DNA of 62,377 bases, filler included, from Platydemus manokwari (taxonomy: Eukaryota), in the NCBI GenBank assembly GCA_037951405.1. It is 6 parts of 6 records of this genome, joined end to end, with 100 filler letters (N's around TTAATTAATTAA, not from the genome) between each part and the next. Parts side by side here need not be neighbours in the genome. Positions count along the whole stretch, not along the records: positions 11,027 to 19,934 come from JBBMOY011331872.1; 5 more parts are not named here. One strand, given 5' to 3'. The notes under the pieces were generated by a model, which was given only the letters and a program-made list of their open reading frames with translations, was not told where the DNA came from and did not search any database. Positions 1 to 62,377 of the stretch are shown here, piece after piece. Positions within the stretch are counted from its first letter, which is position 1, and every line of letters starts with the position of its first letter. Position numbers and translations under genes: made by a program.

Positions 1-13
1 TGTGTGTGTGTGT
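1..13. repeat. (TG)n microsatellite at window edge
   Basis: tgtgtgtgtgtgt seen directly. Confidence 0.8.
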
Positions 14-1423
14 AAACCAATTTTATTAATTTTTACAAATACACAATATAAAATGAACACAAAATTATCCATATAACCATTAATAAATGACATTTATAAT
101 GTACAAGAATAATGACATGGAATAGTGTTCTTGTATTTAATTAAAAATTCAATATCGGTTCACTTATAAATTCTCAGACACCAAAGAAAATATTTCAAAA
201 CAAATATTGATTCATTTGTGCCAACAAATTTCTATTTGCGTTTCAAAATTTACAACATTTTATTGAATCAAATTCACCAAAATAATTGATGTTATCTTAA
301 TTATCTACTGACAAAATCCTACAAAACAGTATGGTATTAGATTTAAATTTCATTTCAATCACAAATTATACAAATTATACTTGAACATTTTTCTACTCAT
401 AAACTCCTCTATAATTCAATGGATATAAAATACATAAATAGAATTACAGTGAATTTAAGATATCAATACAGACAAATACAAATATCATATAGCCTTGTCA
501 TTTCATTATTGTATATGTCTACTAGTAGTAATAGTAATAGTTATATCAATATGCATATATCCAGTTTAACAGATCTTGATGTAATTCAATCATCTGATAT
601 ATCTCATAAATAATATGTATTCCATATCTCATTTAATGTTTGTTTCAATAATATTCTCCTTGATCAAATGATAAATATTATTGTGTAAACAAGCTACATT
701 TCGATGCCGATTCTGTTATGATGTAGAAATTGTTGTTTTGCCAACTATTAGAATTTTAATATCATTAATGATATTTGAATGAATCAGATTATTTTTGTTT
801 TAATATTCCATTATATTATAGAATATCGATTTTTCAATGTGCAAATGATTTATTATTACAATGCATCCTTTGAAATATTAATATAATTAAGCAATGGTGA
901 TACAAAATTAATTTGCTGTTGTGCAGCAATTATAAAGACTTGATGAATAATTGATTAATCATGTCAGATTCAATCTTTATTCTTCAAATCTATGATTTCA
1001 ATATTTTTATATTCTCGCATCTATTTTTGTTTTAATTAAATGAAATTCCATATTGGTAAAATATAAATAAAATTAATTAATTCGTAATTTAATGAAACTT
1101 GAAAATACTTCCGCACAAACACAACACACACACATATATATAATAGATAATTAATTAATAGAATATGTTGATGGATAAATATAAAAAATAATATATTCAA
1201 ATAATAATAAAGTTTATTTTTAATGTGAAAATAACCCATATATGAATTAATTGTGATTATTTGAAATATATTCTATTATCATAATATAATAATATTTTTA
1301 TAATCGATAACAACCAATAAAATGGTGAATTTTTCGTTTACTATGTGAAAATTAATATTATTTTCTCTTTAAATGAAATGATTTACAATTCCCATATAAT
1401 TGATACCATCAGTGATTTTAAAC

Positions 1424-1646
1424 CAGTGTTCCGCAATTTGTAAATTAGAACAACAAACAAATAAACATGTTAAATTCAATTTCGAAAATCTATTTCATTA
1501 TTATTTGTATTATTTTATTATTAGTTATTGTTTAAATATACTAAATTTAACATAATTAAACTCGGTATATTATTGCACATGGGTTCCTCGAGCCAGATGA
1601 ATATTTCCGTGGTGTTTCTCTCCAGCAAAGAGGTTGAAAAACACTG
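1424..1646. mobile_element. hAT-like non-autonomous element (MITE), about 223 bp
   Basis: Imperfect TIRs CAGTGTTCCGCAA ... TTGAAAAACACTG. CAG...CTG ends are typical of hAT/Charlie. The 8-bp flanks TTTTAAAC / GATTACAC match 5/8. Confidence 0.5.
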
Positions 1647-1894
1647 GATTACACATTCATTGTGATGTCATTCTCATATTGATTAATAAATATTTTATTT
1701 CAGAGATCAAATTGCAATGTTTAATCTAACAAATGAGTTTGTTTTATTTTACATCAGTTTGATAAATTCTAAATTTGAATATGAATTCAATGAAAATGGA
1801 AAGTTGTAGCCGATATCAAATAATGCACGTGTTCACAAGTTTGTTCGTTAATTTTAAAAATAGATATTGAGTATTGATTTGTCATGCATAGATA

Positions 1895-1985
1895 TACCGG
1901 ATTTTCCATACTATCAGGCACACCTTCAAATTGATTTTTAGTTAAATTTTAGAGGATGCATTTTATAATCCGATACGCCTTATCA
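1895..1985 (+). mobile_element. Tc2/pogo-like terminal fragment
   Basis: TACCGGATTTTCCATACTATCAGGCACACC...TTATAATCCGATACGCCTTAT resembles recalled TcMar-Tc2/pogo ends (TA-CCGTATTTTCC...TATAAGGCGCACC). No partner TIR found. Confidence 0.35.
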
Positions 1986-2784
1986 CATTATTTTACATAA
2001 AATTTATAAATATTTGGTTATTAAATAATGAAAATATTAAAAATTGTGGAACCATTGATGGATATAAAGGCTTCAGCGATAATAAAAGCATTTATTAAAG
2101 CTGGAATCCTGAAAATACGATGGTGATGATGTTAATATAACCCAATGTGACATTTTAGATGATGAGGAGTATTAAATCTTGTTATGCATTTTTAATTTCA
2201 TTTCATATATTAATCAGTCAACTCACTATTAAGGTGAGCCTTATTTATAAAAATATATTTACAAAATCCATTGTTTATATAATTATGTGTGTGTGTACTT
2301 ATATAACTTATTGCGATTACCTTATTATTAAACTTATGTAAACCTCAAAACTGCACTTATTTGATCAATATTTATAATATTTATTTTGATTATTATTCTA
2401 TTTTAATCTCCTTCATTTTTGGTTGCGCAACACCCTGTCAATGTCTTGCAGCTGTTGCGTAACCCGGTTGGATAATTTCAATTAAACCAAAAATATTTCA
2501 AAAACACTAATAAATAATAACAAATCATTATTTATAAGACATAAAAACTATATTTCACCAATTTATTCACATTCAATCTAAAGGTTAATGCATCATTAAT
2601 ATTCATATGATATAAATATACTTAATAAAGCATTTTTATGAGACAACATTAATCAAAAATATTATTCATATTAAAGCATTTGAAATATATTTTAATCATT
2701 TTTAACGAAAGAAAAATAATTAATTTAAAATTTAAATGTAATTACGCAATAATTGTTACACAATATGATAATCATTGAATTTAC

Positions 2785-3377
2785 CTGATTCCATTTTTTG
2801 ATGGGACGGAATTTAATATCTGTTAAAGCATCGGTATGAAGTGTCGATTTTGTATAAATAAGAGATCCATCTGTTGTTGAAATAAAGAAAATATTTGTAC
2901 TATCATTTGAAATAGCTAAAAAACTATCAGATTCCGACAAATCAAATGAGCTAATGTTTTCAATTCCAATCTGAAATGAACAAAATGAACAAAAAAAAAC
3001 TACACCGAAAAATCATTTCAATCAAATGATTTTAAAAATTAATTCAAATTTATCATTACTTTCCAAACGTGAAGTGGCTGTTGAGAATTTCTCACATCCC
3101 AAACGAGAATATCTTTATGACAGGCAGCATATATTTTAAATGGATCGGTTTTGGAAAATTGTAATTTTTGACAAACTGAATGTGAACCTTGAAGATTACC
3201 GACTGGATTTCGTATTTCACTGGGATTCCATAATAAAATTGTTCGATTTAAATCTGCTGAAACTAAATGTGCTTCGTGAACAACTGATGTGACTGTAGTT
3301 CCAGGATAATATAAATCCATACAAGAAACTGGGACTAGATGTCCATTCGTTCCACCAAGAACATATCCTTGGAGCAT
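2785..3377 (-). CDS. WDR53: WD40-repeat protein, WDR53-like; exons 3377-3060 and 2970-2785, downstream exons not resolved
   Basis: Spliced translation MLQGYVLGGTNGHLVPVSCMD...LVSADLNRTILLWN...LQFSKTDPFKIYAACHKDILVWDVRN...WK|IGIENISSFDLSESDSFLAISND...HTDALTDIKFRP parallels recalled WDR53 motifs (GGHSSPVLC, FSP..P.KLYA, LDVRS, INCLSL, AFRP). GT-AG intron 3059-2971, phase 0. WD40 call is firm; the symbol is less so. Confidence 0.7.
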
Positions 3378-4371
3378 CTGCAATAAGTTGCTGCTATTAT
3401 ATAAAAAGTATTTAGAAAAATATGCTGACAACAAAGTATATATAAGGCCGTTTATTTGGAAGAAATTATGTAAGGACAGTAATATTTTACTTTATCTAAA
3501 ATTAACTTTTGAGAACCTTAAAAGAGGAACATATAATATCATGGTTTTTATTATTTGAAAACACTTGTTTAATTAGTAAAGTGAAACAATAATATAAATA
3601 CTTTAATTTAAAAATGTAATTTCTCAAATAATGAATTTGTGCATGCTGAAAATAGTAGTTTTGTGAAATAAATGTCCCATGAAATTCTGTAACCTTTACT
3701 TAAGTTATATAAATTTGTAAACTTATTATTTTAACGATCATATAATTTTACAGTGATATTTGATAAATTTATTCCGTTTAGAACAAGTTAATGCAAATCG
3801 CACATCGAAAAAAACCATTTTGTAAATAAAATATATTTCAAAAGATTTGACTGATGTTTCGTGATGTCAAAGAAAATGTTCGTTAAAAATGATGAACGAA
3901 CCTAGTGAAAATTCAGATTAATAGGATCAATTAGATTAGTCAGACTCCTCTCTAGTCTTAACTAGATTCTCCACACAAAATAATCTTCTTATAAAAAATC
4001 GAAGGTTTCAATTCAAATTTTTAAATAAAAATTATGTATATTATTATTTTGACCAGATTACAAATTACGAAAGGTGTAATGCGATAAATTTAAAACAAAG
4101 CAAATGTAGTGACCTGAAGTTAATAACAATCGACAAATAGAAACAAGTGCCACTCTAATCCGATATTAAAACTAAAAGAGAAGGTTTCGGATACGACAGA
4201 TTGCTTTGAGGATTATAATTCGAGAAGAAAGTGTTTAATAAATTATAGCGAATCTCCTTTTGGAGATTGATGAATTCAAGCAAGTTTCATGCTTAATTGA
4301 ATAATAATTTGAATGATAATGCCCAATAAGATAATCGGAATATGCAAAATGTTATATAAGACAATTGCTGT

Positions 4372-4464
4372 AGTAAAAACATCGTTAGTTTCCTTCAAAA
4401 TTTATTGTTTCAAACTTCGCACGCGGTTTTTCGAAAGCTTAAACAAATTTAAGATTTATTGACT
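4372..4464 (-). repeat. 3' LTR of the Gypsy element (AGT...ACT, about 93 bp), preceded by a polypurine tract
   Basis: Shares AGTAAAAACATC.TTAGTTTCC.TCAAA.TTTATT.TTTCAAA..TC.CACGCGGTTTTTCGAA with 7879-7942. Minus-strand AAAAAAATGGGGAAGAA lies immediately upstream. Confidence 0.75.
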
Positions 4465-7400
4465 TTCTTCCCCATTTTTTTGAGATAGCTTTTATACACT
4501 CCATTCTTTGAGACTTTGGCTGTTCCTGGAAATCAAAAAGCATTTGATGTGGACTTAAAAATTTCAATATTCTGTGAGGACCATCATAAAGATCACCGTT
4601 CTTATTTATCTTTTGTGGTTTTTATTTCACTAAAACTTCTGATCCAACCGCGAAAATTCTATAAATACTGGTCTCATCTTGTCGAGTAAGTGACACCAAG
4701 CTTACTAACTCGCTGAAAATATCTACAATAAACAACAAATATTTGGTTTTAGTCATAAATTCCCCAAAGTGCGTAACATCAACATCGATTTGTTCCATGG
4801 GACGAAATTCTTCCTTTGGAATCATAATTTCTTTAGTTCGTCCAGTTTATACGTTCCATTAAGCACAAATATCACAATTCCGTACTTTATGTTCGACGCT
4901 TCTTGACATATTTTGCCAGCAGTAAATCTTTTGAATGTAATCGACCAATTTCTTATTACCGATATGGCAACACTTTTCATGAAGATATCTTGTTAGTTTC
5001 TGTGAATGAACCTCTGGCACAACAATTTGCTTATTTTCATTCTCATTATACACCACCATATCTTCAAAAAATTCATATTTCTCTCAACTGTTAAAATGTT
5101 TCCTTTTCTTGACCTCTGAATTGACTCTTGTTTTCTTTTTCTGTAACCATTTTATAATGGAAACAACGACAGTATTTTTTGTTGAATCTTCCTTAGCTCG
5201 TCATTATTTGCTATTGAATGCTCGACAACATTAATAAACCGACTTTTTCATTTGGCTTCTTTAGCACCTTGGTGCTGAGTTAAGCATTGTGGACAAAATT
5301 CTTCACTTATCCTTGAGAGTCTATCCTCATTATCATGATCTAATCTCTTTCGATATTGAAGTTCAAAATTGAATCCGGATAAATTTGCAAATCATGTTTG
5401 AAATTGTGGGCTAATCGGATATGTTAATTTTCTTCATATATGTGAAGACCTTGTGATCAGCATGAGTCACAAATTTCCCAGCAGATAATGCTTAAAATCC
5501 ATAATGAATTAGTGAATTGCCAAAAGCTCCGTAATCGTCACGCAATAACCTTTTTCATGACTGTTAAGAGTTCTAGAAACATAGGTTACTACTCGACCTT
5601 TTATATTATCATCTAACTGGCTTAGAACACCGCCATTCGATCCGAAACTAGTGTCGGTATATAAAATCATCTCTTTGTTTGGATTCGGAAAAGCCAAAAT
5701 CGGAGCCGTGCATAATTGTTCCTTTAGGTTTCCAAATCTCTCCTCACACCTTGTAGTCCATTCCAATTTCTTGTCATTCCCTGTCATCATCTCATATAAA
5801 AAGGCCGTAATTAATGCGTAGTCTTTGATAAATCTTCTGTAATAATAGCTTAATCCTAGGAACAACATAAACTGAGTGATGTAACCGGGTTTAATTGGCT
5901 CCTTAAGCTTTTTTGCTTTGTCATTATTAGTTTATATGCCTTGTGTACTAACAGTATGACCCAGGAAATCCAAATTTCTGGTTTCAAATACACATTTGCT
6001 TCCATTGATTTTAAAACCTGATGATTTAATCAACCTGAATACCTTTACAAGTTTCTCAAAAGTGTTCCTCTACTGTTCTTTTATACACTATCCATCTTAC
6101 TTTGGAACCATGACTAAAGGAAAGTTACAAGGGCATTGGCATGGCGTTATGACATATCTTTGTAGAAAATTTTCTAACAACTCTTGAATTTTGGTTTCTA
6201 AATTTATTGGCTGCCTTATGGGGTTTTGGGCAATAGGTTCCCCTTTTGTTCGGATCTCGTGATTCACCAAATATGTTAGTTCCAAATCAAACCGAGAAGC
6301 CATAAAAATGGAGTCATTTTCTTTTATACACCTATTCAATAAAATATCGTTCTTATCAGCAATACTCTTCAGTGCCATTTCGATTCTGTCTTGGTCGCTG
6401 TATTTCTTTCCCACATTCTTGGCATCAATTGATTTTATCCCTGCAAGGAATATTCCACAGGTCTTCATCATATCAACTCCTCCGATAAATCCTGGTGAAA
6501 TTTCTTTTACTACAATGATCTCCCTAACTAGAATTTTGTTGTTCCAAATTATTGAGAACGTTATTTTTCCTATACAAGATTTGTTTGGATTTGAGAATAT
6601 ACCAGCCAATCGAACATCAGAATTTTTAACCTGTGGTTCTCCAATACGCCACCATATGCTTTCATTCATTACTGATATTGATGCACTCAATTTTACTCCA
6701 CTGTTTACCATCTGCTTTCTGATACATCTGTGAATGCTTCCTCTTCCTCTTACCGTCATTCTTCTTTACTTTAATTCTATCTCTAGTTGATAAATGTCCT
6801 ATTGATTCAACCCCACTGACGAGATAGGCATAGGAGGTTGATTCCAGTTTTTTTGTCTTCCATGGAAAGTGAGCTTACACAATCACTTGCTTCATTATCA
6901 GTTTGAATATCGGCTTCATCTTCCTCGTCATGGATACATAGTATTTTTCCTTGAACTATTATAACTAGGCTTTTTGGCTAAATGACATTCTTTTAACGGA
7001 TGAATTTTTTCCTCAGTAGATATTCAAATTTTCGATATTCAAGCTCACCACAGCAAAAGCAAGCTTTTAGTTTTAAATAATCACCAAGTGATGTGGGTTT
7101 TCCTGTACAATAGTTGTAAAATTTCGACGCAACGGAATTCATTGATCTTGTTGGTCTCGTATTATTTGGAGATTCCATGTGATTAACTGGTGCACGATGA
7201 TATTCCTTTACACCAAAATCTCTTTTCTGCACCATTAAGCTTAGCTTTTTGAAAGAAGCTTCTTTTTGAAAGATTTTTCTTGAGTTAATTTTGATTACGA
7301 CTGCGCATATGTCGTCTTTAACTAGGTTTATCGGCTTTGTCGGAGTTAACTTCTCCAAATTGACACCCAACTCTCTTCTTCTATGATCGAACATTGCAGG

Positions 7401-7878
7401 ATCGAGAGTAAAGGACTCTTTTAGTTTCTTGCTATTTAGACCTTGCAGAATAAATATTCTTGAAATTTCTTCAAGAGTGTTTTCTTGTCAAACACCTCCG
7501 AAACTAGCTTCTTTACCCGAAGTTTACAACTGCGGTACTTTTCATCTGGTCTTTGCTGCATTGCTATCAAACCCGTACACCGTTTAGGTATGAGAAAGTT
7601 TCCAAAAATTATTTCTCAATCTCTTCATTTGAAACAGCTTCTTGGAAACTACTGAATTTTTGCCACAGTTGTTTGGCGCAATCTGTAAATACTATGCCAA
7701 ATGCAAATGATAGTTCAATTTGATTAAATGTGTCGAAATCTTTGGTTGTCTGGAACCATTTATCAGCGTCTTGAATTGATGCAATGAAGAACGAACAGCT
7801 TCGGGGCAGGTTCTCAAAACTTTTTTGCCTTTCTTCTTGTGTGGCTCTCGTCAGAGCACTTATTTAGGCTTGATCGCC

Positions 7879-7962
7879 AGTAAAAACATCTTTAGTTTCC
7901 ATCAAAGTTTATTATTTCAAAAATCACACGCGGTTTTTCGAATATCTATGATTTATTTAACT
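7879..7962 (-). repeat. 5' LTR of the Gypsy element (about 84 bp) followed by a primer-binding site
   Basis: Minus strand AGTTAAATAAATC...GATGTTTTTACT, then TGGCGATCAAGC. The PBS TGG overlaps the last LTR base. Confidence 0.75.
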
Positions 7963-10926
7963 CCTATTAATGTTCAATAATTTCGCTTGAGCAGCTAATG
8001 TGCGGTCAATTAATAGCACTAGATTCTGAATTTTTATGCTGCATAATATAATCTCCAATTTGTGGGTTTAGTCGCTTTTCAATCATTTGTATATCAAATA
8101 GGATATTCAGCACGTTGTCATGGTGTTGTGAAATAATTTTAAATATTTTTGGTTTCGTATAAAATTATCACGGCAAAATGTATGAATAATTGTGAAAATT
8201 TTTAATCTCTACATCCGATTACGCAATACGTGTTTGTTTATTGCCTATATCCAACATCTCTAAGTTGACTCAGCTCCTAAATCTACTGTCATTATTCCTA
8301 TCTCCTCCAACTCGTTGTGAGTTTTCATGGTTTTTTTATTGGTTTTAATTTTGATCATCATCATCATTCTCATCTTTTTTTTCTAGTTCGCTATATTACT
8401 GACACATTTTCTTCGAGGCTTATCAATCCATTAACCTTATATCTGAAATCTCTTAATCCTTCTCAATTATTAAATTTGCTCTTGTCTTCAACATGAATTT
8501 CGCATTATCAGTGAATGTACCTGATTAACTTCATTTATGCTTCTTCCAGTTCAGGTCTCAATCCTTTTGGTTTTCTGTGCCATATTTAGGAATGATCAAT
8601 TTCATTATATATCCCTGGACTCCTCTCATAAATTGAGTTCCATCCTTTTATCTTGTAATGAATTTCTTGGGTAGTTTCACTTTCCTATGTGCTCTATTAT
8701 TCAGTCCCATTTTCCTAAAATTATTTTTATTAACAATATTTTTAACGACACGATGTCAAAAAATTTATTCAAAAAACTGACTCTGAATATTTTAACAAAT
8801 ATTTCAGATATTATCTAACTTCAATGATATCACAATCAGTTCCTGATTCTCTTGTATAGTAAACTATTCATTAAATCCAGAAAAAACAAGGGTGCATAAT
8901 ATCTTTATTGATAAAAATTAATGAAAGATAATAGACAAAACAATTAACTCAAACTTTGTTTTTTAATTAGCTAAAATATGTTTGTTTATTGGGGTTTTGA
9001 ATACCGAAAAAACTTGTAATAATTCGATACCGAGGTTAGAATATACTACTTTTAAAGGCAAGGAGGTTATTTCTCAAACAAAAGATAAAATATATTATCT
9101 ACCAGTTAAATGTATCGTAATTATGTTAGACGAAAATTCATTTTAATTTATTATTCACAACTTTAATGCTATTGATATAAATAACAAAATACTTTGTAAA
9201 TGATTTATTAATCACAATAATACAACTTTACCTCCAAAAATAGTCTAAGACAAATTCTAACATAAATATAACACTGGCCATTGACCATCTCGGTCTCATT
9301 ATTTATACTTGTGTTTTGTGTGTTTCGCTTTTCATTGATTGTTTTGTTTTTTGCATTTTCGTTGGATCCGAAGACCATAATATGTGGGGATTAGTCAATC
9401 CCTATGCGTGTCTCCTCGTGTGATTATGTCTCTCGTAATATTATGATTTTTTTATTTAAGTCGTCTGTGATTCGTTGGTTGTCAAGCTTGTATGATTATG
9501 TAGGTGTGCCAATGTTTAAATTGCTAAAACAAGAGTTTTAAGGCACGAAATCGTTTTTCTTTTTCAGGGTTTGTCCTAACTCAACACAATCAATCCCGTA
9601 ATTTAGTTGACAACTGATAATATCAACAATGAATTTCAAAATTCCCTACATCCTACTGAAAATAACAAGAAGAATAAAACCAACATAGTAAATATCTGAC
9701 AAAAATATTAATTCCATTCATCTAATAAAAGTTGGATAATAATAACAATTAAGCCTGGAATGCGGCCTTCATTTTAAATAATCACCCATTATATACTTTT
9801 GCTGGGCAATATAAGAGATGATATATCTTTTGCACTATCTGAAACCAAAACTATGACGCTCGAATATTAGAAACCGCTTAGCCTATTACTTTATTCGAGA
9901 AGATCATTTATTCAAGATCAATTTGCAGAAGTTAATCCAACTCAATTTTCTGATCCAACTAAAAATTTTATGCCTTGTAATTCCACAAAAAGAGAATAGT
10001 AATAATCTAATTGCTGATAATTGTGAAATCAGAATATCAACTTGCATATTCTTCCTATTTAGCTCAAATATCTTGAAAAGGCCTTTACCCCAATATCACG
10101 AAAGGGTCTGTTGATCGACTACACTAAATTATTGCACAGAATTCCATCTTCCAAGTGTATATCAGCATAATCAAAATCATTTCATTGTATAAAAGCATGG
10201 AATTTGTATTCTTTCATTGTAATGAATAATTCATTAGTGAAACGAGTTTCGTTATTCATTTGGCAGTTAGCATTTAAGGTTCACAGATTCATTAATGATC
10301 TCATCATTGTCATTCATCATCTTTTGAGAGTATTTTGGAATAAATTTGACATAAGACTGATATAATCAAAAATCCCCAAATATTTCTTGTGGACTCGAAG
10401 CTTTTCGTACAACCAATATTCATTTTCTGTTATATACAAATCAAACTTTGAATATTTCGAAAACCTCTTTGACGAGACGTAAATATTTTAAATATAATTG
10501 ACAAATCTCTTAATATAAATATTATTAGATAATTTTTACACAAATCATAGTACTCAGAAAATGTAATTTTTTAAAGAGAAATGCATTATTTTCTGAGTTT
10601 ATTTTCAGCACAGAAGAATTAATCTAGAAAATCGTGATGAGAAATGTCATATGTTCATCCATTGATAATATTAAATAAACAAACAACCCTCACATAAACA
10701 AACCTATCCAATATTAGTTATCTGTATAAAATAATAATAAAAGCAACAATTATTTTATTAATATTAAACAACAGAATAATTATTTCGACAATAATAACAG
10801 TTACATTAGTTACACTAAAATAAATATATTAGCAACACCGCAACAAAATTCTTTCAATAATTATTTTCAGAAAACTAAATCAAATAAAAGCAACACTTTA
10901 AATATTTAATTATTTCTAATTTTAAC

Positions 10927-11026
10927 NNNNNNNNNNNNNNNNNNNNNNNNNNNNNNNNNNNNNNNNNNNNTTAATTAATTAANNNNNNNNNNNNNNNNNN
11001 NNNNNNNNNNNNNNNNNNNNNNNNNN
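10927..11026. other. Artificial contig-join spacer N44-TTAATTAATTAA-N44
   Basis: The same 100-bp spacer occurs five times. TTAATTAATTAA has stops in all six frames. Confidence 0.95.
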
Positions 11027-11031
11027 TAATG

Positions 11032-11091
<60 letters not shown>

Positions 11092-11103
11092 GTAATAATA
11101 ATA
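11027..11103. repeat. (AAT)n microsatellite at contig end
   Basis: Long near-perfect AAT run. Confidence 0.95.
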
Positions 11104-11416
11104 CTAAAAGATAATAGTTAACATAATAATAACTATAAAATGTATTAATTATTATCAGATATTAATTATTATCTCATAATACTAAATATAATTATTATTA
11201 ATAAAAGTTAAAGATCAATGTAGGATAATCTATTATTTTGTGGTGATGATATTCGATTATCAATTTTATCTACCAATTCAAATCTATAGTTAAATGGTTT
11301 TAATAAATAAAGTCGAATTATTGTAGAAAAAATTTTAAATTATTAAAATAATAATTATTAATTTCATTTATTTATAATATATAAAATATTTTTCATAATA
11401 TTCGAATATTCTTTAG

Positions 11417-14400
11417 ATTCAAATGTCGATGCTGATGGTGATTCCAAAGAAAATATGGTGAAACATAAAATAGAATTTTATTCAATTCCTGAGGATTCCA
11501 TACTATTTTATATACAAGAACTATGTACCACTATTCTTGGTAACCCAGTACCGGTATTGACAATTTCTAATTGGCCAACGGAAACATCTGAGAGAACAGT
11601 CTGTCAAAAACCTTATATCTTTCTAACAAGTCGCGTCCATCCCGGTGAAAGTAATGCCAGCTGGGTGATGAAAGGGTGTATCGATTACTTGTTGAGTGAC
11701 AACCCTATCGCGGAACAATTGAGAAATCTTTATATATTTAAAATTATACCCATGCTCAATCCAGATGGTGTCATCAATGGATGGTGATTATTTTCTTATG
11801 GATTTCTTAATCCCTTAATTTCAGTCATCGCTGTTCAATGGCTGGCCATGATCTTAATCGTCGCTGGTTGGATCCATGTGAAGTTCTTGATCCGACAATT
11901 TACAACACAAAAGGCCTTCTAATGCTTCTTTCTAAATATGGACAGAGTCCTCTGGTGAGATTTCCTTTATGTTAATAGCTATTACCTGTATTCCAAAGCA
12001 ATTAATAAATCACATACAACTATTGAAAAACTTTCGACGCTACAAATTCTTTATCATTTCCATTGTATTTTGCAGATTCATCAAGAGAAGTATTCATGGA
12101 ACTCTAATTTCGTTTATTTTTAATAGATTCTCAATCGTATTCTAACTATATATGTGCTATTTGTTTTAGTTGCTTACATAAATAAAAGAAAATATCGAAA
12201 TTTTTGCAATGAAATCCTAACAAAGATAATTTTCTCGATTAAAAGATGAATAGTTTTCCAAAAATAAATGTCTCATTGAACAAAGAGACATGGAAACGAA
12301 AATCTGTTCAAAGGATTTAAAAAAACCAAATGTCTACTATTATAAAATTTATAAATTTGTGAAAAATAAAACCAATAATGCAATAAATCTTGCTCGAATT
12401 ACTATTTTTGTGAAAGGAATTGATGAAGACTACAATATTGATATTTAAATTAAATTGAAATATCTACGTAAATCAGATACAAACAGAATGATTGTTTATT
12501 GGCACTGTCTTTAACAGTGGCTGATTATTTCCTTGTAATGATGAGAGGTGATAAACATAAATGTAATAATTTTGATCAAATATCATTGGCTAGCTCAAAA
12601 TTGATAAAGTAACAATTCCGTACGGTTGTTTTCATTAAAATCGTTAAATTTAAAATGATGATTTATGGGAATTAGGTTTTTAAATTGAGTTCTCAATCTG
12701 AATGATAAATAATATTTATAATATTTCATTACAAATATTAAAATTATATTATTAACATATAAATAATATTTTCTACTTTTGTGTTTTTTTAATTCAGCAC
12801 TTAGTAATTAAATATGTTTTACTACTTTCTACTTTTTTCGTTTTGTTCTTCTTAATATTAAATCTAATTGAAAGATCAATGCACAAAACATCGAAGATAA
12901 AGAAAATAGATAATATAATATATCTAGAAAAGATGGAATATATCGACATGTTAGAAAGGTTAGAGAATATGGACATCAAAAATACATGATGGTTGAAGAG
13001 GATATGATCCAAACAGAAGAAGTTATTGATAATGATGAAATCATTCCACGCGTCAAGAAGAATACACTGTTGAAGATTCTGTACTTAGTGCTGAAGATGG
13101 TCAGGTCGATGACAGTTACAACATAAGTCCAAGCAATTTTTTCCATGCAATTGAAATCGTCATCAAAGCAAGTTCTTCTTCAAATAGCTCTACTCAAAAA
13201 ATAAACAATGATACAATAAAAAATTTAAAAGAAGTCAAAGATGATTTACAGAAATTCATTGTAAAGAAAACTACAAAAAACTTAAGATGATTTTTTAAAT
13301 AAATAATTGTATTTTTCTTAATAATTTCATCATTAATATGGCGATCATATAAATTTTAAATTCATTTATTATCTGAATTAACTAACAATCGGAAAGGAAA
13401 TCGATTTCTAATTTTTCGGATTAATGAAGGTTGACTGTATAGATAAAGAGAATTCTTGATAAAAATAAAGAATAAAAAGAAAATTCAATAAGAAATAATG
13501 TAAGACTCGGTGTTTAATTCTGAAGTCATAAATTTAAATAAAATGTAAACATATTAAAAATTGATTGTTTGTTTTGATATTGTAGTTAAATATACTTTTT
13601 TCGGTTGAATTTTTTAATTCCTATATTTAATGAAATAAATGTAGATTGTAAGCAAATACTCGGGTTACTTTTATCAATTATTATCATTTTGGCAATTCTG
13701 CTTGCTTGCTTATTTGAATTAAAATATTATATATATTTAATTGAATTATTATTATTTAAAAATAATTATCTGAGCTAATCAAACAATGATTACATGATAA
13801 TAAAATATAATGATCATTTATGATAAAATATTATTGCGTAATATGCTTCATAAGCATTTAAAACTCTCGAAATGATGCTATAAACATTTTAACCGATTAA
13901 TATCTTTTTACCAAGTAATACAGCAATTTTAAGATATTGTTTACAATTTTCTTCAAGAAGGAAAAGTAAAACAGCAGTACAGACACTTGTATATTTATGG
14001 CAATTTTCAAACATAAAATACTATTGTAAATGATGTTATTCCTTTCTTCCAAATTATTTCTCATTGTATTTTATCTTGACACAATTAAAAACAAGTTGGA
14101 AAAAAATATCTTGATAATTTAGAAATTCTAAACTATGTCGAATATTCTAAAATACCCATTGAAGACTCTGTTTAAAGAAATGTTATTTGTAGAATGAAAT
14201 TTCCATTAGTTCTTCATGCAGATTAATCAATGCATTTTTTCCAATTAATGGAATTTTTATGAAAAATTTGTCGAATATTTTTGAAATTTGCAATTTTCTA
14301 AAGCTTATAATTAGAACGGTGAAGGAACTGATAGCTTAGTAAATGAATTGCTTTCCTCTGCTGTAGACTGTAAGGCAGTAAACAACATTTTCCAATCGTT

Positions 14401-16801
14401 CGCCATGATTATATGTGTCACCTAGAACATGTTGAGGAATTAATTATAATTCTATTTCATTTCAAAATCAAACGATTTCATTTTGTTTTATAATCTATTT
14501 TAAATTATTCGATTATCTAAAACCGTCGCCTTTGATTTTGTTCAGGTTTTCTGTGATTTCCACGGCCATTCGAGACGAAAAAATGTTTTCATGTTCGGTT
14601 GTAGTCCTTTTATGTCTTGGATAAATGAAGACACAAACAATCCAACGTATATCGATTCGAGAAATGAAGATAAATCGTATTTAGTTTTGCCAAATATTCT
14701 GAACAACATTTCGCAATCGTTTTCTTTTGAATGTTGCAAGTATTTCACAATAATAATTATTATTATTTTCAGTTCTGATAATTATTAATAATGTTTTTTA
14801 TTAATATTATTATTTTATGATTTACCTGTCGTGCCAACACGAAATTCTTTTTACACGTTTGCACCAATTAATTCTGTCCTGTTACAAGACAAATGTTGTG
14901 CCGTTATGTTTACTAGTGGTTCCTAACGCCATTTGATTTGTTTATAATTGTTAATATTATTAGCCGCTACTATTTTAAAACCCACACAGTAAAAACGAAT
15001 TGAAAAGTTAAGATACCTGAAATCTATTTAAATACAAATATTTAAACAAATAAATTTCATTTTATACAATATGATTTTATATAAAATTAGAATTAAATTT
15101 GAATTAGAAATTTAATTCATTTCAAATTTGATTCATTTAAAATATCTCACAAATATAATTATTAGTACGTCTAAGCAGTAAATTTTTTCCCAATGATTAA
15201 TTTCTTTCGTGATTTACATTTTTTCTATTTTTCTCAAAGCATGACCTTATATTATATACTTATATATAACATTCATATTTTATAACTGTTGGGGTTTATT
15301 ATCTCTCCTTTTTATCATAGTCATTAAATCCATCTAAGTATCTAAATGATTTTATAATCATAAGAATTTCTTCATCGTTCCTTTGCTAATTAATCTTTTT
15401 ATTTTCCATGATTATTGTCGATATTTACATCTTCAATTTTTACCAGAATTATCATGTTTTGGTGATTTTTATCCAAGTTGTTTTAGCAAATATCTTTATT
15501 AATGTTTTTTCAAATATTTGATTTGCATCTTCATTTTTGACTTCTATCTGAGTTTATTCATCACTCAGATTTCCTTATTATTGACTATCTTTTGCAAAAA
15601 ATACAATTTTGTTCTTGTTAAGTTCTACATGATAATAAAGCATTTGTTGAATATTTGCAATTCATATCCATCAATTTTCTTTCACTTCTTTTTCATCATT
15701 TTTTTCAATATTTATAACCTGTATCACGCATTGGATATTTTCTGTCTCATTTGGTTAATTTATGGAGATTATTTTCATGACAACCTCTCACAGAAAACTA
15801 GTTTTCTAAGAATTGTTCTACAAATTTACTTTCTCATGTTAACATTTGTTGATGTGAGTTTTGTTTTAATTTTTACTTGAATTGAAATTTATTATCGATA
15901 CATTTTATTAATTTAAATTAATGATGGATTGTGTCGACATTTATACAACAGCAAATATATGACTTTGAGTTCTTAATTATGATTTTTATTGGAAAATAAA
16001 GATCTATTAGCAATATATTTCAATAATATTAGATAAATAGTGAAAAAACGTGTGTCTATTCTATATTAAATCAATTAAACTTATCCAGTTTAATCCCTTA
16101 GAATTTTTCCCACGAGATAGACAAATCTTTTCTTCACAATTCTCATTGAAGCTTAAAATATTCACCTTCATTTCGTCGTTATTGTGATTATTTTTCACTA
16201 GATGATCATTTTGATAATCTCATAATACCTAATGAATACCGTTCTTATTTCCATGACTACACAATTAATTAGAATTCCAAAATCTGAGATACTGAAAATA
16301 CTCCATTCAAAATCAAATATTCTGTTTTGACAGTCCATTTTGTATGATATCGTTGAGATAATCACTTAAGCATTTTACATATTAAACCATTTTTCATTGT
16401 AAGCAATTATTTTCACAAACCCAGCTTAAAGATGAACTAAATATCTGATCATTGATATTTGGGATTATTGCATTTTGAAATTATTCTAACAAGTTGATCA
16501 TTGGACATTTATTCAGTTTTGCTGTTGAAAAATCGAAAGAATCGACGGCACGTGTCGTTGTTTGGCGTCAATTCGGTGTACAAAGAAGCTATACAATGGA
16601 ATCATCGTATTGTAGTTGCGATCAGGGTAGTTACAAGCATCTCCATATCAATGTTCCAATGTTAGAAGAAATTGGCAGCCAATTTGCAGAAGCATTATTA
16701 CATATAGATGATTCGATCAGTAGTCATTCATCTAGGAATTCTACAGTTCCTAAACTGAGCCAGGACTACAATTTCAATGAATTGATAACCAATAATAAAA
16801 T
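11417..16801 (+). CDS. AGTPBP1: Cytosolic carboxypeptidase (M14D tubulin deglutamylase, CCP1/Nna1-like); exons 11417-11783, 11825-11954, 14546-14739, 16517-16801; 5' part missing beyond the contig join, 3' end unresolved
   Basis: Motifs [12 protein letters not shown] (zinc HxxE), [13 protein letters not shown]|[59 protein letters not shown] (catalytic E). All GT-AG junctions keep frame. Confidence 0.9.
12340..12450 (+). mobile_element. hAT (GTF2IRD2/Charlie-type) transposase relic in CCP intron
   Basis: Translation [24 protein letters not shown] resembles the recalled motif DESTD..D.AQL.IF.RG.DE.FNI. Confidence 0.45.
13000..13439 (+). mobile_element. pogo/Tigger-like 3' end relic
   Basis: Ends TTCGGATTAATGAAGGTTGACTG-TA, a typical pogo TIR plus TA target. 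Upstream is a decayed acidic coding-like stretch. Left boundary is approximate. Confidence 0.4.
14958..15151 (-). mobile_element. Solo LTR of the TRIM-like family (194 bp) in CCP intron
   Basis: Homologous to 17951-18086 and 18323-18476 (AGCCGCTACTATTTTA...TGAAAAGT...TATTTAAACAAAT...TCACA). Perfect 5-bp TSD AATAT/AATAT. Confidence 0.85.
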
Positions 16802-17203
16802 GTAAGTATATATTGATTTTATTCAATGAATCCTTTTTTCATTTAAATTATTTTATCGATTATTTGTGTGGCATAGGTGAGTATAATAGTTCATTTATAT
16901 ATTGTAGATTATTCTTACCTCAAAAATATTGTAAAAATTTGTTCAATTTCTTTTCATATTTTGTTATTTTCAAAATATTTGTGTTTATATGTAAAACACG
17001 ATTTGTCTAATCGACTTTATAAATTGGAACTCACTCCAATGAACAAATCAATTAAGATACTTTTCTGTTGTCATAAACATTTAATAATATGAATCAATAA
17101 CATCAAACCCGTCTCTTTGCATGTAACCCTTCTCGTGAATTAATTTCAAATCTATATTTTCGTGTGTTTTGAATGTTAATTAAATTATCGATCATAGCAT
17201 GAT

Positions 17204-17408
17204 TGTAAGCCGCTACTATTTTATAAAACACCCATATAAAACAAACTGAAAAGTCACCACATCAAATTCTATTTGAATACAATTATTTAAACAAATACAC
17301 ATAATTCTATATAAAATCAAACTTCACCCAAAATTAAACTTTATATAAAATCAATTTCTATACAAAATTAAATGTTTAAAAATTTTAATTCAATTTATAA
17401 TGTTCATA
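17204..17408 (-). mobile_element. Solo LTR of the TRIM-like family (205 bp)
   Basis: TGTAAGCCGCTACTATTTTATAAAAC...GTTCATA. Flanks ATGAT/ATGGT (4/5). Confidence 0.8.
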
Positions 17409-17950
17409 ATGGTGATGATGGATATTGCTCAAGGTGCATGCTCGATTATAAAATTGAAAATTTTAATATTTTCATTTAATTTTCTTCAAATTTCTCCGCT
17501 TTTTGAATTTATTCTTTCACATTTATTATTATACAGTTTTTGTATTAGCTTATTAATTACAAAATAAATAAAATAAAACCATGATGTCCAATAATCATCT
17601 CGATCAATGTTTTTTAAGCGTTTAATATGAAGACAAATTGGAACTCATAGCTTATTTCTCTCGATACATCAATAATTATTAATTCTTATCCGTTCATCAT
17701 CACATACCAGTTTAAAGTCACTGATAGGTTCATATGAAATGATTAAACAAGATTTAATTTTATTATGAAGTGTTATTTATTTGTAGTTTCGGATTTGAAT
17801 CGATTAAATATCGCTATCATATAAATTGATGCATGAACATTGTAGCGTGTTTATCCAAATCGATGTTTGAAATAATAAAATATGAAAACCACTAATTGAA
17901 AGATTGTAATATTAAATGAAATTAATTTTACCGTCCATTTTTATGTAATT

Positions 17951-18476
17951 TGTGAAGATTTAAAATTTGAATTTAAAAATGTTTTATAAAATAATATCAA
18001 AAGATATTCATTTGTTTAAATAATTGTTCTTAAATAGACAATAGTTCAATTTCAATACGTGTTTTATAAAATAGTAGCGGCTTATATGGCGAACACGCAT
18101 TTAGATTTGATTCTGAGAATTTCTATGGCGTAGAGGTATAGAAGAGAAGATAAAAAAAGAGGTAGAAAATATAAAATGAAGATATAAAGAAAATAAAGAA
18201 GATTCGAAGAATATTGAAAGATAAAATAAATAGAAATTTTCATTTAGAGAAATATATGGAGAATTCATCGCAGAGATAATTAGGAACAACACAAACGATC
18301 AAATATTTTAAAGAAAGAGAGGTGTGAGGATTTAAAATATTAATTTAAAAATGATTTATAAATTAATATCAAAAGATGTTAATTTGTTTAAATAATTGAT
18401 CTTAAATAGACTATTTGATGCCGTGACTTTTCAGTTCGTTTTTAATGAGGGCTTTATAAAATAGTAGCCGCATACA
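17951..18476 (+). mobile_element. TRIM-like miniature non-autonomous LTR retrotransposon (526 bp)
   Basis: LTR1 17951-18086 (TGTGAAG...GCGGCTTATA). PBS TGGCGAACACG at 18087. Non-coding interior of 236 bp. PPT AAAGAAAGAGAGG ends at 18322. LTR2 18323-18476 (TGTGAGG...GCCGCATACA). Flanks TAATT/TGATT. Confidence 0.85.
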
Positions 18477-19934
18477 TGATTAATGTCTTATTTAATATCT
18501 CGTTTCTGAAATTTATTACATTGTTTTCGAATTAATATCTCAATTATTATTAATAAACATAATAATAATAATGAATTTCGGCCTTTCGATTATATTATTA
18601 TCTTTAATATAAATACTTTTATAATTTAATATTATTTTATCGATTTATTTTCAAAATATTTGAATGGACAAGTCTGTCTTTTTCTATCTTATCGCACATC
18701 AATAATTTCCTATCGATCCATCTGTTTGATTTATTGATAAAATCAGAATCCATAATATTTCCTATTAACACTAATAATTATATTTTTTCCGAAAAATTTC
18801 TCTGAAATTTAATTTTAGTAATTATTATTCTCAGATAGATTTCTACCGAAAATCGTGAAACCAGAAAATTATAAATGTTTGAATTTTAATATGTTAATAT
18901 TGTTTTCGTTTTGCTTTTTTATAATTTTTAATTATTTTAATTATCCTGTCGATCTCTTGTTAGAGATAAGATAGTAATTTTATTAATTATAAGTAATTAT
19001 AAATTCTATCCCCAAATATGCTATGTGACAGTATTATAAAATATTTGATTATCATACATATATCTGTTCATTCACCTGTTTTCATCAAGCAACTCAATGA
19101 ATTTAATGATAAACATTCTATATTCCCAGTGGCCGTGTTCAGTTTATTTACATTTTCCTATTTATTCGGCTTATATACATTTTTTATTGTAATCCCATTC
19201 TTTCTGATGTCGGTATGAGCACATGTTGTATTAATAATTAATCTCTCATTCTGTATTGCAATTCAATTTGGAAGTCTAATATTTATTTTCATCGTTTTTT
19301 CAATGAATTTAAATCATAATTTTTCGATGAAACGAAACTTGGTTGAATGAAAATTCAAATCAAACTATTTCCTCCTCTAAAAAAACAAACAGAGGTAAAA
19401 ATCTGATATCTAATATTCGAATTGTGTAAAATTGGGAAATCTGATTAGATTAGTTTATTCTTTATTGTTTCATGATTTCAATTCAATTGGCTTATCTATT
19501 AACTTGGTTAAATCAATTTTCATTTGATGCCATTATTTTCACGGTTTAGTTTTATCATAATTATTGAGTTATTATTCTTTTCTGATACACAATCACAATA
19601 TTTTTAAAAATATTTTATAAATCCATGTAAGATCATCAATCTTGAACGCTATAGTATCAGATTTGTTTGACTATCCACCATTCTATCGAACTTTGAAAAT
19701 AATAGGAAAATCATTTAAAAACACAATTTTCTACTTCTCGTTTCGAGGAATGTGATGGAAAAATCCTATTAATAAAGCTTGACATGCAAGTCTCGAATCT
19801 TGAAAATTTCTGAAATTTGATAACTTATGTGAAACTCAATTACCTATTTCTTACTAGTAACAAATGCATCCGAAACACTGTTTAGTATGCGACTTTCTGC
19901 ATCAGTTATCTGATACCACCTTGTAAATTTATTT

Positions 19935-20034
19935 NNNNNNNNNNNNNNNNNNNNNNNNNNNNNNNNNNNNNNNNNNNNTTAATTAATTAANNNNNNNNNN
20001 NNNNNNNNNNNNNNNNNNNNNNNNNNNNNNNNNN
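19935..20034. other. Artificial contig-join spacer
   Basis: N44-TTAATTAATTAA-N44. Confidence 0.95.
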
Positions 20035-20067
20035 ATCGCGTCTTTTACCATGTCTACTTTTAAATTT

Positions 20068-20410
20068 TCATAAAATGTTATCTGTTTTTGTGGGACCCAC
20101 ATCCTTATTATTATACCAAATAAGAAAGTCCCGGAGTGTGTTCATTTTTTCGGCTATCCACACTCGTTGACATGCTACGTATTCCTCTTTGGAAATGTTA
20201 CAATTTTTCAGTTTTGAATAGTATGCTTCATGTGGTGGCAGACAAGTCTTATAAAATTTATCTAAAGATGTCACATATTCGTAACAAAAATGTCTCTTTG
20301 TCTCTTCTATTCTGTAAGCTGCTAATTATTTGGTGTACGTAAAGCCGGGGGCGAGGTAATAGCATATGTCCAAGATTTTCAGTTCCTTTGTGGCTATACA
20401 CATGAAAATA
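20068..20410 (-). mobile_element. Protein-primed family-B DNA polymerase fragment (Polinton/Maverick or adintovirus-like), decayed
   Basis: LKILDICYYLAPG ... FCYEYVTSLDKFYKTCLPPHEAYYSKLKNCNISKEEY..CQRVW....MNTLRDFLIWYNNKDV matches the recalled pPolB pattern FPYEY..S..KL....LPP..AFYS.L....IS..DY.....VW......TL.DY...Y...DV. Interrupted by a frameshift and a stop. Confidence 0.75.
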
Positions 20411-21329
20411 GTGTTGTTTTTAAAATGCTCCTATAAATGTGTTCATTAATATATACATTATAATGTTGCTTCGTTAGTTGAATTAAATATCTACAGAAAT
20501 TTGATTCGTATCAAACTGCGATCATTCAGGAAACAATTATGGATGAAGGCATATTGTAATTAAAATAACAAAATCAGGTTTTGTTTAAAGATTACCGCTT
20601 GTGTGTGGGAAAACTTTAAATAGTGATAAGAAATTTGGGTTTAGACATTGGTTACAAAATTCACAGAAGACTCCGTATTATATTTTAATCATATATTTAC
20701 AATAATGTATTTTGAATATCACTGTTTTGAAAATTGAAAAACTAAATTACAATAAGTTTACGAAATACTGATAATGGAATTGTTCACAAAGATACGTGAC
20801 AATTGAATATTTACATTTCATAGTGATAAAACCGACGGTTTATCACAAATATTGATCATATCAAAGGTCATTGATAAAAAATTCACATTAAGCATTTCTA
20901 TAATATTATATTTGTAAACTGCTGTAGAATAGTCAAAAACTTAATTTTTTGATTTGAGTTATAATTTTTCATTATTTACCATACTTAAATAAGAAATTAA
21001 AATATTTTGGAGTCCAACTACTAGTTTGCAAAATATTTTCATTGGATTTGATTTAAAACAATTATAATTATTACTCAAATTTTATTACGCAAATTGTTCA
21101 AAATTAGTTAACTTGATTTTTCAATTATGAGTATGACAAAAAATGAATTAAGCATTCACTAAGCAACATTTATTATTCAATACATAATAAATGAAAAACC
21201 ATCAACGATGTAATATGTTCCTAACATTTCGAAATAATTTGAAAATAAAAATATAAGAATGTTTATTGTCTTTACGAAAATTTAATTAAAAACTAAGCAA
21301 TAACCAAATCAAAATGAATTGAATTAAAG

Positions 21330-21335
21330 TTTATT
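21330..21335 (-). promoter_or_regulatory. Putative polyadenylation signal of alpha-spectrin
   Basis: AATAAA on the minus strand about 8 nt after the stop codon. Confidence 0.45.
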
Positions 21336-21343
21336 CTTTTTAA

Positions 21344-24300
21344 CTAATTTTGAAACAAATGCCCAGTAAACGCCTTATAGTCATAAGCATCAGGTATAGG
21401 TTGACCGGATTCCGAAATATATGGGGGCATGCTTCGTAAACAAAATTCAGCTTGATCTTTAGTAAGATTCTAAAAAATATTTAATGAAATTTAATTAAGT
21501 TGTAGAAAATTTAAAACTCACAGCATATAACTCTTGTTTCGTTATATAAGGTTTGGATTCTTTAGTTAAAGCACAGAAAGCTTCTTCGACTTCTTGACGG
21601 GATTGTACATTTTCAGTTTCGCGACTTATCATGAAGGCCATAAATTCTTGTAAAGTTACATAACCATCACGGTTAGGATCGACAACTGCTAAAATGGTTT
21701 CAAATTCTGGATCTATCTGACCTTCTTCAACAAACGCAAGATCCATTCCAAGCGCTCTCAAACAAGATTTAAATTCTCTATGATCTAATCTTCCAGATTT
21801 ATCTTTGTCGAAATGTTTAAACATCATTGAGAATTCTCGAAGAGCTTCTTCACTAACTCCACTAACGTTACGGGCTTGTATTTGCTGCTCTAGATTATGA
21901 TGCATTCGCATAGCTAATTGGTCCAATTGATCCCAAGCTTGACTTAGTCCAACCTAAATATTAATATATTTTTAAAAATAAATTTAAAGGTACTGTTAAA
22001 CATATATGCACAAGAAATGCTTATTTTTATCGAAAATAAAATAAACAACATTCACTTACAGTACTATGTTCAGTGTGACGATTATCAAGAATGAGTCTCT
22101 CTTCCAAAATAGCACCTTTTTCTTCAATCTGTTTCAAATCAATTTTACGATCTTTAACCTCTTTAGATTTTGCTTTTGTAGCTTCTAACTGTTCTTCTAA
22201 TGTACCAACACCTTCCATCAATGCAGATCGAACACTTTGAAGCCATTGGTGGAATTTATCTGCCATTCGTGCAAATTCTTGACGAAGTACATCATTTTCC
22301 TCTTGGCGTTTTGTTTCTCGAACCAATTCCGCATCACGTTCTTGAATTATTCTTTGCAAATTTTTCCAAGTTTCTTCTAAAGCTTCCATAGTGAACCATG
22401 TATACGGATTTCCACCAACCTAAATAGCAAAAATGAACTTTTATATGATATAAAATTTCTTACTCCATAACTTTGAATCTCTTTATCCAACTGTCCAAGA
22501 TACATAAAATCTTCTTCTGCTGCTTTAAGCGAGGCCTTGAAATGGTTGTGAGCGTCACAAAGAGCTCTTATCTCTTCCAAAGAATTGCAACGCACAGGAT
22601 CGGTAAGATCTTCTTCAGCATTTTCGAACCAAGAATTGAAAGCAGATGCTTTTTTCGCAAAAGTTAAATATAATTCTTCAACCTTTTTATATCTTTCTTG
22701 AAGTTTTAACAAATGATCCTTTCGTCTTTTAGATTCTCTTTGAAGTTTATCCCATCTATCGATCAAATTTTGATAACGCTGTTTGATAGCATCGCTTTGT
22801 GCGTGTTTTGATTCAACTAATTGATTGTGTAAAGCTGTAATAACTTCAATTCCTTCAACTCGGAATGATTCCAGCCCGGTATCAAATGTTTCATGTTTTG
22901 TTAATAATGTCTGCACACTACTCAAATCTCTTCCATAATCATCACTTTTAACCTATTAAACAAATAAATAATCTTCAGAATAATTTAAAACAAACTTGGG
23001 TTTCTTTATCTGCAATCCAAGACTCAACAACATCAGTTTTCCACATAAATTGAAGAAATGCAGAATTGTCTTCAAGACAGCGCTTTCTTCTCAAGGCAGC
23101 TTTACGAAGAACATCTAATTTCTCGCGAAGTCCTTCACAGCGTTGTTCGATAGCTTTAGAATTATGGTTATTATCATCAATTAGTTTTTGACCTTCAGCA
23201 CAAATATCATTGCATTTATCCTCATGAACCTATGGCAATAAAAATAATTTCATTTAAAAATAAAAATCAAACCTTCATATCAGTTTCAAAAGCATCATGT
23301 TTTTTCAATAAGCCCTGAACAGCAGCTAATGTATCTCCATAATCGGTACTACTTAACAAATGTTGCTTTTCTAAAATCCATGCTTCTTCTTCCTCAACAG
23401 TGTCTAAAAATTTTTGATATTCGGATGATTCTTCCAATTTTGTTTTACGAATAGTCGAAAGTTGTTGCAATTCAACCCAAGCCTTTTCTAAATGTTCTAA
23501 CTTTTTCTTGATTTCTTCAGGATTTGCTAATTGTGACTCATTCATTAGTTCATGGCCTTGTTTATCAACACTTTGAATTACTGGTTCGTGAGCATGAATT
23601 TCATTTTCTAATCGCTGATGTTTCTTCTTCAAATTACGAACACCAATTAAATCTCGACCATAATCTTCTGAGCTAACAAGAATTTTCTTTTCTCTGATCC
23701 AGGCTTCCTCATCATCAATAGTTCTATAGAAATCGTGTAATCTCTTAGCTTTACCAAGTGTCACGGCTCTATTTTCGGCTAATTGCTTGACTTTTTCGTA
23801 ACGTTCATTAATCATTTTTTTCCTTTCTCTTATTGTATCCGAATCACAAGTACCTGATTCAATAAATTCATCTGCTCTTTCATTAAGATCTTTTATACGA
23901 TCTTCATGAGCATGGATATCGGTTCCTAATACTTGGTGCTTTGACAATAGACTATCGACTGATGCAGAATCTTTGCCATAATCAGGACTGGATAATGAAT
24001 GTTCTACTTCTCCAAGCCAAAATTCAACGTCTTTTAATCCAGCGTTATAAACAGCTTGTCTATTAGCTTCTTGTAGTTTTTCAGATTTGTCTTTCGATTT
24101 ATTTACCAAATAGTCCCATTGATCAGCTAATTTATTAACTCGTTCTTCGACTGCATTTTCTTGACCCATGCATTGGCCTGAAAAATAATCATTTGTCATA
24201 TATAACTAAATAATTATATAATACATGTTCATCATCACTATCATAAGCAAATTGATCATAAGTAATTTCAAGAAATACATATACACAAAATAAATATAAC

Positions 24301-27300
24301 ACATTACAGATTGTGAATGTTATGCTAGAAACTCACCTTTTTCTTTTAATCTCTGTCCAGATCCCAAAATGCTTTGAAGTCTTTCGGCATTTGCAGCAAG
24401 TTCAGCTTCAAATGCTTGATGCTTTTGATGTTTTGCTTGGATATTCGTTGTAGGATCTTTGTAAGATTCGTCAAGTGTATTTTGCAATTTTTCATTAATC
24501 CATATTTCCATTTCATCAGCATCTCTAATAAATGCTTGTAATGTTTGAACGTCACCCAATCGACTTCTATTGGCAATCATGTTTTCTTTAAGACTACCCC
24601 AGCGCTTCAAAACTTCATTGCATTTTTCTTTGATACCATCTTTATCATAATGTTCATGTTCAACAAGCTGGTCAGCAAATTCTTTAAGAGCTTGCATTTT
24701 ATCTTCTTGCATGTTTATTGCCCGATTAAAATCTTCGTGCTTTTTAATTAAAGAATCAACAGTTTTATCATCAACATCTTCTCCCAACAAAGAAGATTCT
24801 CTGATTGTCATCCAATCTTCTGCTTGTTCACAATCACGTAAATAAAGCTGTAATTCTAAACATTGATCTAGTTGCTTTTTGCGATTCAACCACTCACTAA
24901 AAATAAATATATTGTAATGAAACAACAACTATAATAATCACTCATTTAGCTGTTCTTTTGCATCTGCTATGCTTTGCAATTTATCTTTTATCTCATCTTC
25001 AGCATAGTGACCAGTTTTTAATAATTCTTTACCGAAATCTTCGAAATTTTGAAAAGTTCCTGATCTAGCATCGATTTCTGCTTGATGTTCCTACATAAAA
25101 ACGATACCATTATTTTTCGATTATCTAAGAATACTGAAGTGTCGAAGTTAAGACTATTCTCAAGTTTACGACATGCTAGATACAAGTTAATTTTTAAAAC
25201 ATTTTAAAATTTCCTTTATAGAGGTACATTCAAAACAAAGACAATATAACAACAACATGCCATTCTTTGATACCTCGCCAATAGGCTCTTGACCTATGCC
25301 GAAATCACCGGTTCGATTACCAATCTCAACCGCTAAATCCTTAATTGACCGTTAATTAAAATAAAATAATAGTAACTTTAGTTGTTATTAACTAAAAATA
25401 ATAAAATTGTAGGTGTTCATCATGATAAAATAAAATATTCACTAAATGTAAAACTTATTAAATACATCGAGTGAATCAAAATAAGAAAAATTCTACTGGA
25501 TTATTAGCAAAATTAATGTGCTTTCTATTATAAAATATTATATGTTATTAAATACCCTATGCCGTTCTAGAAGAGCTTCAGCACCAGTTACATCTTTAGC
25601 CAATTCATCAGAGGACACTAATGCATTCATTGTATTAATCCATGACATTAAATCTCTATATTAAACATGAGTAATCGAATAAAGAAAATTTAAGAATACC
25701 TGTAGTCAGCCAAGAACTTTTGCAAATCAATTGAATTAAATAACTTTCCTTTATAATCTTCAGCCTTTTTCGTTAATGAATTCCACATCTCATTTATTTC
25801 TTCTTGATGCTGACAAATACCTTCAGCTTCATTTGGATGAGTTTGCACTAATTCAGCAGCTTTCGAGTCGAGTAACTTAACTCTTTCTCCTAGGGCAACT
25901 AGATCTCTTTCGAGAGCATCGTGTTTTCTAAATAGTCTTTGAACCGAAGTAAGATCTTTTCCGACATCATTTGTATTGAGTCTGGCATCCTTTTCTTCAA
26001 TCCATTCCTTGGCCTCATCACATTCTCTATGATAACGTTGTACAGCATAACAGTCTTCTAGATCTTTAACTTTTCTTGTGGTAACCTCTTCTAATTGCTC
26101 ATATTTCTTCTGTAATTGTGTAATTATTCCCTCAATCTTTTCCACAGCTTCAGTCTGACCACTTCTTTTTAATTTATTAGCTTTATCTTTTAATTCTTTA
26201 ATTTTCTCCTCCTTTTCTTTCTGTTCATTGACAAATTCGTCAATTTTCTTCTTTTCACTCTGAACTGCTTCAAGGTGACCAGGAGTTATAACTTCTGTAA
26301 CTGCTACTAACTCTTTCTCAACTACCCATTGATGAAGATCATTAGCTTCTCTAACCAATTGATAAGCTTGAACAGAATCTTTTAATCGATCTCTTCTATC
26401 TCTACCAAGACTAAGCAAATTTTCATATTGATTTTCCAAACTTTTTTGTTGTGATGCAACAGTTATTTGTTCTGGAGCATTCGGATCAATATCAGACATC
26501 ATAGCATCCACTTTCTTTACATATGCAGCTGGTACATGGCCTTGGCGATCATTAATTTCAACTTTCCACCAATCTTTATGATTGCTATTTAGAAGAGTTA
26601 AAACATCACCCTTTCTCATAGACACTTCTCGTGGATTTTTTTCTTGGTAATCATACAACGCCATAACAGTTTCTTTCCCATAGCTATCACTAACAGGAGC
26701 CTCTTGCATTTTGCAAGAATCAGCTTGTCCTCTTAAAGCATCTATCGTAGACCGATATGCTTCGATATCAGCCATTAAGGCATCATGCTTCTTTAATAAT
26801 GCTTCGGTTGAATCTTCATCTTTACCAAATTCAGTGCTACCAACGAGCGGTTCTTTTTCACGCATCCAACTTTCAGCTTCACTAGCATCAGCTAAGTATT
26901 GCTGAGCTTCTAATGAATCATCTAAAAGTTGCCTTCTTTTATCAGCTTTATTTTTTAAGTCAGCCCAAATATTTTTCATATCATCAATTTTCTTCTCAAT
27001 ATCTCTATGAGCATAATGATCAGCATTAATCATTTTTTGTCCTTCATTACATACTTCAAGAATTCTAGGCTCGTGACCAGTTATTTCAGCTTGAATAGCT
27101 TGATGTTTCTTGATAAGATTTTGCACTCCAATAAGATCCCGACCAACGTTTGTCGATCCAGCAATAGGTTCTTTTTCGTGAATCCAATCTTCTTCATCGT
27201 CAGCATCTCTGTAAAATTGATGTAATTTATATGCATCATTAAGCTTATTTTTTCTTCGTTCGAGTGGTTCTTGTAACTTAGCGTATCTGTTACATACTTC

Positions 27301-29634
27301 GATTTGCTTTTTCTTAATTGTATCAGCATCAAAATGCTTTTCATCCACAAATTGATCAGCCTGTTGCAAAAATGAATCAATTCGATCTTGATGTGATGAA
27401 ATATCAGATTCCAGTAAGTTGTGCTTCTTCTGCAAGTTAGTAACACTATTCAAATCCTTCCCACAATCATCTGATCCTAACTGTGATTCGACTTCCGCTA
27501 ACCAAATTTCCATATCTTCAACATTTCTAATAAATTGCTGTTGTCCACTAGCTTGACTGAGATTCTTTTCTTTAACTTTTGAAGCTAAAACAAGATCATT
27601 CCATAACCTATCTAATTCTTCAATTCTTTCACGAATATCATCGGATTTATTATGATTTGAATCTAATAAACTTTTTCCACGATTTTTAACATCATCAATT
27701 CTACTTTCATTTGCAGCAATCTCTGCTAAAAAGTTTTGATGTTTCTGTACTTTTGATTGAAGATTAGTTGGTTCCTTATAATTTTCATCAGATGCTGTTT
27801 TCAATTTTTCAACGATCCATGCTTTGATTTCATCAGCATCACGATCAAATAGTTGGTAATTATGCGAATCATCTAAACTTCCTTTTCGCAATTTAGCACG
27901 TTCTTCCAAATTGGATTTTCTTATTAATAAGTCATTGCGTTTTTGGTTTACATCAGCTGCAGCATAATGTCCATTTTCAACTAATTTATTAGCAATATCA
28001 TCAAGTCTCTGTGTTTTCTCTTCTTGAGCTGCTAACGATTTCTCGAAATCTTCATGTTTTCTAATCAGAGCTTCGACTGAATCTAATGAATCCCCAACAT
28101 CATTATTTTCAAGAAATGCTTCCTGTTTAGCAATCCAGGCCTCTGCTTGCTCTGTGTCTCGGTAAAATAGCTGTAAGTCCATATTTTGCTCGTATAAAAC
28201 ACGACGTTCGTTCCATAATTGAAGTAAAATTATTCGTTCTTTATCTAGACGTTCAAGTTTGTTATGGATGTCTTCACTTTGAGGATGATTCATTTTAATT
28301 AGCTCTTCACCTTCATTTTTGCAACTTTTAAAGCTTTCGTCTCTGGAATCTATTTCACTTTTATGTTCACCATGTCTTTCCATTAGGGCTTCCACACCAG
28401 CAACATCTTTGGCCAATTCATCAGCAGATATCACAGCTTTCATATCGGTTAGCCAGGATAATAAATCTCTATAATCTGATAGGAATCTATGTAGTAGATA
28501 TGAAACATCAAGTTGTTCATTTCTTTTAATCGATTTTTCTTTTAAACTACGCCAGGCTGATAACAATGCGTCCTTTTTATCTTGAATTGTCTCTTTAGAA
28601 TCAGGATGCTTGTCTGACAATTCATCAGCATCTTTAGACAGCTGATTTACTTTTTCTTCCAATGCAATCAAATCTCTGTCCAGTCCTTCATGTTTTCGTT
28701 TAAGAGCTTGAACAGAAGCGAGATCTCGCCCAAAATCTTCGCTTGACAAAGGAATTGACTTTTCATTGACCCATGAAATTGCTTTATCAGTATCACGGAA
28801 AAATTTTTGTATTTCGTGAGCTTCAAATAATTTTTGTTGGCGTTTTTTAGCCAATGCCTTTAATCTATCAAGTGCATCTTGTACGTCATTTTTCTTATTA
28901 ATAAGTGATTCTTGCTCTGGGAAATCTTCTTCTAATAAATGATCTGCTTTGGAATAAATTTCACTAGCCTTTTCTTCCTGATATTCTAAATCTTTCATAA
29001 ATTCATTAAATTTTTTTTGTAATGCTTCAACATGTTCTAAATCTTGACCAAATTCTTCAGATGTAACAAAAGTTTCTTTCTCTTTTACCCAAAATAATAT
29101 TTCATCAACTCTGCGCAAGAATTGAACATAATCTAATGTTAATTTTAAAAGTCTCGATTTTTCTTTAAACATATTAAGTAATTTATCCCATAATGCATGT
29201 AACTGATCTAACCGAGTTTGAATAATTTCAGAAGCATAATGATGATTTGAAATCATCTCATTTCCACTTTTATCAAGAGCATTAAGATTTTCAGATTGTG
29301 CAGCAATTTCTAATTCCAACGCTTGATGTTTTTGATTTTTGCTTTGAAGGTTGGTTAAATCTTTAAAATTTTCGTCTGAATATGTTTGTATCTTTTCTAG
29401 AATCCAACTTTCTAATTCATCAGCGTCTCGTTTAAAATACTGATATCTATATAAAATATTAACAAAGTAAAAATCATAGTAATATAACCTTTTAGCATCC
29501 TCTAATTTCTTTCTCCTTTCTTCGGTTGCTTCCTTGAAGGCAGAATAACGATTCAAGACTTGCTCTCTTCTTTCTTGAATGTCTTCTGGCGTTTCTAATA
29601 TTTTAATTTCCTTTGGTATGGTAATATCAGCCAT
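21344..29634 (-). CDS. SPTAN1: Alpha-spectrin, complete; exons 29634-29489, 29446-25700, 25655-25556, 25090-24942, 24896-24337, 24177-23273, 23229-22996, 22952-22464, 22419-22060, 21953-21522, 21469-21344
   Basis: N-terminus [19 protein letters not shown], tandem spectrin repeats, central SH3 ([19 protein letters not shown]...[11 protein letters not shown]), C-terminal EF-hands ([28 protein letters not shown]). Ten GT-AG introns give 7248 nt = 2415 aa plus TAG. Confidence 0.97.
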
Positions 29635-30246
29635 CTATAAGTATGCGAAAATGAATTAGAAATGACTTATAAATATAATTGAAGTAAGTATACACACCCA
29701 ATTGTTTACTTGTAATATTTAATGAAAACTATAGAAAGTGAAATTTATACAAGGAAATTAAACTGATTCGATTAAACAATCAAATTGGAATCCAATGAAA
29801 AAATTTACTTCGACACATTTTTCTTATTTACCCCCATACATGAAAATATTTCACTCTAAATTAATTAACTTATACTTAGTTATTGACAATTTAAATTTTT
29901 ATTAATTATATGTACTTTAAGTTATTTAATTTATTCGAAATTATATTTATTTATCAATGTTTAATTAGAAAATAGATGATAAATTTAACATGGTCAGTTA
30001 TGATTTCTGATTTACTAACAATGAAAAAGAAATCTTAAAGTTACAACCTGGAATTAGCTGTGCCCTTGATTATGAAAGTGGTATAAGTCATATTTTTCTT
30101 GTTTGGAGATATAAAAGGATTTGCATGTTAAAGAATTAAAAAATATTTGTGTATTATGAAATGAAATATTTTTGACAATTAATTAGCGCCGGTAAATCAG
30201 CATTTAATATGATTGTGAAATTTATTACCATTTTTAAATGGAAATT

Positions 30247-30346
30247 NNNNNNNNNNNNNNNNNNNNNNNNNNNNNNNNNNNNNNNNNNNNTTAATTAATT
30301 AANNNNNNNNNNNNNNNNNNNNNNNNNNNNNNNNNNNNNNNNNNNN
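30247..30346. other. Artificial contig-join spacer
   Basis: N44-TTAATTAATTAA-N44. Confidence 0.95.
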
Positions 30347-33300
30347 ATGTAAGTAGGTGCTCAGGAATTGTTAATTATTGTGAAATGGAATATCATCCTT
30401 TCATCTGTATAATCTTTATTATCAAGAAAAATGTCAAGTTAAATTCTGAAATCTTTTTTTCATAATTTTAACTTTTTATCGATTTTTTCAAAAACAAATT
30501 ATGTTTACAATCACCATACGTGAAAAATATTTCCCGCGTTATAGAATTTATGCGAATAAATAAGAATAAATCAAATATAAAATTCACATTTCGAGGGTTC
30601 CAATTATTAATGCTCTTGGATTTTAGATATGAGCTATTCATAAAATACAGATTATCACAACAATGATTTTTAGACACTATATATTTTTGCAGGTTTAAAA
30701 TTGAGAGAATGAACTAGGGAATTCTGTTTTCATTGGTTAATATCTAAAACGTTTCATTTTATTCGCACGAGTCTATTCTGTGTACAAATCTACATTGAAA
30801 GAGTAGTTGTAGTCATCTTGAAGTATTTCATTGATTTTGTCGATCTTATGATTTATTATTTAGATATTATATTTTAAACAAGATTTCAAACCATTACAAG
30901 AATAACAGAAACTCTCTATCAAATCATAAAAGGAAAGCGTATTTGTTTGAATACATTTCTCATTTGATTATGTTTCATAAAAAGACTGAGTTGTATTTCA
31001 TTCCTAACGACTTCTATGTCACGTTTATTTATCTGATAAGAATTCCCCTATTGATACCTAACGAATTGTTTTTTATAAGTTAATTAGATTAAATTTTGAG
31101 TTACCATAGCGACGGATATTCACTTCTTTTTTCGATTGAGTAAATAAAGATTTTCTCGAATACGTTAATTATTCTGATTTGACAAAGTTTCTTCGTGAAA
31201 TTTTATCATTGTCAGAACAATTTGAATTCATCAGGAGCTTTTTCCTAATGAAATGCAATGAAATTTAATGCTTGAATAGCTTGTAACAATATTATTATCG
31301 ATCTTTAATTTCAACAATTTGAACTGAAATGATTAAAATATAAGATATACGTATAAGTGGTTGGGTACTTGTGATGAATTGCCATTGTCAAATATTATGA
31401 AAACCAACAATCTCCTAATAGTAGACAGGTATACTTGCGTGCGCGTGTGTGTTTGTATATTGATGTAATCAATTATTTATTGATTAATAAATTTTACTGC
31501 TGTCTGATATAACCAACATGAATTGAGATAAAGTTACATAATAAGAATTCCATCTTTCATCTCTTTAGGTTTCAATAAACAATTTTTTATCGTTGTCATT
31601 TCCATGCAGTATTTTTCCTTTTTTTCGTGCCATGGCAATGTTATCAAAAAAAATTGACCGGAAAATTAGGATATCTATTTAAAGGTTGGAACTCAAAATT
31701 GTATATCTACGCCATTTCAAATAATGATTTCAGTAAAGTTTAAAATTAATTTATAAAATCTATTACTTTTAGTTTAATAAATTATCGTAAAATCTGGCGC
31801 ATTACTGGCACTAAATATGCCAATATTCCTGCTTAACGAATATTAGACTACATTAATCAAGAAGAACATTTCACAAAATTCCTCGCCGATCCTTAATGAG
31901 TTATCGATCTTCCAAAATTAATACAAATATCACCTGCTAATATTTTCTTAAATACGAATCAGAAACAACTCTGAGAAAGTCAATCCATAAACATTATTTA
32001 TTAAAACTCTAAAATCCTCACAACAAATAAATCAAATAGATGCATCCATCATATCAGAGATTATATTGAGGTATCGAATAAACCATTCAGTCTTGCACTT
32101 TGATCAATACGGGTCAATTCGAATTTGGAACTCGATCCAATCAAATCAAAATCAAACGAATTCATTGAGTAGTCAAATATTTTAGTACAAATTAGATTTG
32201 TGCTATTGTTGTCGAAAAACATAACTTCTAGGAGCTGTAGATTACTAAACACTAGTCTTCTTCTATACAAAAATCAAAACAATAGATGATTATCAATGAT
32301 TCTCGTATGCTATAAATACTTGAATTCCTTCTATTATTCAAGCAAATAAACGAGATGATTGACATCGATTTTTTGGAACTGTTCTATGAAATCGATTCCA
32401 ACAATAATGGTGAGTGAAAATTCAATGGAATCATTAATGAAATCATGGTAAATAATTTTAGGAGTCATAAGTAAATCAGAGTTGAGACATTTTCTCGAAT
32501 GTCGGGATGTTTCAAATGAAGAATTAGAAGTGAGTTGAATGTATGTCTTGGATATACCAGTGATTATTGAAGAATTAATTTAGGAGTTTGTTCAAGCTTT
32601 TGAACAACATGATGATATTGAATTCAGTACGTTCTGTGCTATTCTCAATAAAGATGAAAATGAACAGTAAGCATGATTAAATCTACTCGAAAACTCATTT
32701 AAAAATCGAATAGACCATTTCCTTCGGAACTCAGTCCGGAATTCGAAATAATTAAAACAAAGATCACAGATTTTCATAAACAGTGGAAAATAACGAACAT
32801 TATTAGACGGGCTTTTGCAGATGCTATAAATAAAAAAGTGATTTTTGTATCTAGAATCACTTTTGTAATTATGAAATGATTCAGGATCTAGCTGGAATAA
32901 TTAAAAAAAGCTTAGATAAACAATTGGGTAGATATTGGCATTGCTTCATTTCTACTGGACAGTATTCCGCATTTTACACTTGCGTAGAGGAATCGAGCAT
33001 TGTCGTAAAATTTGAGAATTTAGTGTTCATTTTATTCAGAACTCTGACAAATTAAGATGTTTCAACATTGATTTTTGTTGATCATTATTGATTATTAAAT
33101 GATCTTTGACTTTAATTTTTAGACTTATATAATCTTTTATAACTTTGGCATAAAAAGTAAAAACAATTCAGAAATTATTAGCTATTTAATTTTAATAAGA
33201 ATAAAATCTAAAATAACAAGTTTTATAATAATAACAATAAATTATTATAATAAATATTATATATAATAATTATAATAAAGATAATAACAATAATGTATTC

Positions 33301-34415
33301 GATAATAACATGATAAAAATGGTAATAATAGTCAATCTTCATCACAAAAATAACAAATATAATCATAAATATTATGATAATGACAATAGATTGTCATAGC
33401 CATAATGATAATAACCTTAATAATAATGACAATAAAGTAGTATGCTGTTGATGATTCATAATAATAATGTTATATAAATATTAAAGCAACTCTTGATCGT
33501 TATCTGTTTTCACAATTCGACAACAAAACTATCATTGCCTCTTAAACCAGCAACTGGATTGATATGGAATAGGCATTTAGTCCGTATTTAGACTAGATAT
33601 GTGGTGTACTATTTAATTTTACTTCACTTTTTTGGAAATTCAATTCTACAGGCTTTTTCATTGATGTTTTTTTAAAAAATTTGAAGTCTTTTAATTGTTG
33701 CTAATAAATTTAGGTTCGTGTATATTTTTTATCATGGATATTTGTAATCCGAATTGTTTATGATTTGATAATGTGTACGTGTATGATTGTACATGTATGT
33801 CTGTGTTACTTCATAAATATCTGGTTTTTAAAATTACAATGTAATTACTTGCGATCCATTTGCTTCATATCAATCTATTATTTTTATTAATTGTAAAATG
33901 ATTATAAGGCAATGAAGGATAAGCCAAATAATTAATATTATCACGATTATTGGTCAAGATACCAACTGTTTCATTAGCTTGTTAAAAAAATAACAAAATA
34001 ATTACAAGAAACCATTCAAAAGATTTAAAAAAGGATAATTTACTCGTGGCATGATTATGGGTTCCGAGTAAGCCGATAAATCAATTATTAAGCCGAAATA
34101 TTAAATGATCACGAATAAATCATCTTTAGTTTACAGGCTTTTACCTGAACACATAATAATGTTGTATATTTAAAACCATTGTGTAACTCAGGACCTATCT
34201 TCATAATAATAATAATCCTTTAACGAACCCTATTGGAAAGAGACAAATCTCAAGAAATAAAGCTGAAATATATTAATTTGTTAAAAACGCTAAAAAATAA
34301 GTGCTAAAATAATAATGGATAATAAAAAATATTCATCATCAACGTCTAATCTAAGCGACGAATTACAAAGAGAAATCTCCACTTCATAAAATGACTAGCA
34401 TCACTCAGAAAAGCA

Positions 34416-35635
34416 TCACTCAGGAGATGATGTTAAAGAATCATATTCCATTGGATAATAAAATCCATTTAATGATGAAAAATCATGCCAATCTCCGATT
34501 TCACTGGCAATAGCTGTGGCATGGTCTAATTTGCCGGGGTGGAGATTAGTTAATAATGAAGATATTGCCGGCTTTTTCTGCTTGAAGCTTGGAACGTAAT
34601 GTGATTGATTATCGAGACCACGATTAGCTGAAAGTAAAAGATTTTCAGGAAATAGTGATAAACTTGGAGGAACTGGAGGAGGTGTGGATTTTGGCAAATG
34701 ACCATAAAGAGTATTGTCGAGGCTCTTTTGATGCCGTAATTTCACTGTCTGCCTGGCATTCTCATGATCTGGTCCGGCAGTGGAATGACTTTTTGCGTAC
34801 AGTTTTCTGCGAGATTTCGTGAAGTTGGCATCACTAATATCATTGGAATTTTGTTCTTCAGTGCCCTTGACGAATTGTTTTTCCAAGAATTTTCTTTTTT
34901 GAGATGTCACCTGAAAGACTTCAAACATAAGACCTTGACATAATTCGTGAGAACTTGGATTAGAATAAATATTCGATTTATTTGGCGTTCCATTAGAGTT
35001 GAAATCAGTGTTAAATTTAAGTTCCACATCATGCCAAACTCGTTCAATTTGTTTCATTGCATAATGCTGTCGTTCTTCGGGAAGTAATTCCATTAAGCCT
35101 GTGAAGTTGATCTCAACAGCGCTACAGCTAATATTATCTTTTGAGCATGTGCAGATACATTTCCCATTTGTCTGGTCACAACCATTCGTGCAATTATCAA
35201 TGTATGGAAATACATCACTGACTGGCATTGCAACCTTATTAACAACGGGATCAAAATTGTCGGTTACACCATCACTACTAAGTAATACAATGTCACCAGG
35301 ATCACATAATGTCAAAGAAAATGTCAAATTATTCAATTCTGGACTATTGTCACTATAAACCTTCCCTAAAGCACCTCCAGTGTCTCTCAAATCCCTAGCA
35401 ATTGATGAGTTATGACTACCGATCGTAATTTCCCGAATTCCATAATATCTTGTCAACAGAAAGGCTAATGAATCACCGATGTTTAATGTGCAAATCGCAT
35501 AATGGTTGGCTTTCAATCGACCTTTTTCGTCAGAAGCTAATGGTAAAACAACCGCCGCACAAAGAGTGGTTAAGCCAGGAGTTTCTGATGAAATAATCAA
35601 TGACTGAGCGGCTTCAAATGATTCTAATAACCACT
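34416..35635 (-). CDS. PP2C-like domain-containing protein (Drosophila CG9801-type), long terminal exon; 5' part lost in the gap
   Basis: Open from the gap edge: WLLESFEAAQSLI...LTTLCAAVV...NIGDSLAF...IREITIGSH...RD.RD.GGALG.V...PEL.NLT...GDIV.L.SDGV.DNFDP...GKLDHATA. These are PP2C metal-binding motifs (GDS, SDG, DH). Confidence 0.85.
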
Positions 35636-35806
35636 NNNNNNNNNNNNNNNNNNNNNNNNNNNNNNNNNNNNNNNNNNNNNNNNNNNNNNNNNNNNNNNNN
35701 NNNNNNNNNNNNNNNNNNNNNNNNNNNNNNNNNNNNNNNNNNNNNNNNNNNNNNNNNNNNNNNNNNNNNNNNNNNNNNNNNNNNNNNNNNNNNNNNNNNN
35801 NNNNNN
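35636..35806. other. Intra-scaffold sequence gap (171 N, no linker)
   Basis: Run of N. Confidence 0.95.
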
Positions 35807-36828
35807 TGTTTTCATATTTTAAGCAACATTTTTTAAAATTTTTGACAAAATAGAGCCTGTAAGATTTTATAATTATAATCCATTGATTGCACCTTATTCT
35901 CCAATTACCAATAAACAGAAAAAATCCCAGAATTTATAACTTATCAATAAAATTATGGGATTTATGATTTCTGGTGTATAATTACCATTTTATCTAATCA
36001 GAAAAAAATCCGATCTTATTAAATTTCTTAACAGAGATGATCAAAATTCTAAATTTCGTCTTGATATTCGAAAACTCGAATATTTTCTTGTTCATAGTTT
36101 TTGAAAAAAATTCAAAGCAATTATCGTTGCATAAAATAATAATATGATTTCGTGGTTGTATTTTCAGTATCTAAACGAATATAATCGATTTTTGAATAGC
36201 CTGAATAAGCTTAAAGTAAGTGTGCAGAAAGATCTGGGTAAAAACCCAAGACAATGCACTATTTTGACCAAAATCAACTCACAGCATTTCAGAGTGATCT
36301 ACAAACAACAATAAGTCCTGGCCTATCAAAGGAGTTCCGCGGACTATGTAAGAACTTTGTTGAAATAATTGTTGAGATGATAAGATGTTCTGGAAAAAAA
36401 TACAAGGCATTTTTATTGACGAAAATTTAGGTTTTTACTTACGGAATGTTTGTTTCTATAAATTGAATACATACTTGCCAACTCCAATATGCAAACACAC
36501 AGAAAGACCAATCAAAATCACGATAAAGCAAAAAACTCATTTCAACGAAACAATTATTCGCATAAGTTAACAAACATAAAGACTAATAAATCACCATCTT
36601 CGAAAATCACAAATTCAAATTGAGACATTACATAAACGGATGAAGAATTAAAAACTAAGAAACTTGGAGAATCAAAAGATCGGTCTATAACAAAGGAACC
36701 CACTATGTTCTTTGTAGGATTGAACTTAGAGATAATATTGATTTCATAAATAATTATATAATTGATAAAATAAACTTTAATTATTATTTTACATTGTTTG
36801 ATTGGCAACTTTAATAACAAACCATGAC

Positions 36829-36829
36829 A

Positions 36830-36872
<43 letters not shown>
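36829..36872. repeat. Compound (CA)n(TA)n microsatellite
   Basis: Seen directly. Confidence 0.9.
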
Positions 36873-38206
36873 ATACTTATATCAGAGATATCTCTCGATT
36901 GTGAGCTAATATCTCTCAAAGTCTAAAACTCTGAAAAATACATTCTAAAAATTTAAAAGAAAACAGGAAGATATAATGATTTTTAATTTTAATTGAAGAG
37001 ATTGAGTGAACATATGTTAGATACATTGGGAACAGTTCTTGCAACTTCTTAGGAAATGATTTTTCAAAATTTTCATTTTCATAAAGATTTGTAATACAAG
37101 CATTTCAACAGTTGCTGACACACAATAAAACGCACACCCATAAATTACACACATTACATACATTTTGGAATTCTTTCAAAGGATTTTTCTATCCAGACAC
37201 GCGAAAGTAATGTATACACACCCAATCAAAATTAACCCACACAGTTAGGTAAATCGACATGTATTTTTGGAGAATAAATCGGAATTTTAATGATGAGAAT
37301 AATAAAATTCATCTGCTGGACATATAGAAAATACCTTATTTACCCCTTAAAAAGCAACATGCAGAAAATGATATCATCTCAGCAATCAAAGACATACACA
37401 TGATTTATATTTCCTGGAACGGTTTTATCATTTAGTAGTAAAAAAAATTGATTTACATAAATAATCTTCATTATAATTATACTATCACATTACAATGCAG
37501 TGCATCTAATCATAACCGAATAATATATATTTGTTTTTTATTTATATTTGAGATAACATAGCATTAAAAATAGCAATTATGCTGCACCAGTAGTTTCTGC
37601 CTCACAGCTATTATTATATCTTAAAATTTAATGGATTCTGCTTCAATATTTGTTATGAAACTAAAATGGAATTACAATGGAAACTCGTGGTCATAAATAA
37701 TAGGCAATATGAGTAAAATGTCACTTCAAATAGTCAAATCAGTAAACCCACATCAACTTTACGCTTCCCATCACAGGACAATATTCGACAGCAGGTTATA
37801 TAATTCATGATATTAACAAAAACTATTTTAGAGAGATTTAATTGGTGGATAATAAATAATTACAAATAAATAAATCACTCTTCATATATCTGATTTCATA
37901 TTTGCATGGTCAGATAAATCATGCGTGTTAATGCCAATCCCAATATTCAAAATAATTTCCATCAAATGCAACTGACGAATTAACTTCATCATAAACCCAG
38001 AAAATAAGTTTCCAAGGTAACGAAATAAAGCAATATCTAATTAAAATAATTTTTTCAATTTATATAATCATTCTGGAACTGTAAAAGCCACTGAATATTC
38101 TAATTTATCTAATCGATATTCTCCTAATCGTGAATTTATATTTCTAGCTTATATTAAATCGGATATATCGAAACAGTAAAAATTTCTATAATTTTATTAA
38201 AAATAA

Positions 38207-39629
38207 CACTGGTCGACAAATATTTTGTCTCTCGAATGAAAGCGGGTTTTACTCTTTCGTAATTTTTTGCCACGATTTCGGAAATTGCTTTGGATTTTTT
38301 CTATCGGGTAGGGTGCTTTCATTGTAGATGGTTAAAATTTGTAAAACTTATCTGCATTCATGTTTATATTAAATGTATTAAATATTATATTCAAGTTTTT
38401 GCATAACGAATTTCTCTTTTTAGAGTTCAATACTAATCACTCTGCTTATTAGAACTTCACCTCTGTTATAATTATGTTTCTTCATGCTCAAATTATCCAG
38501 CAAATCAAACATAAGATCCATAAATTTCCAATCGCTACAAATATCCCATTTATGATCTCCGTATTTAAATTAATCGGTGTGTTCTCTTTTATGTTTGCGG
38601 CATGAGCCACAGGAACTGATGGAAGCACAATACCAAAATGTAAAACATAGCTTTTTGAAAAATAGCTTTAAAGAATCTATAAATAATCGTCACTCTTTAT
38701 TTTGATATCCACTTTTAATGCATTTTCTAACAGACTCAATGTCATTGCAAGACATCTTCGAAAGAAAAGCATTCCTGACAATCACCACGTTAATTTCGAA
38801 AAGTACAAATTTTTGTACCTTTTTAAAGCAGATTCCATCATTTAAAAATTGACTTAACAATTGTGCTTGTTGTTTGGAAGGTTTTAAATATCCTATGAGG
38901 TTATTGAGAAAATATTTTGAAAGTAACTGCGATTCGAAACATGTAAGGAATGCATTGAAATTCGGACTATCGTTAGCAATATCAAGGTATTTTAATTATT
39001 CATCTTGATAATTGTCGGTACTGAGTACAATTTTTAAAAGGAAAGGTATGTTTGATAGGTCTTCACCATGAAATATTGGCACCAAAATTGATACCAATTT
39101 TTTGAATTTAGAGTTTACTCCAGAAATGTTTCTGATACAATAATAACATTCAGAAGCATGATATTAGGGATTTTTCAAAATCATGGGAACTGCAAACCAG
39201 ATTTTACCATACAGTGAGAAGTCGGAAACATGTTACACTAAAAATATGAGAACCTCAGACTATGTCTCGATCTCCAATTTCGCACTAAAAGTTTATATCA
39301 TATCATTTAATGATAACAGAGTGAATTTTTTAGTTTAAGATTTAAATGTCACCAAATATAGCACAATAAATCTAGATTTTTAATACAATTTCCGGTCATT
39401 GTTCCAGAAATTTCAAATTCAAATCCACAGACAGTTGAAATCATTGAAAATATGCTATAAATAAAAAAAATCTATTTTCTTCATTCCCTTCGAATATATG
39501 TTCAAAATTTCAAAATTCTGTCCGGCAAAATCTCCGTGTTAGTAAAACTCTAAAACCACATCCAAACTCAGCACATAACACATTCACTTTTCAAGGACAA
39601 AACTTGTTTGAAATTCTTGTAGACCAGTC
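38207..39629 (-). mobile_element. CMC/Chapaev3-like DNA transposon, internally deleted and decayed (about 1.4 kb)
   Basis: Minus-strand relics FAVPMIFEK..YHASECYYC, E*RLFIDS, VLHFGIVLPSVPVAHAANIKE, YGDHKWDICSDWK match recalled motifs (PMVWREP.NH..DCYFC; WRLFIDSS..SLKAVLLHNGN..PS.P.AH; W.IC.DLK). Imperfect TIRs CACTGGTCGACAA / TTGTAGACCAGTC. 3-bp flanks TAA/CAA. Confidence 0.7.
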
Positions 39630-42600
39630 CAATAATTTATCATTTAACAGTGTGTCGAAGCAAATATAGTGAAGCGATTGCGATAAGGGAGAAGATAAGC
39701 TCATAATTATTTTAAAAAAATCGTAATTATAAACGACAATAGAAAACGATAATCATAATCTCAACAATAAATACGAAAGATATTCTTTAACTCAGATTTT
39801 TTGTCCTTTTAAACTCTACGATGATTATCCAAATCTGAGCTATCCTTCACTACAAAGCTAGTGTTTTGGGAATATTCTCATTAAAAATTTTCACCAGATA
39901 AAGAAACAGGTATATAAAAAACTAAAATAAAATAAAAAACGAACTGATATGACAATCATAAAACATTAACATAAAATCAGCCTAATATAGCAAGCAACAC
40001 TATATCGGCAATTATTTATTCAAATTTTCTCTGAAAAATTGATGGGAAATCAAAAAATTCTAAATTTCTCCGCTCTAAAATCGAACAGAGAAGAAAAATC
40101 GATTCTGCTTCAAAATATTTTTTGTTTTCCTTTTATTTCCATTAAAAATTGGTCCTTTAGTGAGCTTTGAAAGCCTCACTTCTAAAACTTGTTATATTCA
40201 ATGGTAAATCGGGCAATGAAACTAGAATTTGCTTTGTAACGATTTATTTAGACCAGCATTTAAATTGGATCGTAACGATAACGTATTATTCATGCATGAA
40301 ATTCATAATTTGTAACACTAAAAGAATTACATTGATATTCTGCGAAATTCACAAAAAATTTGACGACCACAATTTTGAAATGTTGACTAACTGATGCTAT
40401 TCCAACAATCTATTATAATAGTTCAGGAATATTATTATGGTAAATGACAAAATATCATTTGTAGCCCAACTATTATTCAAGTAATTCAAAATAGATTATG
40501 ATTTGATAATCTATAATTTTTAAAAATTGGTTTATTTTTCTTCAGAAATAAACGCTCATATTTATATTTCCCAATCATTGCAATAAGCAAACCACAATTA
40601 AAATCAATCCATACACCGAACAACGCCCTATCAAGATTAGAATGATAAAAAAGATCATTTTCTAAGGACCTTAAATGAATGCGGGTATTAAATATCACGC
40701 GAATACGGAATGAATTGCAACGATCGATAATATAGTTAATCTCCATTTTATAAACATGAAGATCACTCACCTTCTTTTGAGGCTATTTACTTTTTTATCA
40801 TCACAATTTTTAATAGAATATATTTTCAAATTATTTTTAATAAATAAATATTTGTAGATGAAAATCAAAACAATTTGTTGTTTTACTCGTATTTTTTATT
40901 TCTAAACTTCTTACTAGATTTTCTTCATATTCTATAACGATAATGACTTTTAAAGGATTTTTTCGTTTCATCTCATGCAGTTATGTCAACAAAGCCTTCT
41001 AAATTAAACACATCTTTCTGAACAAATACGGGACAAGATATTTCTTTGATATGTTGGTACTTTAATTTTTTTTTAAATTACTTGACCATTTATTCAGCGT
41101 CAATTACTTTTTCTTAATGTTTGACAAGGGTTTTACGATCCGGGAGGAACACGTGAGGAAAAAAAGTTAACACTTGAGAACCCGTAATTCACAAATACAT
41201 AGTTTTAAAAAACCCTTTTTTAATTCATAATTTTTGTTTTTACTACTTAATAAATAATTTTCAAGTTATGATCTGATATTCATCATATACAGATTAACTC
41301 GTTAATCGACCATCTCATTCGTGCCAGGATCGAAGTTTTGTAGAGCTAATTTACAAAAACGAACCGTTAATTATTTATTGCAAACATGGAATAAATTATC
41401 GATAATAATGGGTTTATAAATGCAAAATGTTTCGAGGACATTCTATACTAAAAATGTTATTTTCTAACGATTTTTAAAGGTTTTAAAATCCAATAGAAAA
41501 TTTTCAGATTTATTTTTACATGATTACAACAAACATATCATTTTCACATTTTATTTTTAAAGAATTTTTATAAAAGTTTAATTCACTTTTCATTTCAATT
41601 GTGTAAGCAAGTTCAAAAGATTCAAAACAACAATGCAAGATCAAAAATGTTAAAGAAATATAAATTACTTAAACGCTTACTTTAAGATCTTAGTTCTAAA
41701 GTTTTCGTTTGTGCCATAAATTATTGTAACATCGTTTATTAACAAATTTAAATATCTTTAATAAGCAAAGTAAAATTATTAATGAATATTTAAACAAACA
41801 GTCTCAATTTAATTTCAATGAAATAGTACTTTAAAAGTAATTTTAAATTAGATTAATATTTTTATATCGAAGAAAGTTGAAAATATTTTAATCTTCTTCG
41901 AAATATATATTTTTAATGAATAATTTAGAAAAAATGGCATTAACATTCGTTTTTTGTTCGAATTTATTGTACAAAACAGACGTCAATCACTTCGGACTTC
42001 GAAATAAAAGTTCATTTCAAACAACTTGTACTATTTAGAATGTTCTATTCACATTTAAGAAAAAATCAAACTGGCTAAGTAAACAGTAAACATCAATTGA
42101 ATTTATAATGAGAAAATTTGCGAGTTCCGATAAATAAACAATTCCCATCTTTATCAAATTGTCAATGTTTGTTTTGTAACGATTAGAATGGAAAATTATA
42201 ATTAAATAAAACAGCACAAATTAACAAATACCAATCATTAATTGAATTTTAATTGAGAAAACAGAGAACGTATTTTCAGTCATCAATAAACAGGAAATAT
42301 ATTATTTTTAATTTTAAAAATTCAATGTCATTATACTATAAAAAGTTTCGTAAAAACATCGTACTACGATTTATTTGATGAAGATAAATGTTCAATTTTG
42401 TCTTAAGAGTAGAAATAATAGCGGCTCAATCGGTGATATAAAAGCAAGATGACAAGAACAGTATGAAGACCAGTTCATATTAAAAAAGCAATTATTTCAA
42501 TAGGTATTTTTATATTAACACAAACAAACAAGTCAATCTGGGTACCTAAATATTCAAAAGTGTTTCTATCAAACTTACAGCAACGGATAATTTAATTTTT

Positions 42601-42678
42601 GAGATTAAAAAATGATTAAAATTTCATTTAAAATATAATTAACAGAGAAATTATTATAAACAATCGAATGGTGGCTTT

Positions 42679-42778
42679 NNNNNNNNNNNNNNNNNNNNNN
42701 NNNNNNNNNNNNNNNNNNNNNNTTAATTAATTAANNNNNNNNNNNNNNNNNNNNNNNNNNNNNNNNNNNNNNNNNNNN
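42679..42778. other. Artificial contig-join spacer
   Basis: N44-TTAATTAATTAA-N44. Confidence 0.95.
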
Positions 42779-45076
42779 AAATTATATATAAATTTGATTA
42801 AAAGAATAGAATATTAAAATTAGGTTATTTAGTAACTTTTATAAAATTAATTTTTTATTTAACATTTATTTTGCTTTACCAAATACTAATCAATTATATA
42901 AATGTAATAATTTTTATCAATTTATTTATCATTGCAAAATTACATTCTCAACATTTAATTTAGTATCTACTAAGAGGTCAGAAATATTATTATTATTTCC
43001 ATTATTCAGTTACGGACTTAACTAGTAGCAAAATTGATTATATCATCGAAGAATACCTAACCATTATTTATTAAGTAATAACTTTTTATCAACTTAATGT
43101 AAACTTATTAAATTGAGATTAAAAACATTATTTATACTAACTCCGGAAGATGTTTTTATCAAAATTCTTGCCGATTAATTATTGTTACATAAACTGAACT
43201 TTTTTGTTTCTTTTATTGCTTATCAAAAAATTCTTAGTGGTTATTGTCTAAATATTACATTATGTCGTAGGAAGTGCTAAATGTCAGCACGTCTTAGACT
43301 TGACAAGAATTAACAACTTATTTATATTTGACCCAACACTTGATATAATATGTTTTGGTTTTGTATACATATAAAGATTTACTAACTAACATCAGTCTCA
43401 CATAACAACAAACACAAAACCTTAAAAACTTTTTACAGAAATAACAAAGTTCTTAATATTTGTAAGTTCTATTCTAAAATGTTTTTTTATATTTAATAAA
43501 AATTAAATCAGAAAAGCTTTAAAATTTTTATAATGATTATGATTTTATTTATCAATCTGACTTCAACAAGTGAATAATAAAATAAGATGTGAGTAAGAGC
43601 CCTTTTTGTTGGATAGCTTACCGATAGTTGAACCTATTGGTCCAATTAACCACCGTTAGTTTTCTGATTTTTCTCTGATAGATTTTGAAGATTTTTTAGA
43701 GAAATTATTGAACCGTGTTCAATTCATTTAATTTAATTATAGGTATATATAGAAATCGTATCGTAATAAAATGTTAGAATTAGATTGAGGGATTACTTGT
43801 AGGCAAAAATTTTAAATAACTACTTATGTGGCAAAATAAGTCTTCTCTCAAACGTTTTTCTTCTCAATTGCTGATTGCTCTTTAAAAATTTTCCACAAAA
43901 TTAGAAAAATATTGATTATCAAAAACTCCAACGCAGACTATCAATTTGCAAATATAATTAAATAATGAATGTTGGTATATTTGGCGTTTAAATGCTAATA
44001 TCATTAATTTATAATGCATGGTGCTTATGTTAATATTTTCTTGGTCCTATTTTACTGCATTTTTCATATTGCTAATTTTTTCTTTTTATATTTTTTTTTT
44101 ATCTATTTTTCGTTTTTTTTACTATTTTCATTTCTTTTATTTATCTTTTCTATTTTTAGATATTATTATTGTTTGTTCTTCTTTCATACTTTTATATACA
44201 CAGTCTCTAATCCAGTCCAAACATCGTGCCAGTTCCAATGAAAGGCCAATATCAAAATAGATATACTCATTTTTAGTCATGAAATCGTTTGTTTGAAGTC
44301 ACTACTAATGAATTTACAAAGTGAAACTGAAATTTAAATATGCTTATTTTTCTATTTTAACTTAAGAAGCTTTTTCAGTTATTAATTTAAGGTAATCAAT
44401 TGTTAAATTTTAAACTGCGCCGACTTATCAGCTTGGTCCTAATTACCTAATCTAACTCTTATTCTAATTCTGGTACACACTGAGAAAAAATAAATACGTC
44501 TTTCTGATTAATATATATTTTTTAAGAGTACTATATGTACTCCAAATATCGATATTTCAAGGACACGTGTCCCGATAAAGTCAAGTTAATAAACGAAGAC
44601 CAAATCCAGGTAATTCTTTAGGATACTTTAGCTCAGAATATACTTCTGGCTAATATTACACTGCTGCACAATATTTTTACGAATCAGCGCACAATGTTTG
44701 AATATAAACATTGAGTACTTTAATCCCTTACAACTACACTTGTTACAGGGTTAACTACGTTCCTAATAAACATATTATCTGTTATTTTAACCATGCACAT
44801 CCCTTCTCTGTGCATCATGTCGTTCAAACTTATTATAATGTGAACGTACTGTTTATTTATTTCAGTTTCCGGAAAAAGCTTGTAACTATTATTTTAATTA
44901 ATTAATTAAATATTAAATTCGTCCTTCTTTCATTTAGTTTCAGTATGCTTCTGGTGGATACTTACATCAACTCACTTAAATGACGCATTGAGAAATTAAG
45001 AAAATTTAATTTTTTGCTTTTCGTTTTTAAATGTGATTTAACAAAAATTAACTAAGATAATTGAAGCCATTCAAAA

Positions 45077-45850
45077 CTACAAATTGATCTTCCTAGTAGG
45101 GGTAGTTATTAAACAAATATCATGCCGGTTTTTGGACTGATTGTTTGGTTGCTCAATTAAATCAATACTTTCATCGATTCTTTTTCTGGTGTCAAATTTA
45201 CATGATAGGTTATATTTCTCTGTCGTTTGTTTCTGAAGTTCAATAATTTGTCGTTTCAGGTCTTCATTTTCTATATCAATCGTCGAGTTGGCATCGATTT
45301 CCATCGTCTGTCTCGTTATAAGATCTATTAGTTCCTTGTCTCCGATTGATTCTTTATATATGTTCTTCTATTCTTCTATTTTCTTTTTCACCATATCTTC
45401 TTTCCTCTTTCTAAGAGTATCTTTGGATGCTCTAGGACCAATGAAGTTGATTATCGTTATTCGGATTTTCCATATTCTGGGAGATGGGTGCTCGCAGTTA
45501 TTGAAATTATTCTTTTATCCATGATATTAATTTCCAAAGTTGAAATTAATCGCTTTGTTAAGAATTTCCTGTTTTATTTTGACCACACTCGTCTTTTCAG
45601 TTATTTGTGCAGGAGTCTAGTGTTTGTATTCGGACTCGTTTTATCACGAATTGACTTATTTCTTTGACTTCTCGATCTTCATTGTTTTCTTCTAGATCGT
45701 TTTTATGGATTGTAACCTGGAAGGCCATAATTGTCAATAAAATTGTGATTGACCTCGGTTTCATAGTTAGACCCGTGTCCCTTTTACTATCTCAGTGTAG
45801 GATGGTCAGTGAGGACGGGCAGACTTCTCAGTTAAAAACACAGTAGAAAC
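45077..45850 (-). pseudogene. Decayed coding relic, possibly LINE ORF1/gag-like (coiled-coil fragment)
   Basis: Higher-complexity stretch with broken frames (MAFQVTIHKND..., MEIDANSTIDIENEDLKRQIIELQKQ). No diagnostic motif is intact. Confidence 0.25.
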
Positions 45851-46299
45851 TATGAAACAAGAAAAATATACAATATTAAAGGCCTGTAAACTAAAAATTA
45901 GCCTTGTGTCAGAAGTTAATAATATCATAATAAAAAATTTTTTGATACTGGGTTGTAATGTTTCTATAATGATAAATGTTTCTTCGAAAATAATGGTTTC
46001 ACAGGTAAGAATAATACTTTATTGATAATAAATTTCCAATAATAATTCTTCAAGAATAACTTTGAAAATCTAGAGTTCTAACATTAAGTACTGGTAATTT
46101 TGTCTGGTAAGATTGAATAAAAATATTTTTATTAGAAAGTAATTTGAGGTATTTGTAGATGTGTGATAGAGACAAAAAAATTTTGCCACGTTCTGTGTTA
46201 ATTCATTTTTGATTAAAATATTTAGGCCTACGGATCAATCTATACACTGGGAAAAATGCATAAAAAAGCACAAAAACAACCTTGTGCATCAAAACTCGA

Positions 46300-47100
46300 T
46301 TCATTGCTTGAAAACTAAGAAAACTCCAAATTGATATCGAATTCAGTCACCACGCACAGAAATTCAATTGAAGATAACTGTCAACCAGAACAAGATTTAC
46401 TTCTTCTCAAAAGACAACCGCGGGAAACTATGTGACATCCTCCATGACTCGCCATCACTGACTTTCTTCAGCAAATGATCAGCCATGAAAAAGCAAGGTA
46501 GGCTGGCATACTACTGTTCGGCCTCATACTTATCACAAAAACATTTAAAAATATCAATTTGTCGCCAGAATATTGAATTTTTACGCACTACACATGAAAA
46601 ATTTGCTGTTACTGAACTTCACACAACATTTTGTCAAATTGAACAAACCAACATTATGCCGTTGCAGTAAGACCGAAAAGGAAACTGACGCACATATCTT
46701 CATTCATCGTCCAGCTGTGCCAAGCCTAGCCTCAATTAGACAAGTAATTCTTCTAGACCACCTCGGGCATTATTTGCAATCTATTGGATGCAATACTGAT
46801 ATTGATTCTATATCACCAGAATCAGAAATAAGATCAAGTACCATGCTTACGGCGTGGATCTAAAAGTACCCTTTAATATAATTGATTATTCTGAAAGACA
46901 CCGGGAACCTGAATTACGAAAAATACCAAAAATATCGAGGCTAAAATCAGTAATAAATCACGATTCAACATCAGCCAAAATATATTCTGTATTGGGGCTC
47001 TCGCATTCTCGGAACTACAAAACAACAACGTCCTATCAAACATAGGCCTGGACAAATCACAAATAGCATTCAACTCCGGTTTCTAGACAACCGCCTTGCT
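46300..47100 (+). mobile_element. Non-LTR retrotransposon ORF2 3' fragment (zf-RVT-like)
   Basis: LCRCSKTEKETDAHIFIHRP resembles the C..C....ET..H.F..CP motif that follows RT in LINEs. Flanking frames are broken and boundaries approximate. Confidence 0.5.
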
Positions 47101-48354
47101 AAGGAATGCTTTTGCAACATGCAGAGCTCGCATCGATCAGAGGAAAATGAAAAACCTCTGAAGAACACGAGCCTTCAATTAAATTACCAACACTACGTAT
47201 CAAAATTAACAATGCAAAGTACCAATGTTAACAAGAAACTAGACGAATCTTTATAGAGGAAGCTTCAAATGTATATTTTATACATAAAGAATTTGATTGT
47301 ATAAAAACCATAGGCCGATATGAGGACTTATGCCACCGCATCGTAAAGATTTTAGTGCTTATGCAAAATAAATTTTAGTTTTCACATTGTGTTTCCACCT
47401 GTAGTATCTGACTCATGATATATTTAAACGAGAAATAATAACTCCAACATCAGGCTCAATTAAATGAAAACTAGAAACAACTTCGAACTCACCCAAAAAT
47501 ATAAATGCTATAATGCATCAACTTGTTTGGATATGTATTGAGTTAAAGTTGAACCTTTTTCACTCTAATTATCTTAATTTACTGAAGACATACATAACGA
47601 ATTAAAACTAATTTAATAAAATGAAACAATATCTACAAACAAAGTTATAATCAGACTTACAATATTTGAATATTTTATATAGATATTAATTATTGTTTGT
47701 ATACGACTGAGATAATAAAATTGAAATTCGTGATAATCAATATTTAAAGTTATCAATGAATTCTCAGAATTGTATTCTGTTACTTTTACATTTATCTAAT
47801 ATAAGTGTTAAAATTAATACTTTAGTATTAAAATATTTTAAATGATTTTATAAATAAATAAGCATTATTTTAACGAAATTTGAATTATTATCATTAACAT
47901 TAAAATGTTATTTAAGATGAATCTTGACAGCATAAAATTTAGAACTATTCTTAAATAAATAAATATATTTTAAATATTTTATTTGAAGTTTGATATTTAA
48001 TATCCAATATAACTTTAGGTTATTGTATCCGATAAGTTATTTTTTTACTCAGAGTTGATTTTAATTTTTGATCAATCATGAATTATTTTTTTATGAGAAT
48101 GTTATTTACTTTTGATTTGATTTCAAAAATTCATAGACTAAATGTTTAAAGGATGTAAATTGAAGAATCATACTATTTCTTTATTTTTTAAATATTTTTA
48201 TTAGTAATTCTTTATGCTATGTATAAAATTAACTAATCCATGATTTGCATCATTTGTTTAAACGTGTCATTATTTCGTAATAGACTCGCAATAAATTAAA
48301 TTGTTTTTCAAAATTTTTCAGGAAACAAATTAATATTCACTTAAAACTTATTTC

Positions 48355-48693
48355 ATGGATTCTATTGGATCTTCTGAAAAAGCTGAAAAAAAATGGAAAT
48401 CTTGCTTCTTGATTTTAGGGATGGGAAACATTATTTTTATTTTAAGTGTCATTGTGTTTTTAATACGTCCATATATATGGGACTACAGCGATAAAAATTT
48501 ATGCCTCGTTTTTGCAATAATTTTATTCATCCCAGGCATTGCCGTAACCATGTTAGCATGCCAAGAAATTTATAAACTCTGGAGAAGTTCTTTTGCTCAA
48601 GTTGTCGGTCAAACGTCAAGTTATCCACAACAATGGACGGATTATAATATAACTCCTACAACGGAAGGTGCTTATTCAATGGACGATGATTAA
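48355..48693 (+). CDS. Small hypothetical membrane protein (112 aa, two predicted TM helices)
   Basis: ATG-TAA ORF. Hydrophobic segments CFLILGMGNIIFILSVIVFLI and LCLVFAIILFIPGIAVTMLAC, acidic tail. Acceptor-like TTTTTCAG at 48321 upstream and AATAAA at about 48758. Confidence 0.65.
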   Translation: MDSIGSSEKAEKKWKSCFLILGMGNIIFILSVIVFLIRPYIWDYSDKNLCLVFAIILFIPGIAVTMLACQEIYKLWRSSFAQVVGQTSSYPQQWTDYNITPTTEGAYSMDDD

Positions 48694-48807
48694 TTAGTTT
48701 ATCAATTTACTACAAATCTGGTTGTGATACTTCAGTATTTTTTGTTTTTAAAAATTTAATAAAACATTGAAAGCTTTTATATAGTTGAGTCAAATTACAA
48801 ATATTAA

Positions 48808-50978
48808 TTAATCGTCAAAATCATCTTCATATTTAGTATCATTTATTTGTTCTTTCGTCGGATCACTTTTGAATGTGTTATTCAAATCAAGACTCGATTC
48901 GACACATGTGGAGTCATTGTTTTCTCCATCATCTTCACTCTCTTCCAATCTCATTGAAGTCACATCTGTCAGTGAATGATCTTCACTTTCAGGAGCAGAA
49001 TAAACTTCGTTATGCTTTGCAAAATGAACGTTTTTATTCAAATTATTCTCCTCTAACAATTCATGTTTCGAACTTTCATTTTCGTTCACCAATGTCGTAC
49101 TTCGTTCAATCAGTTGCGGTTGATTGTCTTTTATTTCGATACCATAAATATCTTCACACAACTTGTCGATATTGGTGGCCATTTGGTGCTGTTGGGAATT
49201 GGTATTGGGTTCCGCATCTTCGACCGATGTCAGTGACCATTGCAGTGCAGATGGAGCCGTTGAGTAATCATTGTGGGCATTTTTCGGTGATATATTTTCC
49301 GGAGATCTATCAACATTCACTGAATCGATAACATGGCGATCTTTCTCTTCATATGATTCATAAACCTGATTGTCACCCGAATAATATAATTTGTAATCCA
49401 AATCATTTTGTCTTGGTGAGAAATACCTTCTCTCGTCTTCATAGTCGATTTTCATTTCATATGGTTTATAAGGTTGGAAATTGTAATCAGAGCTGATCCT
49501 ATTGTATCCTTTGTCGATATCGTTATCAGTCGACCGTACCAGATCAACTTTTCCTTCTAATTCCTTTTTTATTGTATCGTATGCTTTGAGCATCGAATCC
49601 TGGAAAAATAGAAATCATTGACTTCATTTCAGATAAATTCATTTTACAAACCATTTTTAAATGATATTTATTTCTCTCAATATGCTGATCAAATATCTGA
49701 TTTATTCCACTGCAATAATAATATTAATATTAATAATAATATATAATCTCTTAACATAAATAGTCATACCGATTTGTAAAGATATTGTTTTGTAATATAT
49801 CATTAGTGACATCATTACAAAAGTTCAGATATCGCAAATCTTTTTCACTGAAAACAATTTTTAATATTTATATTTATAATTTAAGATAATAATAATATAT
49901 ATTTTATAATATAATTCACATATAAAATTAATTAATTTTGAAAATATTATTTTATAATAAAATTCTGGGAGAATAATATTTTGGAATTTTATTTTAGATT
50001 AAATAAAGATCAACGAAAAATGGCCATGGATAGCATAAATAATATATTGATACTGATGATGGTATCTGTAAATTTATATCACTACAGACAGTGTTTTTAT
50101 AATTGTATGTCATGATTGTGAATTTTTAAATTGAATTAAATTTTTGAAGATTTAATTTTATATAGAATTATATTAATTTATAAATACATAATTCGGTGTC
50201 GTGACTTTTCAGTTCTTTTTCAATTAATGTTTTATAAAATAGTTGCGGCTTACAATGATTATTTTATTATTGGTCATTAATAACAAGCACACCAATAGAC
50301 CAATAATATTCGTGTATTAGTAACGTAATGGTAACAATCTGGTATATGATGCTTTAAGTTAAATGAGGCGATCAAAAATTCAAATGTTGTCACACAACAC
50401 AAATCTCCAAATATTTCTCAAACATTTAAAATCTCATGCATATTTATAATTACTAGAGATAGATTTACAGTTCTAATATCATGGATTATAGTTCTTAACC
50501 AAACCCACTGACAGTTGTATATGAATCTAATCATCGTCCATATCTAGTTTTTAATTCTGCTAATAAATGATATAAATATTAATTAAGCAACTACTTTTAT
50601 ATTCTGAAAATTTGAAATTAATAAAAATTTAATATTATACTCGTTCTGGTTTAATGAGATTTCCAATTTTTCGGGTTTTTCTTCAAAGGTGGTTTGATTA
50701 GATATAGCAATCTGAAAAAAAACAATTCCCATAACAACAGTTCAATTAATTGAACAATATACCAATTTAGTTGTTGGTACATGCTTGTTGGTGACACCTT
50801 GAAAATATTATATTAGACATAACATGAGAAATAATTTACTTCTCTTTTTCGGTGGATTATAGCATCGTAGTTGCGCTATTTTAGACTTGACATCATTTTT
50901 ATAAATTCTCGGACCCAGTGGTTTCATTGTTTCCAAATACGATCGGTTGGTACTTTGAATGTGATCATCTTCATATTC
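48808..50978 (-). CDS. SPATA7: SPATA7-like ciliary protein; exons 50978-50840, 50797-50763, 50711-50641, 49847-49770, 49709-49652, 49599-48808; further 5' exons unresolved
   Basis: Spliced translation includes PRIYKNDVKSKIAQLRCYNPPKKR and EKDLRYLNFCNDVTNDILQNNIFTNRGINQIFDQHIERNKYHL. These match recalled SPATA7 motifs (PRTLKT.AKS.LSQYRYY.P.KRK; YL.FI.DVT.EIL..G.FSNR.L..LFE.HI..NK.L). All junctions are GT-AG and in frame. Confidence 0.8.
50117..50254 (+). mobile_element. Solo LTR of the TRIM-like family (138 bp) in SPATA7 intron
   Basis: TGTGAATTT...GTGACTTTTCAGTTC...TTTTATAAAATAGTTGCGGCTTACA, intact TG...CA ends, perfect TSD ATGAT/ATGAT. Confidence 0.88.
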
Positions 50979-52733
50979 CTGATAAAAATGTACTCTTCAA
51001 TTTTTGATTTCACACATGTATCTTAAAATAAATCGATTTTGAAAAATAGATACAACCGGTCTATCTTTATCAATGCTACAAATTTAGAGCATAATTCACT
51101 TAAATTCAATAATTACACAACGTGTTCACATCTTCAATTCAGCCGATAAATGTGTGCATCATTTTTATAAATATTTCTATTAAAGAATTACGAGCTAAAT
51201 TAAAAACACCTCTTTCAAATAAATAATAAATCAATATATTAAGAGTCAGACAATCTCATGTTGCAAATTGTTCTACAATGATTTATCTATAGATTTATCA
51301 CAAATCGATTTATAACTACTCAGTGTGTTCAATCAGTATTACAGAGAGTTATGATTAATTATTCATTAAAACACGATACCGATCGTTTAATGATATACAT
51401 AAGCACAAATCTATATGGCGTATTCAATGATTTTTAGTTGAAAACTTTCTGTCAGAGTAATTTATCGAAACTTATATTAAAATCAAACAAATTACAAAAC
51501 TGTATTTTAATGTTAATTTATTAAAATTTTAATTCACATCGAATAAAATAAATATTTAAGTGATGATTTTTAATTGAAAGTAAGACATTTTATCTAGATT
51601 ATCATCAACATAAACAGCTGAGATATTCCAATAAAGTATTTGATCGCTGAAAATATTTTGTATAAGTTGGGATGGACTCATTTTCTTACCGATTTGACAA
51701 TCCCCTAAACAAGCCGTTGTGAACTCATTTGAGAATTAATTTCCAAATAATCAACTCTATTGACTCGAATAATACAGATTAATCCCAGATTAAAATAAAT
51801 AAATAACATGATTTTAATTATAATTAAAAAGGTTGATTATAATAATATCCAAATATTGATAAGAATAACGAAATAATAATTGAAAATAGTAATAATTGAA
51901 GATAGTAATAATTGAAAAATATCTGGGATTTCCTGATTGAATCGAGACAAATGGGTGCTGATTGAGAGTCGGAGTTCACTGATTTTTTTAACCGATCTTG
52001 CAACGCTTCCGGGTCAATCCCAATCAATGATATATCAATATACTGGTTTCTCATTTGGTTATATTTAGCGGAATCAGATAATCCCTCGAATTCATAATTA
52101 ATTAATTCTAAACACTGTAAATTTGAATCTGAAAATCTTATAATCTTTATGAGGACTTAATCATGCAATTGCAATTGAGACTCATAACTATTAATTACTT
52201 ATTATCATTGATAATATTAATGCGGATAATGATTATATATAATAATAATTTAATAAAAGCTTCAATATAACTTCATCGAGACTTGCAGACTAAATTACTC
52301 TCAATTTAAGCGGGTAATCCACTAGTGAAATGGTTTCGTAGTTTCTTTCACTTACAATACGGGAGAGAGTATTGAATATGTCATATAATGATTTGTTCAA
52401 TTTCATTAGCGCTTATCGTTGAATAACAGACATCCTATAGTGCATTTTTGTTGTATATCAGTATATATTTAATAATAACTATAAGATTAGTTATAATAAC
52501 TATTAATATAGTACGATAATTATGACGCAATCAATTTAATATCCATTAAATCAATTAATAACTTTATTAAAGTTAAAAAATAAAGATCAATTTTATTCTC
52601 CTTTAAAGTTCATAATAATTCATTTTCTAATATAAAATAAAAATATTAACATAAAACTTAATGAAAAAATTAACACGGAACTAAAATAATTTTCAGAAAA
52701 AATCATATCAAATAATTTATATTTCACAAATTA

Positions 52734-52833
52734 NNNNNNNNNNNNNNNNNNNNNNNNNNNNNNNNNNNNNNNNNNNNTTAATTAATTAANNNNNNNNNNN
52801 NNNNNNNNNNNNNNNNNNNNNNNNNNNNNNNNN
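52734..52833. other. Artificial contig-join spacer
   Basis: N44-TTAATTAATTAA-N44. Confidence 0.95.
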
Positions 52834-55800
52834 TATTAATATTTATTAATTCAAAAGATTGTACAAATATATAGTATTTAAACAAATACATATATACATA
52901 TATTACAGTATTCCTCGAAAGTTTTATGCTTTTTACTATATTTAAAACGAACGAATACAGGGATATCTGTGAGGTTTATTTTAAAAGAAACAAAATGATC
53001 TTTGAAAAATGCGATAAATTGTTAAAATTTACGTAATGTCAAAATTTACGTAAAAACAATATTTTAAAAAAATCACACCACGCTGATATTTATAACAGCC
53101 AAAGATCTTGCTAAACAATACTGTTAAACTCTCAATTTAATTTTAAAATTAAAAATTTGTTTGAGAATTGATGTAATAAGTAATATATTTGTTCCTTTAA
53201 AAATGACTTCTGATTTAACACATAATTAGATATTATATTATAGAAAATAATTATTTTATGAAATACTTTTGATTATTATTATTAATATTAAGATTTATAT
53301 TTTGATATAAAAATAGGCTTTGATAATTCATTAGATAAGATCCTTTCGATCATCAAAAAATAAATAATATATTCTCGATAATAATGATTAATTGACTTTT
53401 TTTGTGAGAATTGGTTTGTTCGAAATTCCACAGCAGGTCAACATATATAATATTTATTTTAAAACTGACAATCGAGATTGATATATTTTTAATTTGGAAA
53501 CGAATCATCAATCACATCAGAAATGTATTTCTTTTTAAATATAAATTTAGATCGAATCGGAAGGCCAAGGTATCACTGAAAATAGATTAATAATACAGGA
53601 TTAGTCAGAATCAATTGCAACTTCATTTTTAATTTATTTATAATATGATGAACGACGTAATAATTTAGAGCCAATATTGACCTTGTGATTGAAATGCAAG
53701 AATATCCATTTTGATGTTAGTATTGCTTATCGATAATGACATGAATTTTTATACAATTTTGCCCATTAATATTGACTTAGAAGAGTACACAGTGTTTTTC
53801 ACAATGATAAGTAAAACCTTATTTGAAATTGATTATGATTGGATTGAAGTGATCTGAAAGCCAAGATTTTTGTTAATCACATTTTAGATATTAATTATCT
53901 CAGAAACCATGGAAATGTTCTTGAGTTGTAATATTTGTAGAACATTAACTAAACTTATATGATTTATATATTGATTTTCGAACTCATCTTTATCAGTATA
54001 TAACTCATCATAGGTTGTATGGGCATGACCATTATTATCTTATTATTGTATTTCAAAATTCAATTCACACAAGGACTGTAGAGTTGGTAAGAAAATCAGT
54101 GAGCTGTGATTCTCTGGCTTATGAATTCTTCCAAACTCAACCTTACTAGACAATGTAGAAACAAATAGACACTACAGACAATAAAAAATACAATCCAATT
54201 AGGAGGATATCAATTAAACCTATTGTTATATGAAGGATAAAGTGGAAATGAATGATTGTCGATTGAAGGTAAATCAATTTTAATTTGTAGAATATATTCT
54301 CGAAATTATACCATCTAACATCGAACAATACTATTCTATAATTTTTTTAAATTTAATAATCTTTCCCATTCCCCATGAAATATATCCCACGAATTCATTT
54401 CTACAAGGCAAATTATGAATCATGATCGATATATATATTAGTAAGTTTTCCTTAAGGTTGTTTATATAAGTTGGATATGTTTCTCTGAAAACTATATAAT
54501 CTAAACTTGATTTGTCGACCAGTTTGTGGCATTGGGAATTGAAAAACTATTTACTTCTCACCAAAAATGTTTATAAGAAGATTGAATGTGTGATATATGT
54601 GACCTGGTTTCATTTTTCATCTTCATTGCGGTAATATGACTGATCAAACTGCTGGAGAAAATTGGAAAAACAAAACAAAAGATTTTTTTCGAAGTATTGG
54701 AAATTATATTCAATGAGGGAAAATTTGAGAATAAAAACAAAAATTTCCATGTCATGGATAGCAATTAAAAAATTGAAGTAATTCTTCTTGGAGAACATAT
54801 GGTGCATTTTGAGATGATTTGAATAGCGTCGAATATACTATTTCTTTTTCAGAAAACGCGACATTTATAAGAATTGCTTTGTGATTGTGTTTTCCATCTT
54901 CATTTTTCATTTATCAGACATCCACTCTTTGTAGATTCATTGATGGGAATCCCTGAATGTTAAAATATAAATCTTTTGGAGTTTGGTTTGATATGAGGTA
55001 ATCGTCTGAGTTTATTAATCAGAAATCCGAAACCGTGTTGCATTTGTCTTGATTCTTATAAAGGCCAATTACAATCCCATTATCCACATATCGCTCATTT
55101 TCAGACAGAGATGCAAAAGAGAGTCAATCAATCGATTTCGTATTCTTCATGCATGATTAATTTCTCCACATCTACAACAAGCATTTGCAGCTTTCTCTCA
55201 GTTGATTGATGCTGACTAAATTTTCTTTTCCAATGCCACCTGAATTAAATTAATTGTATTTTCGAATATATATAACCGATGGTTGTTTTGTTTGTTTTTT
55301 TTTAAAAAAAAATAGAAGGCATAACAAATTTTCTGCTTCATGTCCGATCGATTTTCAAATTCCAGTTTGATAATTTTCGAGAAGGAATGAATTTTTTTGT
55401 CAAGATTTTCCGTCAGATTCGAGACGGCTCAATAAATTGGCTTTCAAAAACGTAATTAATCAATTGGATTTATCCTGTTGGTCAATATAATCCTTTAATT
55501 TCAGCAATGGTAATTATTTTTCCAATGCCCCAAACGTAGAATGGAAATATTCATAAATGACATCTATGACGCCTATTCATTACTTCATATTCAAGCGACT
55601 GAAGGAAATCGGGATTTCAAGCTTAATGACGATTTGCCAGCGTTCTGGCGCTTACTATTGCAGATAATATTATAATAAGAGAATATTTCCCTTTATATAA
55701 TTTTATAATTTTATTTATTTTTATTAATAAACAAAAAATATTTATATAACACAATAAATCAATATATTATTAAAACAAAACCTTGAATAATATAATTAAA

Positions 55801-58800
55801 AATATAAAAAAATGGATTATGTACACATAAGAAATATAATTATTTCGATAAAACCCTACTAAATATCCGATAAAGAAAATAATATCTACAGAATCTATAA
55901 TTAATAATCCGTTAACTCCAAATATCTATCAATTGCGATGTAGAAATTAAATCATTATAGAATCCATCAATTTCTACACAATATCACCGATATTACCAGT
56001 GAGGACGGTCGTTAGACGAATATCTTATCCTGTTATTATAAATAATATGTCAATCTGTCAACGACATCAAAACTGTTATTATCCGATGAAATATCGAGGA
56101 CAGTTGCCTAGTAACTCTTTGGCAGACTGATCTAATTTTCAAACATGTTACCAATGATGAATGCCTTTAGGATTATAGAAAACGAATCGATTGCAATGAC
56201 GACAACCGAACGATAATGTCTATCAATGACTCGATTGTTACTATATTTCTTTTCCTTTTTTTAATAATGAATAATATCTATTAGATTTCGCTTTTTATTT
56301 TGGAATTTAAATTCGAATTTTAAATTTTTTTTTGATATTTCAAATCTTATCACATTATAGATATAATTAAGGTGATGATGATGACCGTGACCAGATCAAT
56401 TACCTCTTGATTATTTACACAATGCTCGAATCTTAGAAAGCCAGCCAAATGTTGTAATCAAGTCACAATCTTAGAAAATGTTTACGAAGATTGACGAATA
56501 CATGCGTGTTTGTGATGACAAAGAGCCAATCATGACTATTTTAAAACATATGAAATAAATGGTCTTTATTTCTTGGTGAATACACTTACAAAAATTAAGG
56601 AACATCACGATTGACCAATGAAAACTCATCAACCATTATCTATTATCTTATCACATACGAAATGTGGAATGACCAATTTTATCTGACATTTTCAGATTCG
56701 TTAATAATTTCGAAAGATATTAAAATTTTCAAGTGCCAACCAATATTAACTATTTTTCAAAACAATTCGTTTTTTTAAAACTCATCCTACATTCGAACAT
56801 GGCTTGTGATTATACATAGTTCTTCTACAATTGTCTCCGAACATGATCGGAACTGATCGGTGATCCTAAATATGAAAATTTGGGAGCAGTTTTTATTGTG
56901 ATCGTACTAAGATCTCACATCACACCCTATATAATCTAAAAATATAAATTGTATAAATAAAAAAATTCATGTTGCTATGACGCATGGACAAATTGTCATA
57001 GAAATTTTAGTTCGGGTAAACACATGACGATACTTGGTCACCAATGAGAAATTATTTGAAAATTGGGTATAGGTGTCTTGTGAATTATATTAAGCACTTA
57101 TCCTTATGGCAAGCACAAAAAGGAAAAACTATTTAAAACTGTGCTGTTGATATTTATTTGTCGATAAATATTCTGTTTACAAATCAAACGGAGTCAGTCA
57201 CAAATGTGATTATAAATTCATGTTTTTGTAATATTGGTAACTAAAACCTAATTTTTGGAAGAAAATACGATCTGAACTTGAATTTATTGAAAATTTTATT
57301 TCAGAAATTACAACCCTTGATTTATAAAATTTCGCACGTTACGTTAAGATGATTTTAAACTCCGTGGTGATTAATGAGAATCTTATAGCTCTTTATGATA
57401 CAGAAAAACTGTGTATCAAAGGTAGACGCCATACTTCTCACCATCATCTCGAAAGCCTTCCAGATATAATCTTATACTAAATATATCATATTAAATATCT
57501 AAAAAAATTATTTTCATCAATGTTGCTGTTACTAATTTGCGAACGCATCCTGTATAAATTATAGAAATGGAATCTTCCAAAACGTACAAAATGTATGGGG
57601 AAGATTTTTTTTTAAAATTATTTATTATTATTATCGTTATTTTTATTATTAGTGATTGTGGAATTTCATTATTAATATAATCCGGAAAGGCAAATTTTCT
57701 GTTGGAGTCCGACTGAATTCAATTGCGTTCAGGAACCTAATTATTACTGTTTCCCGGAGATAATAAATTTCTCTTAAAGTACTGTTACTGTATTCTGATA
57801 TGCATTTAAATGCTGAATTCTTCCAAAAGCTGTTACGATGGCTGTCCAATTGATTACAGCTTGATAAGCTTGCTCCGAAATATTGATTGCATTTACAAAT
57901 TCGAATAAATTAGGATCGTTATGCGATAAATGTGTGTTATGTTTGATGTTATCCGTTTATCAATAAAATAATTACACTGATTATTTGGTACCCAAAACTA
58001 TGTTGAGTTTCGAAAATAAACTTAAAAATCAAGATCACGGAAATCTTGTAACCTGTGTTTTGATATCTCAAACACATTCATGTACACGCACTTCAATCAA
58101 CTCATTAGAAGCAAAAGGCCAGGCAATGATACAAAAACCCGAATTGACCAATCCCTTCGGTCAATAATTTACGTTGGAAATGTGGCTTATTGTAACTGAA
58201 ATCAGCTATAGTGAGTTGAAACCAATTTTAGTGAAACGTGTTTTATTTTGGATTACAATAATGCTGATCAGCACCTTTTGGATTAAAAAGTATAACTCTA
58301 CAATCTGATATATTCAAAACATATTAAAAATACTCGTTTAATTTAATGATGGACATGCAGTAAGTTTATGTGAACCACCCATCCGTTTACAATATTTTGT
58401 AATTGGATTTAAATAATTTTAATTTAGAGAATATAATCACACTGTAAGCAAGCACTAGGTGACATGTGTTAAACGAAGTAGATAAAAATTTGCCCAAAGA
58501 CTGGATTTTAAATTTTAATGTACAAAATATTGATAAACACGTTGGATAGTGTAACATGAAGAAAATTACGTAATAAGAATTTATACGTTGTCAGTATTAT
58601 GTGAGTAATAAATTTGATATGATATCACTTCAAAGTTAGTCACAAAAATTCTGTATCCGTATCATGCCACCCGTGCTTACGAATTTGTCAGAATTAACAA
58701 GAATAACAATACATAAATTAATAAAGACTTTCTATGATTGGTGTTGGTGGTTCAATTGACTTAAGCTACGCGATAGATCATAAAACAGGTTCCATATATG

Positions 58801-59399
58801 TCTGAATATAATATGAAATGATTTTATCCCACGAAACGTGAAACAATTTGTATCGTTAATAATTGGAAATAAACAGTATTGAAGTGTGTCATCTTCTGCA
58901 ATGGAATAAAAAAAAAACCATTGAAAAAATTCTTTATCTGCGTGATTGCATCAAATAAAAAAATCTGATGTTGGCGGACCAAAAATTCCTAAATCTGATA
59001 GAAAAACAAGATAAGAGACAATTCTGTTAGTTTTCAAGTCAATGAACTGAACGATTTTTAAGATTTATCTGTTGAGATTTCATTTCCATTTTAAATTGTC
59101 AGTAAATTAGATGGATTTCATTTCAATTTCATTAAGATTTTGTATTATATTAGATTGTGGAAGAAATTTGTTTTTTTTGGTTTTTTAATTATGGTTTAAA
59201 AGTTTCCTAAAAGTAAAGTGATATATTAAATATGGAGTCTATTTTCCAGCGAATCTCTCCAAGCAAAATCTGCAGGAATTTGTTGAATAATTAAAAATGG
59301 CATTCGACGTATCTCAAAATAAATCTACATATTTTTCGAAATTCAAATTCTTTTGATAATTTATTGATTGATAAGTGTGTGTGTTCTTTCAGTTTATCT

Positions 59400-60194
59400 C
59401 TGTGTCATGACGTCAAGCGACTAAAGAGCACGTGTTTATTGTAAATATTTTTTATTAAATAGGAAACTATCGTGAAGTGTCACTCATGATGATAATTGTG
59501 AAAATGAAGTTGGCTTATTTGCTAATGTTGAGAATTTCAAAAGTTTCGGTTCATTGTAATCTGAAAATGAAATTGGGTCTTAAATGCCATTGCTAAGATT
59601 TGCATCAAGAGATTGAAACGGTTGATCTGGATTGACGAATGAAGTCATGTGATTATTTTATAGCTTAACTATAACAAGATCTTAAACTGATGGTGAAAAT
59701 TATTTGGAAACATTAAGCCAAATTCTAGCTTAATGGATCAATAAATCATCATCACTATGTTTGGAGACACATTTCAGCTTAAGAAAAATTTCTATTTCTT
59801 CAGGGCAGTTGTCGACAGGAAAATTATCTTTCCATTCTGCGAAACGTGTTTCGAGATGGAATGTCCTCAAGTAGAACATTTCTATTGACTCATTAATGAA
59901 CCATAACTTTTCAAACCGCTAGATTGGTTACTAAGGACCGATCTAGCACCAAATAATTTCTTTCTTTAGGTCATATAAAACTAGTTGTATATCAAAATCA
60001 TCCTCAAACCTTGGATGAACTTGAAAATATTATTTGCCACACATTCTATGACATTGATGAAACACTGTTTAATAATGTTCTTGAGTTGACGAGAAACGAG
60101 TTGATCTTTGTATAAATAAGAATTGAGATAATTTTGAAAAAAAAATTTGACAAATAAAATAAGACTTGGATGGTTTGCCCTGGGACACCATGTA
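59400..60194 (+). mobile_element. Tc1/mariner (maT/rosa-like) transposase relic with 3' TIR
   Basis: DLAPNNFFL*GHIKLVVYQNHPQTLDELE...KRVDLCI..N.DNFE resembles SPDL.PLDFFLWG.LK..VY...P.TL.EL...R...C....G..FE. Ends TGGGACACCATG-TA (typical GGACACCCTG-TA). Left boundary is approximate. Confidence 0.75.
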
Positions 60195-61300
60195 TCTATA
60201 TATGTGTGTATGTTGGTATGTTGAGCAAGATATTGAGTGCTTATTATTTTTGTGCAGTTATGTTCCAGGAAAATATTGATATTAACTCAGTGTACTAAAA
60301 AATCTAATGGCAATTAAATAAAACTGATGGAAAAATTAGTTACAAATAACCAAATATCACCAACGTAATTCAATAATAACTATGAAAGCCTCTTTAGTAA
60401 CCAGTGATCTTATCAAGTAAGTCATTATTTAACCCTCTCTGCGAATATATTTGTTTAAATAATTTTTTACTGACGATATGTTCCAATAGACTTCAAATAA
60501 TCGATTTAAATAATTGTGAAATAGGTATGGGGATCAAAATAACATTTAAAATAAATAGTAAATACTAAAAGAAATTTTTTACAAAGAAATCAACTAATGA
60601 AAAATTAAGATTTTACGAAAAAGAAATGTTTTCTTAATGCATAGAAATACAGTAGAAATATAAAAAATAGTAGAAGTCATTTATAAAGCCCACAAACTTT
60701 CATTTTTGTCCAAAGACACAAAATGATAGAAAGTTAAACAAAAATAAAAATTTTAAACAAGAAAGCTATAATAATCATAAAATGAGCAAGCAAACCCACG
60801 CAAGTGTACCAAAATGATAAACAAAGCAACATGACAAAGCCTAATTGAACTAAACGAAAATCAAGCAAATGAATAAGTAAAGTGACACCTCACAAAGGGA
60901 AGAAGGAACAAGAAACTAAGAACTGTATAAATATCCATACATAAATCATTGAGAACAAAGTCAAACTTTAATTTTGTATTCACGTAATTTAGTGCGCTAT
61001 TAAAACATTTAATTGCTATTGTGAAACTTATTATTAGAAGGCATATTCTAGGATTTTCTGGTATTAGAATTTTGTTACACGATTATTCAAAATTTCCAAA
61101 TCTTTTGAATATATTTAAGAAATGGCAAGTAAGAAATTATTTTATTGTTCTTTTCGTTTTAATCAAAGAACTTGGATGTTTTGAGAATATTCAACAAAAA
61201 ACATTATTTCAAATTGTAAATCTAAATTTGACGGACCAAGAATTAAAATTTATTTATTTTAATATTTATTTATTTATGTTCTTTAATAATGTTTTCACAA

Positions 61301-61353
61301 TTTATTATTATTATTACTATTATTATTATTATTACTATTATTATTATTATTAC

Positions 61354-61388
<35 letters not shown>
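61301..61388. repeat. (TAT)n microsatellite with periodic TAC interruptions
   Basis: Seen directly; it produces the spurious poly-Tyr ORF. Confidence 0.95.
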
Positions 61389-61390
<2 letters not shown>

Positions 61391-62377
61391 AAATTTGAAT
61401 GTCTACGTGATTTTTCATTTCTAATACATCTTAAATCGACCAATCGTTATTATTAACGGATAGGCATTAAGAAAGACTCAAATCGTTTTCTGTCATGATC
61501 ATAACGAAATATATTGGAATATCAGCACTATTTAATAAACCATGCTTAAAATATTCTGAGTTAGAAATGGTGAATTTATCGATGATATTTTAGTAATTGC
61601 GAATGTTTACGAAATTGGTTACATGATATAAATATTCCATATCGCTGAGTTAATAAATTTGCATAAAATTTACAATCAAAAATCTATTACGGCTAGTATC
61701 TTATCGTATAAGTAATGTTTAAACATGAGAATTTCTGTCAAAATTAAGTCTGCATTCACAGGCCAATCAGAAAGTTAGAGTAGTATTATTGAATAAATAT
61801 TAGTTTCGAAAAATTATTTCCAAATATGGCTTACAAACGACGATAAATAATAAACAATGGATGTTCCTAATCAATCGAAAATATGAAATGTCGATTTTCA
61901 GACATGAATTTTAATTTGAACTTCAATATTTAGAATACAACATCAATTAAACTTCGTTGTTGTTGAGACAGTAGTGGTAAATATTCAGACTTACTACAGA
62001 AGTTTTACAGTATAATAAAAGGACCAAAAGTAAAAACAATATCGCAACAATTAAGTTCGATCGTTAGCCAAATCAAAGGAAACTTATTTCACACTGCAAA
62101 TGAATCAAAAATAATGAGAGTTAATTGAAACTTCATTACTTTAATGGGTATGCTAAAACTTATTTATAGTTTTAATGATGATTATCAGTTAAAAATGACA
62201 TTATTATTCTGATACGTTTTGGGGTCACTCTCTTTTTTTGTTATTATTATTTGTTTGTTTTTAATTGATTGAATCGATTCTACGACTTAATCAGTGCTCT
62301 GAGTCCGTTATTGACCCTCAGGTAGTATTTTGACCTTATGAGTTTTATTATCTTGTTCGCCTCGACGATCACTTCTT

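What the first reader, a model, noticed from the sequence alone, without database searches (positions are those of the whole stretch)
17951..18476. Complete 526-bp non-coding miniature LTR retrotransposon (TRIM-like)
Seen: two direct repeats of 136 and 154 bp starting TGTGA and ending TTATA / ATACA. TGGCGAACACG begins right after the first repeat and a pure purine tract AAAGAAAGAGAGG abuts the second. The interior is only 236 bp, A/G-rich and non-coding, and the 5-bp flanks are TAATT/TGATT. Established: LTR-PBS-PPT-LTR without ORFs defines TRIMs, described mostly in plants with few animal examples (e.g. taeniid cestodes). Inference: a parasitic mini-retroelement mobilised in trans, possibly an undescribed family. 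The PBS resembles the TGGCGA.. tRNA-Arg type.
Basis: partly seen in the sequence, partly recalled or inferred. Interest (0 to 1): 0.8.

Follow-up and report, generated by a model that had tools for sequence, protein, structure and literature searches.

The report
Old miniature LTR retrotransposon (TRIM) copy
This is a real but old and decayed 526-bp non-coding miniature LTR retrotransposon (TRIM type) from a very abundant repeat family of an AT-rich eukaryotic genome, an ordinary kind of selfish DNA already known from plants and several animal groups.

Summary
LTRs lie at 17951-18086 (136 bp) and 18323-18476 (154 bp), 86% identical with one 18-bp gap. TGGCGAACACG abuts the first LTR and the purine run AAAGAAAGAGAGG abuts the second. 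The interior is 236 bp, 69% purine and stop-filled, and the flanks are TAATT/TGATT. Two more copies of the same LTR lie on the minus strand of this piece as solo LTRs with 5-bp duplications: 14958-15151 (ATATT/ATATT) and 17204-17408 (ACCAT/ATCAT). Contigs of the one public run holding the locus pile up on the LTRs at roughly 1,000-3,000 times the single-copy depth. They cover the interior at roughly 10-100 times, with 24-75 distinct contigs at single interior sites. Most other copies read C at 18093, giving TGGCGACCACG. That is the exact complement of the last 11 nt of tRNA-Arg(UCG) as printed for human and zebrafish. No tRNA, 5S or ribozyme motif is present, so it is a plain TRIM. It differs from ant PbTRIM and tapeworm ta-TRIM in using an Arg rather than a Leu primer site, and from PbTRIM and Echinococcus ta-TRIM in a 5-bp rather than 4-bp duplication. 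This copy is inactive. The host species, its tRNAs, the autonomous partner and expression could not be tested. Verdict: new member of a known kind, modest interest.

The parts
17946..17950 (+). left target-site duplication TAATT
   Evidence: 4/5 match to the right flank, chance about 3.6%
17951..18086 (+). 5' LTR, 136 bp, TGTGAA...CTTATA; lacks 18 bp that the other three LTR copies have
   Evidence: most other copies in the run read C at 18085, so their LTR ends in CA
18087..18097 (+). primer-binding site TGGCGAACACG; 10/11 complementary to the tRNA-Arg(UCG) 3' end
   Evidence: other copies mostly read C at 18093 (118 contigs); the tRNA-Arg-UCG 3' end ...cgtggtcgcca is printed
18087..18322 (+). 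non-coding internal domain, 236 bp, 69% purine
   Evidence: covered by 24-75 distinct contigs from other copies at sites 18216-18270
18310..18322 (+). polypurine tract AAAGAAAGAGAGG abutting the 3' LTR
   Evidence: one of only two purine runs of 12 nt or more on the + strand in 8.9 kb
18323..18476 (+). 3' LTR, 154 bp, TGTGAG...CATACA
18477..18481 (+). right target-site duplication TGATT
17204..17408 (-). solo LTR of a related subfamily, 205 bp, TATGAA...CTTACA. Flanks are ACCAT/ATCAT (17409-17413 and 17199-17203). It contains a 34-bp tandem duplication at 17303-17370.
   Evidence: high contig depth over 17204-17400. The 5' boundary is less certain than for the other copies.
14958..15151 (-). 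solo LTR of a related subfamily, 194 bp, TGTGAG...CTAATA, with perfect 5-bp duplication ATATT/ATATT (15152-15156 and 14953-14957)
   Evidence: chance of a 5/5 match about 0.4%; highest contig depth in the stretch

Best explanation
The 526-bp stretch is one old, inactive copy of a non-autonomous miniature LTR retrotransposon of the TRIM type. It belongs to a large, heterogeneous LTR family of this AT-rich eukaryotic genome. Inferred mechanism, from the standard LTR-retroelement cycle: an RNA running from R in the 5' LTR to R in the 3' LTR was packaged by Gag/Pol supplied in trans by an autonomous LTR element. Minus-strand synthesis was primed by the 3' end of tRNA-Arg(UCG) annealed to the primer site next to the 5' LTR. 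Plus-strand synthesis was primed from the polypurine tract next to the 3' LTR. The cDNA was integrated by an integrase that makes 5-bp staggered cuts. Shown here: the two LTRs, the primer site and purine tract at the exact junctions, the absence of coding capacity, the near-perfect 5-bp duplication, solo LTRs with 5-bp duplications nearby, and the high copy number of the LTR and multi-copy state of the interior. Since insertion the copy has diverged. The LTRs are 14% different, the 5' LTR has an 18-bp gap and ends TA where most copies end CA, and the primer site differs at one base from most copies. Inferred, not shown: trans-mobilisation, the identity of the helper, transcription, and the U3/R/U5 layout. 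A tentative layout places a TATA-like TTTATAAAATA at 17983-17993 and an AATAA-containing block, conserved in all four copies, near 18012-18038.
For: Repeats and junction motifs. Four LTR copies in 3.5 kb share the TGTGA start, the conserved blocks and the ...AAAATAGTAGCGGCTTACA end. AAAATAGTAGCGGC occurs 4 times against 0.01 expected by chance. Target-site duplications are 4/5, 4/5 and 5/5. Chance rates are 3.6%, 3.1% and 0.44%, a joint chance of about 5e-6 if the boundaries are taken as fixed; 11,322 contigs of run X1 lie on the stretch. Single-copy flanks have depth about 13. LTR sites reach 5,000-50,000, the primer-site position 18093 reaches 24,008, interior sites reach 445-1,490, and the last 35 nt before the purine tract reach about 115-130. 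Three single-copy contigs span interior, purine tract and 3' LTR at 84-87% identity (table 8). The majority primer site TGGCGACCACG is the reverse complement of ...cgtggtcgcca, the 3' end of human tRNA-Arg-UCG and of the zebrafish 3'tRF-Arg-TCG. The same PBS in human ERV9 is labelled Arg by one source. The two LTRs of the element share their U3 part at 90%, while the solo LTRs differ strongly there, so the two belong to one insertion.
Against: No second full-length LTR-236 bp-LTR copy could be retrieved, because contigs break at repeats. Many copies share the sequence only up to 18119 and then continue differently: 82 contigs do so with a common other continuation. The contigs that span the 3' interior do not align upstream of about 18223. 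Summed contig depth is not a true copy number, and the A/G-rich interior could attract some spurious 80% matches. The host's own tRNAs were not available. One paper disputes the Arg label of the matching human PBS. The duplication of the element itself has one mismatch. No autonomous partner and no RNA data are available.
Confidence: 0.8

Rival explanations
1. It is a one-off internal deletion derivative of a longer (autonomous or LARD-like) LTR element of the same family, not a member of a propagating TRIM family. The interior would then be the parent's 5' leader joined to its 3' untranslated end.
For:: 82 contigs share the LTR, primer site and leader only up to 18119 and then continue with a common, different sequence. 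Contigs that cover 18223-18420 carry 196-270 further bases upstream that do not align. Two joints (18119 to 18301, and 18191 to 18298) show relatives with another middle part. Interior depth is 10-100 times lower than LTR depth.
Against: The bin average (751 over 18140-18306) together with the site depths implies several hundred or more across the whole interior, with no evident single-copy gap. 24-75 distinct contigs cover interior sites. Ant TRIMs of one family also share LTRs but not interiors. Either way the object is a miniature non-coding LTR element.
Confidence: 0.15
2. Two independent solo LTRs or short interspersed repeats (SINE- or MITE-like) landed 236 bp apart in the same orientation by chance, and the PBS and PPT are coincidences.
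For: The LTR unit is extremely abundant, with four copies in 3.5 kb here, so close neighbours are expected. The genome is AT-rich, so short flank matches are cheap.
Against: One of only two TGGCGA and one of only two long purine runs in 8.9 kb sit exactly at the inner LTR edges. The two LTRs share a U3 subtype (90%) that the solo copies lack. Most other copies of the LTR are also followed by the same primer site. The outer flanks match 4/5. There are no terminal inverted repeats beyond TGT/ACA and no tRNA-like head.
Confidence: 0.03
3. The most abundant unit, U5 plus the tRNA-complementary leader read on the opposite strand, is a retroposon derived from strong-stop DNA or from a tRNA, rather than an LTR.
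For: Depth is highest over the last 60 bp or so of the LTR plus the primer site. The leader after the primer site is 24/30 identical to the continuation seen beyond another LTR subfamily. It also holds GATTTGATTC (GATTCGATTC in that other subfamily), which resembles the complement of a tRNA T-loop.
Against: ARAGORN and Rfam find no tRNA on either strand. The spacing does not fit a tRNA 3' half; by hand it is 2 nt too long. Solo copies have full-length LTR boundaries with TG..CA ends and 5-bp duplications. U5/PBS conservation across subfamilies is normal for LTR elements.
Confidence: 0.02

Closest known systems
Plant TRIMs (Witte et al. 2001 definition, as summarised in PMC6934838 and PMC3532108)
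   Same: Under 1 kb; terminal direct repeats of 100-250 bp; an internal domain that starts with a PBS and ends with a PPT; no coding capacity; 5-bp target-site duplication; solo LTRs.
   Different: No sequence relationship is expected. Plant TRIMs carry a tRNA-Met PBS, whereas this one carries a tRNA-Arg(UCG)-type PBS. The host here is an unidentified AT-rich eukaryote.
PbTRIM of ants (PMC3532108)
   Same: Size 480-781 bp, LTRs 152-184 bp, non-coding interior, abundant solo LTRs, insertion in AT-rich DNA in or near genes, and relatives that share LTRs but not interiors.
   Different: PbTRIM has a tRNA-Leu PBS and 4-bp duplications, commonly ATAT. Here the PBS is Arg-type and the duplications are 5 bp in three out of three insertions.
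ta-TRIM of taeniid tapeworms (PMC4558846)
   Same: A non-autonomous LTR element with many solo LTRs and many decayed copies. Duplications are 5 bp in Taenia. A helper is inferred from shared LTR ends, PBS and duplication length.
   Different: ta-TRIM uses a tRNA-Leu PBS of 8 nt, has 4-bp duplications in Echinococcus, and is longer (fragments over 800 bp were collected for phylogenetics).
TRIMp3 groups: Cassandra, Helenus, Ajax (PMC10886601); retrozymes
   Same: Miniature LTR elements with PBS and PPT. Hymenopteran Helenus families can use tRNA-Arg. Ajax and fungal/plant Helenus make 5-bp duplications.
   Different: Those carry a 5S rRNA, tRNA-like or hammerhead sequence in the LTR. None is detected here. 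Animal Helenus makes 4-bp duplications.
biv-TRIM of bivalves (PMC6934838)
   Same: A small element with terminal direct repeats and no known helper.
   Different: biv-TRIM has no canonical PBS. Here a canonical PBS abuts the 5' LTR.

Membership tests
[quoted passage not shown] | Total length under about 1 kb with two terminal direct repeats of about 100-250 bp | tested here: met
   526 bp; LTRs of 136 and 154 bp, 86% identical
[quoted passage not shown] | LTRs begin TG and end CA | tested here: met
   The 3' LTR is TG...CA. The 5' LTR is TG...TA in this copy, but most other copies read C at 18085. Solo C ends CA and solo D ends TA.
[quoted passage not shown] | PBS complementary to a tRNA 3' end, directly after the 5' LTR | tested here: inconclusive
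   This copy matches 10/11, and the majority of copies 11/11, to the tRNA-Arg-UCG 3' end of human and zebrafish. The host's own tRNAs were not available.
[quoted passage not shown] | Polypurine tract directly before the 3' LTR | tested here: met
   A 13-nt pure purine run at 18310-18322; only two such runs on the + strand in 8.9 kb
[quoted passage not shown] | No coding capacity in the internal domain | tested here: met
   Stops in all + frames; the minus-strand 63-aa low-complexity ORF has no Pfam match
[quoted passage not shown] | Target-site duplication of fixed length around full elements and solo LTRs | tested here: met
   5-bp duplications: TAATT/TGATT, ACCAT/ATCAT, ATATT/ATATT
[quoted passage not shown] | Repeated family, with the same short form at several loci | tested here: inconclusive
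   The LTR is very abundant and the interior is multi-copy in run X1, but no second end-to-end copy could be read
[quoted passage not shown] | Mobilised in trans by an autonomous LTR element with matching LTR ends and PBS | not testable with these tools
   No genome assembly of the host was reachable. Metagenome scans gave nothing related.
Cassandra / Helenus / Ajax (TRIMp3) and retrozymes | 5S rRNA-, tRNA-derived or hammerhead sequence inside the LTR | tested here: not met
   ARAGORN found 0 genes. An Rfam E-value scan of the piece gave no tRNA, 5S or hammerhead match.
PbTRIM (ants) | tRNA-Leu PBS and 4-bp duplication | tested here: not met
   Arg-type PBS and 5-bp duplications here, against the description

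The most novel reading that the evidence does not exclude
The element represents an undescribed animal TRIM lineage that pairs a tRNA-Arg(UCG) primer site with 5-bp integration. From my own knowledge, 5-bp duplications are more typical of Copia or BEL/Pao than of the Gypsy helpers inferred for most animal TRIMs. This lineage would have become one of the dominant repeats of its host genome. The conserved 30-nt leader after the primer site would serve as an extra tRNA- or packaging-recognition signal shared across subfamilies.
Probability: 0.25. Interest if true: 0.45.

Novelty: new member of a known kind. Interest (0 to 1): 0.3.

Why it matters
For annotating this genome, it identifies a very abundant roughly 140-200-bp repeat as an LTR family with TRIM-type members. 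Such a repeat could easily be mislabelled as a SINE, a MITE or unknown, and here it sits in or near a gene. It adds another non-plant TRIM with a different primer tRNA and integration footprint from the best-described ant and tapeworm families, which supports repeated independent origins of TRIMs. It does not open a new mechanism.

Tried and rejected
1. Fetching other copies. Two scans of metagenome contigs with the U5/PBS motif gave 0 hits and 21 hits. All 21 were chance 16-30-nt matches in unrelated DNA of 33-53% GC.

2. Finding the source contig or organism by exact ORF products. Nothing was on record. The protein atlas confirmed Peptidase_M14 for the exon but gave no usable taxon. The run's organism is coded.

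4. The tRNA-derived or pol III TRIM idea: no tRNA, 5S or ribozyme was found.

5. Extended pairing of the leader with the tRNA-Arg T-arm. By hand, against the human sequence, pairing stops after 11 nt, so I rejected this as unsupported.

6. The two minus-strand LTRs (2,245 bp apart) as the ends of one longer element. I set this aside because each has its own matching 5-bp duplication.

7. ORFs 14591-14788 and 16494-16805 as further carboxypeptidase exons. From memory they resemble M14 motifs, but Pfam and PDB searches gave nothing. It is therefore open whether the element is intronic.

8. Expression could not be tested: no RNA run holds the stretch.

Full report
**Observation.**
- Two direct repeats lie at 17951-18086 (136 bp) and 18323-18476 (154 bp).
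- They begin TGTGAA and TGTGAG, and end CTTATA and CATACA.
- They match at 117 of 136 aligned positions (86%, K2P 0.155), with a single 18-bp gap in the first repeat.
- TGGCGAACACG begins at 18087, the first base after repeat 1.
- The pure purine run AAAGAAAGAGAGG (18310-18322) ends at the last base before repeat 2.
- On the + strand of the 8.9-kb piece there are only two TGGCGA and only two purine runs of 12 nt or more. One of each sits exactly at an inner LTR edge.
- The 236-bp interior is 69% purine and overlaps the most purine-rich window of that size in the piece (71%, starting 18127). It has stops in all forward frames. Its only ORF is a low-complexity 63-aa reading of the pyrimidine strand with no Pfam match.
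- The 5-bp flanks are TAATT and TGATT. A 4/5 or better match happens at about 3.6% of random placements in this piece.

**More copies in the same piece.** A repeat search over the whole piece found two further copies of the unit on the minus strand. The motif AAAATAGTAGCGGC occurs four times against 0.01 expected. I read both copies in the LTR orientation.
- Copy D, 14958-15151, is 194 bp and runs TGTGAG...CTAATA. It is flanked by a perfect ATATT/ATATT, which has a chance of about 0.4%.
- Copy C, 17204-17408, is 205 bp and runs TATGAA...CTTACA. It is flanked by ACCAT/ATCAT (4/5). Its 5' boundary is less certain than for the other copies.
- Both contain the 18 bp that the element's 5' LTR lacks, so that gap is a later loss in that LTR.
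- All four copies share the TGTGA start, a conserved block ATTTGTTTAAATAATTG..TTAAATAGA, and the end TTTATAAAATAGTAGCGGCTTACA. They differ strongly in the 5' (U3-like) part.
- The two LTRs of the element are 90% alike in that variable part, which ties them to a single insertion.
- Solo LTRs with 5-bp duplications are the expected product of LTR-LTR recombination. They argue that the unit is a true LTR inserted by an integrase.

**Genome-wide picture.** Only one public run holds the locus. It is kept as contigs and its organism is coded. I laid it at 80% likeness on 14800-19800, and 11,322 contigs matched.

| Region | Summed depth |
|---|---|
| Single-copy flanks | about 13 |
| LTR sites | 5,000-50,000 |
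| Position 18093 in the primer site | 24,008 |
| Leader, 18103-18108 | about 6,000 |
| Interior sites, 18216-18270 | 445-1,490 |
| Last 35 nt before the purine tract | about 115-130 |

- Depth is highest over the last 60 bp or so of the LTR.
- At single interior sites, 24-75 distinct contigs show a shared alternative letter.
- Summed contig depth is not a copy number. The order of magnitude is thousands of LTR-related copies and tens of interior-related copies.
- Three single-copy contigs span the 3' interior, purine tract and 3' LTR at 84-87% identity.
- Many copies share only LTR, primer site and leader up to 18119. 82 of those contigs then continue with a common different sequence. Some joints point to relatives with another middle part.
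- The family is therefore real and the interior is not single-copy. I could not read a second end-to-end copy of the 236-bp form, so the deletion-derivative rival keeps about 15%.

**Primer site.**
- In most other copies position 18093 reads C (118 contigs, 21,540 of 24,008 depth), and 18085 reads C, which makes the LTR end CA.
- The majority primer site TGGCGACCACG is the exact reverse complement of ...cgtggtcgcca. That is the 3' end, with CCA, of human tRNA-Arg-UCG as printed in a preprint and of the zebrafish 3'tRF-Arg-TCG.
- The same PBS is known from human ERV9, where one source labels it Arg and a database labels it Trp. The tRNA sequences support Arg.
- This copy matches 10 of 11.
- The host's own tRNAs could not be examined. 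There is no tRNA gene in the piece.

**What it is not.**
- ARAGORN and an Rfam E-value scan find no tRNA, 5S rRNA or hammerhead in the piece. It is therefore not a Cassandra, Helenus or Ajax type element, nor a retrozyme.
- It differs from ant PbTRIM, which has a tRNA-Leu PBS and 4-bp duplications.
- It differs from tapeworm ta-TRIM, which has a tRNA-Leu PBS and is longer.
- It differs from bivalve biv-TRIM, which has no canonical PBS.
- TRIMs are also reported from Anopheles and, by automated annotation, from honey bee. An animal TRIM is no longer a rarity.

**Mechanism.** The best explanation is the standard one for a non-autonomous LTR element.
- Transcription runs from the 5' LTR.
- The RNA is packaged and reverse-transcribed by proteins of an autonomous helper.
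- The minus strand is primed by tRNA-Arg(UCG) at the primer site.
- The plus strand is primed at the purine tract.
- Integration leaves a 5-bp duplication.

These steps are inferred from the anatomy; none was observed. This copy carries 14% LTR divergence, an 18-bp loss in one LTR, a non-CA LTR end and a primer-site difference from most copies. It is therefore an old, inactive relic. From my own knowledge, 5-bp duplications are more typical of Copia and BEL/Pao integrases than of Gypsy, but without the helper this stays a lead.

**Context.** The piece is 25% GC. It carries a verified Peptidase_M14 (carboxypeptidase) exon at 11455-11787 on the + strand. Two later ORFs that looked like further exons from memory got no support, so it is not settled whether the element is intronic.

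**Verdict.** This is a new member of a known kind, of modest interest.

Noticed in passing
window 11455-11787 (+): This ORF is an exon-like piece of a zinc carboxypeptidase (Pfam Peptidase_M14, E 1e-11; the HPGESNASW motif is typical of cytosolic carboxypeptidases). The LTR copies lie 3-7 kb downstream on both strands. ORFs at 14591-14788 and 16494-16805 looked like further exons but had no Pfam or PDB support.
   Followed up: partly
window 17303-17370 (-): There is a 34-bp tandem duplication inside solo LTR C (76% identical copies). Contig depth drops from about 10,000 to 160-700 over 17328-17339, and several contigs skip 62-68 bp here, so the duplication is private to few copies.
   Followed up: partly
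window 18087-18116 (+): The 30 nt starting at the primer site are 24/30 identical to the consensus continuation seen in 203 contigs beyond another LTR subfamily (the loose end before 17204, reverse-complemented). Five of the six differences are transitions. The stretch holds GATTTGATTC (GATTCGATTC in the other subfamily), which resembles the complement of a tRNA T-loop but is out of register for a tRNA 3' half. It may be a conserved leader signal.
   Followed up: partly
window 18119 onward (+): 82 contigs share the LTR, primer site and leader up to 18119. They then continue with a common other sequence (GATCAATGACTGAAAATTATAGAAAAGAAG, agreement 0.75). This is a more abundant relative with a different interior, possibly the helper or another non-autonomous form.
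   Followed up: no
window 11027-11110 (+): A (TAA)n microsatellite sits at the start of the piece. A similar AT-rich low-complexity run at 18545-18575 probably explains the raised contig depth in the bin just after the 3' LTR.
   Followed up: no
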